Source: an uncultured Lentimicrobiaceae bacterium (lineage in GTDB: Bacteria > Bacteroidota > Bacteroidia > Bacteroidales > WCHB1-69). From it: a stretch of 64,000 nucleotides of DNA. How positions within the stretch are numbered: position 1 is the first letter of the stretch; each line of letters begins with the position of its first letter. The stretch lies in assembly GCA_964610025.1 (NCBI GenBank), contig CAZSTX010000001.1, forward strand, positions 117,209 through 181,208, given 5' to 3'. The notes below the pieces were generated by a model. The model made no database searches. It was not told the DNA's origin and saw only the letters and a program-made list of their open reading frames with translations. Both the position numbers and the translations under genes were made by a program. This document shows, piece by piece, positions 1 to 64,000 of this stretch.

Positions 1-24
1 AAGACAGAGTGTGATAAAAAAGTT

Positions 25-32
25 TATTTTTG
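25..32 (+). promoter_or_regulatory. Bacteroidota -7 promoter box (TATTTTTG, consensus TAnnTTTG)
   Basis: TAnnTTTG match about 45 nt upstream of the ATG at 78. Confidence 0.35.
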
Positions 33-77
33 CATCAATTAAATTTTTTTACTAAGGTTTAAATTCTAATAATAAAA

Positions 78-572
78 ATGAAATTAAAAACGGTAGTTAT
101 AACAATTTTTCTGATGACAATCATTGTAGTACAAATGAATTCTTGTAATAAAGCAAGTTTGTTAACTGGCACTTACGATGGCATTACGACAACAAAAGGC
201 AATGTGAAAATTCAAATATCAGGCTATATAGATACTGATGAAGAAATCCCTGTTGAATACGAAAATGTTAGTTTTGTCATAACAAAGGGAGCAGATAAAA
301 ATAAGATAATCTTAAAGCAAGTAAACGCTTCTAACGAACAAGAATTGGAAGCAATTGGTATTGTCAATAATCAAACAGTTACTTTTCTTCCTTTCACTAT
401 GCCCATTAGCTATAGTGGCATAAAAGTAGATGCCGAAGTGTCGGATATGACAGCTCATTTTAATAAAGGCACCATGACTTATAGCTATACTTATGGTTAT
501 TCACAAATATTGCCGGGAGCTTATGTCAATATAGCTATGCAAGCCAGCGGAAGTGCTATAAAACAAAAATAA
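78..572 (+). CDS. hypothetical lipoprotein
   Basis: 164-aa ORF. N-terminal hydrophobic signal ends in a lipobox-like MNSC. No catalytic motif recognised. Confidence 0.4.
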   Translation: MKLKTVVITIFLMTIIVVQMNSCNKASLLTGTYDGITTTKGNVKIQISGYIDTDEEIPVEYENVSFVITKGADKNKIILKQVNASNEQELEAIGIVNNQTVTFLPFTMPISYSGIKVDAEVSDMTAHFNKGTMTYSYTYGYSQILPGAYVNIAMQASGSAIKQK

Positions 573-578
573 TGTGCA

Positions 579-1859
579 ATGAATACATTTAAACGATTAG
601 AAGAAGCTCATCTAAAAAATAAAATTGTTTTAGTTCGTGTTGATCATAATGTAGTGAAAAAAGGAATTATACACGATCCTTATCGTGTTGATGCCACAAT
701 AGGAACACTTTTCCATATTATTGCCAAAGGTGGAAAAATTATTCTAATGACCCACGTAGGACGTCCAAAAGATAAAAAAACATCTACTATTACCATAGAC
801 GAGGCTAATTCGGTATTGCCGATTGTAAAGTATTTAGAATCAAAATTGCATATTTGTTTGGGAGTTCCTAAATTCGAAACTGTTGAAAATAAAGGATATT
901 TGGGGATAGCTACTTCCATCAATCATATGATTAAAGATTTGAAAGATAACAAAATAGATGGTATTTATCTTCCCAATACACGATGGTTTTCGGGAGAAGA
1001 AGCCAAAGGAGAAGAACAAGAAAAATTTGCTTATCAATTAGCAGGATTAGCCGATATCTTTGTAAATGATGCTTTTGGTTCGTGGCAGGCTCACGCTTCA
1101 ACAGTTGCTATAACAAAATTTTTACCATCTTATGCTGGTTTTTTGATGCAAAAAGAATTGAAAAATCTTGATAGAATTTTCAATTCTAAAAAACCTTTTA
1201 TAGCTGTTGTAGCTGGTGCTAAATTTGATACAAAAATAGATTCTTTAACAGCACTGTTGAAAATGGCTAATCATTTAATATTAGGAGGTGTTATTTACAA
1301 TGCTTATTTATGTGCCAAATATGGCATTCATATCAAAAATGTAGACGAAGAAGACGTAGAGCAGGCAAAGCAATTTGTAGCTATCTGCAAACAATATCCG
1401 CATAAACTCATAGAGTTACCTTATGTCATTGAATCAGATAGTTTAGAAAATAAACAAGAAGGAAGCTATCGCATAATTGACATACGTAATTTGAAACAAG
1501 GCGACAGACTTAATTATGTATTAGATGTTGCAAAAGAATCGTTTAAAGAAAAAAATGTACTTGATGTTTTTTATAAAGCACATACTATTTTTGTAAATGC
1601 AGTAATGGGTTATATGCCTTATTTTAATGAAGGTACTATAGCATTAGATGAATTAATAGATAAAAATAGCGATGCAGTAAAATTATATGGTGGTGGTGAT
1701 ACATTACAAGAACTAAAACGCTTACTTCCTGGATTATATATAGTTGCATTAGATAATCCTAATTATTATATTTTTACAGGTGGAGGGGCTGTCTTAAAAG
1801 CTATTCAAGAAAATTCTTATATGGGTTTAGAGCCAGTAAAAGCATTGTGTAATAATTAA
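579..1859 (+). CDS. pgk: phosphoglycerate kinase family protein (divergent)
   Basis: PGK-like layout: LVRVDHNV, MTHVGRPK, NDAFGSWQAHAS, AGAKFDTKI, GGGDT. Several canonical substrate-site residues are altered (see findings). Confidence 0.6.
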   Translation: MNTFKRLEEAHLKNKIVLVRVDHNVVKKGIIHDPYRVDATIGTLFHIIAKGGKIILMTHVGRPKDKKTSTITIDEANSVLPIVKYLESKLHICLGVPKFETVENKGYLGIATSINHMIKDLKDNKIDGIYLPNTRWFSGEEAKGEEQEKFAYQLAGLADIFVNDAFGSWQAHASTVAITKFLPSYAGFLMQKELKNLDRIFNSKKPFIAVVAGAKFDTKIDSLTALLKMANHLILGGVIYNAYLCAKYGIHIKNVDEEDVEQAKQFVAICKQYPHKLIELPYVIESDSLENKQEGSYRIIDIRNLKQGDRLNYVLDVAKESFKEKNVLDVFYKAHTIFVNAVMGYMPYFNEGTIALDELIDKNSDAVKLYGGGDTLQELKRLLPGLYIVALDNPNYYIFTGGGAVLKAIQENSYMGLEPVKALCNN

Positions 1860-1861
1860 TA

Positions 1862-3862
1862 TTATGTTCCTTTATTTTTTTTCAATTCTTTTATTTCATC
1901 ACGCAAACGGGCAGCTTCGAGAAAATCTAAGGATTTAACAGCCATTTCCATTGCTTTTTCTTTTGACTTAATTAAATTATTCGTTTCTTTTACAGAAAGG
2001 TATTTTACCTTGCTTTCTTCAGCGGCTACTGGTGCATTGTTCGTATGAGTTACTGAATAAGTTTTGGTATTTTCTTTGCTTTGTAATGACTTGCGTGAAC
2101 GCTGAATAGTAGTAGGAGAGATGTTGTTTTTGATATTATAAGCAATTTGTTTTTCGCGTCTACGATTGGTTTCGTTGATTGTTTTTTGCATTGATTGTGT
2201 AATGGTATCGGCATAAAAAATTACTCTCCCATTAACGTTGCGTGCTGCTCTTCCGGCTGTTTGTGTTAATGAACGTTCAGAACGTAAGAAACCTTCTTTA
2301 TCAGCATCTAAAATAGCCACTAACGACACTTCAGGTAAATCAAGTCCTTCTCTAAGCAAATTTACACCAACTATTACATCAATAATTCCTTCACGCAAAT
2401 AATCGAGAATTTCAACACGTTCTAATGTATCTACATCAGAATGTATATATTGTGTCTTAACATCAATGCGTTTTAAATATTTGGTTAATTCTTCTGCCAT
2501 ACGCTTTGTAAGAGTTGTAACCAAAACACGTTCCCCTTGTTGTATCGTTTTGTCAATTTCTTCTAATAAATTATCAACCTGATTAATACAAGGTCTCACT
2601 TCTATAATAGGATCTAATAATCCTGTTGGTCTCACAATTTGTTCTACAATAGCGCCTTCTGATGCTTTAAGTTCAAAATCGGCAGGTGTAGCCGATATAT
2701 AAATCGTTTGCCCGATAATAGCTTGCACCTCTTCAAGACGTAATGGTCTATTATCTAATGCTGCTGGCAAACGGAAGCCATAGTTTACTAAATTTGTTTT
2801 TCTTGATTTATCGCCTGCATACATGCCTTTTAATTGTGGTATTGTAACATGACTTTCATCAACGACAAATATAAAATCTTTTGGAAAATAATCTAATAAA
2901 CAGAATGGACGCATTCCTGTTTCCCGTCTATCGAAATAGCGCGAATAATTTTCGATACCTGAACAATATCCTAATTCTTTTATCATTTCTATATCATAAA
3001 CAACTCTATCTTCTAATCGTTTAGCTTCTAAATGCTTGCCGATGCTTTTGAAATGATTTTTTTGTATCTCTAAATCTATTTGTATTTCTTTGATGGCTTC
3101 ATGAATAATATCTTGAGATGTAACAAAAATATTGGCTGGATATATTGTTATCTCATTTAAACTTTCTATTCTATGTCCATCAATGTCAATAGATTCAATT
3201 GTTTCGATGGCATCTCCCCAAAAAGTTAAACGATAAGCAATTTTACCATAAGCTGGGAAAATATCTACTATATCGCCTTTTACTCTAAATTTACCCCTTT
3301 CAATATTTCCTTCTATACGCGAATATAAACTACTTACAAATTTGTGTAATAATTGATTGCGATTTATTATTAAATCTTTATGTAAATGAATAGTGTTTTT
3401 TGCAAATTCTTCTGGATTACCTATTCCATAAATACATGAAACTGAAGATACTACTATAATGTCTTTTCGTCCTGAGAGTAGGGAAGATGTTGTGCTCAAT
3501 CGTAATCTTTCAATTTCTTCGTTGATAGAAAGATCTTTTTCTATATAAGTATTAGTAGATGGAATATATGCTTCTGGTTGATAATAATCGTAGTAAGACA
3601 CAAAATATTCTACTGCATTATCAGGAAAAAATTCTTTAAATTCACTGTATAATTGTGCAGCAAGCGTTTTATTGTGGCTTATGACTAATGCGGGACGTTT
3701 TACTTCTTTTAAAACATTGGCAATAGTAAATGTTTTTCCAGAGCCCGTTACCCCTAATAGTGTTTGATTTTTTACTCCTTGATTTAATGATTTTACAAGC
3801 TGTTCTATAGCTTCAGGCTGGTCGCCAGAAGGCGAAAAAGGAGCTTGCAATTGAAAATCCAT
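1862..3862 (-). CDS. uvrB: excinuclease ABC subunit B
   Basis: 666 aa. Walker A GVTGSGKT, helicase motifs, and the C-terminal UVR motif LEAARLRDEI. Confidence 0.95.
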   Translation of the reverse strand: MDFQLQAPFSPSGDQPEAIEQLVKSLNQGVKNQTLLGVTGSGKTFTIANVLKEVKRPALVISHNKTLAAQLYSEFKEFFPDNAVEYFVSYYDYYQPEAYIPSTNTYIEKDLSINEEIERLRLSTTSSLLSGRKDIIVVSSVSCIYGIGNPEEFAKNTIHLHKDLIINRNQLLHKFVSSLYSRIEGNIERGKFRVKGDIVDIFPAYGKIAYRLTFWGDAIETIESIDIDGHRIESLNEITIYPANIFVTSQDIIHEAIKEIQIDLEIQKNHFKSIGKHLEAKRLEDRVVYDIEMIKELGYCSGIENYSRYFDRRETGMRPFCLLDYFPKDFIFVVDESHVTIPQLKGMYAGDKSRKTNLVNYGFRLPAALDNRPLRLEEVQAIIGQTIYISATPADFELKASEGAIVEQIVRPTGLLDPIIEVRPCINQVDNLLEEIDKTIQQGERVLVTTLTKRMAEELTKYLKRIDVKTQYIHSDVDTLERVEILDYLREGIIDVIVGVNLLREGLDLPEVSLVAILDADKEGFLRSERSLTQTAGRAARNVNGRVIFYADTITQSMQKTINETNRRREKQIAYNIKNNISPTTIQRSRKSLQSKENTKTYSVTHTNNAPVAAEESKVKYLSVKETNNLIKSKEKAMEMAVKSLDFLEAARLRDEIKELKKNKGT

Positions 3863-3874
3863 AGGACATCTAAT

Positions 3875-4348
3875 TTATCGTAATCTTTCTGCTTCTTTTA
3901 TTTTTTTTTCGTCTTTTAAAATAAATTTATTAGCAAGAAAAAGAAAGGCAAGCGAGACAATAGATGTAATAGTCCACAGACTATAAACCAATTGATTGTT
4001 TTTCAATAAATATATTTTACTAAATAAATTATCAGGATAAACATAAAGTATGAGTAACAATAATATAAAATTAATGACAACACCTGCTACACATAATTTA
4101 GATTGTATTGTCCTATTTTTGTAGAGAAAAATAGTTATTAAACTTAATCCTGCAAGTATAATTTGCAAAATACCAATGTAATAAGTCGGCAATAAAACAT
4201 TGCCATTTTCAATGTTTTCATGTAAACTCCAAGATGTAAATACATATTGAGCATTATCGGTCGTAACGGTAGCAATAGGGGTAAAAATTCCTACAATTAA
4301 ACAAATAGCTGCTAATAAAAGTAATAGAGATTGAATGCGTTGTATCAT
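3875..4348 (-). CDS. DUF4293-like multi-pass membrane protein
   Basis: 157 aa with four or five hydrophobic segments. Resembles the small Bacteroidota membrane-protein family often found next to uvrB. Confidence 0.45.
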   Translation of the reverse strand: MIQRIQSLLLLLAAICLIVGIFTPIATVTTDNAQYVFTSWSLHENIENGNVLLPTYYIGILQIILAGLSLITIFLYKNRTIQSKLCVAGVVINFILLLLILYVYPDNLFSKIYLLKNNQLVYSLWTITSIVSLAFLFLANKFILKDEKKIKEAERLR

Positions 4349-4395
4349 ATTATAAATAATTATTAATTAATAGTATAAAAAAATAAAATTATATT

Positions 4396-4608
4396 TTAAA
4401 ATAATTCTAATTGATTTTTGAGTACTCCGTTTTCATTGTTTTTTTTAAGTTCCATATATTTAAGATTTAAATCAATAGAATCTTTGATGAATTTATTTAC
4501 TGTTATATTGTTTTTTTTAGCACATTGCTCAATAGATTTTCTTTTTTCTGCCGAAACTTTAAAGGTGTAGTGGTAAGTCCATTTATTAGTTTTTTTATCT
4601 TTTTGCAT
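4396..4608 (-). CDS. small hypothetical protein, possible ribbon-helix-helix fold
   Basis: 70-aa basic ORF 4 nt downstream of lpxC-fabZ. KRKSIEQCAKKNNITVNKFIKDSI resembles CopG/RHH-type segments. Confidence 0.3.
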   Translation of the reverse strand: MQKDKKTNKWTYHYTFKVSAEKRKSIEQCAKKNNITVNKFIKDSIDLNLKYMELKKNNENGVLKNQLELF

Positions 4609-4612
4609 ATGT

Positions 4613-5995
4613 TTATCCTTTTGTTATTTGTGCTAAAAAATCGCCTTCTGCCACTACTTTCTGATTTACATATGCTTTTCCTTTCATATGTGCTAACCCA
4701 CGGCGTATAGGCTCTAATAAAATCATTTCGTAAATCAATGTGTCTCCTGGCGATACTTTAGAACGAAATTTTACCTTGTCCATACTTAAGAAAAAAGTAA
4801 GATAGTTTTCAGGATCAGGAACCTGATTAAGCACTAAAATACCACCTGTTTGAGCCATACCCTCCACAATTAAAACGCCGGGCATTACAGGTTCTTGTGG
4901 AAAATGACCCGTGAAAAATTCTTCGTTAATAGTAGCATTTTTAACACCAACAACACGATTTGCTGTCAGTTCTATTATTTTATCTACTAATAAAAAAGGG
5001 AAACGATGTGGGAGTTTTTCTTTAATTCCTATACTATTAAAAATAGGTGGTTTATTAACATCAAAAACAACTTTACTTGCTTCTGCTTTTATTTTACTTA
5101 TCATCATACGTGCAAAGGCTGTATTGGTAGCATGCCCAGGATATTTTGCTATAATATGTGCTTTTAAATTATAGCCTATTAAGTTTAAATCGCCAATTAG
5201 GTCTAATAATTTATGCCGCGCTACTTCGTTGTCAAAATGTAATTTTATGTTATTTAATACGCCTGTATTTTCAACTTTAATATCATGGCGATTAAAGAAA
5301 GTGGCAATTTGTTGTATTTCTTTCTCTTCTAAAATATGATTGACATATACAATGGCATTTTCAACATCGCCTCCTTTAATCATATTTGCATTGATAAGAG
5401 GCAATATTTCATGTAAAAAACAAAAAGTACGAGCAGGTGCTATTTCTGTAGCAAAATCTTTAATGTTATTTAATTCTGCATGTTGTACACCTAATACTTT
5501 TGTTTTGTAGTCTGTTAAAACAGAAACTTTAAAGTTTTCAGAAGGAATAGCTATGATTTCAATATCACTGTTAGGATTTTTCCAAGTGATAACTTCTTTT
5601 AACTCAAATATTTTTTTATCAGCATCTTGTTCTAAAAGACCTGCCTGCTGAAATATTTTGACATACTCTATAGAACTGCCATCTATAATAGGGATTTCTT
5701 CACCGTTTAATTCTATTAATACATTGTCAATTTCAAGCCCTGCAAGTGCAGCCATTACGTGTTCAATGGTTCTAACAGTAGCTCCTTCTTTATTGCTAAT
5801 TACAGTACCACGAGTAGTTTCTATTACCAATTCAGCAGAAGCTAATATAAGATTATTTTCTTCTAAATCAGTTCTTTTAAAAACAATTCCATGGTTAACG
5901 TCAGCGGGTTGAAAAGTAACAGTAACGGCTTTCCCATTGTGTAAGCCTTTACCTTTTAGACTACAAGATTTTTTTATTGTGTATTGCTTACTCAT
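4613..5995 (-). CDS. lpxC/fabZ: bifunctional UDP-3-O-acyl-GlcNAc deacetylase / 3-hydroxyacyl-ACP dehydratase
   Basis: 460 aa. LpxC N-terminal part (TVRTIEHVMAAL, HATN) is fused to a FabZ hot-dog C-terminal part (FTGHFPQEPVMPGVL), the fusion typical of Bacteroidota. Confidence 0.9.
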   Translation of the reverse strand: MSKQYTIKKSCSLKGKGLHNGKAVTVTFQPADVNHGIVFKRTDLEENNLILASAELVIETTRGTVISNKEGATVRTIEHVMAALAGLEIDNVLIELNGEEIPIIDGSSIEYVKIFQQAGLLEQDADKKIFELKEVITWKNPNSDIEIIAIPSENFKVSVLTDYKTKVLGVQHAELNNIKDFATEIAPARTFCFLHEILPLINANMIKGGDVENAIVYVNHILEEKEIQQIATFFNRHDIKVENTGVLNNIKLHFDNEVARHKLLDLIGDLNLIGYNLKAHIIAKYPGHATNTAFARMMISKIKAEASKVVFDVNKPPIFNSIGIKEKLPHRFPFLLVDKIIELTANRVVGVKNATINEEFFTGHFPQEPVMPGVLIVEGMAQTGGILVLNQVPDPENYLTFFLSMDKVKFRSKVSPGDTLIYEMILLEPIRRGLAHMKGKAYVNQKVVAEGDFLAQITKG

Positions 5996-6161
5996 ATTAA
6001 AATGATTATTATGTTAAACATTACAAAAGTATAAAAAAACACACTCGTTTTTCATTATCTTCTATAAATTAATAAAAAATATTAGAAAATCCGAATAATA
6101 ACTTCTAAAATAAGTGTTGAAAATCGTTATTTCTTATTAAAAAGGATAAAAAAAAATATAG

Positions 6162-6169
6162 TATTTTTG
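6162..6169 (+). promoter_or_regulatory. -7 promoter box TATTTTTG
   Basis: TAnnTTTG match 20 nt upstream of the hutH ATG. Confidence 0.4.
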
Positions 6170-6188
6170 CAAAAAAATATAAGATATA

Positions 6189-7691
6189 ATGAAAGAACAT
6201 AAGATATCAGATAAGCGTTTGAAATTAGCGACAGTAGATAAAATAATAAACGAAAATTATAAGTTAGCTTTGTCAGTTGAAGCAGTAAAAAAAATAGAAA
6301 AATGCCGCAATTATTTAGATGATAAAATAAAAAAACAAAAACGTCCTATTTATGGCATTACTACTGGTTTTGGCTCCTTATGTAATACTACTATTTCAGA
6401 AAATGAATTAGGAAAACTACAAGAAAATCTTATGGCTTCTCATGCTTGTGGAGTAGGAGATGAAGTGCCATTAGAGATTGTTCGTTTAATGATTTTATTG
6501 AAAATACAATCTTTGTCTTATGGACATTCTGGTGTGCAATTGTCTACAGTTCAACGATTAATAGATATATATAACAATGAAATCTATCCCATTGTGTACG
6601 AACAAGGTTCTTTGGGTGCATCGGGCGATTTAGTGCCTTTAGCACATCTTTGCTTACCTTTGATTAATTTAGGAGAAGTTTATTATAAAGGCGAAAAGTT
6701 AACGGGCAAAGAAATTAATGAAAAAATGAATTGGCAGCCTATTTCATTAAAATCAAAAGAAGGCTTGGCTTTATTAAATGGAACACAATTTATGTCTGCT
6801 TATTCCGTCTATATATTATTGAAAGCTAAAAGACTATCTTATGTTGCAGATTTGATAGGAAGTATTTCACTCGATGCTTTTAATGGTAGATTAGAACCTT
6901 TTTTAACAGAAGTACATATTATTAGACCACATTGGGGACAATTAGAAACAGCCAATAATATATTAAATTTTTTAGATGGTTCTGAAATTAGTTTGCAAGA
7001 TAAAGCACACGTACAAGACCCTTATTCTTTTAGATGTATGCCACAAGTGCATGGTGCTAGCAAAGATGCAATAAATTATGTTGAATTTGTTATAGAAACC
7101 GAAATTAATTCTGTTACTGATAATCCTACTATTTTTCCAGATGAAGATTTAGTGATTTCATCCGGTAATTTTCATGGACAGCCTATTGCCTTAGCGATAG
7201 ATTTTCTTGCTATTGCTTTAGCAGAATTAGGAAATATTTCAGAAAGAAGAACATATCAATTGATTGATGCTAAACGAGATTTGCCATCTTTTTTGGTTAA
7301 AAATCCAGGCTTAAATTCTGGTTTTATGATTCCTCAATATGCTGCTGCTTCTATTGTTAATCAAAATAAATTATTAGCAAATCCCTCTTCTACCGATTCT
7401 ATTGTGTCTTCACAAGGGCAAGAAGACCATGTTAGTATGGGAGCAAATGCAACAATTAAATGTTTGAAAATAGTTGAAAATTTAGAAAAAATATTTGGAA
7501 TAGAGTTTTTTAATGCTGCACAAGCTTTAGAATTTAGAAAACCTTTAAAAACTTCTCAAAAAATAGAAGAAATATTAATTGCGTATCGTGAAAATATTCC
7601 ATTTATCGAAAATGATACCACTATGTATGACAAAATGCAAAAAAGTATTGAGTTTATAAAAGATTTAGAAATGCTTTTTCGCTTCGAATAA
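6189..7691 (+). CDS. hutH: histidine ammonia-lyase
   Basis: 500 aa. MIO-forming ASG triad in GSLGASGDLVPLAH. The Ser-His selectivity pair in LMASHACGVG fits HAL rather than TAL/PAL. Confidence 0.85.
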   Translation: MKEHKISDKRLKLATVDKIINENYKLALSVEAVKKIEKCRNYLDDKIKKQKRPIYGITTGFGSLCNTTISENELGKLQENLMASHACGVGDEVPLEIVRLMILLKIQSLSYGHSGVQLSTVQRLIDIYNNEIYPIVYEQGSLGASGDLVPLAHLCLPLINLGEVYYKGEKLTGKEINEKMNWQPISLKSKEGLALLNGTQFMSAYSVYILLKAKRLSYVADLIGSISLDAFNGRLEPFLTEVHIIRPHWGQLETANNILNFLDGSEISLQDKAHVQDPYSFRCMPQVHGASKDAINYVEFVIETEINSVTDNPTIFPDEDLVISSGNFHGQPIALAIDFLAIALAELGNISERRTYQLIDAKRDLPSFLVKNPGLNSGFMIPQYAAASIVNQNKLLANPSSTDSIVSSQGQEDHVSMGANATIKCLKIVENLEKIFGIEFFNAAQALEFRKPLKTSQKIEEILIAYRENIPFIENDTTMYDKMQKSIEFIKDLEMLFRFE

Positions 7692-7774
7692 GCAACAAAA
7701 TGAAAATTATTTCCTTAATATACAATGAAATAAAAAAAAAATAAAAAAAAGTGTGTTTTTTGAAAAAAAAATTA

Positions 7775-7782
7775 TATTTTTG
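7775..7782 (+). promoter_or_regulatory. -7 promoter box TATTTTTG
   Basis: TAnnTTTG match upstream of the sigma-factor gene. Confidence 0.3.
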
Positions 7783-7868
7783 CGTCTACAAATACAAGGA
7801 GGATTTATATAGAAACAATTTTTATTTTTTGAGATTAAAAAAAAACGAAAATTAAACAAAAGTTTATT

Positions 7869-8462
7869 ATGAAGACTAAATTGTTTCAAAGCAGTGATGA
7901 AAATCTAGTTTCTCTTTATATTAACGGTCAAGAATCAGCTATAGAGATTTTAATTAAACGCTATCAACAAAAAATATTTTCTTATATTTTAATGGTTGTG
8001 CGAGATAAAGAAATTGCAGAAGATCTTTTTCAAGATACTTTTATAAAAGTAATCAATACTTTACGATTAGGAAATTATCGTGAAGAAGGAAAGTTTAATC
8101 AGTGGATTATGCGTATTACACGTAATCTAATTATTGATTATTTTCGTAAAAATCAGAAAATGTCTTTTGTAGATAATAATAATGAGAATGGTAGTTTTAT
8201 TGATAATTTTTCAGAACCTACTAATTCTATAGAACAAATAATGATAACAAATCAAATTCATGAGTCATTACGTTCTTTAATTACTCTTCTGCCTGAGAAA
8301 CAACAAGAAGTTTTAATGCTACGATTATATCAAGATATGAGTTTTAAAGAAATTGCTATTCAAACTAATGTAAGTATTAATACTGCTTTAGGACGTATGC
8401 GATACGCTATTTTGAATTTAAGAAAAATGGTGGAAGAAAATAATATAATTTTAACGCAATAA
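7869..8462 (+). CDS. RNA polymerase sigma-70 family (ECF-type) sigma factor
   Basis: 197 aa. Region 2 (DLFQDTFIKV ... WIMRITRNLIIDYFRK) and a region 4 HTH (MSFKEIAIQTNVSINTALGRMRYA). Confidence 0.8.
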   Translation: MKTKLFQSSDENLVSLYINGQESAIEILIKRYQQKIFSYILMVVRDKEIAEDLFQDTFIKVINTLRLGNYREEGKFNQWIMRITRNLIIDYFRKNQKMSFVDNNNENGSFIDNFSEPTNSIEQIMITNQIHESLRSLITLLPEKQQEVLMLRLYQDMSFKEIAIQTNVSINTALGRMRYAILNLRKMVEENNIILTQ

Positions 8463-8573
8463 TCTTCTGAAAAAACATTAAACTACTATATAGTTAAACT
8501 TTCGATATCCAATAAATAATAATTTTTTTTTTGAAAATATCTATAAATAATTGATTTATATAAAATAAAATTG

Positions 8574-8581
8574 TACTTTTG
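8574..8581 (+). promoter_or_regulatory. -7 promoter box TACTTTTG
   Basis: TAnnTTTG match 37 nt upstream of the rplS ATG. Confidence 0.4.
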
Positions 8582-8617
8582 CACGCAATATTTAAAAAAT
8601 CTTAATATTAAGAAATA

Positions 8618-8971
8618 ATGAAATCGGAATTAATAAAATTCGCTGAAGACCAATTGATTGAAAAGAAAAATCACCCTGAATTTAAAGCAGGAGATACCGT
8701 AACTGTAAACTATAGAATTGTTGAAGGAAGTAAAGAAAGAATCCAATCATACCAAGGAGTTGTTATTCAACGAGCTGGTACGGCGGCTACAGAAACATTT
8801 ACAGTTAGAAAAATATCTGGTGGTATTGGTGTCGAAAGAATATTTCCTGTTAATTCTCCTTTTATAGATAGTATTATTGTAAATAAAAGAGGAATAGTAA
8901 GAAGAGCAAGAATATTTTATTTAAGGGCATTAAGAGGTAAAAAAGCACGTATCAAAGAAAGAAGAAATTAA
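8618..8971 (+). CDS. rplS: 50S ribosomal protein L19
   Basis: 117 aa. [29 protein letters not shown] is typical of L19. Confidence 0.95.
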
Positions 8972-8996
8972 TTTTTTTTCTTAAATTATTATTATT

Positions 8997-9563
8997 ATGG
9001 CTACAACAGCAGATTTTAGAAATGGTTTATGTATCGAACTAAACGGAGAGCTTTGGAGTATTGCAGAGTTTTTGCATGTTAAACCAGGAAAAGGTGCTGC
9101 GTTTGTTCGTACTAAATTGAAAAATCTTCGAAATGGACGACAGTTAGAACATACTTTTCCTTCAGGAGTGAAAATAAATTTAGCAAGAGTAGAAAGACGA
9201 CCCTATCAATTTTTGTATAAAGAAGGTGCAACTAATTACCATTTTATGCACTCTGAAACATTCGAACAAATAGAAATTGAAGAAAGTTTAATCTCAAATT
9301 CAGGTTTATTAAAAGAAGGACAAGTAGTTGAAATAATGTATCATGTAGATACAGATTCACCTTTAACATGCGAACTACCTGCATTTGTTGACTTGCAAGT
9401 AACCTATACAGAACCAGGAGTGAAAGGCGATACTGCAACTAATGCCTTAAAAAAAGCAATTGTAGAAACAGGAGCGGAAGTAATGATACCTCTTTTTATT
9501 GAAGAAGGAGAAAAAATTAAAGTAGATACGCGTACAAATCGCTATTCGGAACGTGTCAAATAA
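8997..9563 (+). CDS. efp: elongation factor P
   Basis: 188 aa. [18 protein letters not shown] is the EF-P signature region. Confidence 0.95.
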
Positions 9564-9581
9564 ATAGATTGATAGAATATT

Positions 9582-10538
9582 ATGAAATTTAACAATCCAT
9601 TATCAACAGACGACTTACTGCAAATCATAGGCAATAATGTGAAAATTATTGGCGATAGAAATTTGAAAATTAGAGGTATTAACGAAATACATGGTGTTGA
9701 AGAAGGTGATATTACTTTTGTCGACCATCCTAAATATTATGAAAAAGCGCTTAAATGCAAAGCCGATTTTGTAATTATTGATATAGAGCCAGAAGATACG
9801 TTCGGAAAAACATTATTTATATCTGACGATCCTTTTAGAGATTATGTTAAAATTGTAAAACATTTTAGAATATTTATTCCACAAGATAGTTTTATTCATC
9901 AAGAAGCTGAAATAGGAGAAGGAACTGTCTTACAACCAGGTGTTTTTGTTGGACGTAATGTGAAAATTGGGAAAAATTGTATTATTCATTCTAACGTAAG
10001 CATTTATGACCATACTACTATTGGCGATAATGTTATTATTCAATCTAATAGTGTTATTGGTGGCGAAGCATTTTATTTTAAACGTCGCCCCGATTGCTGG
10101 GATAAATTAGAATCTTGTGGTAGTACGTATATAGGTGATAATGTAGAAATAGGTGCTTTATGTACTATCGATAAAGGCGTTTCGTCTGAAACTTACATTG
10201 GTAATGGTACAAAAATGGATAATCATATCCAAATAGGACACGACACAAGGATAGGAAAAAATGTGTTAATAGGAGCGCATTGTGCTATTGCTGGAGTGGT
10301 TGTTATTGAAGATAATTGCTTGATATGGTCTAAAGTATCTATTAATAAAGATTTAGTTGTAGCACGCGGCACTACTATTTTGGCTACCTCTGCCATTGCT
10401 AAAAGTACTCTGCCAAATCAAATACTTTTTGGAGCTCCTGCCATCGATTTTCGTAAAAAATGGAGAGAAATGGCTGCAGTACGCATGCTGCCCGATATTC
10501 TTGATGACTTAATAGAAGTAAAATCAAATATGAAATAA
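9582..10538 (+). CDS. lpxD: UDP-3-O-(3-hydroxyacyl)glucosamine N-acyltransferase
   Basis: 318 aa. LpxD N-terminal domain followed by hexapeptide (LbH) repeats, with a catalytic-type HIQIGHD segment. Confidence 0.85.
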   Translation: MKFNNPLSTDDLLQIIGNNVKIIGDRNLKIRGINEIHGVEEGDITFVDHPKYYEKALKCKADFVIIDIEPEDTFGKTLFISDDPFRDYVKIVKHFRIFIPQDSFIHQEAEIGEGTVLQPGVFVGRNVKIGKNCIIHSNVSIYDHTTIGDNVIIQSNSVIGGEAFYFKRRPDCWDKLESCGSTYIGDNVEIGALCTIDKGVSSETYIGNGTKMDNHIQIGHDTRIGKNVLIGAHCAIAGVVVIEDNCLIWSKVSINKDLVVARGTTILATSAIAKSTLPNQILFGAPAIDFRKKWREMAAVRMLPDILDDLIEVKSNMK

Positions 10539-10549
10539 TAAAAAAACGC

Positions 10550-11428
10550 TTATACGTTTTCTTTATTACACTTATTTAAATGATATTCTGCCAAAGCATC
10601 AATAGGATAGCGTACTATATTATTAATGACTAAACCTTTTTCTTTACCAACTACTTTTAAAATATCCTTTAGCAAAGCAGCTATAGAACCTACAAAATTA
10701 ATCGGGTAAAATTTACTTTCAGGATAGGGTAGGACAAATTCATCAAAAAATGCATGAAATGAATCAGATACAATATTTAACATACTTTCATCTTGAACAT
10801 TATCTATTACAAATGAAGCAAAGCTAGCTATAAAAACACCAGGCTTTTCTTTTTGATAAAGATGATTTAAAATATCTAAAGATGATAAATTATATTTACT
10901 ATTAAAAGCATCTAAAAGATGCATAGGTAGCTTGTTTTTTAAAAATAATTGCAATAAGCCTTTTCCTAAATGCGAACCACTGCCTTCGTCTCCTAACATA
11001 TAGCCTAAAGAAGGTAATGTTTTTATAATGCTTTTTCCATCATAAACACATGAATTAGAACCTGTTCCTAAAATACACGCTACTCCCATATCGTCTCCAC
11101 AGCAAGCTATAGCCGATGCCAACGTATCATGCTCCACAATAATGGCTGCATTTTGAAATATCATTTTTAAAGAAGAAGCAATTATTTCTTTTTTATTATC
11201 TGTAGAACATCCTGACCCATAAAAATAAATACGCAATACTTTGTCTAATGTAGTATATTTCAAAATAATAGGAAGTACCATTTGAGCAATGACTGTAGTA
11301 ATTTCTTCTTTACTTACATGGAAAGGATTAAGTCCATTTGTATCTGTTTGAGAAATAATAGTTTTAAGAGTAGGGGATAGTAATCTCCAATTGGTAGAAG
11401 TTGAACCGCTTTCTGCAATTAATATCAT
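10550..11428 (-). CDS. BadF/BadG/BcrA/BcrD-type ATPase (N-acetylglucosamine kinase-like)
   Basis: 292 aa. N-terminal IAESGSTSTNWRL and ILGTGSN actin-fold ATPase motifs. Confidence 0.6.
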   Translation of the reverse strand: MILIAESGSTSTNWRLLSPTLKTIISQTDTNGLNPFHVSKEEITTVIAQMVLPIILKYTTLDKVLRIYFYGSGCSTDNKKEIIASSLKMIFQNAAIIVEHDTLASAIACCGDDMGVACILGTGSNSCVYDGKSIIKTLPSLGYMLGDEGSGSHLGKGLLQLFLKNKLPMHLLDAFNSKYNLSSLDILNHLYQKEKPGVFIASFASFVIDNVQDESMLNIVSDSFHAFFDEFVLPYPESKFYPINFVGSIAALLKDILKVVGKEKGLVINNIVRYPIDALAEYHLNKCNKENV

Positions 11429-11490
11429 TTGCTTTTTTTTTTACAAAATTACACTATAATTTTTAATATTAATATAAAAAAATAATAATT

Positions 11491-11928
11491 TTTACAATAA
11501 AAAGATGTAAATTTAAAAAGATTTTATGTAAATTATTATGTAAACCTGAATGTAAATAATAAAAGAAGTAAGTAAATTTACGTAAATTACAATAGGATTG
11601 TATTGTAAATCATTGAAATTTAAAGGGAACAAGCTTAAAATAAAGCAAAAATTTTATTATATAGATTGATTTACAATTTATTATATAGGGTAATTAAAGT
11701 AATAGTAGAATAATTAATATGTAAATAATACTATATTGATAAAATACCCTAATAATTTTATTACTCGCTTGTATTTCAATATATATACTAATTTATTTAA
11801 AGTAATAGATGAAAGTTATTTAGTAAATTTATGTAATTTTACATGTAAATTGTTAAAATTTAAAAAACTTATTATTATTATTATTATTTTTGCAAGTAAA
11901 TGTAAATTAATATTTCATGAATGTAAAC
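11491..11928. repeat. array of about 13 direct NGTAAA(T/C) / ATGTAAAT repeats plus inverted copies
   Basis: Direct copies start at 11506, 11527, 11539, 11551, 11571, 11581, 11604, 11720, 11822, 11844, 11895, 11901 and 11922. Inverted copies are at 11491 and 11669. Palindrome GTAAATTTAC at 11572-11581. Confidence 0.7.
11885..11892 (+). promoter_or_regulatory. -7 promoter box TATTTTTG overlapping a (TTA)6 repeat
   Basis: TAnnTTTG match 45 nt upstream of the ATG at 11937. The (TTA)6 tract at 11869-11886 runs into it. Confidence 0.35.
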
Positions 11929-11936
11929 ATTAAAAT

Positions 11937-12365
11937 ATGCGAGAAAGAATATTAAAAATTTTGGAAGACAAAAATTTAAATCAAGCAGAGTTTGCCGAAA
12001 TAATTGGAGTAAATCCTTCAAGTATTAGTCATATTATGAATGGTAGGGATAAATTTAGCCAAACAATTGCATCTAATACACTATTGAAATTCCCTGAAAT
12101 CAATCCTTTATGGTTTTTAAAAGGAGAAGGAGAAATGTATAAAAATAAAATAAGTAATGAATATTTAAAAAACGAAGAACAATCACGTATTGAAGGAGAA
12201 TCGAATATTCGCCCAACAAATTATACTGACACGACAATAAACGATGTTAGCGATTTAAATAAAAGCAAGCAGATGCCGCCTATTACTGATGCAAATAATA
12301 AAAAAATAGAAAAAATTGTTTTCTTTTATTCTAATCAGACATTTGAAGAATATTATCCAAAATAA
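11937..12365 (+). CDS. XRE/phage CI-like helix-turn-helix transcriptional regulator
   Basis: 142 aa. N-terminal HTH (LNQAEFAEIIGVNPSSISHIMNGR) followed by INPLWFLKGEGEM, a motif typical of CI-repressor-type HTH proteins in Bacteroidota. Confidence 0.7.
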   Translation: MRERILKILEDKNLNQAEFAEIIGVNPSSISHIMNGRDKFSQTIASNTLLKFPEINPLWFLKGEGEMYKNKISNEYLKNEEQSRIEGESNIRPTNYTDTTINDVSDLNKSKQMPPITDANNKKIEKIVFFYSNQTFEEYYPK

Positions 12366-12455
12366 TATTTATATAAAACTTTGTGTTAAATAGCATTTTA
12401 TTCTAAATTTTCTATTTATTGATAAAACTATATACATATTGTAAAAGTAAAAGTG

Positions 12456-12463
12456 TACTTTTG
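12456..12463 (+). promoter_or_regulatory. -7 promoter box TACTTTTG
   Basis: TAnnTTTG match 31 nt upstream of the ATG at 12494. Confidence 0.4.
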
Positions 12464-12493
12464 TACTATTATAGAGTTTATAAATAATAGCTT

Positions 12494-13246
12494 ATGTATA
12501 AGAATCATTCACCTCAAAACATTCACTTTATTTATGGAATACGACCAGTAATAGAGGCTATTAATGAAAATAAAGATATTGAAAAAATTGTATTACAAAA
12601 AGGAACCCGAAGTGAAGTTTTTCGCGAATTATTTCAATTAATACGCGAGCATCATATTCCTTTTCAATATGTTCCTCTTGAACGCTTAAATCGTTATACA
12701 AAAGGGAACCATCAAGGAGTTGTATGTTTTATGTCGTCTGTAGTTTACCAAAGTATATACGATATTGTTCCAAAAATATACGAAGATGGAAAAACTCCTT
12801 TTTTATTATATTTAGATAAAATTACCGATGTTCGTAATGTAGGTGCCATTGTTAGAAGTGCTGAATGTGCTGGCGTTGATGCCATTGTTGTTCCTACAAA
12901 AAAAACAGCACAGCTTAATGAAGATGCTATTAAAACTTCGGCTGGTGCCTTGCATAAATTACCAATATGCCGACACGATAATATAAAAGAAGTATTGACT
13001 TATATAAAGCAATGTGGTATTACATTGATAGGATGTACCGAAAAAGCAAAAAAACTATATTATGAGCAAAACTATACAATTCCTATTTGTTTAATAATGG
13101 GGAATGAAGGAGAGGGGATTTCCCCTGATATTTTGTCTATGTGCGATACAAATGTACAGATTCCAATGCAAGGAAGCCTTTCCTCTTTAAATGTTTCGGT
13201 AGCTACGGGCGTAGTACTTTTTGAAGTTGTTAGGCAAAGATTATAA
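12494..13246 (+). CDS. rlmB: 23S rRNA (guanosine-2'-O)-methyltransferase, SpoU/TrmH family
   Basis: 250 aa. SpoU substrate-binding N-terminal domain plus TrmH motifs (NVGAIVRSAECAGV, LIMGNEGEGIS, SLNVSVATG). Confidence 0.8.
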   Translation: MYKNHSPQNIHFIYGIRPVIEAINENKDIEKIVLQKGTRSEVFRELFQLIREHHIPFQYVPLERLNRYTKGNHQGVVCFMSSVVYQSIYDIVPKIYEDGKTPFLLYLDKITDVRNVGAIVRSAECAGVDAIVVPTKKTAQLNEDAIKTSAGALHKLPICRHDNIKEVLTYIKQCGITLIGCTEKAKKLYYEQNYTIPICLIMGNEGEGISPDILSMCDTNVQIPMQGSLSSLNVSVATGVVLFEVVRQRL

Positions 13247-13316
13247 AAATGTCTTTTTTAACAAAACTATGTTAAAAAAAATACAAATTAACTATTAATA
13301 ACTCAATTAAAAAAAA

Positions 13317-13324
13317 TATTTTTG
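13317..13324 (+). promoter_or_regulatory. -7 promoter box TATTTTTG
   Basis: TAnnTTTG match 22 nt upstream of the ATG at 13346. Confidence 0.35.
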
Positions 13325-13345
13325 CAATAATAAATATTTAATTTT

Positions 13346-14071
13346 ATGAAAAAAATAAGTAGCTTATTGATTTGCATACTATTTATGCAAACACTTTTTT
13401 CACAAGTAGAAAAAAGACCACGTTTAGTGGAAACAAGTTTTTTTGCTGGTCCTACTATCATGTGGGGAAGTCCTAAAACAGAAGATTATAAAAGAAAAGG
13501 TGCTAAAATAGGAGGCGTTTACGGGCTCGGAATCGATATTAATTTAGTGCAACCACTGCAAAATTATTATTTTACTACTGGAATTAATGCACGGCATATA
13601 CGCTTTAAATTATCATTCCCTGATAATTATCATCTGCCTTATAGCAACGATAGTGTAATATTAGACTCTTCTATTGTTAATGCTACCTATAATACGGTGT
13701 ATTTAAGCATTCCTACTGCTATTAAATTAAAAACCGACCCATTTGGTAGGTTTATTATCTTTGGGACAATTGGGTTAGACCATAGTTTTTGTGTTGCTTC
13801 TAAAAACAAAGACGAAATAACGTATAAAACCGATATAAAGACTTATGAAAAAGTAGATATGTATAAAAAAACACTTTTTTTTAGAGAAGCATTGATAGTG
13901 AGTGCTGGTTTTGATTTTATTATAAAAGGTAATACAAAAGCTAGTTTTGCTTTAGTTTTTAATAATACATTTACCAATTCATTCCGTAAAACTTATATTA
14001 ACAATATAAGCAAAGGAAAAGTAAATGCCAACACACGTGGTTTTGAGTTTCAATTTGGATTTATTTTTTAA
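13346..14071 (+). CDS. outer-membrane beta-barrel (porin-family) protein
   Basis: 241 aa. Signal peptide, alternating beta-strand pattern, and a C-terminal aromatic residue (FGFIF). Confidence 0.55.
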   Translation: MKKISSLLICILFMQTLFSQVEKRPRLVETSFFAGPTIMWGSPKTEDYKRKGAKIGGVYGLGIDINLVQPLQNYYFTTGINARHIRFKLSFPDNYHLPYSNDSVILDSSIVNATYNTVYLSIPTAIKLKTDPFGRFIIFGTIGLDHSFCVASKNKDEITYKTDIKTYEKVDMYKKTLFFREALIVSAGFDFIIKGNTKASFALVFNNTFTNSFRKTYINNISKGKVNANTRGFEFQFGFIF

Positions 14072-14084
14072 AAATAATAACATA

Positions 14085-14158
14085 GGCTCCGTAGTTCAGC
14101 TGAATAGAACGTCAGATTCCGGTTCTGAAAGTCAAGGGTTTGAATCCCTTCGGAGTCG
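14085..14158 (+). tRNA. tRNA-Arg (anticodon CCG)
   Basis: Hand-folded cloverleaf. Acceptor GGCTCCG/CGGAGTC (one G-U pair), D arm GTTC/GAAC, anticodon stem TCAGA/TCTGA with loop TTCCGGT, T arm AAGGG-TTTGAAT-CCCTT. 74 nt. Confidence 0.85.
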
Positions 14159-14173
14159 CTAATATTCATTAAA

Positions 14174-14725
14174 ATGACAGTTAGACATTCTTTTTTTAAT
14201 TCCATAGACGCTTCGTGGACATTATTTCTTGATAGAGATGGAGTGATAAACAAACGTATTCACAATGCTTATGTACGAAATGTTGAAGAGTTTGAATTGT
14301 TACCCAATAGTAAAATGGCATTTTCTATTTTTCGTCAACTATTTTCAACCATTATAATTGTAAGCAATCAGCAAGGAATAGGAAAAGGAATTATGACAGA
14401 AGATGATTTGCTAATAATTCATAATCATATGCAAAATGAACTGAATCATTGTATTGATAAAATATATTATGCCCCAGGATTAGAAGGCGAAAACAATATA
14501 TTAAGAAAGCCAAATATTGGTATGGCTTTGCAAGCAAAAAAAGATTTTCCAACAATTGATTTTGCAAAATCTATTATGGTAGGCGATACTTATAACGATA
14601 TTATTTTTGGTAAAAACCTTGGAATGAAAACAGTTTTAATAGCTGAAAATAAAAATGATATAGAAGCAGATGTGCAATTTAAATCTTTGTATTCCTTTGC
14701 ATTAAAACTTAAGAAAGTCGAATAA
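14174..14725 (+). CDS. gmhB: D-glycero-D-manno-heptose 1,7-bisphosphate phosphatase (HAD-IIIA)
   Basis: 183 aa. LFLDRDGVIN (DxDG motif), NQQGIG, RKPNIGM and MVGDTYNDI HAD motifs. Confidence 0.75.
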   Translation: MTVRHSFFNSIDASWTLFLDRDGVINKRIHNAYVRNVEEFELLPNSKMAFSIFRQLFSTIIIVSNQQGIGKGIMTEDDLLIIHNHMQNELNHCIDKIYYAPGLEGENNILRKPNIGMALQAKKDFPTIDFAKSIMVGDTYNDIIFGKNLGMKTVLIAENKNDIEADVQFKSLYSFALKLKKVE

Positions 14726-14797
14726 TTATTTGACTTTTTCTCCTTTATATAAATCGAACTGTTGAATGTTTTCTATTTGTTTTTGATAACTTAAATA
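14539..14797. repeat. direct repeat R, copy 1 (gmhB 3' end plus last 72 nt of the transglycosylase gene)
   Basis: Identical by eye to 17131-17389 (offset 2592). Confidence 0.9.
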
Positions 14798-14846
14798 GCT
14801 ACTCCTTACCAATCAAAAATCGTATCTATTTTATAAAAAAAATCAA

Positions 14847-15290
14847 ATGATTTACAAATTAAAAAAAACAAAATTTTTATTAGTGAGCGTATCTCTTTTT
14901 ATCTTCGGTTGTTCAAATAAAAATGACATTGATAATATTGTTTCTACCGAATATGATAGATGTAAGGAAAATACAAATTGTCTCATAGATTTTGCTCATT
15001 TAATGAATTTTGAGTGGGATACTATGTGTTATTATTCAGGAGCTAATTCATTAGAAGAAATTAACAAAGATTTAGGTTTTGAATTAAGAGATTTTACAGA
15101 TATTGGAGATCGAGTAATATTTTTTCACAAAGGGAAAATTATTTATCAAAAAGAATGGTTTTATAATCCAAGTGAACCGCCCAAAGGAATAATTTTTATG
15201 ACTGATTTAGATAAGTTTAGAATAAGTAAATCAAACGCAAAATTTGAAGCAAGAAAAGAAGGAAATGCTTTTTATTTAATAAAAATTTAA
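14847..15290 (+). CDS. lipoprotein, candidate orphan immunity protein
   Basis: 147 aa with lipobox LFIFGC. First gene of the insertion. No motif recognised, so the immunity role is inferred from context only. Confidence 0.4.
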   Translation: MIYKLKKTKFLLVSVSLFIFGCSNKNDIDNIVSTEYDRCKENTNCLIDFAHLMNFEWDTMCYYSGANSLEEINKDLGFELRDFTDIGDRVIFFHKGKIIYQKEWFYNPSEPPKGIIFMTDLDKFRISKSNAKFEARKEGNAFYLIKI

Positions 15291-15337
15291 GCAACGCAAC
15301 TAACGCCATAAAAAAAAACTTAATAAAAACAAAAAAC

Positions 15338-15463
15338 AACCAAAAAAAAGTATACATTTGCAAAATGAAAAACTACAACACACACACGGGAAGCACAAAA
15401 CCTCTACTCATCAGTAGAGCGTTAAAGCAGTGTGCTGTGGCAAGGCAAGGGATTGCCAGCAAA
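15338..15463 (+). repeat. toxin cassette head, copy 1 (27 nt upstream plus codons 1-33)
   Basis: About 88% identical (15 mismatches in 126 nt by hand count) to 17005-17130. Confidence 0.8.
15353..15360 (+). promoter_or_regulatory. -7 promoter box TACATTTG, 4 nt before the ATG
   Basis: TAnnTTTG match conserved in both head copies. Spacing implies a very short or absent leader. Confidence 0.4.
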
Positions 15464-16516
15464 ATAGGCAGCGGATTTGCCGATTCTATCAGTGGCGGAA
15501 TAGTTGATAATGCGTATAAAATTACAGTTATGCAAAATGAACTCAGCGAAGTAGCCAATGACTTGATAGACACTATCCATTGCAACTTTACGCAGATACG
15601 CTATTTGGGCGGAGATTCCTGCAAGTATGAGAGTGGTTTGTATTTTTATCATGGTAACCATTTGAGCAGCACCCAACTTATTACCGACATTAACGGCTCT
15701 GTAACGCAGGCGGTTCTTTACAATCCTTGGGGTACGATAATAAGCGAATATAGAGCAGATTGGATGTTAGATACCATACCGAGATATTTATTCAACGCTA
15801 AAGAAAAAGACGAAGAATCAGGGCTTTACTATTTTGAAGCACGTTACTATAGTTCAGATGCTGGAACTTTCCAAAGCCGAGACCCAAAATTTGAACAATA
15901 TTTTTGGTTGTCGCCCTATGCGTATTGTGCGAATAATCCGGTGGTTTTTGTAGATCCGGATGGGAGGAAGATAGTATTTGCAAAAGGAACGACTCCAGAA
16001 TTTAAAACTGCTTTTAAATCAGCTATACAACATTTGAATAAAAATAAAGTAGGGGGTATTGCTTCACATTTGGAAAAATCAAGAACTACATATTATATTG
16101 CTGAAACAACAGGCGAAGACACTCGTTTTAGCCCTTCAACACAGACAGTTTATTGGAATCCATCTCTTGGACTTGAAACAGATGAAGGAGTTACTTTATC
16201 CCCAACAACTGCATTAAATCACGAATTAGGACATGCTTTAATACTGGATTTATCTTTTGAGGCAGGCAAAATGAAAGAATATAATGCAGAACGAAATAGT
16301 GGTTCTGACCCTGATTATGGAACAAAAAATGAAAGATATGTAATTACTCGTATCGAACAAATAACGGCAAAGGCTTTGGGCGAAATAAAAGATGGTCAGG
16401 TTACACGAAAAAATCATGGAGGGATTTTTATTGAAACAGAAAGCCCCACTTCTAATCAACCAAAAATGCAACAAATTGAATTGCAACCAGTAGAAAATTT
16501 TTCAGAGCCAGAATAA
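15365..16516 (+). CDS. RHS repeat-associated core-end protein with C-terminal HExxH metallopeptidase toxin domain
   Basis: 383 aa. YFYHGNHLSSTQLITD, LYNPWG, GLYYFEARYYSSDAGTFQSRDP, SPYAYCANNPVVFVDPDG (15953-15964 = DPDG), then HELGH at 16220-16234. Confidence 0.8.
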   Translation: MKNYNTHTGSTKPLLISRALKQCAVARQGIASKIGSGFADSISGGIVDNAYKITVMQNELSEVANDLIDTIHCNFTQIRYLGGDSCKYESGLYFYHGNHLSSTQLITDINGSVTQAVLYNPWGTIISEYRADWMLDTIPRYLFNAKEKDEESGLYYFEARYYSSDAGTFQSRDPKFEQYFWLSPYAYCANNPVVFVDPDGRKIVFAKGTTPEFKTAFKSAIQHLNKNKVGGIASHLEKSRTTYYIAETTGEDTRFSPSTQTVYWNPSLGLETDEGVTLSPTTALNHELGHALILDLSFEAGKMKEYNAERNSGSDPDYGTKNERYVITRIEQITAKALGEIKDGQVTRKNHGGIFIETESPTSNQPKMQQIELQPVENFSEPE

Positions 16517-16530
16517 TAAAAAATGAAAAT

Positions 16531-16965
16531 ATGAAAAAGATAGGTGTTAATTTGATTTTGTTGATTTTACTGAAAGCATCAATTGGATTTTCTCAGAATA
16601 GTATTATTATTCGATATGTAGATACTGAAATTCAAACTCCTATACGTATAACGGGTTATCTTTTTAGTAGTGGGTGGAAATTTGAAGAATTTGAAGTAAA
16701 AGATACCATTTTTTACAAATTTATACAACAAAGAATAGATTCAGTCAAATATTGTCGTGATAATATTCAATGTCGTTGTCCAGATGTTAGGCAACAAATT
16801 ATTGTTACTAATGGAGAAGAATATGATATTCTTTCTTCTGATGGAAGTTTTGCGATGGAAATAAATGGGAAATGTATATTTTTTGATGAACGATTGCAAA
16901 AAGCCATAAATCGGGTTATTGAAACTTATGAGAATAAAAAAGAAGACAATCTACAAAGGAAATAA
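16531..16965 (+). CDS. exported small protein, candidate cognate immunity protein
   Basis: 144 aa. Signal peptide MKKIGVNLILLILLKASIGFSQ. Starts 15 nt after the toxin stop. Role inferred from position. Confidence 0.45.
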   Translation: MKKIGVNLILLILLKASIGFSQNSIIIRYVDTEIQTPIRITGYLFSSGWKFEEFEVKDTIFYKFIQQRIDSVKYCRDNIQCRCPDVRQQIIVTNGEEYDILSSDGSFAMEINGKCIFFDERLQKAINRVIETYENKKEDNLQRK

Positions 16966-17004
16966 CAGATATGTGGATTTTTATTGTATAAAATACCCCC
17001 CTAA

Positions 17005-17130
17005 AACCAAAAAAAATTATACATTTGCAAAATGAAAAACTACAGCACACACACGGGAAACACAAAACCTCTACCAAAGAGTAGGGCGGTAGAAAAGTGT
17101 GCTGCGGTAAGGCAAGGGATTGCCAGCAAG
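17005..17130 (+). repeat. toxin cassette head, copy 2
   Basis: Homologous to 15338-15463. Includes TACATTTG at 17020-17027 and an ATG at 17032. Confidence 0.8.
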
Positions 17131-17151
17131 AAAAGATTTTCCAACAATTGA
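17032..17151 (+). pseudogene. truncated second toxin module (head only, 39 codons)
   Basis: MKNYSTHTGNTKPLPKSRAVEKCAAVRQGIASK then runs out of frame into the gmhB repeat and stops at 17149-17151. Confidence 0.7.
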
Positions 17152-17317
17152 TTTTGCAAAATCTATTATGGTAGGCGATACTTATAACGATATTATTTTT
17201 GGTAAAAACCTTGGAATGAAAACAGTTTTAATAGCTGAAAATAAAAATGATATAGAAGCAGATGTGCAATTTAAATCTTTGTATTCCTTTGCATTAAAAC
17301 TTAAGAAAGTCGAATAA
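17131..17317 (+). pseudogene. duplicated 3' fragment of gmhB (last ~62 codons)
   Basis: Encodes KDFPTIDFAKSIMVGDTYNDI...KLKKVE, identical to the GmhB C-terminus. It lacks the catalytic DxD N-terminus. The ORF-track entry 17120-17317 uses a fortuitous TTG. Confidence 0.85.
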
Positions 17318-17389
17318 TTATTTGACTTTTTCTCCTTTATATAAATCGAACTGTTGAATGTTTTCTATTTGTTTTTGATAACTTAAATA
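17131..17389. repeat. direct repeat R, copy 2
   Basis: Identical by eye to 14539-14797. Confidence 0.9.
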
Positions 17390-18310
17390 AGCTATTTCAG
17401 GAATGCTTATCTCATAAGTTTTTGCACTTTTATTGTACAATGAGTTGCTGCGTAACCATGGGTTAAAGTCTTTGAGTGTTTTGTAGTCAATCCCTTGTAA
17501 AATAGCAAAATCAACAAGATTACTAATGCTTGTATCCACTTTTACTTTATGGCAAGGAATAGGCTGGTATAAGTCTTTGTATCTAAGTTTTATTCCATAT
17601 TTTTCAGGATTTTCGAAAAGTAGTTTAACGGCTAATATACGGTAAACATAGCGAGCAGTTTCCATAGTAAGCATTAAATTCCAATAAGAAGATGTTTTTT
17701 GTGATGCAACACTACGTTTAAAGCCACCATCGCCCATATTATAAGCTGCTGCTGCTGATATCCATGACCCATGTAAAGCGTAAGATTTTTTTAAATATTC
17801 GCAAGCTGCTTTGGTCGATTTTTCTAAATGATAACGCTCATCAACATCGTTATTGATTTCTAAACCAAAACTTTCGCCTGTAGCTTTTAAAAACTGCCAA
17901 AAACCTACTGCATTTGATGGCGATACTACATTGGCAAGCCCACTTTCTATTACAGCAAGGTACTTAAAATCGTTGGGAATATTGTTTTCTTTTAATATAG
18001 GTTCAATGATGGGAAAATAACGATTAGCGCGTTTAAAGTAAAGTAAAAGATTTGATTGCCAATAAACATTCACTAATATTTCTCTGTCTAATGCTTCTCT
18101 AACATCGTATTTATCTAATGGAATAAATTCGTTAGCTAAAAAAAGAGTATCGGGTAGAGGAGGAGAGTGCAAGATATACGACATAGTAAATGTTTGTTGA
18201 TAATCTTTGTCGTCTATTTTTTTTTCAACAGTTTGAGCTATCAATAATAATCCAATAATAACAGTAAAAAAAAGACTAATAATTACTATATAAATAGATT
18301 TTGTTTTCAT
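17318..18310 (-). CDS. lytic transglycosylase domain protein (MltD-like)
   Basis: 330 aa. N-terminal membrane anchor and the SLT motif AVIESGLANVVSPSNAVGFWQF ... AAYNMG. Confidence 0.8.
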   Translation of the reverse strand: MKTKSIYIVIISLFFTVIIGLLLIAQTVEKKIDDKDYQQTFTMSYILHSPPLPDTLFLANEFIPLDKYDVREALDREILVNVYWQSNLLLYFKRANRYFPIIEPILKENNIPNDFKYLAVIESGLANVVSPSNAVGFWQFLKATGESFGLEINNDVDERYHLEKSTKAACEYLKKSYALHGSWISAAAAYNMGDGGFKRSVASQKTSSYWNLMLTMETARYVYRILAVKLLFENPEKYGIKLRYKDLYQPIPCHKVKVDTSISNLVDFAILQGIDYKTLKDFNPWLRSNSLYNKSAKTYEISIPEIAYLSYQKQIENIQQFDLYKGEKVK

Positions 18311-19983
18311 GCCATTAATTTTTTATAACGTATGCGTTGTGGTGTAGTATTACCTAAACGTTTTTTTCTATTTTCTTCGTATTCAGTAAAAGAACCTTCA
18401 AAAAAATACACTTCAGAATTGCCTTCAAAAGCTATAATATGTGTACAAACACGGTCAAGGAACCAGCGATCATGAGAAATAATAACAGCACAACCTGCAA
18501 AATTATCCAATGCTTCTTCTAAAGCACGCAAAGTGTTAATATCAATATCATTCGTAGGTTCATCAAGTAGAAGTACGTTGGCTTCTGATTTTAAAGCCAT
18601 AGCTAAATGTAAACGGTTGCGTTCGCCTCCTGATAAAATACCTGTTTTTTTACCTTGGTCATTACCACTAAAGTTAAAACGGGCAATATAAGCTCTCGAA
18701 TTTATTAGTTGTCCTCCTAATTGTATTTGTTCGTTGCCGCCTGAAATAACTTCCCATACGCTTTTTTCAGGGTCAATGTCAGTGTGTTGTTGGTCGATAT
18801 AGGCTAATACTACTGTTTCTCCTATTTTAAATTCCCCTTTGTCTGGTTTATCTATGTTCATAATGAGGCGAAAAAGCGTTGTTTTTCCTACACCATTTGC
18901 CCCAATAATGCCTACAATAGCATTGGGTGGAAGGGAAAAATTAAGGTTTTCATACAATAGTTTATTGTCGTAGGCTTTGTTCACATTAACTGCATCAATG
19001 ACTTGTGTTCCTAAACGTGGTCCATTAGGAATAAATATTTCTAAGCGTTCTTCTTTTTCTTTTGTGTCTTCGTTTAATAATTTATCGTAAGCATTTAAAC
19101 GGGCTTTTGATTTGGCATGACGTGCTTTAGGCGACATACGTACCCATTCTAACTCACGCTCTAAGGTTTTTTGACGCTTTGATTCTTGTTTTTGTTCCAT
19201 TTTTAAACGATTGGCTTTTTGCTCTAACCAGGAAGAGTAATTTCCTTCCCAAGGAATTCCTTCTCCACGGTCTAACTCCAATATCCAACCAGCTACATTG
19301 TCAAGAAAATAACGGTCGTGAGTAACTGCTATTACTGTTCCTTTGTATTGCTGTAAGTGCATTTCTAACCATTGCACCGACTCTGCATCTAAGTGGTTAG
19401 TTGGCTCGTCTAACAATAAAATATCAGGTTCTTTTAGTAAAAGTCGGCACAAAGCTACTCTGCGCCGTTCTCCACCCGAAAGCACGGCTATAGATGTATC
19501 CGATTCAGGGCAATTGAGTGCATCCATGGCACGTTCGAGTTTGGCATCTAACTCCCAACCATCGTATTGTTCTATTAGTTCAGTGAGTTCTCCTTGACGT
19601 TCTATGCACTTATTCATTTCATCATCGCTCATAGGCTCCATGAATTTGTTGTTTACTTCTTCGTATTCTTTTAGGATAGCTGCTATTTCGGCAACACCCT
19701 CCATCACTACTTCTTTAACAGTTTTACTATTATCTAAAATAGGCTCTTGTGGCAAATAACCAACCGAATAACCCTGAGAAAAAACAACTTTTCCATTGAA
19801 TGCCTTGTCTTCGCCAGCTATAATTTTTAATAAAGAAGATTTGCCTGAACCATTTAATCCTAAAACACCGATTTTAGCTCCATAATAAAAAGATAAATAG
19901 ATGTTTTTTAATACTTGTTTTCCAGGATTAAATGTCTTACTAACATTTACCATGGAAAAAATAATTTTCTTATCTTCACTCAT
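18307..19983 (-). CDS. ettA: energy-dependent translational throttle protein, ABC-F ATPase
   Basis: 558 aa. Two ABC cassettes (GLNGSGKSS and GANGVGKTT, two LSGGE signatures) with the EttA-type linker. Confidence 0.9.
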   Translation of the reverse strand: MSEDKKIIFSMVNVSKTFNPGKQVLKNIYLSFYYGAKIGVLGLNGSGKSSLLKIIAGEDKAFNGKVVFSQGYSVGYLPQEPILDNSKTVKEVVMEGVAEIAAILKEYEEVNNKFMEPMSDDEMNKCIERQGELTELIEQYDGWELDAKLERAMDALNCPESDTSIAVLSGGERRRVALCRLLLKEPDILLLDEPTNHLDAESVQWLEMHLQQYKGTVIAVTHDRYFLDNVAGWILELDRGEGIPWEGNYSSWLEQKANRLKMEQKQESKRQKTLERELEWVRMSPKARHAKSKARLNAYDKLLNEDTKEKEERLEIFIPNGPRLGTQVIDAVNVNKAYDNKLLYENLNFSLPPNAIVGIIGANGVGKTTLFRLIMNIDKPDKGEFKIGETVVLAYIDQQHTDIDPEKSVWEVISGGNEQIQLGGQLINSRAYIARFNFSGNDQGKKTGILSGGERNRLHLAMALKSEANVLLLDEPTNDIDINTLRALEEALDNFAGCAVIISHDRWFLDRVCTHIIAFEGNSEVYFFEGSFTEYEENRKKRLGNTTPQRIRYKKLMA

Positions 19984-20071
19984 TTTGTAGATATAATTTT
20001 AATGTGATGTACTTGTCAATAATTTAAAAGATATTTATGCAAAAATACGATTTTTTTTTGAATAATTGAAA

Positions 20072-21379
20072 TTAAATAATAGAATTATGAGTTATTATTT
20101 TTCCTTTTAAGGTGTCAGAATTTATAAAGTCAAGCAATTTAACTGTTTGTATAGAATTGATAAGATTTTCTTCACTTTTTATAGCTACTTTTATATAATT
20201 ATCAGTAAATCCAATTATTTGATTATTTGATGTTTTCGATTCAAATAAAACGCTGTGAGTGCTGTCGATGTTTTCTAAATAAAATTGGTGTTTCTTTTCT
20301 TGCGATAATGCGATAAGTTTTTGAGTGCGTTCGTTTTTTATAGCATTAGGTAATTGCTCTGCTAAATGATAAGCTAAACTTTTTGGACGTTTTGAATAAG
20401 GAAAAACATGCAAATAGCTGATGGGTAAATTTTTAATAAAATGATAAGTTTCCATAAAATCTTCTTCACTTTCGCTTGGGAAACCTGCAATAACATCAAT
20501 AGCAATACAAGCATTGGGCATTAATTTCTTGATAGTCATTATTTTTTTTAGAAAAAAATCTGTATTGTAGCGTCGTTTCATTTTTTTTAAAATTGTGTTG
20601 CTACCCGATTGTAAGGGAATGTGAAAATGAGGAAGTATTTTTTTGCTTTCTGCTGTTAGCTTAATTATGTCATCGGTTAACAGATTAGGTTCAATAGAAG
20701 AAATACGAAGACGTTCTAAATCAGTTATTTTTATTATTTGTTGCAAAAGATCATAAAAATTTTCGCCTTCTTGACTTCTGAAATCACCTATATTGACTCC
20801 TGTTAGCACAATTTCTTTTATATTATGGGCTAAAATGTTTTTTACATTTTCTATTACATTCTCAATCGTATCGCTACGACTATTACCACGAGCATAAGGG
20901 ATAGTACAATAACTACAAAAATAATCACAACCGTCTTGTATTTTCAAAAACGAACGTGTGCGTTCATGTAGCGAATAAGCTGAAAAAAAAGATTTTTTAT
21001 TTTCTATAGACGATAAAGGTAAGTCGTTGTGTGGAGTATGAAATAACTCTTCTATTTTATCTATTATTTGATTTTTATTATTGCTTCCTAAAACGATATT
21101 TGCTTCTTTATTATTGATTAAAGACGTTGAACTAAGCGAAGAAAAACAGCCAATAAAGGCTATTTTCGATTGTGGATGATGCTTTTTGATAGAACGAGCA
21201 TAGTAAAGGCATTTTTTTTCGGCTTCAGCAGTAACAGCACAAGTATTAATAATATAGATATCAGCTACTTGGTCAAAAGGGACCATATTATAACCTTTTG
21301 CCAAAAGTTTTCTTTCAATACTGGCACTTTCACTAAAATTTAATTTACAGCCTAAAGTTTTGATAGCAAAGCTATTCAC
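20072..21379 (-). CDS. mtaB: tRNA (t6A37) methylthiotransferase, radical SAM
   Basis: 435 aa. MTTase N-terminal domain (KTLGCKLN), CDYFCSYC radical-SAM cluster, and a TRAM-like C-terminus. Confidence 0.85.
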   Translation of the reverse strand: MNSFAIKTLGCKLNFSESASIERKLLAKGYNMVPFDQVADIYIINTCAVTAEAEKKCLYYARSIKKHHPQSKIAFIGCFSSLSSTSLINNKEANIVLGSNNKNQIIDKIEELFHTPHNDLPLSSIENKKSFFSAYSLHERTRSFLKIQDGCDYFCSYCTIPYARGNSRSDTIENVIENVKNILAHNIKEIVLTGVNIGDFRSQEGENFYDLLQQIIKITDLERLRISSIEPNLLTDDIIKLTAESKKILPHFHIPLQSGSNTILKKMKRRYNTDFFLKKIMTIKKLMPNACIAIDVIAGFPSESEEDFMETYHFIKNLPISYLHVFPYSKRPKSLAYHLAEQLPNAIKNERTQKLIALSQEKKHQFYLENIDSTHSVLFESKTSNNQIIGFTDNYIKVAIKSEENLINSIQTVKLLDFINSDTLKGKIITHNSII

Positions 21380-21478
21380 AATGTATGGATATTATTTTTT
21401 TATTGCTGCAAAAGTAATAAAAATAGTTGTTCATTCTTTCTTTCTAATATTGTAATTTATTTGGTGTTAGTCGATAAT

Positions 21479-21895
21479 TTACTTTTTACTTAATTTAAAA
21501 TCGATGATTTTTGTAACTTTACCTGCATACCATTTTCCCGATGCACCAATAAAATCTTCTTTTTCTATGCTAAATTCTTTTATACTCTCCTTAAAGTAGC
21601 CTCCATTAGATTCACCATCAATATCTTCTGCTTTGATGCTGTAATCTGTTATTGCAGGATTGATAAAATAAGTTTTTTCATACTCGCCTTTATTATTGGT
21701 AAATAAGGTGTCGTAAATTTCGTTTTCTCCGTGTATGATAATTTGAACTTTATTAATAGCTTGGAGATTGCTGTCTGTTACCTTTCCTTCTATATGCAAC
21801 TCGGCGTAAGGTTTCTCTTTTTCAATAATAGGGAGTTCGTCATTACAAGCAATGAAAATAAGTCCACAAAAAGCACATAAAATAATATTTTTCAT
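21479..21895 (-). CDS. hypothetical lipoprotein (carboxypeptidase-regulatory-like fold possible)
   Basis: 138 aa with lipobox FIAC. LHIEGKVTDSNLQAINKVQIIIHGE resembles CarbopepD_reg-like beta-sandwich segments. Confidence 0.35.
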   Translation of the reverse strand: MKNIILCAFCGLIFIACNDELPIIEKEKPYAELHIEGKVTDSNLQAINKVQIIIHGENEIYDTLFTNNKGEYEKTYFINPAITDYSIKAEDIDGESNGGYFKESIKEFSIEKEDFIGASGKWYAGKVTKIIDFKLSKK

Positions 21896-22136
21896 TTTTT
21901 TTTGTGCAAAATTACATTATTTAACTTCTCTTTAATAATAAAAATTGCATTAATTTGATAAAAAGAATAGAATGTTAAAATCTTTAACATTAAACGAGTT
22001 GGTTGTTTTTGTATTTTAGTATAATAGAAAAAGAACTAAATATTTATTATTTTTTGTGCAATGATATTTTTATTTAATAATAAATATCACAGACTAACGT
22101 TTGGTATATAGTTAATTTAAAAAAAAGCGATTGATA

Positions 22137-22553
22137 ATGAATAGAATACTTTTAATGTGTTTTTTCTTAAAAGCAATTATAGGATTTGCTCAATATAAAG
22201 CAGACGATATAATTGGTTATTACTATATGTTAGATCCTTTTACAAAAGAAAAAACGCAATCATATATTTATAAAACTGAAAATAATACCTATGAAGCAAT
22301 AGTTTGTTGGGTTGATAATATAAAAGAAAAACATGCTTTAAATTATGTGTTTTTACGAGATTTACGTTTCGATTCTAAAAATAATGAATGGGTAGATGGA
22401 AGAATATCCCACCCTAAAATTTCAGGTATCTATCGTACATATATGAAATTTGTAAAAAATAATGAATTAAAAGTGAGAGCTTATTTAGGATTATCATTAT
22501 TTGGAAAAACAATTTATTGGCAAAAAGAAGAGAAACAACGCATTCAAAAATAG
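22137..22553 (+). CDS. DUF2147 domain protein
   Basis: ATG at 22137 preferred over the TTG at 22131. Signal peptide, and the C-terminal KVRAYLGLSLFGKTIYWQK is typical of DUF2147. Confidence 0.55.
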   Translation: MNRILLMCFFLKAIIGFAQYKADDIIGYYYMLDPFTKEKTQSYIYKTENNTYEAIVCWVDNIKEKHALNYVFLRDLRFDSKNNEWVDGRISHPKISGIYRTYMKFVKNNELKVRAYLGLSLFGKTIYWQKEEKQRIQK

Positions 22554-22659
22554 TATTTTTTATTTTACAATTTATGTTACTTATCTCTATTGTTTGGCAT
22601 AAAAATTGCAAGGTGTAATCAAAAAACCAAAATTGTTTATTTAGTTTTCTTACATTTAA

Positions 22660-23295
22660 ATGTCGACAATTAGAAATAATATTATTCAAAGAATTTTACC
22701 GCTTTTTGTAGAAAGAGGATTTAGAATAAGTATGGATGAAATAGCCCAATCTTTAAGTATTTCTAAACGTACCATTTATGAACATTTTGATAGCAAAGAA
22801 GATTTGATCGACCAATGTTTTAATTATGTGATAATTGAGGTTAATGAAGAAATAAAATTGTATATGTATGAAAATTGTAATGCTATCGAAGAACTTTTTC
22901 CAATACTTCACGAAAATGTGCGGAAAATTTACACTTCTCGTTTTCGTTTAATAAAAGAATTAGAAAGAATTTATCCTAATTTATATAACAAATATATTGT
23001 ACAGCATCAAGAAAATTATTTCAATCAAATCAAAAATATCATAGAGAGAGGGAAGCAACAAGGTTTTTTTCTTAAAAAAATTAATAGTAATATTATTCAT
23101 TTTTATTTTCCTAAAATTACAACACTTATTATGAGTCAAAGCGATGGTATTATTGAAAATTACACTATGAAAGAAATATTTAGCAGTATTATGGTTCCTT
23201 TTATGCGTGGAATGTTAACAGAAAAAGGAATCATCGTATTTAATCAACTTGTCGAACGTTTTATAGCATATAATGAACAGCAATATGAGTCGTAA
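22660..23295 (+). CDS. TetR/AcrR family transcriptional regulator
   Basis: 211 aa. N-terminal HTH (ISMDEIAQSLSISKRTIYEHFDSKEDLI). Directly precedes the efflux operon. Confidence 0.75.
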   Translation: MSTIRNNIIQRILPLFVERGFRISMDEIAQSLSISKRTIYEHFDSKEDLIDQCFNYVIIEVNEEIKLYMYENCNAIEELFPILHENVRKIYTSRFRLIKELERIYPNLYNKYIVQHQENYFNQIKNIIERGKQQGFFLKKINSNIIHFYFPKITTLIMSQSDGIIENYTMKEIFSSIMVPFMRGMLTEKGIIVFNQLVERFIAYNEQQYES

Positions 23296-24658
23296 TCAAA
23301 TAATAAAGCAAGCATTTAAAGCACATAAATTTTTTATTGTATTAGTAGCATTATTAATACCTTCTTTTTTTAGTTATTCACAAGATATAGCAATAGATAG
23401 TATTTCAATAACCCTAAATAAGGCTATCGAAATAGCTCTAAATGAAAGTCCTACTATTAGGATTGCCAATCGTGATATTCAAACTAAGAAGTATACAAAA
23501 GCGGAACAAATAACAGCATTAATTCCAAATGCTGCTTTGTCGGGGACTTATAATCGCACTTTAAAAAAACAAGTTATGACAATGGGCTTGATGGGAAGTC
23601 CTATGGAAATAGAAGTAGGAACTGATAATAATTATAGTGCAGGATTAAATTTTTCTATGCCTTTAATTAACTCTACATTATGGAATAACATTCAGTTATC
23701 TCAACTATCAATTGAAGCAGCTTTTGAATCTGCACGTGCTTCTCAATTATCATTGGTAGCCGAAGTGAAAAAAGCGTATTATAATATGTTGTTAGCAAAA
23801 GAAACTTATGGTGTATTGCTTAAAAATTATGACAATGTAGCTTTAACTTATGAAACAATTTTAAATAAATATGAGCTGGGAATGGCATCCGAATTTGAAA
23901 AATTGAGAGCGGAAGTACAGCTAAAAAATCAAAAACCTACTTTATTATCAGCTAAAAGCAATATGGAATTGACCACAATGCTATTGAAAGTAATGATAGG
24001 ATTAGAAGTCAGTGAAGCAGTTAAATTTACAGGTGAATTATCTGATTATGAAAATAGTATTAGTTTAGATAATTATCTTATTGCCGATTCAATAGATATA
24101 TTGAATAATTCACAATTAAAGCAAATAGAATTGACTGAAAAACAATTAGAAAAGACCAAAGATATCATTATAGCTTCTGCATGTCCTTCTTTAAATTTAA
24201 GTGGCAATTATCAGTATATGTCTATGAACAATGATTTTAAATTTGCTGATTATAAATGGCATCCATATTCTGTTGTAGGCTTAACTTTAAGCATACCTAT
24301 CATATCGTGGGCAGGAACAGCTTATAAGATTAAATCAAGTAATTTAGCAATTGAAAATATAAAAGACCAACGTTTGGCTTTAGAACGTAATATTAAAATT
24401 AGTCTTAACAATGCTACTATTAATATAGCCAATGCTATGGAGCAACTTACCTCTAATAAAGAAACAATGCTTCAAGCCGAAAGAACGTATAATATTAGCT
24501 TAAAACAATATGAAATAGGCATGGCTACATGGTTAGATTTACAATCGGCAGAGTTGGCATTAACAAGTGCTAAATTATCTTATAATCAATCTATATATAG
24601 CTATTTAGTCGCATATGCCGAATTGGATAAAATAATAGGTAAAGAATATATAAAATAA
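23273..24658 (+). CDS. TolC-family outer-membrane efflux protein
   Basis: 461 aa. Signal sequence and two OEP repeats. First gene of the tripartite pump operon. Confidence 0.8.
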   Translation: MNSNMSRNQIIKQAFKAHKFFIVLVALLIPSFFSYSQDIAIDSISITLNKAIEIALNESPTIRIANRDIQTKKYTKAEQITALIPNAALSGTYNRTLKKQVMTMGLMGSPMEIEVGTDNNYSAGLNFSMPLINSTLWNNIQLSQLSIEAAFESARASQLSLVAEVKKAYYNMLLAKETYGVLLKNYDNVALTYETILNKYELGMASEFEKLRAEVQLKNQKPTLLSAKSNMELTTMLLKVMIGLEVSEAVKFTGELSDYENSISLDNYLIADSIDILNNSQLKQIELTEKQLEKTKDIIIASACPSLNLSGNYQYMSMNNDFKFADYKWHPYSVVGLTLSIPIISWAGTAYKIKSSNLAIENIKDQRLALERNIKISLNNATINIANAMEQLTSNKETMLQAERTYNISLKQYEIGMATWLDLQSAELALTSAKLSYNQSIYSYLVAYAELDKIIGKEYIK

Positions 24659-24678
24659 AAAACATCTAAATATATTAT

Positions 24679-25695
24679 ATGAAAAGAAGAATCAGTTTAT
24701 TAACAGCAGCTGTCGTAATTATTGCGCTATTCAATGCGTGCAATTCAAATAAAAACGCTGACACCGATAAGAAAAATGAAAAAACAACTATTAAAGTACA
24801 GCAAGTTTTTCAAAAAGAAATAGATGAAGTATATGATTATACAGCTATTGTACAAGCTGAAGCAGTAAATAATATTGCTCCGACTATACCTGGAAGAATT
24901 GATAAAATTTATGTAGAAGTTGGAAATCATGTCAGTAAAGGGCAACTATTGATACAAATGGATGCCAATGCACTTACACAAGCTAAATCTAAATTAGATA
25001 ATTTAAAAACTACCTTTAAACGTATAGACGAGTTGTATAAAGTAGGTGGGGTAGCTAAGGCAGATTGGGAAGCACAGCAAACGGCTTTAGACGTTGCACA
25101 AACAGCTTACGAAAATTTAAAAGATAACACACAATTAATCAGTCCTATATCAGGAGTGGTAAGTTTACGTAACTATGATAGCGGTGATTTGTATGCAGGT
25201 AATCCCATTTTGCAGGTACAACAAATTAGACCTGTAAAATTACGTATTAATATTTCCGAAATGCAATACACTAAAATCAAAGAAGGAATGGAGGTGAAAG
25301 TTAAAATAGAAGTTTACCCAGAAGAAGAATTTAGTGGTAAAATAAGCCTTATCTATCCCATTATCGATTCTAGAACTCATACGTTTTCAGTAGAAATTAC
25401 CATTCCTAATGCAGACGAAAAAATACGACCTGGAATGTATGCAAAAGCAACGATTAATATGGGAAAAAACAAGCATGTCTTAATTCCAGATATATCGATA
25501 GTAAAACAACAAGGATCAGGCGACCGTTATGTATATGTGTATAAAGACGGAAAAGTGTCTTATAACAAAATAGTTATAGGAAAGAGAATTGATGATATGT
25601 ATGAAATAATTTCAGGAGTTGAAGATGGCGATTTTGTGGCTACTACTACTTTGTCGAAATTAAATAATGGAATGGAAGTAGAATTAGTAAAATAA
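24679..25695 (+). CDS. RND efflux periplasmic adaptor (membrane fusion protein)
   Basis: 338 aa. Lipobox LFNAC, with biotinyl-lipoyl-like and beta-barrel segments (ISPISGVV, IRPGMYA). Confidence 0.85.
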   Translation: MKRRISLLTAAVVIIALFNACNSNKNADTDKKNEKTTIKVQQVFQKEIDEVYDYTAIVQAEAVNNIAPTIPGRIDKIYVEVGNHVSKGQLLIQMDANALTQAKSKLDNLKTTFKRIDELYKVGGVAKADWEAQQTALDVAQTAYENLKDNTQLISPISGVVSLRNYDSGDLYAGNPILQVQQIRPVKLRINISEMQYTKIKEGMEVKVKIEVYPEEEFSGKISLIYPIIDSRTHTFSVEITIPNADEKIRPGMYAKATINMGKNKHVLIPDISIVKQQGSGDRYVYVYKDGKVSYNKIVIGKRIDDMYEIISGVEDGDFVATTTLSKLNNGMEVELVK

Positions 25696-25704
25696 ATATT
25701 GATT

Positions 25705-28700
25705 ATGAGTTTATATCAATCAGCAGTTAAAAAGCCTATTATGACGGCATTGGTTTTTGTAGCTATTGCCATTATAGGAGTTTATAGTTTATCGAAATTA
25801 CCTGTAGATTTACTTCCAGATATGGGTTCTAATTCTATCATGGTTTTCACCACTTATCCAGGTGTAAGTGCATCAGATATAGAGAATAATATATCAAAAC
25901 CTCTCGAAAATGCACTCAATGGTCTTAGCGACTTAAAGCATATTACATCAGTATCTAAAGAAAATTTTTCTATCATTTATTTAGAATTTGAGTATGGAAT
26001 TGATATTGTAGAAGCCACTAATGATGTGAGAGATAAATTAGATATGGTCAAATCGGTTTTGCCCGATGGAGCTAATTTACCTTATATTTTTAAATTTAAT
26101 ACGCAAGATATTCCTATTCTTACTTTATCAGTACAATCTAACGAAAGTACCGATGCACTATATAAAATACTTGACGATAAAATAGCTTCAAGACTTAGTC
26201 GCATCAAAGGAGTAGGAACTGTATCTATTTCAGGAGCTCCTAAACGCGAAATACAAGTTTATTGCGATCCTTATAAATTAGAGTCTTATGGATTAACTAT
26301 CGAAGGGATTTCTTCCGTTATAGGTGCTGAAAATAGAAACACGCCTTTAGGAGTGATGGATGTGGGAAACCAAACCTATTCGATGCGTGTACAAGGGGAA
26401 TTTACCGATGCGGCTCATATGAATAATATCATAGTAGGGAGTTATAATAATCGAAATGTTTACCTAAGAGATGTAGCTGTTGTAAAAGATACTCTGCAAG
26501 AACGCATGCAAGAAGTGTATAATGATGGGATAAGAGGTGCCATGATTATTATTCAAAAACAAACAGGAGCTAATTCTGTAAGTATTGCTAAAGAAATATT
26601 TAAAGAATTGCCTAAAATAGAAAAAACCTTACCTTCTGATATTAAAATAGATGTAATCAACGACACTTCTATAAGTATTTTAAATACGATAGATAGCTTA
26701 AAAGAATCTATCTATATTATTTTATTATTAGTAGTTTTAGTCGTTTTATTCTTTTTAGGACGTTGGCGAGCTACTTTTATTATCATTATTGTTATTCCTA
26801 TTTCTTTAGTAGCTTCGTTTATTTATTTGTTACTATCTGGCAACACGCTAAACATCATATCGCTATCATCTATTAGTTTGGCGATAGGTATGGTTGTCGA
26901 CGATGCTATTGTAGTATTGGAAAATATTTCAACTCATATCGAACGTGGCAGTAAACCTAAACCTGCCGCTGTTTTTGCTACTAACGAAGTGTCACTATCT
27001 ATTATAGCCACTACCTTGGTATTATTTGCAGTATTCTTGCCTTTAACGATGATTGAAGGTATGTCGGGAGTTTTGTTCAAACAATTAGGATGGATAGTAA
27101 GCATCGTTATGTTGGTTTCTATGATAGCTGCCTTATCTTTAACTCCGATGTTATCGTCATTGCTTTTAAAAAACAATCCTAATAGGGGTAAGCTATTTGA
27201 TAGATTGTATGTTCCTATCGAAAACTTTTTAGATAAATTAGATAACGCTTATGCGAAGCTACTCAACAAGGCTTTGAATTACCGAAAAACAGTAATTATT
27301 TTTAGTTTTTTAATTTTTGCATCAAGCACCTTATTGATTTTACGCATACCCACCGAATTTTTTCCAACACAAGATAACGCAAGTTTATCTGCAAGAGTTA
27401 AACTCCCTATTGGCACTTCTCTTGAGACAAGTAAAAATTTAGCAATGGAAATAAGTCAAGAAATCAGAAAAGAGTTTCCCGAAATTAGAATGCTTAATTT
27501 TTCAGTTGGGCAACCTGACGAAACCAATACTTTTGGTATGCTATCAGACAACGGAAATCATATTATAGCTTTTAATATCAAATTATTAAGAAAAACAGAA
27601 AGAAAAAGAGGCATTGCCGAAATTTCCGATGCTTTACGTTTGTTATTAAAACGTTATCCTGAAATAAGAACTTACACAGTAAGCACAGGAAGAGGGGGAA
27701 TGGGTGGACAAAATACAGTTGATATCGAAATTTATGGTCATAGTTTTGAAGAGAGCGATAAATTTGCTGCTGATATTTCGAAACGTATGGAAAAAGTAAA
27801 AGGCTGCTCGCAAGTAAATATTAGTAGAGATGAGTATGCACCTGAAATACAAGTCGATTTTGATAGAGATAAATTAGCAGAAAATGCTTTAAATTTATCA
27901 ACAGTTTCTTTATATATTCGCAACCGTTTCAATGGTGCTATTGCTTCTTATTATCGCGAAGATGGAGAAGAGTATGATATAAGAGTGCGTTATGCTCCTG
28001 AATATAGGAAAGATATAGAAGCTATCGAAGATATTTTAATATATAACAATCTCGGAAATGCCATGAGAATTAAAGATATAGGAAGGGTAGTAGAGCGAAT
28101 GGCACCACCTGCTATCGAACGTAAAGATAGGGAACGTATGGTTACTGTTTCTTGTGTTGTAGGTAAAGACGGCGTATTAAGCGAAGTGGTAGCTGCTGCT
28201 GAAAAAGAATTAGCAGAAATAGATTATGGAGGTAACTTAGATTATAAAATAGGTGGAGTTTGGGAAGAACAACAAGAATCTTTTGCAGATCTTATCTCAC
28301 TCATGTTGTTGATAGTAGTATTAGTATATATTGTCATGGCATCTCAATTTGAATCTTTTGTATATCCTTTTGTTATCATGTTTTCGATTCCTTTTGCATT
28401 TACAGGAGTTTTCCTTGGATTAGCATTAACAAATACACCCTTAGGTATTATGGCTTTATTAGGAGCTATGATGTTGATAGGTATTGTCGTGAAAAATGGA
28501 ATTGTTTTAATTGACTATACTATTTTATGTAGAGAAAGAGAAATGACAGTAAAAGATGCTGTTGTAACAGCAGGTCGTTCGCGTTTACGTCCCATTTTAA
28601 TGACTACTTTGACAACAGTATTAGGTATGGTGCCTTTAGCTATGGGTACTGGCGAAGGAGCCGAAATGTGGAACGCAATGGGAATGACAGTAGCATGGGG

Positions 28701-28827
28701 ATTATCTATTTCTACATTAGTCACTTTAATTTTAATACCTATATTGTATAGCGTTTTTGCTGACTTTGGTATCAAAAGAAAAGCAAAAAAACAATTAAAA
28801 AAACACAATAATTCAATTGAAAATTAA
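25705..28827 (+). CDS. RND (AcrB/HAE1 family) efflux permease
   Basis: About 1040 aa with 12-TM AcrB architecture. ATG at 25705 preferred over the TTG at 25699. Confidence 0.9.
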   Translation: MSLYQSAVKKPIMTALVFVAIAIIGVYSLSKLPVDLLPDMGSNSIMVFTTYPGVSASDIENNISKPLENALNGLSDLKHITSVSKENFSIIYLEFEYGIDIVEATNDVRDKLDMVKSVLPDGANLPYIFKFNTQDIPILTLSVQSNESTDALYKILDDKIASRLSRIKGVGTVSISGAPKREIQVYCDPYKLESYGLTIEGISSVIGAENRNTPLGVMDVGNQTYSMRVQGEFTDAAHMNNIIVGSYNNRNVYLRDVAVVKDTLQERMQEVYNDGIRGAMIIIQKQTGANSVSIAKEIFKELPKIEKTLPSDIKIDVINDTSISILNTIDSLKESIYIILLLVVLVVLFFLGRWRATFIIIIVIPISLVASFIYLLLSGNTLNIISLSSISLAIGMVVDDAIVVLENISTHIERGSKPKPAAVFATNEVSLSIIATTLVLFAVFLPLTMIEGMSGVLFKQLGWIVSIVMLVSMIAALSLTPMLSSLLLKNNPNRGKLFDRLYVPIENFLDKLDNAYAKLLNKALNYRKTVIIFSFLIFASSTLLILRIPTEFFPTQDNASLSARVKLPIGTSLETSKNLAMEISQEIRKEFPEIRMLNFSVGQPDETNTFGMLSDNGNHIIAFNIKLLRKTERKRGIAEISDALRLLLKRYPEIRTYTVSTGRGGMGGQNTVDIEIYGHSFEESDKFAADISKRMEKVKGCSQVNISRDEYAPEIQVDFDRDKLAENALNLSTVSLYIRNRFNGAIASYYREDGEEYDIRVRYAPEYRKDIEAIEDILIYNNLGNAMRIKDIGRVVERMAPPAIERKDRERMVTVSCVVGKDGVLSEVVAAAEKELAEIDYGGNLDYKIGGVWEEQQESFADLISLMLLIVVLVYIVMASQFESFVYPFVIMFSIPFAFTGVFLGLALTNTPLGIMALLGAMMLIGIVVKNGIVLIDYTILCREREMTVKDAVVTAGRSRLRPILMTTLTTVLGMVPLAMGTGEGAEMWNAMGMTVAWGLSISTLVTLILIPILYSVFADFGIKRKAKKQLKKHNNSIEN

Positions 28828-28838
28828 TAAAATATATT

Positions 28839-29156
28839 ATGAAAGCTGTATTCATTTCGTTTTATCAGGCTTTTTACGAAGAAGTATTAGAAGTGCTAAA
28901 GAAACACGAAATAAGAGGATTTACTGCATGGAGAGAAGTCTATGGTAAAGGAACAGACGATGGTGAGCCACATTATGGCAGCCACGCTTGGCCGGCTATT
29001 AATGATGCCATTATTTCTTTTATCCCCGACGAAAAAGTAATCCCTTTATTAAAAGATATTCATTCTTTAGATTTAAGTGCTCCTAAACAGGGAATTAGAG
29101 CTTTTGTGTTGCATGCCGAAGAATATACAAACAAAGATTTTGAAATGCAATCTTAA
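28839..29156 (+). CDS. PG0541-family transporter-associated protein (P-II-like fold)
   Basis: 105-aa ORF immediately after the RND gene, the position typical of this small family in Bacteroidota. Confidence 0.5.
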   Translation: MKAVFISFYQAFYEEVLEVLKKHEIRGFTAWREVYGKGTDDGEPHYGSHAWPAINDAIISFIPDEKVIPLLKDIHSLDLSAPKQGIRAFVLHAEEYTNKDFEMQS

Positions 29157-29158
29157 AA

Positions 29159-29731
29159 CTATAATTCCTTTTTAATAGTGATATAAGAAGGAAAAACATA
29201 CTGATTTATAGTAGGTTTTAGCTTTATAGATAAAAGAGAAGTATTTTGAGTGTTCTTGCCTATAATGTTTTTATAGAGTGTGAAAATATTTTCTATTGTT
29301 GTTTTTGTTAATACATTAAAAACATTTACTTTTACTTTGATGGATAGTAAATTATAGTTTTTTGCTTCTACAATCAATTTTTCGTTTAAATTACCTCTTG
29401 CTATCTCATTGTTTTCTAATAAGATAATATAGTCTAATTGGTCTAACGAAACGGCTTTCTGATTGGGATTACTTATTTTTAATACCACATCAAAAGATAA
29501 ATCGATGCTTTTATTCGCTAATGATGCAATTATTTTGAGCATATCAACATTGTCGATTTGGTTAATATTGTTGATATTATCTATTTTTACCGATGCTATT
29601 TTAATATTTTCTATTCTGCTTAAAATAAAGCTACACTGCGATAAACGTTTTGCATTCGATAAAATGCTGCAAGCAAAAAAAGCAATTGTTAGCATTATGA
29701 AAAACAATAGAGAAATAAAAAAATTCTTCAT
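29159..29731 (-). CDS. hypothetical lipoprotein (LEA-2/WHy-like possible)
   Basis: 190 aa. Signal sequence with Cys (FFACS). The repetitive beta-rich sequence resembles LEA type 2 domains. Confidence 0.35.
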   Translation of the reverse strand: MKNFFISLLFFIMLTIAFFACSILSNAKRLSQCSFILSRIENIKIASVKIDNINNINQIDNVDMLKIIASLANKSIDLSFDVVLKISNPNQKAVSLDQLDYIILLENNEIARGNLNEKLIVEAKNYNLLSIKVKVNVFNVLTKTTIENIFTLYKNIIGKNTQNTSLLSIKLKPTINQYVFPSYITIKKEL

Positions 29732-29801
29732 AAAAATTAAATATATATAATAATTAACGCTAAAATATTTTTTAATATTACTTGTTAAATAAAAAACTGT
29801 G

Positions 29802-29809
29802 TACTTTTG
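29802..29809 (+). promoter_or_regulatory. -7 promoter box TACTTTTG
   Basis: TAnnTTTG match 28 nt upstream of the GTG start at 29837. Confidence 0.35.
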
Positions 29810-29836
29810 TATTTTCTAATCTAAAAAATATTAATA

Positions 29837-30550
29837 GTGAAAGCAAAAGATATAAAAAGCGAACTTTTATGTTTAGCTAATCCTGAAAAAAAGGCAATTT
29901 TACAAACTTTTTTCAAAACAGGAAAAGGAGAATATGGCGAAGGAGATAAATTTTTAGGAGTTACAGTACCTCAATTACGAGCTATTGTTAAAAAAACGGA
30001 AAATTTACCTATTAGTGAAATAAAAAAAATGATTTATGATGAATACCATGAATGCCGTTTAATAGGATTGCTGCTTTTAGTTGCTTTATTTGAAAAGAAT
30101 AAAGACGAAACGCTTCGTCATACTATTTATCAAACTTATGTTCAATCGGCTGACTATATTAATAGTTGGGATTTAGTTGATCTTACAGCTCCCAATATAG
30201 TAGGTGCATATTTATGGGGAAAAGACAATAATGATTTAATAAAATTTGCTAATTCACAACACTTATGGTTACAACGTATAGCTATCGTTGCCACTTATTA
30301 TTTTATTACTAAAAGAGAATTTCAACCTACACTTACAATTGCTAACATACTCTTACATCATTCTCACGATTTGATTCACAAAGCAGTAGGTTGGATGTTA
30401 AGAGAAGTAGGAAAAAGAAATTTCGACATAGAATATCATTACTTATTAGAAAACAAACGATATAATTTAATGCCCAGAACGATGTTACGTTATGCTATTG
30501 AAAAATTTCCTGAAAAACTACGACAAGATTTTTTAAAAGGACGACTTTAA
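29837..30550 (+). CDS. DNA alkylation repair protein (AlkD-like HEAT repeats)
   Basis: 237 aa. NSWDLVDLTAPNIVG and HKAVGWMLREVGKR are typical of the DNA alkylation repair enzyme family. Confidence 0.75.
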   Translation: MKAKDIKSELLCLANPEKKAILQTFFKTGKGEYGEGDKFLGVTVPQLRAIVKKTENLPISEIKKMIYDEYHECRLIGLLLLVALFEKNKDETLRHTIYQTYVQSADYINSWDLVDLTAPNIVGAYLWGKDNNDLIKFANSQHLWLQRIAIVATYYFITKREFQPTLTIANILLHHSHDLIHKAVGWMLREVGKRNFDIEYHYLLENKRYNLMPRTMLRYAIEKFPEKLRQDFLKGRL

Positions 30551-30609
30551 TAATTTTTTAACTATTAATATTTTTCTAAAAAAAACATATATTACTTGAA
30601 AAAATGTTT

Positions 30610-30617
30610 TATTTTTG
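30610..30617 (+). promoter_or_regulatory. -7 promoter box TATTTTTG
   Basis: TAnnTTTG match 62 nt upstream of the crcB ATG. Confidence 0.3.
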
Positions 30618-30678
30618 CACATAGAAAAAATTATAAATATCACAGATAATAACAATAACATAGAAATTTTTTTATAAA

Positions 30679-31041
30679 ATGATAAAACAAATTTTATTCG
30701 TTGGACTTGGTGGTGGAATTGGAAGTGTTTTACGTTTTTTGACTTCGACATTAACAGTGAAATATTTTTCACATACTTTTCCGCTTGCAACTTTTTTGAC
30801 AAATATCATTGGTTGTTTTGTAATAGGGCTTTTAATTGGACAAAATATTCATGCAAACAACTCTTTGAAACTTTTGTTAATTGCAGGCTTTTGTGGTGGA
30901 TACACCACGTTTTCGGCTTTTGCTTCCGAAAATTTATCACTCTTACAAACAAATAATTATTTAATTGCTATTCTTTATATTGGTGCAAGTATTTTTGCTG
31001 GTTTATTTGCAGTTTGGGTTGGAATAATATTAACAAAATAA
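30679..31041 (+). CDS. crcB: fluoride efflux channel CrcB/FluC
   Basis: 120 aa with four TM segments. GGGIGSVLRF and GFCGGYTTFSAF motifs. Confidence 0.85.
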   Translation: MIKQILFVGLGGGIGSVLRFLTSTLTVKYFSHTFPLATFLTNIIGCFVIGLLIGQNIHANNSLKLLLIAGFCGGYTTFSAFASENLSLLQTNNYLIAILYIGASIFAGLFAVWVGIILTK

Positions 31042-31475
31042 TAAAAAAAATGACTGCAAAGTTATTCATTAACATTTAGCAATATTAACTTTTGTTTACT
31101 TACTCGGACATTGCATTGGGCATTTTACTTGCTAAACTTCTGATGACCAGAAAATGATTAAACCCGTTCCTGAGATATAAAGTTACAGCCTTAGATTTAT
31201 GAGCCTAACAAAAAGTATAGCAGATTACTGTAATGGATACAGTTTGATGATGTTTGAAGTTTACATATTGAGCCATTACGTTACTTTGGATTTTGTCGAA
31301 TCAAACGAAATTCAATATAAAACTTGTTAAACAACGAACCGTTAACAAGCGTATTGGAAAAATGGTGGGGGCAAAGTGCTTCCATTTTTTTATTCTATTT
31401 TTAATTATTTCAATTTGATTTGCTAAAGTTAAATTGAAAAATGCATTTTTTTTTTGTTGTTATTATAAAAAAATG

Positions 31476-31483
31476 TATTTTTG
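31476..31483 (+). promoter_or_regulatory. -7 promoter box TATTTTTG
   Basis: TAnnTTTG match 47 nt upstream of the ATG at 31530. Confidence 0.35.
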
Positions 31484-31529
31484 CATTTCAATTTAAAATT
31501 CTAAGTATTAATTATAAAATATAATAAAA

Positions 31530-32237
31530 ATGAAAGTTATTAAAATAATCAGTGTTAGTTTATTGTTAATAGTAAGTACAGTTATTGTCAATGCACAAGA
31601 TTTGAAAACATCAAAAGACTCTATAGGTTACGCCTTAGGTTTTCAGGTAGGAGAATCATTTTTTTTGAATCAAATAGATTTTATAACATTAGAAGCTTAT
31701 TTAGCAGGTTTTGAAGTGGGTTTTAAAGGAAATCGTTCACAAGCTAAAATAAAAGATCCAGAACTTAGCGAATTAATTAAACGTTTTCAAACGATGGCGC
31801 AACAGCGACAAGAAGAAAACAATGCAAGAGAAGCTAGTTTCAATAAATTCATTGCTAAAGATATGATGGAGAAGAATTTAAAAGAAGACAAAGAAGTTGT
31901 ACAAACTGCAAGCGGCTTGCAATATAAAATATTAGTAAAAGGAAAAGGAGCAAAACCCACAGCTACCGATAAAGTAAAAGTACATTATGTAGGAACATTA
32001 TACGACGGCACTGTATTCGACTCTTCAGTACAAAGAGGCGAACCTGTTACATTTCCTTTAAATCAAGTAATTAAAGGTTGGACAGAAGGATTACAATTGA
32101 TGAATGTTGGAAGTAAATATAAATTTTGGATACCATCTGAATTAGCTTATGGTGACCGACCAGTAGGGCAAGTCTCAAAAAGTGCAGGTTCTATGTTAAT
32201 CTTTGAAGTAGAATTGATTGCTATCAATCCTGAATAA
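31530..32237 (+). CDS. FKBP-type peptidyl-prolyl cis-trans isomerase (FkpA/Mip-like)
   Basis: 235 aa. Signal peptide, FKBP_N dimerisation region, and the FKBP core (VHYVGTLYDGTVFDSS ... IKGWTEGLQLM ... LIFEVELI). Confidence 0.85.
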   Translation: MKVIKIISVSLLLIVSTVIVNAQDLKTSKDSIGYALGFQVGESFFLNQIDFITLEAYLAGFEVGFKGNRSQAKIKDPELSELIKRFQTMAQQRQEENNAREASFNKFIAKDMMEKNLKEDKEVVQTASGLQYKILVKGKGAKPTATDKVKVHYVGTLYDGTVFDSSVQRGEPVTFPLNQVIKGWTEGLQLMNVGSKYKFWIPSELAYGDRPVGQVSKSAGSMLIFEVELIAINPE

Positions 32238-32379
32238 ACTTTTTGTAAGTATTAACACAAGTACTATCTTTTTAAGCTAGTATCTATTTATTAAATAAAA
32301 TATGAATGACTAAGTTGTTTATTTTTCTTTTTTTACTTGCTATTTTTATTTTAGATATTGCTCTTTATATTTTTGGATA

Positions 32380-33060
32380 ATGATGCTATATTTGAATGAT
32401 GATACTATCAGATTTTATATTATATTGTTTGCATGTATTGTTTTGATATATATTCCTTTTATAGGAAAATATATCCGTCTAATAAGCACTATGATTCACG
32501 AAGGAGGACATGTTTTAATGGGATTAATATTAGGAGAAAAAATAATAAAAGTAAATCTTTTTAAAGATGCTTCTGGCGAAGCTGCTGTTAGTATATCAAA
32601 TAAATTTAAAAAACTAATGATAGCACTTGTTGGATATCCATCAACTGCTTTAATGGCGTTTTTTAGCTTTTGGTTAATTTCTAAAACTTATCATTATTAT
32701 TATGTTATAGGAATTACTGTATTGGTTGCTATTTTTCTTTTATTTTATATACGCAATTTATTTGGTATAATTTGGGCATTATCTTTTGTGATTGCCAATG
32801 GATTACTAATTTATTTTCAGCAATTAACAACTATTTCTATTTTAGCACAAATTTATGCTTGCATTATTTTTATTGAATCTATTTTTTCTTGTTTTATTTT
32901 AACATATATATCCTTTGCATCGCCTAAAACACAAAGCGATGCAAGCAATGTTGCTAGCGTTATTTTTTTACCTAAACAATTAGTAGCCATAATTTTTACA
33001 GCTTTCAATTTGTATATAGCTTATGTAACTACAATATGTTTTTTCCCTAATATAAATTAA
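32380..33060 (+). CDS. M50-family (M50B-like) membrane metallopeptidase
   Basis: 226 aa, multi-TM, with HEGGH in STMIHEGGHVLMG. Confidence 0.6.
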   Translation: MMLYLNDDTIRFYIILFACIVLIYIPFIGKYIRLISTMIHEGGHVLMGLILGEKIIKVNLFKDASGEAAVSISNKFKKLMIALVGYPSTALMAFFSFWLISKTYHYYYVIGITVLVAIFLLFYIRNLFGIIWALSFVIANGLLIYFQQLTTISILAQIYACIIFIESIFSCFILTYISFASPKTQSDASNVASVIFLPKQLVAIIFTAFNLYIAYVTTICFFPNIN

Positions 33061-33071
33061 AATTATCACAT

Positions 33072-33548
33072 ATGAAAACTATTTACCTTATTAGACATGC
33101 AAAAACTAATTCTGCTGAATTTGACAGCGATAGAACATTAATTCCATTAGGGATTGATAGAACACATAAACTTGGGCAATACTTAAAATTAATGACAACA
33201 AAAGTAGATAAAATTTATGCCAGTTCAGCTTTAAGAGCTTTGCAAACAGCTAAAATATTAGCCCCTTATTTACGTAAAAAAGAAAAAGATATTCACACAA
33301 CTAAATCTTTATATTTAACCAATGAAGAAGAGTATTTTAACATATTACTCTCACTCAAAGATAAAGAAACAAGTATTTTGTTCGTTGGACATAATCCAGA
33401 AGTAACAAATATAGTTCGTTTTTTTATACCTGATTATAATGGATATATGCGAACAAGTGAATGCTATGCTATTGATATTTACGCTGATAGTTGGCAAGAT
33501 ATTTTTACTGCTAAAAGAGAAATTCGTTTTTCAAAATTAATAAGATAA
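33072..33548 (+). CDS. histidine phosphatase family protein (SixA-like)
   Basis: 158 aa. N-terminal IYLIRHAKT (RHG-type motif) and a later GHNP. Confidence 0.65.
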
Positions 33549-33553
33549 ATAAA

Positions 33554-33970
33554 ATGAAATCACATCGTAAAGAATTATTTTTTACTATTCCCACGCGAAG
33601 GGGTTTAGTAAATATTACTCCTTTAGTACAACAAGCAATTCTTGAATCAGGAGTGAAAGAAGGATTGGTATTAGTTAATGCTATGCACATTACGGCAAGC
33701 GTTTTTATAAACGACGATGAAAGCGGCTTACATCACGATTATGAAGTGTGGTTAGAAAAGTTAGCTCCCGAAAAACCCTATAGCCAATACAGACATAATG
33801 GATTTGAAGATAACGCCGACGCACATCTCAAACGCACTGTTATGGGAAGAGAAGTAGTGGTAGCTATTACTAACGGACAATTAGATTTCGGACCTTGGGA
33901 ACAGATATTTTATTTTGAATTTGATGGAAAAAGAAAAAAAAGAGCCTTAATAAAAATAATAGGAGAATAA
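33554..33970 (+). CDS. yjbQ: YjbQ/UPF0047 secondary thiamine-phosphate synthase family protein
   Basis: 138 aa. [12 protein letters not shown] and NADAHLK ... [16 protein letters not shown] are typical of UPF0047. Confidence 0.8.
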
Positions 33971-34048
33971 ATATTGAGTTAAAAAAAAATACTTTTTAAT
34001 TATAAGCAACTATTTCAACATTTTTAACGACTTATATCAAAAACAAAG

Positions 34049-34582
34049 ATGTTTTCGGAAGAAAAACTTATTAAAGAATGTATAAAAGGAAACAGAAAAG
34101 CTCAAAAAGAATTATATGATAAATACAATGCTTTGCTTTTTGCTTTATGCCTACGTTATACCCAAACAAGAGAAGAAGCCGAAGACATTATGATAACAGG
34201 ATTTATGAAAATATTTGAGTCGCTCCCAAATTATAAACATGAAGGTTCATTTGAAGGATGGATAAAAAAAATATTGATACATAAAGCTATCGATTATTTT
34301 AGAACAAATAAAAAATACAGCATGAACCTAAACATAGAAGAAGTTGAAATAGCTAGCACCACTGTCAATACAGCATATCAAGATATGAGCACACAATATA
34401 TTTTAAAACAAATACAATCAATGCCAAATGGATACAGACAAATATTTAATTTATACGCTATAGAAGGCTATAAGCATGGCGAAATAGCCGAAATGCTCAA
34501 TATATCAGAAAGTACTTCAAAAACACAATATGCTAAAGCTAAAAAATGGCTCCAATGTAGATTGAAAGACTATAAATATTAA
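34049..34582 (+). CDS. ECF-type RNA polymerase sigma factor
   Basis: 177 aa. Region 2 (AEDIMITGFMKIF ... WIKKILIHKAIDYFR) and a region 4 HTH (YKHGEIAEMLNISESTSKTQYAKAK). Confidence 0.8.
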   Translation: MFSEEKLIKECIKGNRKAQKELYDKYNALLFALCLRYTQTREEAEDIMITGFMKIFESLPNYKHEGSFEGWIKKILIHKAIDYFRTNKKYSMNLNIEEVEIASTTVNTAYQDMSTQYILKQIQSMPNGYRQIFNLYAIEGYKHGEIAEMLNISESTSKTQYAKAKKWLQCRLKDYKY

Positions 34583-34588
34583 AAAAAA

Positions 34589-35509
34589 ATGAAAGCAAAT
34601 TTCGAAAAAGACTTACAGAATATTTTCAAAGAATATGGTGAATCGCCTTCACCAGACTGCTGGTCGAAATTGTCTAATCGTTTAGACATTGCTTATAATC
34701 AATCTACTCCTGCTGGTGGAAATGCTTCTTCCGTTTTAACGAAAGTTTTTAAATCAACCATAGGTAAAGTAAGCATAAGTGCTGCTGTAATTGCTACTGT
34801 CGGAACAACAGTTTATCTGTTAAACAATACAAGTAAAGAAGATAATATTGTACAAAATCAAATAACTATAGAAACGCCCCATGCTATTATCGACACTACG
34901 AACGATACTGTGCTTGTTGTTGAAGAAATTACTAATGGGTCTCTTCCCGAAAATCGAAAAGCAACAACTAAATTAGATAATAATAAAACTACAGCTGTAG
35001 CACCGTCTATAACTGAAGTTGAAAATAATAAAACTTCTTTACATACGACTGAAACATTCGATTTTTCTGTTGTAAATCAAAATGATAAACAGCAAGAAAT
35101 AATAAAAGATAAAACAACACAACCTACGAAAAAAGAAATAAACAATAAAACATCAATCACAAAAGAAGAAAGTGTTGAAAAAGAAAAAACAACAGAAAAT
35201 AAGATACGAAAAGTAGTAGAAGAAGAGGAAGAAGAAATTATGCAACCTCGTTTTGATATTCCTAATATTTTTACGCCCAATGGCGATAATATTAATGATT
35301 ACTTTGTTATTGAAGCTGTCGATGGTGTTACGAATGGACATTTGTATATTTATAGTGTAAATGGCAGAGTATTATACGAAAAAGAAAATTATCAAAATGA
35401 TTTTTATGGAGAATATCTGCCCGATGGACTTTATTTATATATCTATAAATTTATTTATAAAAATAAAGAATTTATACGTAAAGGAATGCTAACCATTAAA
35501 AGAGATTAA
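34589..35509 (+). CDS. single-pass membrane protein in anti-sigma position with a T9SS type-B (gliding-motility) C-terminal domain
   Basis: 306 aa starting 7 nt after the sigma gene. About 60-aa N-terminal cytoplasmic part, TM VSISAAVIATVGTTVYLL, T/N/K/E-rich linker, then IPNIFTPNGDNINDYFVIE (from about 35252). Confidence 0.6.
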   Translation: MKANFEKDLQNIFKEYGESPSPDCWSKLSNRLDIAYNQSTPAGGNASSVLTKVFKSTIGKVSISAAVIATVGTTVYLLNNTSKEDNIVQNQITIETPHAIIDTTNDTVLVVEEITNGSLPENRKATTKLDNNKTTAVAPSITEVENNKTSLHTTETFDFSVVNQNDKQQEIIKDKTTQPTKKEINNKTSITKEESVEKEKTTENKIRKVVEEEEEEIMQPRFDIPNIFTPNGDNINDYFVIEAVDGVTNGHLYIYSVNGRVLYEKENYQNDFYGEYLPDGLYLYIYKFIYKNKEFIRKGMLTIKRD

Positions 35510-35539
35510 AGTAATACTAATAGCGCTTATCCAAAGTGT

Positions 35540-35932
35540 ATGAATAAAAAAGTATTATTTGTCTGTATCGGAAATACTTGCAGAAGTCCAATGGCAGAGG
35601 CTATTTACCAACATTTTATCAATTCTAATGTGCATAGTTGTGGCATAAAAATAAACGCTAAATACATTAACGAACACACAATAGAAGTGATAAATAACAA
35701 ACTTAATATCGATTTAACAAACAAACAAACTACTGATATAAAAAACTTGAATTTAAGCGAATTTAATCTTATCTATGCATTAGATACAGAAGTAAGCGAT
35801 TATTTAAGAAATAGTAAGATAAAAAAAGTATTTAATATGTTTGTCGATGACCCTTATGGTAAAAACATAGCGAATTATTATAAAGTATATGACGATTTAT
35901 TAAATAAAATTAGAAAAACGTCTATCTTTTAA
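35540..35932 (+). CDS. low-molecular-weight protein-tyrosine phosphatase / ArsC-like
   Basis: 130 aa. CX5R(S) P-loop VCIGNTCRSPMAE and a downstream DP motif. Confidence 0.75.
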   Translation: MNKKVLFVCIGNTCRSPMAEAIYQHFINSNVHSCGIKINAKYINEHTIEVINNKLNIDLTNKQTTDIKNLNLSEFNLIYALDTEVSDYLRNSKIKKVFNMFVDDPYGKNIANYYKVYDDLLNKIRKTSIF

Positions 35933-36294
35933 TGCTTAATCTCTTGTTCTAAAAAAGATTTAAGAATGACAACATGATTGTGTATTTGATCTTTAGCAGA
36001 ATATAAGAGTGTTATAAGGGGGTAGTGTTCAATTGTTTTTATAAAATCTTTTACTTTTTCAGATTGCTGCAATTCTTGCTCATATAATGACTGAAATTGT
36101 GACCAATGTTTGATTATGTCTTTATGAAACCATTGACGTAAAAGAGGAGTAGGAGCAAGGTCTTTTTCCCAAATGTCATAATGTAAAGTTTCTTTTTTTA
36201 TGCCTCTGGGCCAAAGTTTATCTACCAATATTCTTATGCCATCAGTGTCGCTATACGCATCGTAAACTCTTTTTATTTTTATTAGTGTTGCCAT
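35929..36294 (-). CDS. DUF488 (YeaO-like) protein
   Basis: 121 aa. IKRVYD ... RILVDKLWPRGIKKE ... WFHK is typical of DUF488. Confidence 0.65.
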   Translation of the reverse strand: MATLIKIKRVYDAYSDTDGIRILVDKLWPRGIKKETLHYDIWEKDLAPTPLLRQWFHKDIIKHWSQFQSLYEQELQQSEKVKDFIKTIEHYPLITLLYSAKDQIHNHVVILKSFLEQEIKH

Positions 36295-36320
36295 TGTATA
36301 AAATCAATAAAAACAATGAT

Positions 36321-36746
36321 TTAATCAATTTTTTTGCCATTAATAATAATTTCAGTATTTATCTGTAAAGCTTTTCGCAACATATAGCTTACACCACAAT
36401 ATTTCTCTTCTGATAAATTAACTGCTTTTTTTATATTTCCGATGTTTAAATCATTGCCCGTAAATTCATAGCTAACTGTTATTTCGTAATAATGTTTAGG
36501 ATGCTCATCGGTAAGTTTGCCAGCTACTTTCACGTTAAAAGTAATAAAATCTACTCTCATTTTTTTTAACATTGACACAACATCCATAGCAGTACAACCA
36601 CCTAAAGCTGTAAGAATTAAAGGTTTTGGACGAGGTCCTTGATTGTCGCCACCAAATTCTTCTTTTGCATCAATTAAAACTTTATGACCGTCAACCTCAG
36701 AGGTAAACGACATTTTATCATTCCATTTAACATTTACAATATCCAT
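36321..36746 (-). CDS. OsmC family peroxiredoxin-like protein
   Basis: 141 aa. GPRPKPLILTALGGCTAMDV and EKYCGVSYML contain the two conserved Cys of OsmC/Ohr proteins. Confidence 0.75.
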   Translation of the reverse strand: MDIVNVKWNDKMSFTSEVDGHKVLIDAKEEFGGDNQGPRPKPLILTALGGCTAMDVVSMLKKMRVDFITFNVKVAGKLTDEHPKHYYEITVSYEFTGNDLNIGNIKKAVNLSEEKYCGVSYMLRKALQINTEIIINGKKID

Positions 36747-36954
36747 AATTTTATCGTTTATTCATAAAACAGTATATATTTCTATTTGTTCAAAATAAAG
36801 GAAAAACTTGAAATGAAAAACAACTGAAGTGATTGTAATTTAAATACATATAGCATATTCTTTGTGGAAATCTGTTTTAAAAGTTGTCGTTTTTTTACAA
36901 AACCGCTTACTGTCAATCTATGCACTCCCAAAATTCTGCCATAGCTGATTTTAT

Positions 36955-37218
36955 CTAATAATTATTGGATTTTTTTTCTCCTGTAAGCTTTGTTTTTGCA
37001 GATTTACTCCCTTTAGGCTGCCTAAAATCACTCCTTCGTTTTTTTTTTCTTGCTAATGCCTCTTTGGTGCGTTGCAAAATTAGATTTCTTTCAATTTCTC
37101 CAAATAAACATTTCCTGTTGTGTAAACAAATTGTTACAAAATACAATCCTGCCTGCGAATAATCATATCCTTTCAGGCAGATGCTGTGTCTGTGATGCTT
37201 TTCGGGATTGTATTTCAT
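36955..37218 (-). pseudogene. truncated REP-associated tyrosine transposase (RAYT / IS200-like Y1) fragment
   Basis: The first ~45 aa (MKYNPEKHHRHSICLKGYDYSQAGLYFVTICLHNRKCLFGEI) match the RAYT N-terminus as I recall it. The rest is unrelated basic sequence. No HUH or catalytic Tyr region. Confidence 0.55.
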
Positions 37219-37562
37219 TTTTTACCTTCTATGATGTTTATTTCATCCTCCGTAAATCATACAACTTGTAAATCAATAGGATTTTCGCTACATTTTCCAT
37301 AAACAAACATACTTAAAAATAACCCGAAGAACTAAAATATCCAACAACAGCGTGAAGGCATACAAGTCTTTCATATTCTTGATAATTCCTTTAAATTTAT
37401 CAAAAACGCTTCGATCGTTGTTATTAGTGAAAATAATATTTTGTTTTATTTTATATTCTTAAGATATTCCTTTAATAACTTTTGATAGTTTTAAATAAAA
37501 AATACTAAAAATAGAAAATTTACGTTAAATATATTTATTTATTATTCTTAAATAATATTAAC

Positions 37563-38234
37563 ATGCTTAGTTGGACTATCATACTAACTCGCTTATCGTT
37601 AGCTGCTTTATTTGGTTTATTAATAGGTTTAGAGAGAGGCAGAAAAAATTGGGCTGCCGGCTTGCGAACCCATATGATGGTGTGTGTGGGTTCCAGTTTA
37701 ATAATGATAGTATCTGCTTTTGGTTTTTCCGATATTTTAGGATCAGAACATATTGGATTAGATCCATCAAGAGTTGCGGCTCAGGTTGTTAGTGGAATAG
37801 GTTTTATTGGAGCAGGAGCAATTTTATTTTCAAAACAAGGCACAGTTCGTGGTTTAACTACAGCGGCAGGTTTATGGACTGTAGCTGCTATTGGTTTAGC
37901 AACAGGAGGTGGTTTGTATTTTGCTGCAGGAGCCACAACTATAATAGCACTTATAATTCTTTGGGCTTTAGAACCTTTAGAGCAGATTTATTTGCGAAAA
38001 ATAGGATATATGATACTTCATATCACAACAAATAATGAAATGAAAGATGTAGAATTATTGAAAAAATTATTAGAAAAAGAAGGTATTAATATACAATCAA
38101 TTACTATTGAGAAAAATAAAGATGATTTTAAATACCATGCTAAAATAGATATAGTAAAAATAGAAGTACTCGAACTAATAGCTGATGAAATAAAAAAAGA
38201 TTATAATATAAAAGATATTTCATGGACGCAATAG
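37563..38234 (+). CDS. MgtC/SapB family membrane protein
   Basis: 223 aa. GLLIGLERGRKNWAAGLRTHMMVCVGS and GIGFIGAGAIL motifs plus a C-terminal ACT-like domain. Confidence 0.8.
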   Translation: MLSWTIILTRLSLAALFGLLIGLERGRKNWAAGLRTHMMVCVGSSLIMIVSAFGFSDILGSEHIGLDPSRVAAQVVSGIGFIGAGAILFSKQGTVRGLTTAAGLWTVAAIGLATGGGLYFAAGATTIIALIILWALEPLEQIYLRKIGYMILHITTNNEMKDVELLKKLLEKEGINIQSITIEKNKDDFKYHAKIDIVKIEVLELIADEIKKDYNIKDISWTQ

Positions 38235-38335
38235 TTTATTTTATTCTCTTAAATCATTTAGTTTAATAACATATCTTAACACAAAGAAATTAAATCTGTT
38301 AAATAAAATAAAAATAAATAAAAATAAATAAAAAT

Positions 38336-38707
38336 ATGAAAGAAGAATTTAATTATGTAACTAAATTAGATGTTAAATACAAACATTTAGAACTAATAGA
38401 CATTCCTTCATTAGTACAATTTTGTAAAGATAAATGGTTTAATCAAACATTAACAAAGGTAAACGATAGTGTAGTTCGTCTTGGAATAGTAGAAGGAGAA
38501 TACCATTGGCACAAACATGACAGCGATGATGAGTTTTTCTTTGTGCTGGAAGGCGAGCTTTTTATTGATTTGGAAGATAGAACCATAGCATTACAATCAC
38601 AGCAAGGAGTTACCATTCCAAAAGGAGTGATGCATCGTCCTAGAGCACCTCAAAAAACAATTATGCTCATGGTCGAAACAAGTGTTATTCAACCTACAGG
38701 CGATTAA
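38336..38707 (+). CDS. cupin domain protein
   Basis: 123 aa. GEYHWHKHDSDDEFFFVLEG and GVMHRP form the two cupin motifs. Confidence 0.6.
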   Translation: MKEEFNYVTKLDVKYKHLELIDIPSLVQFCKDKWFNQTLTKVNDSVVRLGIVEGEYHWHKHDSDDEFFFVLEGELFIDLEDRTIALQSQQGVTIPKGVMHRPRAPQKTIMLMVETSVIQPTGD

Positions 38708-38794
38708 TTAAAAGATTACTACTTTTTATAATAAATTTTTATAAATTTTCCTATTTAAATCCACAAAATACAATAGTTTGCTAAAAAAAATGAT

Positions 38795-38802
38795 TATTTT
38801 TG
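38795..38802 (+). promoter_or_regulatory. -7 promoter box TATTTTTG upstream of the polysaccharide locus
   Basis: TAnnTTTG match 139 nt upstream of the pseC ATG. Confidence 0.3.
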
Positions 38803-38940
38803 CAAACTGTATATATATATTAATATAATAATTAAAAATATTGTTAATTAACAATTGTGATGATGATAAAAAGCAAATATAAAGTAGTATTTTCATTACA
38901 ATATTTTATTACTTTGGATCTAGAAAAAATATAAAAAAAA

Positions 38941-40095
38941 ATGAAATCAATACCTTATGGACATCAATACATTTCTGATGAAGATATTAACGAAATGATA
39001 AAAGTGCTGAAATCAGATTACATTACTCAAGGTCCTAAAAACGAAGAATTTGAAGAACATTTTGCCAAAATGATAGGTGCAAAATATGCAGTCGCTTTAT
39101 CTAACGGAACGGCAGGCTTGCATATTTCTGCTATGGCATTAGGAGTGAAAGCAGGTGACAATATAATAGTTCCATCTTTAACATTTTTAGCTTCAGCGAA
39201 TTGCATTTTATTTTGCAATGCTAATGTGTGTTTTTGCGATATAGATAAAGATAGCTATTTGATAGATATTAACGCATTAGAAAAAATGTTAGCATCTCAT
39301 CCAAAAGGCTATTACAAAGGTATTATTCCTGTCGATTTTGCTGGCTATCCCGTACACGCCGAAGCATTTCGAAAATTAGCCGATGAATATGGCTTATGGA
39401 TTATTGAAGATGCTTGTCACGCTCCTGGTGCATATTTTACTGATAGTAAAAACAATAAACAATTAGTAGGAAACGGAAAATTTGCCGATTTAACTGTATT
39501 TTCTTTTCATCCAGTAAAACACGTTACAACAGGCGAAGGGGGAATGATAACTACCAATGACAAAAAATTATACAATAAACTATGCATGCTTCGTTCACAT
39601 GGAACTACAAAAAATCCTGATTTAATGCATGAAAATCACGGTGGTTGGTATTATGAAATGCAAATGTTAAGCTATAATTATCGTTTAACCAATTTTCAGG
39701 CTGCTTTAGGTATTTCGCAATTAAACCGTTTGAATTGGAACTTAAAACGAAGAAATGAAATAGCGTTTAAATACAATAAAGCTTTTACTTCTTGTGCTGC
39801 TATTCGAACCCCAAAAGTTGCCGAAAATGTTTTCCACGCTTATCATTTATATATAATTCAAATAGAAGAGCGTTTAGAATTATACAATCATTTAAAAGCA
39901 AATAATATTTTAGCGCAAGTACATTATATTCCAGTACATTGGCATCCTTATTATCAACAATTAGGCTACAAAAAAGGAACTTTACCCATTACTGAAAATT
40001 TTTATCAACATTGCTTGAGTTTGCCAATGTTTCCAACCTTAAGTGATGAAGAACAAGATTATGTTATAGATACAGTTTTAAAATTTATAAAGTGA
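38941..40095 (+). CDS. pseC: UDP-4-amino-4,6-dideoxy-N-acetyl-beta-L-altrosamine transaminase (DegT/DnrJ/EryC1 family)
   Basis: 384 aa. IPYGHQYISDEDI ... ITQGP N-terminus and FHPVKHVTTGEGG (PLP lysine). Sits next to pseF, pseG and pseI. Confidence 0.8.
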   Translation: MKSIPYGHQYISDEDINEMIKVLKSDYITQGPKNEEFEEHFAKMIGAKYAVALSNGTAGLHISAMALGVKAGDNIIVPSLTFLASANCILFCNANVCFCDIDKDSYLIDINALEKMLASHPKGYYKGIIPVDFAGYPVHAEAFRKLADEYGLWIIEDACHAPGAYFTDSKNNKQLVGNGKFADLTVFSFHPVKHVTTGEGGMITTNDKKLYNKLCMLRSHGTTKNPDLMHENHGGWYYEMQMLSYNYRLTNFQAALGISQLNRLNWNLKRRNEIAFKYNKAFTSCAAIRTPKVAENVFHAYHLYIIQIEERLELYNHLKANNILAQVHYIPVHWHPYYQQLGYKKGTLPITENFYQHCLSLPMFPTLSDEEQDYVIDTVLKFIK

Positions 40096-40784
40096 AAAAT
40101 TTAGCCATTATTCCAGCAAGAGGTGGAAGTAAGCGTATTCCACAAAAAAACATTCGACTTTTTATGGAAAAGCCTATTTTGGCTTATTCAATAGAAACAG
40201 CCTTAAAATCAGAATTATTTAGCGAAATAATGGTATCGACAGAGGAAGTAAAAATAGCTGATATAGCTTTGAAATATGGAGCTTCTGTCCCTTTTATGCG
40301 CTCAGATGCTACTGCTAACGATTATGCTGGATTAGCGCAAGTAGTTGAAGAAGTACTTGAAAATTATAAAAACAAAGGAATTCTATTTGATTTTGTTTGT
40401 TGCATTTTAGCAACAGCTCCTTTGTTACAAACTAAAGATTTGATTAATAGCTATCAACAGTTAGTCAATTCCGATTTTGACTCTTTATGCCCTGTTGTAG
40501 CTTTTTCATATCCCATTTTACGTTCACTAACAGTGTCGAATAATAAGAAAGTAGAAATGTATTTTCCTGAATATAAAAATACTCGTAGCCAAGATATACC
40601 TTCTTTTTACCATGATGCAGGAGTTTTTTACTGGAGTAGAATGGAAGCTTTTTTGAAGTACAAACGTTTCCTATCTTCCAATTGCATGGCATACGTTATG
40701 AATGAAATGGAAATACAAGATATTGATAATGATTTAGATTGGAAATTAGCAGAGTTGAAATATCAACTTTTAAAATCAGATTAA
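40092..40784 (+). CDS. pseF: pseudaminic acid cytidylyltransferase
   Basis: 230 aa. CMP-nonulosonate synthetase N-terminus AIIPARGGSKRIPQKNI, in pse context. Confidence 0.75.
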   Translation: MKNLAIIPARGGSKRIPQKNIRLFMEKPILAYSIETALKSELFSEIMVSTEEVKIADIALKYGASVPFMRSDATANDYAGLAQVVEEVLENYKNKGILFDFVCCILATAPLLQTKDLINSYQQLVNSDFDSLCPVVAFSYPILRSLTVSNNKKVEMYFPEYKNTRSQDIPSFYHDAGVFYWSRMEAFLKYKRFLSSNCMAYVMNEMEIQDIDNDLDWKLAELKYQLLKSD

Positions 40785-40789
40785 AAAAA

Positions 40790-41824
40790 ATGAAAAAGAT
40801 AATTGTTCGTTGCAATACAGGTATTCAAATTGGCATAGGACATTTGGTGCGTTGCAGTAATTTGATGTCTGTTTTTAATGAATATCAAATTCACTTTTTA
40901 ATACAGAGTGATATTAAAAAACAAACTAATACAATAATAAAACGATATAATGCTAATTGGACAGTAGATTATATAGATAATAATTTAACTAAAGAAGCAG
41001 ATTTAGCTATTCTTACAAAAAAAATAAAAGAACAGAATGCTATTTTAATACTAGACCATTATAAAGTTGATGAAAGCTATCAAATCAACCTTCATAATGA
41101 AGGTGTGCGTTGGCTACAATTCGATTCACATGCAAAACAAAAATTATATGCTCCTATCATATTACACGCTAGTCCGGGTGCAAGCAATAGTTTATATGCT
41201 CCTTTAATAAATACTACACATACAAAAGCTTTGTTAGGTATAAAATATATCATTCTGAATGAACAGTATCGTAAAATTTCAACGATGGTAAAAGTAAGAA
41301 GCTCGTTAAAAAAAGTAATGATATGTTTTGGTGGTGGCAATGATAACAAATTGATATTGAAATGTTTAAATAGCATTGATGCGGACTTATTATCTTTGTT
41401 ATCTTGGTATGTTGTTATAGGAGAACATACTCAAGAAAAAGAAAAAATTAAAAACATTACTAACAAATTACCTTCTATTAAATTGATAGAAAATAAGTAC
41501 GACTTGTCTTATTATCAATTAGATAGTGATTTAATAATCACTTCTCCCGGAACATTGAGTTACGAAGCAGCAGCCTTGGCACTACCTATGTTGTTAGTAT
41601 CTACTAATGACAACCAATCTATTAATTTTAAAGGCTGGCAAGATATGGGAATAGCATTCAATATAGGAGAAAATCATAAAATTGAGAAAAAACGCTTAAA
41701 CAAATATTTAAGACAATTATTAAAAGAAAATAAAACACTTGAAAAAATGTCAAATATATCGTTTAATACAATTGATAATCAAGGTGTTTTTCGTGTAAAA
41801 AAAGAAATATTATCAATATTATGA
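40790..41824 (+). CDS. pseG: UDP-2,4-diacetamido-2,4,6-trideoxy-beta-L-altropyranose hydrolase
   Basis: ATG at 40790 (MKKIIVRCNTGIQIGIGHLVRCSNL) preferred over 40739, which overlaps pseF. GT28-like fold motif IGxGH. Confidence 0.7.
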   Translation: MKKIIVRCNTGIQIGIGHLVRCSNLMSVFNEYQIHFLIQSDIKKQTNTIIKRYNANWTVDYIDNNLTKEADLAILTKKIKEQNAILILDHYKVDESYQINLHNEGVRWLQFDSHAKQKLYAPIILHASPGASNSLYAPLINTTHTKALLGIKYIILNEQYRKISTMVKVRSSLKKVMICFGGGNDNKLILKCLNSIDADLLSLLSWYVVIGEHTQEKEKIKNITNKLPSIKLIENKYDLSYYQLDSDLIITSPGTLSYEAAALALPMLLVSTNDNQSINFKGWQDMGIAFNIGENHKIEKKRLNKYLRQLLKENKTLEKMSNISFNTIDNQGVFRVKKEILSIL

Positions 41825-42927
41825 AACGTATTTTAATATTAGGAACTAACGCCGGGCAAGCAGATATTATTGATTACCTAAAAACTACAGGTTGGGAAGT
41901 ACATGCTTGCGCATATAAACGAGAAGGACCTGGGTGCAATCTCGCACATTATTTCCATTTAGTTGATACTTTAGATGTTAAAGCAGTAGCATCATTAGCC
42001 GAAAAAATTGATGCTCAATTGCTATATTCAGTTTCTTCTGACTCGGCAATAAAAACAGTAACCAAAGTATCAGAAATATTAGGATTGCCTCATTTTATTA
42101 ATTCGGAAATCATTGAATTATTTGATAAAAAAGAATTATTACGTCAATTTTTAAATGAAAATAACATTTGTAAAGTAGCCTATGCATCTTTTACTGCTAA
42201 TACTGACATAAATACGTGGATACACTTCCCTTGCGTAGTAAAGCCTTCTGATTCACAAGGGCAAAGAGGTGTGCAATTAATTGAAAACAAAGAAGATTTT
42301 GCTAATGCTATTGCTTTAGCTATTAAAGAATCGAAATCAGGGAAAGCTATAGTGGAAGAATATTTTTATGGTGTTGAAATGTCTTCTAATGTAGTTGTGC
42401 AAAACAGAAAACTAATAGTTAATGAATTTACAGAACGTTATGTTCATGGAAAACATTATTTTGGGTTACCAAAAGGACATGCTATACCAGTAAGAAATGT
42501 CGATTTAGTAACAATTAGTATGGCAAAACAGATGATTGAAAAAATGGTAAGCACTTTGGAAATAGAAAATGCAATTTTGTATATACAAATGGTGGCTACC
42601 TCTCAAGGACCTAAAATTATAGAAGTTGCTCCGCGTTTAGATGGCTGTCATATTTGGCGCTTAATAAGTTTTGCAAAATCATATGATTTAAGAGCTTATG
42701 CTATCGATTTATTATTGAATAAGCAAGTAATACATAAAGAAATAAACGAAGGAGCTTATACGCTTTATTTTAATCAATTGCCTGCTAACAAAAACTTTAA
42801 TCGTGAAGAATTTAAAATAAAAAACAATAAAATAGTTTTTGAAGAATACAGATACAAGAATGGAGATAAAATCATACCCATTAACGGAAAATTAGAAGTG
42901 GTAGGTTATTATATAATTAAAGAATAA
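41821..42927 (+). CDS. ATP-grasp domain protein
   Basis: 368 aa. Pre-ATP-grasp N-terminus (ILILGTNAGQ), CVVKPSDSQGQRGV, and EEYFYGVE typical of ATP-grasp ligases. Confidence 0.7.
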   Translation: MKRILILGTNAGQADIIDYLKTTGWEVHACAYKREGPGCNLAHYFHLVDTLDVKAVASLAEKIDAQLLYSVSSDSAIKTVTKVSEILGLPHFINSEIIELFDKKELLRQFLNENNICKVAYASFTANTDINTWIHFPCVVKPSDSQGQRGVQLIENKEDFANAIALAIKESKSGKAIVEEYFYGVEMSSNVVVQNRKLIVNEFTERYVHGKHYFGLPKGHAIPVRNVDLVTISMAKQMIEKMVSTLEIENAILYIQMVATSQGPKIIEVAPRLDGCHIWRLISFAKSYDLRAYAIDLLLNKQVIHKEINEGAYTLYFNQLPANKNFNREEFKIKNNKIVFEEYRYKNGDKIIPINGKLEVVGYYIIKE

Positions 42928-42928
42928 A

Positions 42929-43840
42929 ATGAAAATAGCAATCACAGGAGCCACAGGATTTCTAGGTAAATATTTAGTTAATCATTTATATTATTTAGGT
43001 TATGATATTCGTATTTTAGCACGTCAAGAAGAGCAAGCAGCTACATGTTTTGATTTTAAAGCAGATATTTTTATAACCGATTATTCTTATGAAAGTTTAT
43101 TAAAAGGATTATCGTCTTGTAATACAATCATTCATATGGCAGCACAAACAATGCAACGCAGTACGCATCCATTAAAGATTACTGATTTTTATGCAGTTAA
43201 TGTTGAAATAACAGAAAACATTTTACGTGCTGCTAATAATTGTGAAATAAAAAAAATATGCAATATTTCTTCCAATAGTGTTTATTCAGCTGCCAATCAA
43301 ATCCCATTTAAAGAAAGCGAGCAAGCTATTCCTGCTAACGTTTATGGTTTAAGTAAATTATTTTCTGAAAAAATAGGAGAATATTATGCTTTTCATAATC
43401 AAATAAATGTCATATCATTACGTTTAGCTCGTTTGTTTGGACATGGCGAAAGAGAAACAGTAGTTTTTACAAAATATATTCAGCAATCACTTCTTAAAAA
43501 TACGCTTGAAATATGGGGAAGGGGAGAAACATTAATAGAATATTTATATGTTAAAGACGCAGTTATAGCCATAGAACAAGTAATAAAAAAAGAAATAAAA
43601 AGTGGAATTTATAATGTAGGAGTAAATCAAAGCTATAGCATAAAAGAAATAGCTTATTTAATTGCGGATATTTTTGATAACAAAGATAATATTATATTTT
43701 TAGAAGATAAAAAAGAAAGTGTTTATCATATTTTAATGGATCCCAATGCATTTTATCAAGCTGTTCATTGGCAGAGCCAATGGTCATTGAAAGAAGCTAT
43801 TGAGGATATAAAAAAAATCTATTATAAGCATGGAAAATAA
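42929..43840 (+). CDS. NAD-dependent epimerase/dehydratase (extended SDR)
   Basis: 303 aa. ITGATGFLG Rossmann motif and the catalytic YGLSK. Confidence 0.75.
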   Translation: MKIAITGATGFLGKYLVNHLYYLGYDIRILARQEEQAATCFDFKADIFITDYSYESLLKGLSSCNTIIHMAAQTMQRSTHPLKITDFYAVNVEITENILRAANNCEIKKICNISSNSVYSAANQIPFKESEQAIPANVYGLSKLFSEKIGEYYAFHNQINVISLRLARLFGHGERETVVFTKYIQQSLLKNTLEIWGRGETLIEYLYVKDAVIAIEQVIKKEIKSGIYNVGVNQSYSIKEIAYLIADIFDNKDNIIFLEDKKESVYHILMDPNAFYQAVHWQSQWSLKEAIEDIKKIYYKHGK

Positions 43841-44837
43841 AACTTTTATTATAGCTGAATTATCAGCCAATCATCAACATGATTTTGATTTGACTATCAA
43901 AACTATAGAAGCAATGGCAGCATCGGGTGCGAATGCTGTTAAAGTACAAACATATCGTCCAGATTCGCTTACAATGGACATAGATAATATTTATTTTGGG
44001 ACTAAACAATCGGGAACATGGAAGGGAATTCGTCCTTATGATTTGTATAAAGCTGCTGCAATGCCTTATGAATGGCAACCAAAATTAAAGCAAATAGCCG
44101 AAAAGTTAGGTATGCATTTTTTTTCAACTCCTTTTGATTTTGAAGCTGTTGATTTTTTGGAAAAAATGCAAGTACCTATGTATAAAATAGCATCTTTTGA
44201 AATCAACGATATTCCTCTTATTCGTTATATTGCTAGCAAAAGCAAGCCTATTATTATTTCAACAGGCGTTGGCGATGAAAACGACATTAATTTAGCATTA
44301 GAGACCTGCTATAAGACAAATAATTATGACGTATCTTTATTGAAATGCACATCTGAATATCCTGCCACTATCGAACAAGCTAATTTATCTACAATTACCG
44401 ATATGCAACAAAGATTTAAAGTAAAAATTGGAGTTTCTGACCACACTATAGGCGAAATTGTACCTATGGTTGCAGTAAGTTTAGGCGCTGTTATTGTTGA
44501 AAAGCATTTTATTCTTTCGCGATCAATGGGAGGACCTGATGCTAGTTTTTCGACAGAACCACATGAGTTTAAAAAAATGGTAAATGCTATACGAGAAGTT
44601 GAAAAATCTTTAGGAAAAATAAGCTATACAGTTTCCGAAAACGATAAATCTAAAAGAAGGTCGTTGTTTATTGTAAAAGATATAGCAATTGGCGAAAAAG
44701 CAACAACTAAAAATATACGCTCGTTGCGTTCAGGAGCTGGATTGCCACCTATTTATTTTGACGAAATATTAGGAATGAAAGCCACAAAATACCTAAAAAA
44801 AGGAAATCCTATTAATATTGACGATTTTACTAAATAA
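43830..44837 (+). CDS. pseI: pseudaminic acid synthase (NeuB family)
   Basis: 335 aa. FIIAELSANH, KVQTY, YKIASFE, CTSEYPA, and a C-terminal SAF/AFP-like domain. Confidence 0.85.
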   Translation: MENKTFIIAELSANHQHDFDLTIKTIEAMAASGANAVKVQTYRPDSLTMDIDNIYFGTKQSGTWKGIRPYDLYKAAAMPYEWQPKLKQIAEKLGMHFFSTPFDFEAVDFLEKMQVPMYKIASFEINDIPLIRYIASKSKPIIISTGVGDENDINLALETCYKTNNYDVSLLKCTSEYPATIEQANLSTITDMQQRFKVKIGVSDHTIGEIVPMVAVSLGAVIVEKHFILSRSMGGPDASFSTEPHEFKKMVNAIREVEKSLGKISYTVSENDKSKRRSLFIVKDIAIGEKATTKNIRSLRSGAGLPPIYFDEILGMKATKYLKKGNPINIDDFTK

Positions 44838-44840
44838 AAC

Positions 44841-46130
44841 ATGAGTAATATAAATATAAGTACATATCAATTTGCTGCTATTTCAACTGCTATTTGGGGG
44901 TTTACTTCTATGAATCCATTTTATTTATGGTTTTCCTTAGCTACTTTCTTATATTTAATACCATTTACTTTAGTAGTTATTTCAACTATATTTTTGATTA
45001 GATATAATAATTTAGTAATCAGTAAGGAACGATTAGTTTTTGCTATTTCTACTTTATTTTTCGTTTTAATATTGATGCTACATGCAGGATTTGTTAAAAT
45101 GGGTGTAATATTATTGAAATACTTGCCTTTATTACTGCTTATTTTTTATCCTAATAAAGTGTTATATACTACATTTAGATATTTTAAAATCATTATTTTA
45201 TTTTTTGCTTTTTTTTCTATTTTGATTTTCATTACTTTATTGTTAAATCTTAATGATTCTATCCCTTATATTGAAATAGAAGGCATGTCGAATATACATC
45301 GTATTTCGGGTGTAAACCTACACATACATGGCTTTATTGTCAGTATTTTTAACACCAACACTTCTGAATATTTGTTAAGGGCCTGTGGTCCATTACAAGA
45401 ACCAGGTCATTTTGCTATTGTCATTGGAATAGTAATGTTTATAGACCGTATGTTAGCCAATAGAATAAATTTTATCTTATTGATATGTGGTATTTTAACT
45501 TTTTCTCCCGCCTTTGTTATTATATTTGTTATAAGCGAAATTTATCATTTTGTAATGAATAGGAAAAATAAACAAATTAAAACAACTAAAAGAAATAATA
45601 AAATAAAAATTGCAAGTGCTTCTATAGCTATTGTTTTAATAACTTCAATTATAGTTTTAAATCATAATTTAAGAGAAAAAGTATGGTATATGCTTTATGA
45701 ACGAAATCTAGAAAAAACATTATCCACTTTATTTGTTGAAAAATCGGTAGAAGAAGGATTAAATGAAAGAATTAATAGTTCTGGAATGGCTTATTTTGAA
45801 CAATTTAAAACATCTCCTAAAATATGGTTTGGCGACGAAAATTGGGAAAGTGGAGGAGTGGTATTGTCTGATTATCGGGGGATGCTTGCTAGGATTGGCA
45901 TTGTAGGATTATTTTTCTCTTTAATATCTTCGATATCATCATTATTACGTGCAAGCATTAAACAGTCTGCCTTTATACTTCCTATTATTGCAATCATTTA
46001 TCTGCATAGAGCATGGATGTTTTTATCGCCTTATATCGTATTCTTATTTTTTATTGCTATTGGTGCTTGTATTTATAAATTTAATAAAAAAGAAGAAAAT
46101 AAAGAGTTATTAGTCAATGAAAATACTTGA
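44841..46130 (+). CDS. polytopic membrane protein, O-antigen polymerase (Wzy)-like
   Basis: 429 aa with at least 10 predicted TM segments and one large loop. Position next to the flippase. No diagnostic motif. Confidence 0.45.
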   Translation: MSNINISTYQFAAISTAIWGFTSMNPFYLWFSLATFLYLIPFTLVVISTIFLIRYNNLVISKERLVFAISTLFFVLILMLHAGFVKMGVILLKYLPLLLLIFYPNKVLYTTFRYFKIIILFFAFFSILIFITLLLNLNDSIPYIEIEGMSNIHRISGVNLHIHGFIVSIFNTNTSEYLLRACGPLQEPGHFAIVIGIVMFIDRMLANRINFILLICGILTFSPAFVIIFVISEIYHFVMNRKNKQIKTTKRNNKIKIASASIAIVLITSIIVLNHNLREKVWYMLYERNLEKTLSTLFVEKSVEEGLNERINSSGMAYFEQFKTSPKIWFGDENWESGGVVLSDYRGMLARIGIVGLFFSLISSISSLLRASIKQSAFILPIIAIIYLHRAWMFLSPYIVFLFFIAIGACIYKFNKKEENKELLVNENT

Positions 46131-47577
46131 TAATATAAAACATATATTCACAAATAAAGTCGTATTATATCTTTTTACAAGATATTTTACTTTCTTTTTG
46201 CAATTTGTAAGTTCATTGTATATAGCGATAAAATTAGGTCCTTATTATTTTGGAGTATGGGGATTTATTCTTATGTTAATCAATTATTTTCAAATAATTA
46301 ATTTAGGAATTCCTTATTCTTCTACCGTTTTGTTAGTGCAACATAAAAATGATAAGGAAAAATCGCTCAATTTTGAAAAATCATCTTTTTCCCTTGTTAT
46401 AATTTTAGATGTTTTTATTTTGTTATTAGCCATTTATTATTACTTTTTTGGTATTGCAGCATTTGAAAAATACGAAATAGGCAATTTGTTTTACCTTGTG
46501 TGTTTCATTGCAATAATTTCTCATTTCAATTATTTATTTACAAGCATTTTTAGAGTCAAAAAGAAATTGTTTGAAGTTGCTTTTTTTCAATCTTCGATAG
46601 TGTTGCTTGTATTTATAGCTATGTTTTTTTCTCATTCAAAATCACTTTTATTTTTATTGTTAATAGCTTATATATTAGCTCATATATTGTCTCTTATTGT
46701 TTTTATAAAAGGAAAACAATGTAGTTTTAAAGGAAAAATAACATTAATGGATATGCAAATTGTCTTGAAAAAAGGCTTACTGTTGTTTGTTTATAATTTT
46801 TGTTTTTTTATGATAATTCTTTCTACTAGAACTATTGTTAGTGCTTACTACCCAGTAGATAAATTCGGTTTTTTTGTCTTTGCCTACACGCTTTCTCATG
46901 CAATATTATTATTGTTAGAAGCTTTTTCTTACCTTATTTTTCCAAAAGTAATAGACAAATTTAATGATAGCGATGAAGTGAAAATTAATGCTACCATTCA
47001 GATGTTAAGAATTAATTATGTGTCGTTAGCTCATGGGTTAATGTATTTTGCTCTCATTTTCTTCCCTATTTTATTGTATTTTATGCCAAAATACGAAGAA
47101 GCACTATTAATTATTAATCTAATGGCTTTAACCTTATTACTTTATTCCAATTCGTATGGATACAACTCTTTATTAATGGCACGTAATCGCGAAAAAATAA
47201 TTGCATTAAATTCAGCATTTGTTTTGGGGTTAAACATTGCAATAGCATTGATTTTAGTACTATTATTTAAAATTAGCTACGAATATGTTGCTATAGCTAC
47301 TATGTTGAGTTATTTTGTATATGCTTATTTATGTGTTTATTTTGGAAAAAAAGAATTAAAACAATCGACAAATATATTTATCATCTTTGAAGAATCATTT
47401 CCATTACGTCTTTTATTGCCATTTTTAGTTGCTTTACTAATAACTCTAACACATAATAAATATTTATTATTTTTACCTTTTATAATTTATCTATTATTTA
47501 ACCAAACAACAATTAAAGGTATCTATCTGTCGTTTAAAAAAGTTTTAACCAATTCAAATATAATTGATGTCGAATAA
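46117..47577 (+). CDS. oligosaccharide flippase (Wzx / MOP superfamily)-like
   Basis: 486 aa with about 12-14 TM segments, in polysaccharide-locus context. Confidence 0.55.
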   Translation: MKILDNIKHIFTNKVVLYLFTRYFTFFLQFVSSLYIAIKLGPYYFGVWGFILMLINYFQIINLGIPYSSTVLLVQHKNDKEKSLNFEKSSFSLVIILDVFILLLAIYYYFFGIAAFEKYEIGNLFYLVCFIAIISHFNYLFTSIFRVKKKLFEVAFFQSSIVLLVFIAMFFSHSKSLLFLLLIAYILAHILSLIVFIKGKQCSFKGKITLMDMQIVLKKGLLLFVYNFCFFMIILSTRTIVSAYYPVDKFGFFVFAYTLSHAILLLLEAFSYLIFPKVIDKFNDSDEVKINATIQMLRINYVSLAHGLMYFALIFFPILLYFMPKYEEALLIINLMALTLLLYSNSYGYNSLLMARNREKIIALNSAFVLGLNIAIALILVLLFKISYEYVAIATMLSYFVYAYLCVYFGKKELKQSTNIFIIFEESFPLRLLLPFLVALLITLTHNKYLLFLPFIIYLLFNQTTIKGIYLSFKKVLTNSNIIDVE

Positions 47578-47585
47578 AAAATATT

Positions 47586-48437
47586 ATGAAAAAAATATGT
47601 AAATCAATATATGCATTTAATTATTTGCTTTTTAACACTTTGGTATCTATACTATCTGCAATTTTATTCAGTTCTTTATCTAAAGCAAATAAAATAAAAA
47701 AAATAGCTAAAAATAATCAAGTAAGCACTTGCTGTATTCTTGCCAATGGACCTTCATTACGCACAGTATTAGAAGAAAATCATTCGCAATTTTTAAATCA
47801 GGATTTGTTTGTAGTTAATTTTTTTGTAAATTCTGATTATTTTCAAATATTAAAACCAAAGTATTATGTGATAACAGACACTATCTTTTTCAAAGAAAAT
47901 TATAGTGTAAATATTGCCAAACTACTCGAAGCCTTAAAAAATGTTGATTGGCATATTATTTTATGGATACCAACAGGAAGAGATAAAGCTCGATTTGTTA
48001 GAGAAGTAAAAATCAATAAATTTATAGAAATCATGCACTATAATATGACGCCTATAAGAGCTTACAAACCAATAGAATACTTTATGTACAAACATAATCT
48101 TGGAATGCCTGTCCCACATAATGTATCTAATACATGTATATTTTTAAGTCTTAATTTAAAATATAAAAACATAAAATTATACGGCGTGGATCATTCATGG
48201 CTCAAAACACTCTATGTTAATGATAAAAACCTTGTTTGTTTTGAAGATAGCCATTTTTATAACAATAAAACTCTTAGTAGAGAAGGCGATATTGGGACTT
48301 TGAGTTTTATATTATCTATGTACGCCATGACTTTTGATACGCATCTGCGTTTGCAAGATTATGCCGAACATTTGAATGTGGAAATTATAAATTACACGAA
48401 AGGATCTTATATTGATGCTTATAAGCGTGCTAAATAA
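47586..48437 (+). CDS. putative CMP-nonulosonate-dependent glycosyltransferase (sialyltransferase/DUF115-like)
   Basis: 283 aa. CCILANGPSL, FVVNFF and SNTCIFLSLNLKYKNIKLYGVDHS parallel GNGPSL, FRCNQF and SGxxMCxxAxxLGYKxIYLxGxD of Cst-II-type enzymes, from memory. Confidence 0.35.
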   Translation: MKKICKSIYAFNYLLFNTLVSILSAILFSSLSKANKIKKIAKNNQVSTCCILANGPSLRTVLEENHSQFLNQDLFVVNFFVNSDYFQILKPKYYVITDTIFFKENYSVNIAKLLEALKNVDWHIILWIPTGRDKARFVREVKINKFIEIMHYNMTPIRAYKPIEYFMYKHNLGMPVPHNVSNTCIFLSLNLKYKNIKLYGVDHSWLKTLYVNDKNLVCFEDSHFYNNKTLSREGDIGTLSFILSMYAMTFDTHLRLQDYAEHLNVEIINYTKGSYIDAYKRAK

Positions 48438-48451
48438 CATATAAATTAAAA

Positions 48452-49660
48452 ATGAAAAAAAGGATTTTGTTGGTAACGCAATATTTTTATCCCGAAAATT
48501 TCAAAAGTAACGATATTGCTTTTGATATGAGTAAAAGAGGATATGATGTGCATGTATTGACAGGAATACCTAATTATCCTTTAGGTAAATATTATAAAAA
48601 TTATTCTTTATTTAAACGTAGAAAAGAAATAATAAATGGCGTTCACATTTGCCGTGCTGCTTTAATTCCTCGCGGAAAAGGAGGTGGATTTCGTTTATTA
48701 CTTAATTATACATCTTGGGCATTTTTTGCTTCTTTTAGAGCTTTGTTTTTAGCCTTTATTCATCGTTATGACATTATAATTGTTCATGAACCATCACCTA
48801 TAACACAAGGAATACCTGCAATTATTGTAAAAAAAATACAGAAAATACCACTTTATTTTTGGGTTATGGATTTATGGCCAGAAAGTCTAATATCGGCAGG
48901 TGGAATCAAAAATAAATGGATTTTAAATACTATTAATAGATTGGTTAAGTGGATATATAAAAATTCAGATAAACTTTTAATTACTTCTTTAGGATTTAAA
49001 AAGCCAATTTTATCGAAAGGAAATTTTGAAGATAAAATAGTTTATTTTCCCAATTGGGGAGAAGATGTTTTCTTGAATAAAAACGATATAAAAACACCTT
49101 CACTACCGCAAGGATTTATCGTTATGTTTGCAGGAAATATTGGTGAGGCACAAGATTTTAACTCCATTCTTCAAGCTGCTTTATTACTAAAAGAAAATAA
49201 AAATATACATTGGGTTATTCTTGGTGATGGACGAAAAAAAGCATATGCAGAAGCATTTATTAAGAAAAATAATTTAGCTACAACAATGCACTTAATGGGA
49301 AAATATCCTTTAGAAACTATGCCTAATTTTTTCGATAAAGCAGATGTGATGCTCGTTTCTTTAAAAGATGAATTAGTGTTTAATTTAACAGTTCCAGCTA
49401 AAATACAAGCTTATATGGCATCTAAAAAACCTATTGTTGCTATGCTCAATGGCGAAGGGCAGCAAATAATACGTGACGCTGATTGTGGTTTTTCAGTTCC
49501 GGCAAGCGATTATCACGCTTTGGGCAAATTAATAAAAGAAATTAGTAAAATAGATAAAAATATATTAAAAGAAAAAGGAGAAAATGGATATGCTTATTAT
49601 CAGCTAAATTATACTAAAACTAAATGCTTAGATAACTTATGTAAACTTATTGAAAATTAA
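48452..49660 (+). CDS. glycosyltransferase family 4 (WcaI-like)
   Basis: 402 aa. GT-B fold, N-terminal ILLVTQYFYPE, and a C-terminal EGQ motif region. Confidence 0.75.
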   Translation: MKKRILLVTQYFYPENFKSNDIAFDMSKRGYDVHVLTGIPNYPLGKYYKNYSLFKRRKEIINGVHICRAALIPRGKGGGFRLLLNYTSWAFFASFRALFLAFIHRYDIIIVHEPSPITQGIPAIIVKKIQKIPLYFWVMDLWPESLISAGGIKNKWILNTINRLVKWIYKNSDKLLITSLGFKKPILSKGNFEDKIVYFPNWGEDVFLNKNDIKTPSLPQGFIVMFAGNIGEAQDFNSILQAALLLKENKNIHWVILGDGRKKAYAEAFIKKNNLATTMHLMGKYPLETMPNFFDKADVMLVSLKDELVFNLTVPAKIQAYMASKKPIVAMLNGEGQQIIRDADCGFSVPASDYHALGKLIKEISKIDKNILKEKGENGYAYYQLNYTKTKCLDNLCKLIEN

Positions 49661-49664
49661 CAAA

Positions 49665-50594
49665 ATGAATATATTAATAACAGGCATACACGGATTTGTT
49701 GGGAGCAATCTTGTTGATGTGTTGAAAGAAAAGCATAAAATCTATGGATTGGATATTATAGCACCTTCAAAAATTGGTGTTATTCATACTTATACATGGG
49801 AAAAATTCGATGAGTTTCCAAATATAGATGCAATTATTCATTTGGCGGGGAAAGCCCATGATACAAAAAATCAGACTGATGCAAAAACTTATTTTGATAT
49901 AAATACAGACTTAACGCAAAAAATATACGATTGGTTTCTGGAGTCGAACACAAAGAAATTTATATTTTTCAGTTCGGTAAAAGCAGTAGCGGATATTGTG
50001 GAAGGAGATGTGTTAACAGAAAATGTAACTCCAAAACCTATAGGTCCTTATGGAGAAAGCAAACAAAAAGCAGAAGAATATATTTTAAATAATATAAAAG
50101 GAGATAAAGCTATATTTATTCTGCGACCTTCTATGATACACGGTCCTGGAAATAAAGGAAATTTAAATCTTTTATATCAAATCGTAAAAAAGAAAATTCC
50201 ATGGCCTTTAGGAATTTATGATAACTTGCGTAGTTTTACTTCTATCAAAAATTTAACTTATATCATTCAGCGAATACTAAACGAAAATATAAAAGATGGC
50301 ATTTACAACATCGCTGATGATGAACCTATTGCTACCAATGATATTATAAAAATAATATCGGAAGTTGCTGATAGAAAAACACATATTTGGAATATTCCTA
50401 AGTTTTTAATAAAAACAATTGCTTGTTTAGGCGACTATTTACATCTTCCTCTAAACAACGAAAGATTAAATAAACTTACTGAAAATTATGTTGTATCGAA
50501 TGAAAAAATAAAAAAAGCTCTTAATATAACATCTTTGCCTGTCGATGTCAAAGAAGGATTAAAAATAACAATTCAAAATTTTATATCAAATTAA
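49665..50594 (+). CDS. NAD-dependent epimerase/dehydratase family protein
   Basis: ATG at 49665 (MNILITGIHGFVGSNL) preferred over the TTG at 49650. Catalytic YGESK. Confidence 0.7.
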   Translation: MNILITGIHGFVGSNLVDVLKEKHKIYGLDIIAPSKIGVIHTYTWEKFDEFPNIDAIIHLAGKAHDTKNQTDAKTYFDINTDLTQKIYDWFLESNTKKFIFFSSVKAVADIVEGDVLTENVTPKPIGPYGESKQKAEEYILNNIKGDKAIFILRPSMIHGPGNKGNLNLLYQIVKKKIPWPLGIYDNLRSFTSIKNLTYIIQRILNENIKDGIYNIADDEPIATNDIIKIISEVADRKTHIWNIPKFLIKTIACLGDYLHLPLNNERLNKLTENYVVSNEKIKKALNITSLPVDVKEGLKITIQNFISN

Positions 50595-50595
50595 C

Positions 50596-51585
50596 GTGAA
50601 ATATATATTAATATTTTTTATTTTATTAATAACTGAATTGCTTTACTTTAAGATAGCAAATACATTCAATATTATTGATAAACCCAACCAGAGAAGTTCA
50701 CATTCTCATATTACTTTATTAGGGGGAGGAATTATTTTTGTAATCAGTATGTGGTTATATGCTATTTTTTTTAATCAAGTATATGTTTATTTTTTACTAG
50801 GTTTAACACTGATAGCTATAGTAAGTTTTATCGATGATATACATTCATTATTAAAAGTTTATCGTTTACTTTTTCACTTCTTAGCAATAATTTTAATGTA
50901 TTTACAGTGGACGCTACCCGCTGAATTATGGTGGATAGTTATTCCCGTATCAATCATCGCTATAGGATTTATGAATGTTTATAATTTTATGGACGGCATC
51001 AATGGTATTACTGCTGCTTATAGTATAGCTGTATTGCTTCCTTTAATATATCTCAATGATTCTATTGGTTTTATAGATAAAAATTATTTTATTGTTATTC
51101 TATTTGCTGTCTTAATTTTTTCTTTTTTTAATTTTAGAACAAAAGCCAAATGTTTTGCAGGTGATATAGGTTCTTTTAGTATGGCTTTCATTCTATTATT
51201 TGCAATGGGAAATCTAATGATTAAATCCCAATATTATTGGACTTTTATCTTTTTTGCAGTTTATGGAGTAGACAGTGTATTAACAATTATTCATCGAATT
51301 TATTTAAAAGAAAACATTACTGCTGCCCATCGAAAGCATGTGTATCAAATAATGGCTAATGAGTTAAAAATAAAGCATATTTACGTAAGTTTAATCTATA
51401 TGCTATTACAATTAATGATATCATTTGGGGCAATTTTTAGCTCATCAAAATATGTATATGCAATAGTTGTTTTGTTTTTATTGAGTATTGTTTATATTAT
51501 TTTTATGAAAAAAAATTACCATTTACATAGAATTTATTTATTAGAGAACAAAAAAAATGAAACTATTAAGAACACAACAACATAA
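50596..51585 (+). CDS. polyprenyl-phosphate HexNAc-1-phosphate transferase (MraY/WecA/WbpL family)
   Basis: 329 aa with a GTG start, multi-TM. IDDIHSL and NVYNFMDGINGIT motifs. Confidence 0.75.
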   Translation: MKYILIFFILLITELLYFKIANTFNIIDKPNQRSSHSHITLLGGGIIFVISMWLYAIFFNQVYVYFLLGLTLIAIVSFIDDIHSLLKVYRLLFHFLAIILMYLQWTLPAELWWIVIPVSIIAIGFMNVYNFMDGINGITAAYSIAVLLPLIYLNDSIGFIDKNYFIVILFAVLIFSFFNFRTKAKCFAGDIGSFSMAFILLFAMGNLMIKSQYYWTFIFFAVYGVDSVLTIIHRIYLKENITAAHRKHVYQIMANELKIKHIYVSLIYMLLQLMISFGAIFSSSKYVYAIVVLFLLSIVYIIFMKKNYHLHRIYLLENKKNETIKNTTT

Positions 51586-52570
51586 TATTTTAATTATTTC
51601 TTTATTATTATTAGCTTTTGAAGTTCAAGCTCAGCATATAAAGACAAAAAGAATTTGGAAAGAAGCACCACATTCCGCATTTACAAGTCTCATTTTTTTT
51701 GATGGTAATTATTACTGTGCATTCAGAGAAGCTAATACACATGTAGACAAAAATGGAAACGATAATGGCGTGATTCGTATTTTGAAATCGGCAAACACAA
51801 AAAAATGGAAAACTTTCGATTTGGTTCAAAAAGAAGGATTCGATTTAAGAGACCCTATGCTTTCTATAACTCCCGAAGGAAAAATAATGTTGTTAATGGG
51901 TGCATCTGTGCACAAAAATAATATAACTACTTCTATTTGTTCACATATAGCCTTTGCATCGCCGAATAGTATTTTCGATTTTCCCCAGCCTATTACAACC
52001 GATTACGAAGCAAATAGGAAATGGCTTTGGAAAATAATTTGGTATAAAAACATAGCCTATGGATTTGTGTATGGCGATAGTTTCCGCTTGTTATCGTCAT
52101 TAGATGGGGTACACTATCAAACGGTAAAAGAATTTGATATACAAGGATCACCTAACGAAACAGACCTTTGTTTTGAAAAAAATGGACAATTGACAGCCAT
52201 GATTCGTAGAGCTAAAAATTACCAAGGATTGACCGCTATTAGCGAAGCACCTTATAAGGATTGGCAATTTAAAGAGTGTGGCTATGAATTAGGTGGACCT
52301 GATATAATTCTCATTGAAAATGGGAAAAAATTAATTACCTCACGATTTATATCAACAAAAGGCAATAAAACAGTTTTGTTTGAATTGAAAAAAGACAATC
52401 TTTTATATCCTATTTTGACGCTTCCCAGCGGAGGCGATTGTTCTTATGCCGATGCCATTTTACAATCCGACACATTATATATATCGTATTATTCTAACCA
52501 TATTATAAAAGCATCTATTTATTTAGCGACTATACCTAAAAAAATATGGAATAAAATTAATGAAAAATAA
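51557..52570 (+). CDS. secreted sialidase-like beta-propeller protein
   Basis: 337 aa with a signal peptide. HSAFTSLIFFDGNYYCAFREANTHV ... IRILKS ... DLRDPMLSITPEGKIMLLMG resembles the Bacteroidota family annotated as exo-alpha-sialidase. From memory only. Confidence 0.4.
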   Translation: MKLLRTQQHNILIISLLLLAFEVQAQHIKTKRIWKEAPHSAFTSLIFFDGNYYCAFREANTHVDKNGNDNGVIRILKSANTKKWKTFDLVQKEGFDLRDPMLSITPEGKIMLLMGASVHKNNITTSICSHIAFASPNSIFDFPQPITTDYEANRKWLWKIIWYKNIAYGFVYGDSFRLLSSLDGVHYQTVKEFDIQGSPNETDLCFEKNGQLTAMIRRAKNYQGLTAISEAPYKDWQFKECGYELGGPDIILIENGKKLITSRFISTKGNKTVLFELKKDNLLYPILTLPSGGDCSYADAILQSDTLYISYYSNHIIKASIYLATIPKKIWNKINEK

Positions 52571-52582
52571 AAGACACTAATT

Positions 52583-53275
52583 ATGAAAATAATAGCAGCA
52601 ATATTAGCAGGTGGAGTAGGGAAGAGATTAAAAAACGAATTGCCTAAACAATTCATGTTATTAGCCGGAAAACCTATTTTAAATTATTCTTTAGAAGCAT
52701 TTCAAGCACATGCAGCAATAGATGAAATAGTACTCGTACTCCCAACTGATTATATTGATAAAGGAGAAACATATAAAAAAAAGTTTTCTAAACTTATACA
52801 TATTGTAGAAGGAGGAGCGGAGCGTTACCTTTCTACTCTTGCTGTATTAAATAAATATGAAAAAAACAATGAGAATTACATTCTTTTACACGATGCAGCA
52901 CGTCCTATGTTAACATCAACAATGATTGAGAAAATTATCAATGCTTTAAAAGATTACAATGCTGCCACTATCGCTATAAAAACTACCGATACTATTATTC
53001 AATCATACAATCATCTTACTATTAATGCTGTCTTTGACCGTACTACACTTTATAACATACAAACACCTCAAGCTTTTAAAATCTCTCTTTTAAAACAAGC
53101 GTATCAAATAGCATTAAAAGACCTTTCTTTTCCTCTTACAGACGATACAGCTGTCATATTTAATTATCTGCCTAATGAAAAAATTGCTATTATTGAAGGA
53201 AATGCAAATCACATTAAAATAACTTATAAAGAAGATATTGCATTATTAGAACAATATATAGAAAAAAAAATGTAA
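52583..53275 (+). CDS. ispD: 2-C-methyl-D-erythritol 4-phosphate cytidylyltransferase family protein
   Basis: 230 aa. AAILAGGVGKRL ... PKQFMLLAGKPIL and HDAARP motifs. A sugar-alcohol-phosphate cytidylyltransferase cannot be excluded. Confidence 0.6.
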   Translation: MKIIAAILAGGVGKRLKNELPKQFMLLAGKPILNYSLEAFQAHAAIDEIVLVLPTDYIDKGETYKKKFSKLIHIVEGGAERYLSTLAVLNKYEKNNENYILLHDAARPMLTSTMIEKIINALKDYNAATIAIKTTDTIIQSYNHLTINAVFDRTTLYNIQTPQAFKISLLKQAYQIALKDLSFPLTDDTAVIFNYLPNEKIAIIEGNANHIKITYKEDIALLEQYIEKKM

Positions 53276-53297
53276 CGACACTATAAATAAAAATACC

Positions 53298-56075
53298 ATG
53301 ACCAACAAGATGAATTTTTTACAAGAAGTAAGCAATAGCATACTCTTAACTTATGGCAATAAGTTAAACGACTTATGTATTGTAACTCCTTCTAATCGTG
53401 GTGGATTGCATTTAAAACAATGTTTTCATTCGCAGATCGGAAAAACATTTTTAACGCCTGATATTTTTTCAATCGAAGAATTTATACAAAAAATTGCTGG
53501 ACTTACATTAATTAGTCCAGAAGAACTTCTTATCAGACTATACAAGCTAAACCAAGAACTTAAACTGATGTATCATCAAAATTTCTACAATTTTGTTAAT
53601 GACGCAAAAACAATATTACAAGATTTTAATGATATAGATTTATCTTTAGCAAATCCCCAAGATGTTTTTTCCGATTTATCGCGTATAAAAGAATTGAGTT
53701 ATTTTGGAAAAAATGAAAGTGAATTAAGTGAAAATCAAACTAATTATTTGAAATTTTATCAAAATATTTTTCCACTTTACCAGCAATTAAAAAATGAATT
53801 ATTAGAAAATAAACTTGCCTATCAAGGATTATTATATCGCTGTGTTTATGAAAATAAAGAAGATATTATCAAGTATTTTACCTATAAAAAAATTATTTTT
53901 GTAGGATTCAATGCCTTGCAAAATGTAGAAATAGAAATCATTAATTATTTATTAGAAAAAAACCTTGCCGACATTTATGTCGATGCAGACGAGTGGTATC
54001 TTAATGATACATTACAAGAAGCAGGAATGTTTTTACGTAAAATGAAAGATGATTTCCATTTGAAAGATTTAAAAATTGTTGGCAAATACATTGAAAATAT
54101 CAATAAGAAAATACAAATTATAGGATTTCCACAAAACGACCTCCAACCATTTTATGTAGAAAAAATTCTGAAAGAATTACCTAATAATAAAGAAGAAAAG
54201 ACTGCTCTTGTTTTGGCTGACGAAAATTTATTATTACCTTTATTATATGCAATCGATACAAGTGAAGCTAATATATCAATGGGGCTTTCTATACGCAATA
54301 GTCAAATATATCATATAATAAACCATTTTATCACTACTATCGAAAATATACAAAAATACAACAACACTATACACTATCAAGATTTATATGTTTTCTTTAG
54401 CAGCCCATATATACAAAATGTATTAACATTATCTAATCTTGACAATGATTTGATAATCGACAATTTACTTCAAAAAGGAAAATTGTTTTATACAATTGAT
54501 GATATAAAAAAAATAAACGAACATTTTCCTGTTGATTTTATTGAAGTTCTTACTAATTTATTTCAAAAATCTACTGAACCAGAAAGTATTATAAATAATT
54601 TAAGGGCATTTCTTACACTTATTAATAATGATAAATTATTAGAAATAGATAAACAAATCATTTCTTTAATATACCATCATTTAGATAAATTATTATTATT
54701 ATTCAAACAAATAGACAAGCATATAAAATCATATAGCGCTTTATTAGATTTATATATATCCTCTTTGACTTTGTCATTTAAGAGCAATCCTATGAGTTCT
54801 TTGCAAATTATAGGAATGTTAGAAACTCGCATATTAGATTTTGATAATGTCATTATATTATCTGTAAATGAAGATATATTACCAATGGGGAAATCTATCA
54901 AATCATTTATTCCTTATGATGTAAAAAAACATTATAAACTACCTACTTACACGCATCGTGAAGCTATTTTTTCTTATCATTTTTACCGTCTTTTACAACG
55001 CAGTAAAAATATTTATCTTTTATATAATACAAATAATCAAAATGAAAAAGCTGAAAAAAGTAGGTTTATCAATCAAATACAAAACGAATGGAATAAAATA
55101 CCCTCTATTGACATTAGCGAAAAAATATTAAGTTATCCTCAAATTAAAATACCTAATAACAAGCCAATTACAATAGCAAAAACACCTTTTATTGTTGAAC
55201 AACTTCAAAATTTAAGAAAGTATTCACCATCTATGTTGAATCGTTATTTAGAGTGTAGCTTAAAATTTTATTTTAATGATGTATTACAACTGTCAGAACC
55301 TCAAATGATATCTGATGATTTACAAGCTAATGTTATCGGAAATGTAATACATAAAATTTTAGAAGAATTATTAAAAGAAGGAAAATATATAAGTAAAGAT
55401 ATTAAAAATGATAATTTAGAAAAAAAAGTACTACATGCTTTTTTAGATAAAAATTTAATCAACATAGAGTTAGACGAAAAAAACATCTTATATGAAAAAA
55501 ATAGATTAATATATGCTATAACAATTAAATATATCAAAGACTATTTATTTTTTTTAAAAGAACAACTTGAAAAAAGAGAGATAATTGAAATTAAAGACTT
55601 TGAAAAAAAATATGAAATTAAGTATGAAATAAGCAATCAATTTATCAACAAAAATATTTATTTAAAAGGAGTGATTGATAGGGTAGATAATAGGAGCGAC
55701 TCCATTACAACTATAGTTGATTATAAAACAGGAAGAGTTGATTCAAAAACTTTATTTATAAGCAAGGTAGAAGATGTTTTCAGTGGCAATAATTCTATTG
55801 CATTCCAATTAATGTTTTATGCTTTTTTATATAATTGCGCCACAAAACAAACTCCCATAAAAGCTCAAATCGTCTATTTTCGTACATTAAAAGAAGATAT
55901 GACTATAAAGATAGCCAACTCTCCTTTGCTTGACCAGCCTATATTTGATGACTTTAAAATTCTTTTAGATAAACTTATAGAAGATATACACAATAATTGT
56001 ATTCCTTTTTCGCAAACTGAAAATAAAGATCGCTGTAAATATTGTGCATATCAAACAATATGCAAAAGAAATTAA
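53298..56075 (+). CDS. PD-(D/E)XK nuclease superfamily protein (AddB-like)
   Basis: 925 aa. C-terminal nuclease-like region (IVDYKTGR) and a terminal Cys cluster (CKYCAYQTIC). Confidence 0.6.
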   Translation: MTNKMNFLQEVSNSILLTYGNKLNDLCIVTPSNRGGLHLKQCFHSQIGKTFLTPDIFSIEEFIQKIAGLTLISPEELLIRLYKLNQELKLMYHQNFYNFVNDAKTILQDFNDIDLSLANPQDVFSDLSRIKELSYFGKNESELSENQTNYLKFYQNIFPLYQQLKNELLENKLAYQGLLYRCVYENKEDIIKYFTYKKIIFVGFNALQNVEIEIINYLLEKNLADIYVDADEWYLNDTLQEAGMFLRKMKDDFHLKDLKIVGKYIENINKKIQIIGFPQNDLQPFYVEKILKELPNNKEEKTALVLADENLLLPLLYAIDTSEANISMGLSIRNSQIYHIINHFITTIENIQKYNNTIHYQDLYVFFSSPYIQNVLTLSNLDNDLIIDNLLQKGKLFYTIDDIKKINEHFPVDFIEVLTNLFQKSTEPESIINNLRAFLTLINNDKLLEIDKQIISLIYHHLDKLLLLFKQIDKHIKSYSALLDLYISSLTLSFKSNPMSSLQIIGMLETRILDFDNVIILSVNEDILPMGKSIKSFIPYDVKKHYKLPTYTHREAIFSYHFYRLLQRSKNIYLLYNTNNQNEKAEKSRFINQIQNEWNKIPSIDISEKILSYPQIKIPNNKPITIAKTPFIVEQLQNLRKYSPSMLNRYLECSLKFYFNDVLQLSEPQMISDDLQANVIGNVIHKILEELLKEGKYISKDIKNDNLEKKVLHAFLDKNLINIELDEKNILYEKNRLIYAITIKYIKDYLFFLKEQLEKREIIEIKDFEKKYEIKYEISNQFINKNIYLKGVIDRVDNRSDSITTIVDYKTGRVDSKTLFISKVEDVFSGNNSIAFQLMFYAFLYNCATKQTPIKAQIVYFRTLKEDMTIKIANSPLLDQPIFDDFKILLDKLIEDIHNNCIPFSQTENKDRCKYCAYQTICKRN

Positions 56076-56078
56076 AAA

Positions 56079-57020
56079 TTACGATTCGAAAGAACGTTCG
56101 GCATCTAAAGCAGCTTTACAACCGCTTGCTGCTGCTGTAATAGCTTGTTTATAAGTGTGATCTTGCACATCACCAGCTGCAAAAACTCCCTCTACACTTG
56201 TAAAAGAAGTGCCAGGTTTAGTAATAATATAATTTTCTTCATCTAAAGCTAATTGTCCTTTAAATAAACCAGTATTAGGATTATGCCCAATAGCTATAAA
56301 TACACCATCTAAATTTATTTCTTTCTTTTCTTTTGTTTGAGTATTTTCAAGACGAACACCTGTTACATGTTTTGAAAATCCTTGAATTTCTCCTAAAATT
56401 TCAGATAGAATATTATCCCATACTATTTCTATATTAGAACTATTAAATACCTTTTTTTGCATAATTTTGCTAGCTCTTAATTCGTTACGACGATGAATAA
56501 GGTATACTTTTTTACAAATTTTTGATAGATAAACTGCTTCTTCTGCAGCTGTGTCGCCTCCACCAATAACCGCTACTATTTTATCACGATAGAAAAAACC
56601 ATCGCAAGTAGCGCATGTTGATACTCCATAACCACAATAAACCGACTCGGATTCTAAACCTAACCATCGGGCTGTTGCACCAGTAGCAATAATAACTGTA
56701 TCGGCAATAATTGTACTATTATTATCACTCTTACAAATAAATGGACGTTTTGAAAAATCAACCGATAATATTTCTCCTATACGAATATCGGCACCAAAAC
56801 GTAATGCCTGTTGACGCATATCATCCATTACTTCAATACCTGTTTTTCCATTAGGATAACCAGGAAAGTTTTCGACAATAGTTGTAATAGTTAATTGTCC
56901 TCCCGGTTGCATTCCTTCATAAATAATAGGATGTAAATTAGCACGTGAAGCATAAATAGCTGCTGTATAACCAGCAGGACCAGAACCAATAATCAAACAT
57001 TTTGTTTTTTCTTCTTGCAT
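56079..57020 (-). CDS. trxB: thioredoxin-disulfide reductase
   Basis: 313 aa. GSGPAGYTAA, redox-active CATCDG, and GGGDTAAEEA. Confidence 0.9.
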   Translation of the reverse strand: MQEEKTKCLIIGSGPAGYTAAIYASRANLHPIIYEGMQPGGQLTITTIVENFPGYPNGKTGIEVMDDMRQQALRFGADIRIGEILSVDFSKRPFICKSDNNSTIIADTVIIATGATARWLGLESESVYCGYGVSTCATCDGFFYRDKIVAVIGGGDTAAEEAVYLSKICKKVYLIHRRNELRASKIMQKKVFNSSNIEIVWDNILSEILGEIQGFSKHVTGVRLENTQTKEKKEINLDGVFIAIGHNPNTGLFKGQLALDEENYIITKPGTSFTSVEGVFAAGDVQDHTYKQAITAAASGCKAALDAERSFES

Positions 57021-57040
57021 GATGATTTAAATATATTATA

Positions 57041-57748
57041 TTAATTATTGTTGTTATTTTTTTTCTTTGGTTTTTTCTTCTTTTTCTTTTTAGAAACAGC
57101 TTGTTGTAACTGTGTCGTTACTTTTTTATTATTATTTTTATTATTATTTTTACTACTAAACACTTGTGTAGTAGGAAGTTGTTCTAACAATTCTTTGGTT
57201 AGTGGAAAAACAAAATCTTCTCTTAATGTTAGTTTTCCATCAGAAAGTACATTGAGATGCTCTATTATTAAATTGTCATTTACAGAATCACGATTCCATT
57301 GCAAATATTGTTTTTTTAAGAGTACTGCAATATTTTCCACACATAATCTTTTCGCTTCCGATTCAGGTTCTTCTGCTACTGATTTAATAATATTTTCGAT
57401 AAATTTTCCATATGGAGGAAATAGAATATTATTTTTTTTATACGGAATTTTTTGAGGTTTCCCTGTAATGTCTTGCTGTGCTGGTTTAGGAAAAGGGGAG
57501 TCTATATCTAATTTAAAATCAGAAATTAAAAATAGATGATCCCATAATTTTTGCCAATAGTCAGCTGTATCTTTCATTCCTGGCGAAAAACAAGACATGG
57601 CTCGTATAGTTGCTTTAGCTTGTAAATTACGCACTTCTTTATCTTCGATGGTCATCAAATAATCAACCATTTCTTGTACATGTCTGCCATATTCTTTGGC
57701 AGTAATTTTTTCTTTTGTCGTATTATAATTCATAAAAACACATATCAA
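57041..57748 (-). CDS. DUF4290 domain protein with poly-Lys/Asn tail
   Basis: 235 aa. EYGRHVQEMVDY ... is typical of DUF4290. The start may be the internal Met (MNYNT) at 57733. Confidence 0.55.
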   Translation of the reverse strand: MICVFMNYNTTKEKITAKEYGRHVQEMVDYLMTIEDKEVRNLQAKATIRAMSCFSPGMKDTADYWQKLWDHLFLISDFKLDIDSPFPKPAQQDITGKPQKIPYKKNNILFPPYGKFIENIIKSVAEEPESEAKRLCVENIAVLLKKQYLQWNRDSVNDNLIIEHLNVLSDGKLTLREDFVFPLTKELLEQLPTTQVFSSKNNNKNNNKKVTTQLQQAVSKKKKKKKPKKKNNNNN

Positions 57749-57910
57749 ATTTCATCAAAAAAGAATAATTTTAATTTTAAATTCTACTGTTTTAGGGTAT
57801 CATTCAATAGTAACAAATAAAATATTGAATAAAAAATATCATATATATATGTTATTTTCAATAATTTATATTTTCATATATAAATCTATCTGTTATAAAA
57901 GATATTTATA

Positions 57911-57918
57911 TATTTTTG
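57911..57918 (+). promoter_or_regulatory. -7 promoter box TATTTTTG
   Basis: TAnnTTTG match 26 nt upstream of the ATG at 57944. Confidence 0.4.
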
Positions 57919-57943
57919 CAGCAAAGATATAAAAAAAAACAAT

Positions 57944-59146
57944 ATGGGACAAAATAGAGTTTTAATTATTGGAGCAGGAGGTGTTGGTGCTGTTGTTACT
58001 TTTAAATGTGCCGCTGTTCCAGAGGTTTTTGGAGATATTATGTTGGCAAGCCGTACTAAATCGAAATGTGATAAAATAGCCGAATTTGTTGGCAAAGATC
58101 GAGTGAAAACAGCCGAAATTGATGCCGATAATGTAGAAGCATTGATAAATTTAATTAATGATTTTAAACCAAATATTGTTATTAATGTAGCACTGCCTTA
58201 TCAAGATTTAACTATTATGGAAGCGTGTTTAGCTACTAAAACACATTATTTAGACACAGCCAACTATGAACCTAAAGACGTAGCAAAATTTGAATACAAA
58301 TGGCAATGGGCATATAATAAGCGTTTTAAAGATGCTGGAATAATGGCAGTTTTAGGTTGTGGCTTTGATCCAGGAGTAACCAATATTTTTACTGCGTATG
58401 CCAACAAACATTATTTCGATGAAATGCACCATTTAGATATTGTAGATTGTAATGCAGGAGATCACGGAAAGGCTTTTGCCACAAACTTTAATCCAGAAAT
58501 CAACATTCGCGAAATCACACAAAAAGGACGCTATTGGAAGAATGGAGAATGGATAGAAACAGAACCTTTAGCAATACACAAACCTATTGTTTATCCAAAT
58601 ATTGGCACAAGAGAATCTTATTTATTGTTTCATGAAGAGTTAGAATCTTTAGTGAAAAATTTCCCTACACTTAAAAGAGCGCGTTTTTGGATGACTTTTG
58701 GAGAAAAATACATCAATGTATTAAATGTATTACAAGAAATAGGTATGACAAGTATCAAACCTATTTTATATGAAGGAAAAGAAATAGTTCCTTTACAGTT
58801 TTTAAAAGCAGTATTGCCAGAACCTTCTTCTTTGGGAGCTAATTACAAAGGAGAAACTTCAATTGGCTGTCAAATAAGAGGAATAAAAGATGGAAAACAG
58901 CGTACTTATTATGTATGGAACAATTGCAACCATGCCGAAGTGTATAAAGAATGCAAAGCACAAGCTGTTTCTTATACAACAGGAGTTCCGGCCATGATAG
59001 GGGCAATGATGGTCTTAACAGGAAAATGGCAAGGGAAAGGAGTGTTTAATGTAGAAGAGTTTGACCCAAATCCATTTATGGAAATGTTGAGTATCTATGG
59101 ATTACCTTGGAAAGAACAAATTGATAAGGCATTACCAGTTGAATAA
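57944..59146 (+). CDS. saccharopine dehydrogenase family protein (carboxynorspermidine synthase-like)
   Basis: 400 aa. VLIIGAGGVGAVV Rossmann motif. Length and C-terminus are typical of carboxy(nor)spermidine dehydrogenase. Confidence 0.7.
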   Translation: MGQNRVLIIGAGGVGAVVTFKCAAVPEVFGDIMLASRTKSKCDKIAEFVGKDRVKTAEIDADNVEALINLINDFKPNIVINVALPYQDLTIMEACLATKTHYLDTANYEPKDVAKFEYKWQWAYNKRFKDAGIMAVLGCGFDPGVTNIFTAYANKHYFDEMHHLDIVDCNAGDHGKAFATNFNPEINIREITQKGRYWKNGEWIETEPLAIHKPIVYPNIGTRESYLLFHEELESLVKNFPTLKRARFWMTFGEKYINVLNVLQEIGMTSIKPILYEGKEIVPLQFLKAVLPEPSSLGANYKGETSIGCQIRGIKDGKQRTYYVWNNCNHAEVYKECKAQAVSYTTGVPAMIGAMMVLTGKWQGKGVFNVEEFDPNPFMEMLSIYGLPWKEQIDKALPVE

Positions 59147-59217
59147 AAACGATAAATAAAAAGAATCTATATCTTTATTAACAATAAAACAAGATAGAAA
59201 TTCGTTTTTTTATCCAT

Positions 59218-60267
59218 ATGAAAAAAAAGTTTAATATTTTCTTGCTCTTTATTCAAATTGCTCTTTTACAAGCACAAACAGGAGGTAATTATGTGTATAA
59301 TTTTCTCAATCTTCCTGTTTCTGCACGCATAACAGCTATGGGCAGTAAATTATATTCTGTTTACGACGAAAATGACCCTTCATTAGCAACTATGAATCCT
59401 GCACTATTAAACCCCGCAATAAATCAAGGTATTGCATTTAATTTTGTCGATTATTTTGCAGATGCTGTTTATGGAAATATGAATTATATACATCATTTTG
59501 AAAAAGCAGGTACTTTTAATTTTGCGTTTCAATTTTTATCTTATGGAAAATTTAATGGATATGATGAGTATGGCAACGAAACGGGGTCGTTTTTAGCAGG
59601 CGATTTTGCCATTATCACTGGATATGGCAAACCATTAATCGATAGTACACTTTATATGGGAATGAATCTAAAATGGATATTTTCTGCATATGAAAATTAT
59701 TTTTCTACAGGCTTAGCAGCCGATGTATCAGCATCTTATTATAATAAAAAGAATAAGCTTTGCTTAACATTGTTAGCTTCTAACATAGGCGGACAAATAA
59801 AAACTTACGCCAATACAAGAGAAAAATTACCTTTCGATTTACAATTGGGCATATCGCAACAACTGAAACATGCACCTGTGCGTTATCATATTACATTGCA
59901 TCATTTATACAAATGGGATTTAACTTATAATGACCCAACTAATCCTTTTACGCAAATAAATTTAATGAATGAACAACTAAGTAAAAGTTCTAAAATTCAA
60001 AAATTTACAGATAATTTATTTCGTCATTTTATTATTGGGATAGAAATTTTACCTATAAAATATTTTTCGTTACAATTAGCTTATAATCACAATACAAGGC
60101 AAGAAATGAAATCTTTTGAACGAAAAGGAATGATAGGATTATCTTATGGAATATCTTTGCATATTTATAATATAAATGTACAATATGCTCGTTCACACAA
60201 CAATTTAGCTTCAACACCTAACTTTATTACATTTTCGACTAAACTTACTAATTTCTTAAAAAAATAA
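59218..60267 (+). CDS. porQ: type IX secretion system outer-membrane protein PorQ
   Basis: 349 aa. Signal peptide, then AQTGGNYVYNFLNLPVSARITAMGS, the conserved PorQ N-terminus as I recall it. Beta-barrel-like sequence. Confidence 0.6.
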   Translation: MKKKFNIFLLFIQIALLQAQTGGNYVYNFLNLPVSARITAMGSKLYSVYDENDPSLATMNPALLNPAINQGIAFNFVDYFADAVYGNMNYIHHFEKAGTFNFAFQFLSYGKFNGYDEYGNETGSFLAGDFAIITGYGKPLIDSTLYMGMNLKWIFSAYENYFSTGLAADVSASYYNKKNKLCLTLLASNIGGQIKTYANTREKLPFDLQLGISQQLKHAPVRYHITLHHLYKWDLTYNDPTNPFTQINLMNEQLSKSSKIQKFTDNLFRHFIIGIEILPIKYFSLQLAYNHNTRQEMKSFERKGMIGLSYGISLHIYNINVQYARSHNNLASTPNFITFSTKLTNFLKK

Positions 60268-60271
60268 ATTC

Positions 60272-60793
60272 ATGGAAATAATTTTCAACATTTTAACAAT
60301 TACAATACCAGCAGTAGTTGTTGCATTAACAGCTTACTTTGCTATTAAATTAACCTATGAAAAAGAACTTAAAAAACAAGTATTGGAATTGAAACACAAT
60401 TCTACAAAAGTTATTACACCTATACGTCTACAATCCTACGAGCGTATAGCACTTTTTTTAGAACGTATCAAACCCGAAAGTATACTTTTGCGTAATATTA
60501 CCCATTCAATGAATGCCGCCCAGTATCAAACAGTGTTAATTACATCGATACGCAATGAGTTTGAACACAATCTTTCGCAGCAAGTTTATATTTCTTCTGC
60601 TTTATGGGAAGCTACTAAAAAAGCTAAAGAAGAAGCAATAAAAATCATCAATCTATCTGCTGCACAATTAACAGAAGAAGCTACAGGAAAAGACCTTGCC
60701 AATAAAATCATTGAAATAACAGTCGATAGTAATACACAGCCTTCAGACATGGCACTCGATTTGCTACGCAAAGAAATAAAAGAATTTTTCTAA
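60272..60793 (+). CDS. hypothetical membrane-anchored protein
   Basis: 173 aa. One N-terminal TM helix followed by a helical soluble part. No motif recognised. Confidence 0.35.
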   Translation: MEIIFNILTITIPAVVVALTAYFAIKLTYEKELKKQVLELKHNSTKVITPIRLQSYERIALFLERIKPESILLRNITHSMNAAQYQTVLITSIRNEFEHNLSQQVYISSALWEATKKAKEEAIKIINLSAAQLTEEATGKDLANKIIEITVDSNTQPSDMALDLLRKEIKEFF

Positions 60794-60811
60794 AAAAATA
60801 TTAATCAAATT

Positions 60812-61231
60812 TTAAGAACGCCTAATTTTGTGAATATCAGACGAGTCCCAAGATTGCCACATCAATACGTCATGAATAGTACGTATGAGTAAAATAAATA
60901 CACGCAAATCGTTGTCTACAAACCACTTAATAGCTGCATCATCTCTTCGGCAAGCTGCTGCAAAAACAGAAAGAAAATGCAGTTCATACTTAAGCAACCA
61001 TTCAATAGCATGAGGTTCATTATCAATAGCATTGCTTAAAATTGCAAATTCAGGATAACCATTGTTAAACAACCAATTCAATGCATCGACATCAGAATGT
61101 ATAGCAGAAGAAAGAGCAGCCAATTCGGGGAAGCCATTATTGAAGAAGAAATCAGTAAATTTACGTTTTCCCTTTAAACTTTCATTGAAAGCCATTAATA
61201 ATTTGATATCATAATCGGTTAAACAGTGCAT
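60812..61231 (-). CDS. hypothetical protein with ~25-aa internal repeats
   Basis: 139 aa. Repeating units end in A-x-x-W-[LF] (DALNWLF, HAIEWLL, AAIKWFV). Confidence 0.35.
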   Translation of the reverse strand: MHCLTDYDIKLLMAFNESLKGKRKFTDFFFNNGFPELAALSSAIHSDVDALNWLFNNGYPEFAILSNAIDNEPHAIEWLLKYELHFLSVFAAACRRDDAAIKWFVDNDLRVFILLIRTIHDVLMWQSWDSSDIHKIRRS

Positions 61232-61339
61232 TTAAAAAAATAATTATAATATTACTATAACGTTAAAGATATATAAAATTATTGTAAAATAAAAAATACT
61301 TTTCAACCTGCCATCTAATATTTAATTAATTTTTTATGC

Positions 61340-61347
61340 TATCTTTG
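61340..61347 (+). promoter_or_regulatory. -7 promoter box TATCTTTG
   Basis: TAnnTTTG match 29 nt upstream of the typA ATG. Confidence 0.4.
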
Positions 61348-61375
61348 CACACCTTATAATATAGCTTATATAAAT

Positions 61376-63178
61376 ATGCAAAACATTAGAAATGTTGCTA
61401 TTATAGCACATGTAGATCATGGAAAAACTACTTTAGTAGACCGCATTCTACACCAATCTAAATTATTTAAAGAAAATAATAAAACACATAATCTCATTCT
61501 TGATAATAATGATTTAGAAAGAGAAAGAGGAATTACTATTTTATCTAAAAATGTATCTGTAAGATACAAAGATTTTAAAATCAATATAATAGATACGCCA
61601 GGACATAGTGATTTTGGAGGAGAAGTCGAAAGAGTATTAAATATGGCAGATGGAGTACTTTTAATAGTCGATGCCTTTGAAGGACCTATGCCACAAACAC
61701 GCTTTGTATTACAAAAAGCTATAGAATTAAATTTAAAAGCCATAGTTGTTATCAATAAAGTAGACAAACCTAATTGCAATCCAGACTTAGTACAAGAAGA
61801 TGTTTTTAATTTAATGTATACTTTAGGTGCAAATGAAGAACAGCTTGATTTTCCTACTGTTTATGGTTCTGCAAAACAAGGTTGGATGAACGCTGATTGG
61901 AAAACTCCGAGTGAAAACATAAGTTATTTATTAGACCAAATTATCCTACATATTCCACCTCACATTGCAAAAGAAGGAAATACACAAATGATTATCTCTT
62001 CGCTCGACTATTCTTCTTATGTTGGACGCATAGCGATAGGAAAACTGACACGCGGAACACTGCAATATGGTCAAAATGTGTCGTTAATGAAACAGAATGG
62101 GGATATAATACAATCAAAAATAAAAGAACTCTATGTTTTTGAAGGACTTGAAAAAGAAAAAATCAAAACTAAAGTATCAGCAGGAGAAATTTGTGCCATT
62201 TTGGGAGTTGATAATTTTGAGATAGGAGATACGATAGCCGATTTTGAAAATCCTGAGAGTTTACCAAGCATTACAATAGACGAACCCACTATGAGTATGC
62301 TTTTTACCATTAACAATTCTCCTTTTTTTGGACAAGAAGGAAAATACGTAACTTCGCGTCATTTACGAGAACGTTTATTTAAAGAATTAGAAAAAAATTT
62401 AGCTTTACGAATAGAAGAAACACAATCCCCCGAAATTTTAATAGTTTATGGTAGAGGAATATTGCATCTATCTATTTTAATAGAAACCATGAGACGTGAA
62501 GGTTATGAACTGCAAGTAGGACAACCAAAAGTAATTATAAAAGAAATAGACGAAAAAAAACACGAACCTATTGAAGAATTAATCGTATTGATTCCAGAAC
62601 CATTTTCGAGCCGAGTAATTGATATAATTACACGTAGAAAAGGAGAAATAAATATAATAGATACAAAATCTGACCGTATATATTTGAGTTTTAATATTCC
62701 TTCACGAGGAATTATTGGACTACGAAATCAAATACTTACGGCAACAGAAGGCAAGGCAATAATGTCGCATCGTTTTATTGGTTTTGAACCATGGAAAGGC
62801 GACATTGTTATACGTCATATAGGCTCGCTTATTGCTATGGAAGCGGGCGTAGCAGCAGCATATGCTATCGATAAATTACAAGACAGAGGAAATTTCTTTA
62901 TTTCGCCTATGGATAATGTTTACGAAGGACAAATAGTAGGGCAGCATATTCGTTATGACGATTTGGTAATCAATGTTACTAAAACTAAAAAATTGAGTAA
63001 TATGCGTGCCTCAGGTTCTGACGACAAGATTTTATTAAGTCCACCTTTGCGTTTTTCATTAGAAGAATATATGGAATATATAGGAGAAGATGAATATTTA
63101 GAAATAACACCTAAATCATTACGATTGAGAAAAATAATACTTAACGAAATAGAACGAAAAAAGGCCAACAAACATTAG
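61376..63178 (+). CDS. typA: translational GTPase TypA/BipA
   Basis: 600 aa. AIIAHVDHGKTTL, DTPGH and NKVD G-motifs with EF-G-like domains. Confidence 0.95.
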   Translation: MQNIRNVAIIAHVDHGKTTLVDRILHQSKLFKENNKTHNLILDNNDLERERGITILSKNVSVRYKDFKINIIDTPGHSDFGGEVERVLNMADGVLLIVDAFEGPMPQTRFVLQKAIELNLKAIVVINKVDKPNCNPDLVQEDVFNLMYTLGANEEQLDFPTVYGSAKQGWMNADWKTPSENISYLLDQIILHIPPHIAKEGNTQMIISSLDYSSYVGRIAIGKLTRGTLQYGQNVSLMKQNGDIIQSKIKELYVFEGLEKEKIKTKVSAGEICAILGVDNFEIGDTIADFENPESLPSITIDEPTMSMLFTINNSPFFGQEGKYVTSRHLRERLFKELEKNLALRIEETQSPEILIVYGRGILHLSILIETMRREGYELQVGQPKVIIKEIDEKKHEPIEELIVLIPEPFSSRVIDIITRRKGEINIIDTKSDRIYLSFNIPSRGIIGLRNQILTATEGKAIMSHRFIGFEPWKGDIVIRHIGSLIAMEAGVAAAYAIDKLQDRGNFFISPMDNVYEGQIVGQHIRYDDLVINVTKTKKLSNMRASGSDDKILLSPPLRFSLEEYMEYIGEDEYLEITPKSLRLRKIILNEIERKKANKH

Positions 63179-63179
63179 T

Positions 63180-64000
63180 ATGACAAGGGATAAAACTTTA
63201 ATTCGTGCTTCATATTTTAGTGCTATAGGCAATGCCGTGCTATCCATAGCAAAAATTGTTGTCGGTATTTTTTCAGGCAGTCTTGCAGTTATTAGCGATG
63301 GTATTGATTCAGGAACCGATGTGCTCATCTCATTTGTAATGATTTTAACAGCGCGCATTATCAATCGTCCACCTAATTACAAATATGTGTACGGATATAA
63401 AAAGGCAGAAAGTATTGCTACGAAAATTCTCTCATTAATAATTTTCTATGCTGGGATGCAAATGCTTATTTCATCTGCACAAAGTTTTTTTATGAACGAT
63501 ACGAAAATAATGCCTTCAATTGCAGCTATTTATATTACTGTTTTTTCTGTTTTCGGAAAACTTACTTTAGCATGGCATCAATATATAAAAGGAAAGAAAA
63601 TTAATAGTTCTATGCTCATTGCTAATGCTGTCAATATGCGTAATGATGTATTTATTTCTCTGAGTGTATTAATTGGTTTAGGATTTACATTTATTTTAAA
63701 AATGCCTATATTAGACTCACTTACAGGTTTTATTGTAGCTATCATTATTCTAAAATCGTCTATTAGCATATTTATTGATTCAAATGTTGAATTATTAGAC
63801 GGTGTAAAAGATAAAAGCGTCTATCAAAAGATATTTGAAGCTGTTGATAATACTCCCGGTGCATGTAATCCACATCGTGTGCGAACACGTCAAATAGGAA
63901 ATCTCTATCACATTGTACTCGATATTGAAGCCGACCCAAATATTACTATTAAAGAAGCCCACGATATTTCAGAGGCTGTAGAGCAAAATATACGTAAAAG
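63180..64000 (+). CDS. cation diffusion facilitator family transporter (partial, runs off the window)
   Basis: Not in the ORF track because no stop lies in the window. ATG at 63180 gives MTRDKTLIRASYFSAIGNAVLSIAKIVVGIFSGSLAVISDGIDSGTDV ..., the CDF TM1-TM2 signature, and the frame stays open to 64000. Confidence 0.8.
   Translation, partial: MTRDKTLIRASYFSAIGNAVLSIAKIVVGIFSGSLAVISDGIDSGTDVLISFVMILTARIINRPPNYKYVYGYKKAESIATKILSLIIFYAGMQMLISSAQSFFMNDTKIMPSIAAIYITVFSVFGKLTLAWHQYIKGKKINSSMLIANAVNMRNDVFISLSVLIGLGFTFILKMPILDSLTGFIVAIIILKSSISIFIDSNVELLDGVKDKSVYQKIFEAVDNTPGACNPHRVRTRQIGNLYHIVLDIEADPNITIKEAHDISEAVEQNIRK

Follow-up and report, generated by a model that had tools for sequence, protein, structure and literature searches.

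A 2.33-kb Rhs orphan toxin-immunity fragment bracketed by a 259-bp direct duplication between two abutting genes of an uncultured Bacteroidales bacterium

Introduction

In an uncultured, AT-rich Bacteroidales bacterium, a small group of toxin and immunity genes lies between two convergent housekeeping genes, and a direct duplication of the two gene ends brackets it. This raises the question of how additional DNA came to be placed between genes that leave no space for it, with both of them remaining intact. A first-pass annotation of the locus offered two mechanisms, Campbell-type integration of a circular DNA and a duplication-generating repair event. Here, the question is addressed for the window, meaning the whole 64-kb stretch of DNA that was analysed, together with related loci from other genomes.

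Results

Structure of the duplication and the flanking genes

Compared base by base at an offset of 2592, the two copies of the repeat, termed R (Table 1), form a single unbroken identical run of 259 nt with 0 mismatches. The direct duplication of about 259 bp described in the first-pass annotation is thus perfect, as had been claimed. A repeat search that extends the match gives the pair as 279 nt at 98%. The 20 nt to the left of R are still similar (14/20 matches); to its right, 'GCTA' occurs again after a 1-nt gap. The self-comparison of the window proposed in the same annotation recovered the R pair and, as the only other repeat of at least 60 nt, the 125-nt toxin heads described below. 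In the roughly 2 Mb covered by 184 related loci, dispersed near-perfect repeats of comparable length are rare. The perfect repeats would be compatible with a recent insertion. R, with its 259 nt, makes a poor clock, however, and the two copies could also be kept identical by gene conversion.

R consists of the last 187 nt of a gmhB-like gene and the last 72 nt of a convergent SLT/MltD-like gene, so that copy 1 contains the gmhB 3' end followed by a dead 72-nt mltD 3' tail (14726-14797, minus sense). In profile searches the gmhB-like protein matches TIGR01656/TIGR01662 above cutoff and the GmhB equivalogs below cutoff, and it shares 76% identity with a sister-species protein, while the MltD-like protein shares 82% with its counterpart there. 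Copy 1 completes gmhB at 183 aa versus 184 aa in the sister species, and copy 2 completes mltD at 330 aa, equal to the sister species. Coordinates and lengths therefore agree with the earlier description of two convergent genes with adjacent stop codons and zero spacer, each restored by one copy of R; the tRNA-Arg gene upstream, which had been discounted as the target, indeed falls outside R. The hairpin across the abutting stops folds with -10 kcal/mol (z = -2.7) and is possibly a bidirectional terminator.

Table 1. Features of the locus, with positions in the 64-kb window
Feature	Position	Strand	Remarks
tRNA-Arg(CCG)	14085..14159	+	ARAGORN; context only
gmhB-like HAD-IIIA phosphatase	14174..14725	+	intact, 183 aa; last 187 nt inside R copy 1
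Repeat R, copy 1	14539..14797		259 nt; exact identity to 17131-17389
Hairpin, 12-bp	14712..14739		spans both abutting stops; second copy at 17304-17331
Left junction J1	14797/14798	+	followed by ~60 nt (14798..14857) that precede the homology to L164/L165
Lipoprotein gene, putative orphan immunity	14847..15290	+	147 aa; lipobox IFGC; no cognate toxin here
Head 1	15338..15462	+	conserved cassette 5' module: -7 box TACATTTG, ATG, first 33 codons
Rhs orphan toxin	15365..16516	+	383 aa; Rhs-core end and HExxH
Predicted cognate immunity gene	16531..16965	+	144 aa, signal peptide; begins 14 nt past toxin stop
Head 2	17005..17130	+	putative promoter box and 33 initial codons of another toxin gene; cut at J2
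Right junction J2	17130/17131		head 2 broken off against gmhB sequence
Repeat R, copy 2	17131..17389		dead gmhB tail 17131-17317 and functional last 72 nt of mltD
SLT-domain lytic transglycosylase, MltD-like	17318..18310	-	intact, 330 aa; PF01464 at 1e-19

The empty site in relatives

The gmhB/transglycosylase junction was compared in relatives, as the first-pass annotation had suggested. Seven relative loci, from the sister species (L085, L169, L170) and from three more distant lineages (L002, L084, L003, L004), have the gene order spoU-omp-gmhB><mltD-abcF in common, and in all seven the gmhB and mltD stops abut or overlap. None of them contains an insert, which identifies the insertion as the derived state. 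Searches for a conspecific genome or sequence returned none in any of the collections searched.

Contents of the insert

The 2.33 kb between the copies of R encode, in this order, a lipoprotein, a protein with an Rhs-core end and an HExxH motif, a signal-peptide protein and a cut-off second toxin head; open reading frames and profile searches thereby bear out the gene content noted earlier. Homologues of the lipoprotein gene are found 1-8 nt 3' of genes for Rhs-core toxins with DUF6973 tips in five loci (L164-L168), and the lipoprotein cassette has 97% nucleotide identity to contigs of two other metagenomes (L164/L165), where flanks and toxin context are different.

Downstream, the toxin gene opens with head 1, which is 89% identical over 125 nt to 17005-17129 in head 2; the motif TAnnTTTGCAAAA is present in both (15353 and 17020). 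The -7 box of head 1, TACATTTG, is of the Bacteroidetes type and may act as a promoter. Residues ~30-200 of the toxin correspond to the C-terminal end of an Rhs/YD shell, with a TIGR03696 match above cutoff (2.3e-18, residues 119-200), and align with the core ends of TccC3, Tse5, YenC2 and T6SS Rhs proteins in the PDB. This part closes with NNPVVFVDPDGR, which at residues 190-201 conforms to the demarcation motif PxxxxDPxG and in which D197 and G200 are invariant across 32 homologues. The homologues have the N-terminal 45% in common and differ in their tips, which include M91, M23, JAB-like, DUF6973 and glucosaminidase domains. Here, residues 201-383 form an HExxH zincin-like toxin domain in which E287/H290 are invariant; the Peptidase_M91 match is weak, and the AF2 model reaches a pLDDT >90 for residues 201-370 with weak matches to zincin folds. 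The nearest relative of the toxin (P0002) shows 54% identity over 90% of the query.

The open reading frame that follows the toxin gene had no Pfam or NCBIfam match. A 40%-identical ORF stands directly 3' of 58-60%-identical toxins in the arrays L172 and L173, and from this gene position the encoded protein is predicted to be the cognate immunity protein protecting against the HExxH toxin. Array L173 adjoins a tyrosine recombinase gene. Head 2 leaves a residual ORF of 39 codons (17032-17151).

With an orphan immunity gene first and a head cut after 33 codons last, the insert is, as judged by its gene arrangement, a sub-fragment of an Rhs orphan array. The arrays L081 and L172 likewise show recurring heads and, at their ends, truncated ones, and L171 has the classic layout of a main gene with orphans. 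The window contains no other Rhs-core match; the neighbours of the insert are housekeeping genes, and no main rhs gene stands upstream within these 64 kb. The 97%-identical lipoprotein cassette elsewhere, the G+C content of the toxin gene (38% versus 29.6% for the window) and the occurrence of the exact toxin protein on one contig only argue for a foreign origin, and the array fragment was probably acquired horizontally. A search for a donor array carrying the insert found none.

Junctions and mobility genes

At J1, the sequence 14798-14857 provides the first codons of the lipoprotein gene, and homology to the cassettes L164/L165 begins only at ~14858-14862. The frame upstream of the lipoprotein gene showed no match to the C-termini of DUF6973 toxins. 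The microhomology at J1, 'AAATA(A)GCTA', is weak and not significant. At J2, the toxin head (17111-17130) and gmhB (14519-14538) share a patch of 14/20 matches, TTGCnAGCAAnA; the probability for at least 13/20 matches is ~1e-3, by binomial and empirical estimates alike. Only at one of the two junctions is the microhomology convincing, and the patch there could instead date from a later deletion that shortened an originally larger insertion.

No integrase, transposase or recombinase was found among the scanned ORFs of the window, and the repeat search of the window detected neither inverted repeats of at least 60 nt nor any that flank the insert, in agreement with the first-pass annotation, which had reported neither such enzymes nor terminal inverted repeats. 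The insert has no plasmid or phage match and carries no rep or mob gene. An integrase-mediated island or prophage was rejected on the lack of a recombinase among the scanned ORFs, on the position of the tRNA-Arg gene and on the nature of R, 259 nt of host coding sequence; an IS element or DDE transposon was rejected likewise, as there is neither a transposase nor a bracketing inverted repeat and the duplication is not short. The earlier statement that classical transposition does not fit stands, since the R-insert-R structure restores both genes. None of the other Rhs-orphan loci examined has a target duplication, which argues against a dedicated mechanism and for a one-off event.

Discussion

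Origin of the insertion

Of the two mechanisms offered in the first-pass annotation, the evidence leans to the duplication-generating one, namely the 14/20 patch at J2, the arbitrary cuts through the array and the lack of a replicon signature. We hold with moderate confidence that the locus represents a real chromosomal insertion in which an array fragment was fixed by two illegitimate, recombinase-independent and duplication-generating joints. A 2.33-kb piece with arbitrary endpoints in an Rhs orphan toxin-immunity array would have been joined to the chromosome at two positions 259 bp apart in "overlapping" order, its left end at 14797 and its right end at 14539; with this order, the 259 bp between the joints are present on both sides. 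This could have happened by replicative template switching of the FoSTeS/MMBIR type to the donor and then back behind the point of departure, by joining of the ends of an incoming fragment to the sister chromosomes of a fork at staggered positions, or by a tandem duplication followed by a deletion. These routes give like products, and the sequence alone does not separate them. A precedent is a human chromosomal insertion that combines a duplication at its insertion site with junction microhomology, and for which replication-based mechanisms were discussed (PMC5120786).

Because the gmhB-like and mltD-like genes have no spacer, among random events only a target-duplicating one spares both. The duplication is therefore most simply read as what selection let through, assuming that both flanking genes matter for fitness, and dedicated machinery is unnecessary to account for their survival. 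We infer the order and type of the molecular events, the foreign origin, expression and selection; what the sequence shows is R, the genes of the insert, the uninterrupted site of relatives, the patch at J2 and the lack of mobility genes.

An unlikely alternative is that a non-replicating circle carrying R and the 2.33-kb cassette entered by one RecA-dependent crossover at the chromosomal R. The topology, with the insert between two identical direct copies of R, is exactly that of a single-crossover integrant, and loop-out as the reverse reaction would remake the circle and so make spread among conspecifics possible. However, making such a circle takes the same two illegitimate joints J1 and J2 and hence one event more, and since R is identical to the host copy, the donor of the circle would have to be the same strain or one nearly identical to it. 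Moreover, no replication or mobilisation gene marks the insert as a replicon, and the cassette adjoins R in none of the relatives.

It is improbable that the structure is an assembly artefact in which a loop at R was threaded into the chromosome, with the sample really consisting of empty-site chromosomes and a separate circle of 2,592 bp, or of a strain mixture. A perfect 259-nt repeat exceeds short-read k-mers and has to be resolved by pairing or coverage; further, the uncultured source is known from one 194-kb contig of a single assembly, and the contig of the closest GTDB relative (L001) ends 3 nt beyond the mltD stop. Yet reads must contain both novel junctions regardless, and the graph allows just one other path, a 2.59-kb circle without a replication gene; such a circle could not be maintained at the coverage needed for assembly. 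Neither a further long repeat nor signs of collapse are seen in the window.

A further proposal, which we regard as equally improbable, is that R-insert-R forms a minimal enzyme-free mobile module, made once by illegitimate joining with duplication, looped out by RecA as a 2.59-kb circle and re-entering by Campbell integration at R in conspecifics, with retention enforced as segregants lose two immunities. A dedicated system, in which a recombinase or transposase encoded elsewhere recognises the head in an integron- or rAID-like manner and uses a head-like pseudo-site in gmhB with a long staggered duplication, is very improbable: the head/gmhB similarity at J2 is readable as a pseudo-att site and L173 has its neighbouring tyrosine recombinase, but head-derived sequence would be expected at both junctions and J1 has none, a 259-bp target duplication is far beyond the products of known recombinases and transposases, there is no recombinase in the 64 kb around the site, and other arrays lack a comparable duplication.

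Function and significance

The lipoprotein may confer periplasm-directed immunity to a DUF6973-type Rhs toxin, and the remainder would provide a self-promoted Rhs-tip metallopeptidase toxin and a secreted immunity protein. To be delivered, the toxin would presumably have to be recombined onto, or act together with, a full-length Rhs shell from another locus. The perfect repeats should permit RecA-dependent loop-out, and the accompanying loss of two immunity genes would be counter-selected where kin or competitors deploy the toxins.

The structure looks like a tidy one-off recombination scar and not like a new kind of mobile element. As such, it offers a clean natural example of a toxin-immunity cassette entering a bacterial chromosome without integrase or transposase, in which a long target duplication allows landing without intergenic space, between genes with touching stops. 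It also documents Rhs orphan cassettes away from a main rhs gene, with their own promoter-like boxes, in uncultured digester or gut-type Bacteroidales. The explanation predicts RecA-dependent loop-out, segregants that are counter-selected through immunity loss, and a donor array elsewhere. If such events are recurrent, island finders that rely on integrases, tRNAs or short att sites would systematically miss them. Were the enzyme-free module real, it would perhaps be a general and overlooked route for polymorphic toxin-immunity cassettes into gene-dense chromosomes, even between overlapping convergent genes.

Comparison with known systems

Rhs orphan modules and C-terminal displacement arrays have been described in Enterobacteriaceae and Snodgrassella alvi (Jackson 2009, Koskiniemi 2014, as cited in PMC5727410). 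As in those modules, all that remains of the core in the truncated rhs gene is its end (TIGR03696, ...DPDGR), after which come a variable tip and an adjacent immunity gene, and, like the S. alvi orphans, the toxin has its own start codon and a probable promoter (PMC5727410). The conserved 5' heads of the insert are common to other cassettes, a truncated remnant stands at the array end, and relatives of the insert stand behind a giant main Rhs/Tc-like gene (L171). In contrast to orphan arrays, the islet is not located behind a main rhs gene in the window but stands alone between two housekeeping genes, bracketed by a target duplication, and its host is an uncultured, AT-rich member of the Bacteroidales.

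Gut Bacteroidales possess orphan immunity genes and have acquired clusters for interbacterial defence. These are the topic of PMC12247911, and the lipoprotein gene resembles them in being retained without its cognate DUF6973-type toxin, so that protection against the toxin of other cells is expected. Unlike the defence clusters, the islet contains one orphan gene and not an array, has no recombinase or mobile element and travels with a complete toxin-immunity pair.

Regarding the mechanism, the locus shares with FoSTeS/MMBIR insertions (PMC5120786) an ectopic segment, a duplicated insertion site and the absence of a recombinase, and at J2 possibly also short or imperfect junction homology. Double illegitimate recombination is also known from natural transformation (Hulter & Wackernagel 2008, cited in 10.1101/2025.01.24.634696). 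Those cases are mostly from eukaryotes or laboratory selections, whereas the present one is natural, bacterial and of kilobase scale, and its duplication rescues two zero-spacer convergent genes.

Finally, integrase elements such as tRNA-targeting islands and e14 or phage 21 in icd integrate into a gene's 3' end and bring a replacement for it. In these elements, too, a direct duplication of the gene 3' end flanks the insert and the target gene stays functional. The islet differs in that it has no integrase and its junctions are not att-like, and in that the duplicate is a perfect host copy that spans two gene ends and not a diverged version borne by the element.

Repeat R and the genes it spares

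In a self-comparison of the window shifted by 2592 nt, the two copies of the direct repeat R align as a single unbroken identity of 259 nt, which is lengthened to 279 nt at 98% by a repeat search and to 275 nt with one gap by BLASTN. Only one further pair of repeats of at least 60 nt is present in the 64-kb window, the 125-nt 5' modules ("heads") of two Rhs orphan toxin genes, which are 89% identical, and the window contains no long inverted repeat. Dispersed near-perfect repeats of this size are also rare in related loci, of which about 2 Mb was scanned against itself. R is made up of the ends of a gmhB-like gene and of a convergent MltD-like lytic transglycosylase gene (mltD), whose stop codons are adjacent with zero spacer. 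An intact gmhB ends in copy 1 and an intact mltD in copy 2, while the remaining halves of the two copies are dead tails. A first-pass annotation had described the perfect duplication of about 259 bp, its composition from the two abutting gene ends (about 187 and 72 nt), the rescue of both genes and a head identity of about 88%, and each of these points was reproduced. A 12-bp hairpin (-10 kcal/mol, z = -2.7) holds both abutting stop codons and was duplicated together with R, so that each flanking gene keeps its 3' context and one copy follows the insert.

Features of the R-bracketed islet and its flanking genes (window positions)
Feature	Position	Strand	Remark
gmhB-like HAD-IIIA phosphatase gene	14174-14725		last 187 nt belong to R
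R, copy 1	14539-14797
147-aa lipoprotein	14847-15290		family always 1-8 nt downstream of an Rhs-core + DUF6973 toxin
Toxin head 1	15338-15462
383-aa Rhs toxin	15365-16516		RHS repeat-associated core domain TIGR03696, 2.3e-18
144-aa signal-peptide protein	16531-16965		cognate immunity candidate
Toxin head 2	17005-17129
R, copy 2	17131-17389
SLT-domain MltD-like gene	17318-18310	minus	last 72 nt belong to R

The closed junction in related species

The host, an uncultured Bacteroidales bacterium, is AT-rich (G+C 29.6%), and in a database of 5.8 billion protein clusters its proteins are singletons that come from one 194-kb contig. Its nearest relatives share 82% amino-acid identity in MltD, 76% in GmhB and 94% in ABC-F. 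Three sister-species loci (L085, L169 and L170) show the gene order HTH-spoU-omp-gmhB><mltD-abcF with the insert absent and the gmhB and mltD stops overlapping by 4 nt, and the junction is also closed in three more distant lineages (L002/L084, L003 and L004). In a four-way DNA alignment, the sister sequence is colinear with copy 1 on the gmhB side and with copy 2 on the mltD side. The closed junctions and the colinear alignment indicate that the tight, spacer-free junction is ancestral, and on this sequence comparison the R-insert-R structure is a lineage-specific gain. The first-pass annotation had named this junction in relatives as the comparison to make, and all loci examined lack the insert.

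No conspecific sequence turned up in the collections searched: with MltD as the query, GTDB genomes and JGI metagenomes gave at most 82% identity, a gmhB search of the 5.8 billion protein clusters gave only the window's own contig and the 76% sister species, and an exact 26-mer over the stop-stop junction had no match in metagenome contigs. The contig of the closest GTDB relative (L001, MltD 82%) stops 3 nt past the mltD stop, exactly at the gmhB/mltD junction (5580-5613), perhaps because variation or a repeat at this site in that population broke the assembly, or perhaps by chance.

Content of the insert

The content claimed for the insert, a lipoprotein, an Rhs-core/metallopeptidase toxin, a signal-peptide protein and a cut second head, was recovered. 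Residues 73-201 of the toxin align with the extreme end of the TccC3, YenC2, Tse5 and T6SS Rhs shells, and the core terminates in NNPVVFVDPDGR, after which a 180-residue tip follows. The HExxH motif of the tip is invariant (E287, H290) and its match to Peptidase_M91 is weak. An AlphaFold model predicts the tip confidently (pLDDT >90, residues 201-370), and in a fold search of the PDB the toxin model had only weak zincin and Rhs-core matches, none of them significant. The homologues, "RHS repeat-associated" proteins of 250-600 aa, belong to one large family with a common N-terminal part and many different tips, the best relative sharing 54% identity over 90% of the query. The 383-aa protein has the last part of an Rhs shell only and presumably cannot encapsulate its own tip; it would have to be recombined onto a full-length rhs gene located elsewhere (C-terminal displacement) or use another route.

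An ORF 40% identical to the 144-aa signal-peptide protein comes after toxins of 58-60% identity at two related loci (L172 and L173). Since the islet has no DUF6973 toxin, the 147-aa lipoprotein is regarded as an orphan immunity gene; two Logan contigs of different sample origin (L164/L165) match its cassette DNA at 97% identity. Head 2 is cut after 33 codons, and the residual ORF of 39 codons extends into the gmhB tail out of frame. The gene content therefore identifies the insert as a sub-fragment of an orphan array, in the order immunity n-1, toxin n, immunity n and start of toxin n+1, and the islet would contribute one toxin-less immunity and one toxin-immunity pair. Both immunity proteins carry export signals (a lipobox and a signal peptide, respectively), which points to envelope or periplasmic targets.

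Both heads contain TACATTTGCAAAATG 4 nt ahead of the ATG (15353-15365 and 17020-17032), which we take to be a Bacteroidetes-type -7 box (TAnnTTTG) and whose nearness to the ATG implies that each cassette would give very short or leaderless transcripts. The same motif occurs at 6162, upstream of a hutH-like gene. A scan for sigma-70 promoters and intrinsic terminators, which is ill-suited to Bacteroidetes, gave matches no commoner than in shuffles. The terminator scan flagged, on the minus strand, a 7-bp hairpin (CTCTACTCATCAGTAGAG, 15402-15419) in the toxin head, within its first 20 codons; in head 2 the hairpin recurs in a related, imperfect form.

Junctions and origin of the insertion

At the right junction, between 17130 and 17131, head 2 reads GGGATTGCCAGCAAG up to the boundary and AAAAGATTTTCC beyond it, gmhB reads GGCTTTGCAAGCAAA followed by the same AAAAGATTTTCC, and head 1 continues with AGCAAAATAGGCAGC. 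Of the 20 nt before the repeat 14 match, as do 10 of 12 for TTGCnAGCAAnA, which straddles the repeat boundary; the chance of at least 13 matches in 20 is about 1e-3, both binomially and empirically. This pattern fits an illegitimate joint guided by microhomology. At the left junction, between 14797 and 14798, the sole hint of microhomology is AAATA(A)GCTA, and homology to the closest cassette (L164/L165) starts only at about 14858, the flanks differing leftward from there. No source was found for the 60 nt in between (14798-14857), which encode a new N-terminus (MIYKL...) still predicted to yield a valid lipoprotein signal peptide and may be filler DNA acquired when the joint formed, or may reflect simple allelic divergence. 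The lipoprotein gene is preceded by 12 codons that show no resemblance to the C-termini of DUF6973 toxins. Site-specific integration at a head-like pseudo-site was rejected, since it would leave head sequence at both junctions and the left one has none.

As the first-pass annotation had stated, a scan of the neighbouring genes finds no integrase, transposase or terminal inverted repeat around the islet, and the tRNA-Arg lies outside R and is not the target. The neighbours are housekeeping genes (pgk, uvrB, lpxC-fabZ, lpxD, hutH, efp, spoU, mtaB and an RND pump). At 20072-21895, an MtaB-type radical-SAM methylthiotransferase gene adjoins a "radical SAM-associated putative lipoprotein" gene (TIGR04134), a conserved pairing of unassigned function. 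The insert matches no plasmid or phage vector, and its matches to viral contigs are confined to Rhs core ends. The toxin gene has a G+C of 38%, higher than the 29.6% of the window, and the toxin protein is found on a single contig; together with the 97% cassette in other metagenomes, this suggests a foreign origin of the insert.

The structure needs two illegitimate joints, 259 bp apart and in overlapping order, and these could have come from a double template switch at a fork, from the attachment of an incoming fragment's two ends at staggered positions on sister chromosomes, or from a tandem duplication and subsequent deletion. A human chromosomal insertion combines duplication of the insertion site with junction microhomology, and the study discusses replication-based mechanisms (PMC5120786); double illegitimate recombination of incoming DNA has been described in Acinetobacter (reference 27 of 10.1101/2025.01.24.634696). 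With zero spacer, only target-duplicating products spare both genes, so selection can explain the neat outcome without a special mechanism. Target duplication is lacking at the other cassette loci (L081, L082, L166, L167 and L171-L173), which supports a one-off event, and a megablast self-scan of all 184 loci revealed no long one. A match in L175 was rejected as target duplication because it is an Rhs-core remnant: a 119-nt core piece (4630-4748) of a 2304-aa full-length Rhs gene recurs at 7607-7725, downstream of that gene's immunity gene, with 98% identity, probably as a remnant of C-terminal displacement.

Of the two mechanisms put forward in the first-pass annotation, the duplication-generating event is favoured by the microhomology at the right junction (14/20). 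Campbell integration of an R-bearing circle would yield an identical topology, but such a circle must first arise via the same two illegitimate joints and must bear a host-identical R, which makes it less parsimonious as the origin; it is plausible as a way for the finished unit to pass between conspecifics. An assembly artefact, in which the sample held the empty site and a 2.59-kb circle, is unlikely, as this circle would be devoid of any replication function. A dedicated recombinase acting in trans is unsupported.

Perfect repeats of 259 bp are good substrates for RecA, so loop-out should occur, and segregants would be penalised by the loss of immunity. The interpretation of the first-pass annotation is partly supported. 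The islet is a piece of an Rhs orphan toxin-immunity array that was most likely fixed, at an unusual location, through an illegitimate event with duplication of the target, and the evidence for a new system is weak. It serves well as a teaching example and can be put to the test.

Comparison with orphan arrays at other loci

Several orphans with small downstream genes form arrays at L081 and L172, in which heads are repeated and the terminal head is truncated. L081 (9283-12256) and L082 (1-2974) have 2,974 nt of array end in common at 99.8%, with two truncated heads beside a toxin, a DUF559 gene and a 76-aa ORF. Beyond this stretch the housekeeping flanks differ, RecJ standing at one locus and DHquinase/FtsZ at the other; the array was relocated or the assemblies are chimeric at repeats. 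L172 (1718-7219) holds three orphan toxin/immunity pairs between 376-nt head repeats (91%), and the ORF of its last truncated head overlaps the 3' end of a convergent SLT/LysM lytic transglycosylase gene, a parallel to head 2 beside mltD that is probably coincidental.

In L171 (1-12403), a giant SpvB/TcdB_midN/FG-GAP/RHS protein (>4519 aa) with an M91-like tip and its immunity gene are followed by an orphan (P0029) and a second immunity gene, and a 110-nt sequence comes after each immunity gene (9509-9612 and 12294-12403, 84%). This layout is of the classic main-gene-plus-orphans type described for Enterobacteriaceae and Snodgrassella alvi (PMC5727410). The orphan toxin/immunity array of L173 (4374-10302) directly adjoins a divergent tyrosine recombinase gene (PF00589), an arrangement reminiscent of recombinase-associated immunity clusters.

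Follow-up and report, generated by a model that had tools for sequence, protein, structure and literature searches.

A probable toxin-array fragment captured between convergent genes of an uncultured Bacteroidales bacterium, and a cassette head with a predicted near-leaderless promoter

Introduction

How a stretch of toxin cassettes came to lie between two convergent genes, and how cassettes without the Rhs shell might be expressed there, are the questions raised by a locus in an uncultured Bacteroidales genome of low GC content (29.6%). In the window, by which we mean the whole 64-kb stretch of DNA analyzed, the initial annotation noticed a promoter-plus-N-terminus segment, here called the head, that opens one complete cassette and recurs downstream as a copy cut off after codon 33 and fused to a fragment of a gmhB gene. 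It proposed that the fusion arose by illegitimate recombination, that the head carries its own promoter, and that toxin cassettes exchange through the head instead of through the Rhs core.

The precedent system is that of the orphan rhs-CT/rhsI modules of Salmonella Typhimurium (Koskiniemi 2014, PMC3967940; Starsta 2020, PMC7043789), whose orphan Rhs C-terminal toxins have promoters inside the conserved core and form type II toxin-antitoxin modules that discourage recombinational loss (PMC7043789). In Bacteroidetes, the −7 consensus of the primary sigma factor is TAnnTTTG, and in Bacteroides thetaiotaomicron few 5′ UTRs, about 3.7%, are under 10 nt long (PMC7366714).

Results

A duplicated gene junction flanks the insert

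The insert, X, lies between two direct repeats, R1 and R2, that are 100% identical over 258 nt and spaced 2592 nt start to start, a duplication read off the assembled sequence alone of a contig from a draft or metagenome-type assembly (Table 1). In the relatives L001-L005, the junction of gmhB with the convergent lytic transglycosylase (SLT) gene is uninterrupted within the same gene order, HTH-SpoU-OMP-gmhB><SLT-ABC-F, and when X and one repeat are taken out, the window is colinear with L001 across 1013 columns at 79% identity with a single gap. The genes 5′ of the island (HTH, SpoU methylase, OMP beta-barrel, tRNA-Arg and gmhB-like) are the same in the insert-free relatives. The tRNA-Arg gene, which stands upstream of gmhB and 640 nt away from the left junction, does not mark the insertion point. 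For the phosphatase, gmhB-like is the safe name, because the protein passes the HAD-IIIA models of NCBIfam (TIGR01662, 88.4 vs a cut-off of 44.6; the histidinol-phosphatase-domain model TIGR01656, 105.4 vs 84.15), while it falls below the cut-offs of the GmhB equivalog models (TIGR00213, 76.2 vs 149.6; NF006506, 103 vs 178).

Table 1. Coordinates of the features of the island and its flanks within the window.
Feature	Coordinates	Strand	Basis or content
gmhB-like HAD-IIIA phosphatase gene, intact, 183 aa	14174..14725	+	ORF; Pfam HAD matches; last 186 nt inside R1
Right-junction microhomology, gmhB side, TTGCAAGCAAAAA	14528..14540		11/13 identical to 17120-17132
Direct repeat R1, 258 nt	14540..14797		gmhB 3′ end, stop-codon palindrome and, as a dead copy, the final 72 nt of SLT
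Insert X, 2334 nt	14798..17131	+	Flanked by exact 258-nt repeats; lacking at the syntenic gmhB><SLT junction in L001-L005
End of upstream toxin gene, probable (ATPYQSKIVSIL*, 12 codons + stop)	14798..14836	+	Frame open to the left junction; inference
147-aa lipoprotein-like ORF, LFIFGCS lipobox	14847..15290	+	ORF; followed by spacer motif
Inter-cassette spacer motif GCAACTAACGCCATAAAA and A-run	15296..15319	+	Conserved in L006 and L009
Head copy 1	15338..15463	+	A-run, TACATTTG box 15353-15360, ATG 15365, 29 non-Rhs codons, then IASK
Complete cassette ORF, 383 aa	15365..16516	+	Head, truncated Rhs core, putative C-terminal toxin with HExxH
144-aa ORF, hydrophobic N-terminus	16531..16965	+	Begins 15 nt past the toxin stop codon
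Head copy 2, truncated after codon 33	17005..17131	+	89% identical to head 1
Fused 39-aa ORF (...IASKKRFSNN*)	17032..17151	+	Head-2 codons running into the gmhB fragment out of frame
Right-junction patch TTGCCAGCAAGAA	17120..17132		Rhs-core-derived (IASK), paired with the gmhB site
Direct repeat R2	17132..17389		Dead gmhB 3′ fragment (186 nt) and functional SLT 3′ end
Convergent lytic transglycosylase (SLT) gene, intact	17318..18310	-	Pfam SLT E = 1.1e-19; last 24 codons in R2

At the right junction, direct comparison of TTGCCAGCAAGAA with TTGCAAGCAAAAA reproduced the 11 identities in 13 positions that had been noticed earlier. A random pair of 13-mers from the window reaches 11/13 with P = 8e-5, and within the window a match of at least 11/13 to the patch is found only at the gmhB site, in head 1 and in head 2 itself. 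The corresponding core copies in L006 read ATTGCCAG(C/T)AAAATAGG, which shows the core origin of the IASK patch. The ORF listing places the stop of the fused head-2/gmhB frame at 17149-17151, as first reported. Together with the colinearity, the junction supports the proposal that head 2 is a truncated copy fused to gmhB through illegitimate recombination at a short imperfect homology; homology could be scored at the right junction only, and the donor array of X was not found. Copy 2 is simply cut off by the pasting event and is a dead-end remnant, and its promoter, if it fires, would produce a 39-aa nonsense peptide and antisense reading into the SLT gene.

X appears to hold the parts of successive toxin cassettes

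From its left end, X begins with the probable last codons of an upstream toxin gene, the stop codon of which is followed 10 nt later by the next ATG, an arrangement that the toxin/immunity pairs of L006 share. The lipoprotein-like ORF that starts there has no match among Pfam or NCBIfam models and probably encodes the immunity protein for the upstream cassette that is missing; the spacer motif that follows it is the same as that following immunity genes in L006 and L009, the 18-mer being identical in L006 at 6914, with variants at 11426 in L006 and at 166, 1789 and 3425 in L009. The complete cassette then follows, together with the 144-aa ORF, which matches no Pfam or NCBIfam family and, from its position, is presumed to be the cognate immunity gene of the 383-aa toxin.

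Searches of ORFs, Pfam and NCBIfam found no recombinase, replication or transposase gene in or beside the island. A reading of X as a mobile element was considered and rejected, there being no plasmid match to the insert and no viral match to the head. X resembles an arbitrary piece from the interior of an Rhs orphan-cassette array, and because its left end, too, seems to lie within a coding region, the island would be a random array fragment, not a set of modules mobilized at head boundaries. The locus is otherwise an ordinary polymorphic-toxin island.

The 383-aa protein is a shell-less Rhs protein with a putative toxin

The 383-aa ORF matches Rhs_assc_core (TIGR03696) at aa 119-200 with 66.5 bits against a cut-off of 32.5, and the core ends in the PxxxxDPxG cleavage-site motif (...NNPVVFVDPDGRK at aa 190-202, with DPDG at aa 197-200), the combination that defines the Rhs family. 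About 170 aa of Rhs core are retained. A full-length Rhs/YD-repeat protein has a YD-repeat shell of more than 1000 aa and an N-terminal delivery domain, PAAR or a similar one; this protein has 383 aa and no RHS_repeat Pfam match, and its match to the NCBIfam model RHS_core is confined to the last 106 positions of the model, at 29 bits against a cut-off of 2000. Most of the 273 Rhs homologues found for the cassette protein are likewise short Rhs-core/C-terminal-toxin proteins.

The layout is that of a polymorphic-toxin cassette, with a conserved N-terminal part, a variable toxin after DPxG and, 15 nt past the stop codon, the ORF for a putative immunity protein. P0001, P0005, P0008 and P0016 align as far as DP(D/T)G, past which they have no relation to one another. 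The C-terminal part of the toxin carries NHELGH, an HExxH motif; Peptidase_M91 (PF14891) gives a weak match (E = 0.0012, 19.7 bits, under the cut-off of 25), some homologues of the toxin bear a precomputed PF14891 assignment, and the toxin has no sequence match among the solved structures of the PDB. Classical orphan rhs-CT genes lie directly downstream of a full-length rhs gene that shares core homology with them; the island lies between the gmhB-like and SLT genes. The 64-kb window contains no full-length rhs gene and no ORF longer than 1042 aa, and its two ORFs above 900 aa encode an AcrB-type transporter and a PD-(D/E)XK nuclease-domain protein.

The head is joined to the Rhs core at IASK

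Head copy 1 (15338-15462) and copy 2 (17005-17129) share 89% identity over 125 nt. A recount over 126 nt returned the 15 mismatches of the initial annotation, and a repeated comparison of the peptides MKNYNTHTGSTKPLLISRALKQCAVARQGIASK and MKNYSTHTGNTKPLPKSRAVEKCAAVRQGIASK its 24 identical residues of 33; the abrupt 5′ onset of similarity at AACCAAAAAAAA and the TACATTTG box ending 4 nt before the ATG were likewise found in both copies. The first 40 nt, comprising the promoter and ATG part, contain one mismatch. Two head sub-strings, of 26 nt and 21 nt, have exactly two occurrences apiece in the window, where shuffles predict 0. The dN/dS of the head peptide is about 0.65, from 14 changes, which suggests that the peptide is only weakly constrained.

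Over its final 12 nt (ATTGCCAGCAAA, coding IASK), the head is homologous to the core found in longer Rhs proteins, so that IASK represents the first core codons within the head. The longer homologues read ...NQNGEYTKHYYADAARIASKIGSGF..., or ...YTKHYYADAARIASKIGSGF, and match from IASK onward only, the core being assignable only from that point; the head is hence no interior segment of longer Rhs genes, the possibility that could have undone the original proposal. The apparent 3′ limit of the head is an artefact of the copy-2 breakpoint. A frameshifted Rhs core was also considered as the source of the head and rejected: only ATTGCCAGCAAA, and possibly GCAG..TGCTG just 5′ of it, resemble core DNA, and the remainder does not.

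A conserved box, predicted to be a promoter element, stands 4 nt before the start codon

The TACATTTG boxes at 15353-15360 and 17020-17027 fit the Bacteroidetes sigma-ABfr −7 consensus. TAnnTTTG alone is common in the AT-rich window and close to chance there, with 124 matches against about 103 expected from composition, and a −33 TTTG is absent from the A-rich 40 nt upstream of the box in either head. The layout is more specific: TAnnTTTGCAnA-ATG-AAAAAY, with the same 4-nt spacing, stands at the starts of cassettes with other heads in L009 (MKNDIGH...) and in L006 and L010 (MKNCSNH...), and four occurrences of TAnnTTTGCAnA without the ATG lie in L006. Across the 148 kb of DNA examined, the box/start pattern marks cassette 5′ ends and one ordinary gene promoter only. 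The extended string TAnnTTTGCAAA also stands ahead of ordinary genes of the window, at 6162 and 38795.

The recurrence of the box-4 nt-ATG-AAA-AAY layout in other head families of other Bacteroidales organisms argues that box and ATG are not fortuitous and favors a conserved promoter whose start is near-leaderless, so that the head is predicted to act as an active promoter and start. MKN and MKK starts are generic, and part of the common 5′ string could be convergent. A scan for E. coli-type sigma-70 promoters and terminators, which is unsuited to Bacteroidetes, gave no enrichment over shuffles.

The head is rare and is found with different toxins

In agreement with the earlier suggestion that one head serves different cassettes, P0005 and P0008 carry the head and differ in their C-terminal toxins; they share head and core with the 383-aa protein and diverge after DPxG only, and an over-extended P0005 ORF (KKVYICK-M) is the basis for taking the box upstream of them to be conserved. 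The other part of that suggestion, namely exchange through the head in place of the Rhs core, is not supported. Head and about 170 aa of core are common to the head-bearing proteins and divergence sets in past DPxG, and therefore the longest shared homology block is the core, as in classical rhs-CT arrays; because P0005 and P0008 differ only after DPxG, cassettes can still be exchanged by the classical route, through the core.

A profile search of 1.84 billion representative proteins recovered the full head in P0001 and P0005 only, and three full-length public proteins carry the head peptide. The exact DNA pattern of box and start had 0 matches in GTDB species representatives. Degenerate head-peptide patterns gave 88 genome-contig, 153 JGI metagenome and 49 viral-contig matches, 0 of which were confirmed by tblastn, and because these matches failed, the head is not a widespread element; the full head did not turn up in GTDB species representatives, JGI metagenomes, viral contigs or plasmids. 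Related arrays lie at a common RNR-4HBT...RecJ locus, with five cassettes in L006 and one in L010. Neither array has a full-length rhs gene within up to 10 kb on each side of the query gene. Integron-type gene cassettes end 3′ in an attC-like structured site and come with an integrase and attI; in the DNA examined the spacer motif does follow immunity genes, and no integrase was found.

Discussion

The island is probably a captured internal array fragment at a convergent gene pair, with the head being the normal 5′ end of the cassettes of this lineage and serving as a predicted promoter and start. X would be a 2334-nt fragment of a polymorphic-toxin array put in at the abutting 3′ ends of the gmhB-like phosphatase and SLT genes, the source arrays consisting of truncated Rhs-core/C-terminal-toxin genes that are each followed by an immunity gene. 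The ends of X would be arbitrary coding breakpoints, one of them 12 codons ahead of the stop codon of a toxin gene and the other 33 codons into the next-but-one cassette, and both joins would be illegitimate, the right one formed through the 13-nt imperfect homology between the Rhs-core ATTGCCAGCAAG and gmhB. The insertion would have duplicated 258 nt of the target, leaving both host genes intact.

FoSTeS/MMBIR and homology-facilitated illegitimate recombination use short imperfect homologies to join foreign or ectopic DNA to a target, part of which ends up duplicated on either side of the insert. The island resembles FoSTeS/MMBIR insertions in its imperfect-homology join, which can be scored at the right junction alone, and in its target duplication, from which we infer the mechanism. 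The most likely route would be a template switch in replication or repair, from the chromosome to the array and back to a point 258 nt behind the exit, with microhomology at each step; the other would be homology-facilitated illegitimate recombination of incoming DNA. A different origin of the same insert, which we regard as unlikely, is a 2592-nt circle of X and one R, either integrated at R by Campbell-type homologous recombination or threaded as a free circle into an uninterrupted chromosome by the assembler. A single crossover would leave R copies that are 100% identical across 258 nt, as they are, the integrated form cannot be told from chromosome plus circle by the edges of a de Bruijn graph, and the contig comes from a draft assembly. 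However, the circle would still need both illegitimate X/R joins and must itself derive from an earlier integrated or template-switched form, and X has no replication or mobilization gene and no plasmid, phage or viral match.

As for the head, its anatomy comprises a −7 box TAnnTTTG ending 4 nt short of the ATG, about 29 codons under little constraint in the place of the Rhs shell, and the core joined at ...IASKIGSGF, and it would probably serve to provide every shell-less cassette with a near-leaderless transcript and a start of its own. The head could instead be a dedicated exchange module, at which cassettes recombine, with autonomous toxin modules being reshuffled within the array along head boundaries, a reading that its retention on three cassettes with different C-terminal toxins, its sharp upstream boundary and its nearly invariant promoter-plus-ATG part would favor. 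This is improbable: the approximately 500 nt of Rhs core after the head are equally conserved in the head-bearing proteins, so that the head adds little homology, the 3′ limit of copy 2 is a breakpoint at which 12 nt are already core, the other end of the insert also appears within coding sequence, recombination at the head would leave each toxin joined to its core, and the neighboring genes are housekeeping genes with no recombinase among them. Slightly less probable still is that the head is conserved as a structured RNA or DNA element (a regulatory 5′ leader or hairpin recombination site) or as a short secretion or adaptor peptide, and not as a promoter. Head 2 folds better than dinucleotide shuffles (z = −4.2) and head 1 weakly so (z = −1.7), and the two-sequence consensus fold reaches z = −4.2 against column shuffles and accommodates 15 of the 15 differences, one A-U to G-C double change among them; yet the fold is not significant against random-substitution controls, of which 10% yield a consensus fold just as good and 34% at least one "compensatory" pair, and several head-2 changes break the minimum-energy structure of head 1 itself. 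A GGCAA-GGGA-TTGCC hairpin lies just 5′ of the core junction and the gmhB junction, and a GC-rich hairpin closes other head families just before the core junction, but Rfam has no match in the island or the L006 array, and the peptide, with the dN/dS given above, has no hydrophobic signal segment and is known from three full public proteins only.

A broader reading, which we hold to be doubtful, is that these loci define a distinct class of autonomous shell-less Rhs-CT/immunity cassettes in uncultured Bacteroidales, with a conserved boundary element, arrays without full-length rhs, and self-expressing addiction units that seed new chromosomal sites, the head being a hallmark of the class and not just a lineage-specific leader. 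The boundary element may then consist of a GCAA(A/C)TAACGCC(R)TAAAA spacer, an A-run, the TAnnTTTG box and a near-leaderless ATG-AAA-AAY start.

The closest precedent is the Salmonella orphan Rhs toxins with internal promoters. Like these, the 383-aa cassette is a shell-less Rhs fragment with the C-terminal part of the core, a variable toxin after DPxG and a downstream immunity gene, which is putative here. The Salmonella orphans are transcribed independently of full-length rhs, whereas the expression of their counterpart in the island is only predicted; their promoter and weak CTG/ATG starts lie inside the core, whereas in the island the Bacteroidetes-type box and the ATG come from a head outside the core; and they stand directly downstream of the main rhs gene, which has no equivalent in the window. 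The heads have the −7 box of sigma-ABfr promoters (−7 TAnnTTTG/−33 TTTG, with transcription starting 5-10 nt past the −7 box) without the −33 element, and unlike typical Bacteroides promoters, the box ends so close to the ATG that a leaderless mRNA or one with a 1-3-nt leader is implied. The island also resembles rAID-1 (Ross et al. 2019, bioRxiv 10.1101/471110), a Bacteroidales system of co-oriented toxin-immunity-related genes with repetitive intergenic sequences, to which the cassette spacers here, with motifs common to several organisms, are comparable. However, rAID-1 clusters have an XerD-like tyrosine recombinase at their 5′ end, followed by at least two co-oriented low-GC genes, whereas housekeeping genes stand 5′ of the island, no recombinase flanks the island or the L006, L009 and L010 arrays in the DNA examined, and each cassette keeps its toxin.

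The island is thus interesting, but is a variant of known biology. If the captured cassette is expressed as its head predicts, the immunity gene and an unsecreted toxin would be made without full-length rhs, and the pair could act as a toxin-antitoxin or addiction module that stabilizes the insert against deletion by its 258-nt flanking repeats. The island is in addition a clean natural case of insertion at the zero-length gap between convergent genes, in which a 258-nt duplication spares both. If the head is active, truncated Rhs cassettes in these Bacteroidales would be independently expressed toxin/immunity pairs and not silent spares, which would extend the Salmonella orphan-toxin finding to another phylum with a different promoter solution and would account for the persistence of arrays that lack a delivery-competent rhs gene.

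Results

Direct reading together with repeat detection revealed two nested direct repeats within 14300-17700. The outer copies, R1 and R2, are 100% identical over 258 nt at a start-to-start spacing of 2592 nt, implying either that the event is recent or that the copies were homogenised. Each contains the last 186 nt of a gene safely named only as a gmhB-like HAD-IIIA phosphatase, together with the palindrome at the stop codons and the final 72 nt of the convergent SLT gene, and both host genes are intact through the duplication, with R1 serving the gmhB-like gene and R2 serving SLT. The closest relatives found, uncultured Bacteroidales contigs with SLT proteins 83% and 70% identical, share the gene order HTH-SpoU-OMP-gmhB><SLT-ABC-F, in which the 3′ ends abut with nothing between, and the window minus the intervening segment X and one R is colinear with the insert-free relative L001 over 1013 columns at 79% identity with one gap. 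Therefore, X (the island) is an insertion. The tRNA-Arg(CCG) gene lies 640 nt from the left junction of the island and is not the insertion point. Across the abutting gmhB/SLT stop codons runs a 24-nt near-palindrome, AAAGTCGAATAATTATTTGACTTT, duplicated with R, which may act as a bidirectional terminator; its second copy would be all that keeps a head-2 transcript from running antisense into SLT.

Coordinates of features in the window and in cassette-bearing contigs of other Bacteroidales (L006, L009 and L010)
Feature	Sequence	Coordinates	Strand	Remark
tRNA-Arg(CCG) gene	window	14085-14159		just upstream of gmhB-like gene
Direct repeats R1; R2	window	14540-14797; 17132-17389
Near-palindrome	window	14714-14737; 17306-17329
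Island X	window	14798-17131
147-aa lipoprotein-like ORF	window			after left-edge frame, before A-rich spacer
Spacer motif	window	15296-15319
Spacer motif	L006	6914-6931; 11426-11450
Spacer motif	L009	166-190; 1789-1815; 3425-3450
Heads 1; 2 (repeat detection)	window	15338-15462; 17005-17129
383-aa ORF	window			begins in head 1
Hairpin GGCAA-GGGA-TTGCC	window	15446-15459; 17113-17126
144-aa ORF	window			start 15 nt past stop codon of toxin (383-aa) ORF
SLT transglycosylase gene	window	17318-18310	minus	Pfam SLT
Cassette-bearing locus	L006	3229-11417
Cassette-bearing locus	L010	10001-11880
Fourth-head copies	L006	11459-11547; 12063-12151; 6967; 8575
TAnnTTTGCA(A/C)AA box	window	21914	minus	upstream of ordinary gene
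TAnnTTTGCA(A/C)AA boxes	window	6162; 38795		upstream of ordinary genes

The island carries, in order, an open left-edge frame, the 147-aa ORF, a spacer, head 1 with the 383-aa ORF, the 144-aa ORF, a spacer and head 2. The left-edge frame reads ATPYQSKIVSIL and stops 10 nt ahead of the following ATG; it resembles the end of a toxin gene. The 383-aa protein (P0001) contains an RHS repeat-associated core domain (TIGR03696, 66.5 bits, aa 119-200); its conserved part ends ...NNPVVFVDPDGRK, and the C-terminal domain beyond it is variable and bears an HExxH motif, the Peptidase_M91 match being sub-threshold. A search for a PDB sequence relative found none, and short metagenomic 'RHS repeat-associated' proteins of 250-600 aa make up most of its 273 homologues. 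The large ORFs of the window are housekeeping, and neither a full-length rhs gene nor an obvious secretion system lies in the 64 kb. The Rhs-core segment (15400-16000) has a GC content of 41-42%, against 26-30% in its flanks and 29.6% in the window, which could reflect foreign origin or amino-acid constraint.

The two heads, the copies of the promoter-plus-start region, are 89% identical by repeat detection, and recounting reproduced the 15 differences over 126 nt, the 24/33 peptide identity and the box TACATTTG ending 4 nt before the ATG in both copies, as the initial annotation had described; the fused frame of head 2, which stops at 17149-17151 as stated there, is an ORF of 39 aa. Head sub-strings of 26 and 21 nt have exactly two occurrences apiece across the 64-kb window and none in shuffles. 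Over the A-run, box, ATG and four codons that make up the initial 40 nt, the copies differ at only one position, and the peptide is weakly constrained (dN/dS ~0.65; 4 synonymous and 10 non-synonymous changes); a DNA-level promoter/start signal suits this conservation better than a functional peptide does.

The possibility that the head is an internal piece of longer Rhs genes was checked and holds only for its last 12 nt: longer homologues read ...NQNGEYTKHYYADAARIASKIGSGFADSISGG... across the matching region, and the Rhs core begins at IASK (ATTGCCAGCAAAATAGG at the DNA level), the preceding 29 head codons being non-core. Up to DP(D/T)G, the window's protein has the head and ~170 aa of core in common with two other proteins, P0005 and P0008, both NCBI-derived and known as protein sequence; beyond that motif the three are completely different. 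P0016 shares the core from IASK onward without the head. When 1.84 billion representative proteins were searched exhaustively by profile, the head came up in only two, the window's protein and P0005, and it was not found in GTDB species representatives, JGI metagenomes, viral contigs or plasmids. Because of this scarcity in protein and DNA collections, the full head is a very narrow, lineage-specific sequence. Other non-core N-termini recur on short Rhs-CT proteins, namely MKNE(T/I)GH(W/R)GIDRGLSKLGE... and MGCIKLDILDEQY(R/K)K.E.K.... (for example P0036, P0052, P0082, P0088, P0094 and P0099; P0097, P0100, P0103, P0110 and P0111), and meet the core at differing points; therefore, alternative heads are general among these metagenomic Rhs fragments.

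A common start layout was found in other cassettes. The two-cassette JGI metagenome contig L009 has a different head (MKNDIGHRGID..., cassette start GTACTTTTGCAAAATGAAAAAT), and the NCBI metagenome or MAG contigs L006 and L010 have a third (MKNCSNH.TTVFVAEKESF, start TGTATTTTTGCACAATGAAAAAT); each of the three families, the window's included, has 4 nt between box and ATG and an ORF opening ATG-AAA-AAY. A fourth head, present in four copies in L006, reads TATTTTTGCAAAACAAAAACTACTT...ATGAAC, uses a downstream ATG and shares TTTGCAAAA.AAAAACTAC with the window's head. In 148 kb of DNA scanned, the pattern TAnnTTTGCAnAAn(G)AAAAA matched only cassette 5′ ends and one ordinary gene promoter. The -7 consensus published for the primary sigma factor of Bacteroidetes is TAnnTTTG (PMC7366714), and the bare string is near chance in the window (124 matches versus ~103 expected). 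No -33 TTTG occurs upstream of the heads, and very short 5′ UTRs are rare (~3.7%) in B. thetaiotaomicron (PMC7366714). The extended string TAnnTTTGCA(A/C)AA, also seen upstream of ordinary genes, appears to represent the organism's local promoter consensus.

In L006, from one metagenome assembly, five cassette/immunity pairs follow one another between recJ and the gene for a 4HBT thioesterase. That locus (ribonucleotide reductase, 4HBT thioesterase ... recJ) holds just one cassette in L010, from another MAG. No full-length rhs gene was seen in either within up to 10 kb on each side of the query gene, and thus self-starting, shell-less cassettes are apparently the rule in these lineages. In arrays of different organisms, GCAA(A/C)TAACG(C/T)C(G/A)TAAAA plus an A-run directly follows the immunity genes, once overlapping their end, and its 18-mer GCAACTAACGCCATAAAA is identical in the window and L006. 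This spacer motif resembles core-end coding GCn AAT AAT CCn GTA AAA (ANNPVK; 14-15/20 by eye), and could be left over from displaced core ends or serve as a signal of cassette boundaries. The fourth-head copies of L006 consist of box, ATGAAC... and a GC-rich hairpin (CCAAGTCTCCCCA...TGGGGAGATTTAGAGGGG); two of the four are in-frame fusions to Rhs cores at LYAPFGE, and the other two, unfused, flank a DUF559/Vsr-like endonuclease gene at the array end. In L010, a head joins the core exactly within the half-hairpin CCCTCTAAATC.

Discussion

The right join of the island supports the proposal of illegitimate recombination at a microhomology. As first noted, TTGCCAGCAAGAA (17120-17132) matches gmhB TTGCAAGCAAAAA (14528-14540) at 11/13 positions, a level with P = 8e-5 for random 13-mer pairs from the window, and the only window 13-mers matching the patch at no fewer than 11/13 are the gmhB site and the two heads; the head side of this imperfect homology is Rhs-core sequence. 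Comparison of the junction with gmhB and head 1 places the crossover within GCAAGA/AAAGA, and the G at 17130 is best explained as a donor's synonymous AAG Lys codon. The left join, judged within the window, shares at most GCTA with a 1-nt offset, and both ends look like arbitrary breakpoints inside coding sequence. A two-step template switch, exiting at 14797 and re-entering at about 14528-14540, would give the duplicated target around the insert. Homology-facilitated illegitimate recombination is an alternative route, as is Campbell integration of an X+R circle, but the circle would still require the same two illegitimate joins. The hairpin GGCAA-GGGA-TTGCC, immediately 5′ of the head/Rhs-core boundary and of the head-2/gmhB junction, could conceivably have a part in breakage or template switching.

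The head might instead be conserved as a structured element, a hypothesis for which the fold of head 2 is better than that of its shuffles (z = -4.2), with head 1 weakly so (z = -1.7), and a two-sequence consensus fold accommodates all 15 differences, among them an A-U to G-C double change. Against this, an equally good consensus fold arose in 10% of random-substitution controls and a 'compensatory' pair in 34%, and several head-2 changes break the minimum-energy fold of head 1; no Rfam match was found. The preferred reading, from sequence comparison, makes the head a promoter/start leader for the shell-less Rhs cassettes of a single narrow Bacteroidales lineage, and it belongs to a broader set of heads with a common box-to-ATG layout. 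The further suggestion of the initial annotation, that autonomous toxin modules exchange through the head rather than the Rhs core, is not supported, because head and core are conserved together, head 2 ends at a breakpoint, and the island resembles a piece cut at random from a cassette array.

The closest precedent for these cassettes is the Salmonella orphan Rhs modules: C-terminal toxins of main and orphan Rhs there have promoters inside the conserved core with low-level translation, and act as type II toxin-antitoxin modules that discourage locus loss by repeat recombination (PMC7043789). Repetitive intergenic sequences also occur in the rAID-1 clusters of Bacteroidales, as in the arrays here, but their defining feature, a XerD-like recombinase, is missing here. 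On the promoter/start reading, the head is a variation on an already known kind of system, orphan Rhs-CT/immunity modules with expression signals of their own. RecA-type recombination between the R copies would remove the island precisely, and, by analogy with the Salmonella Rhs modules, an expressed toxin/immunity pair could counter-select its loss.
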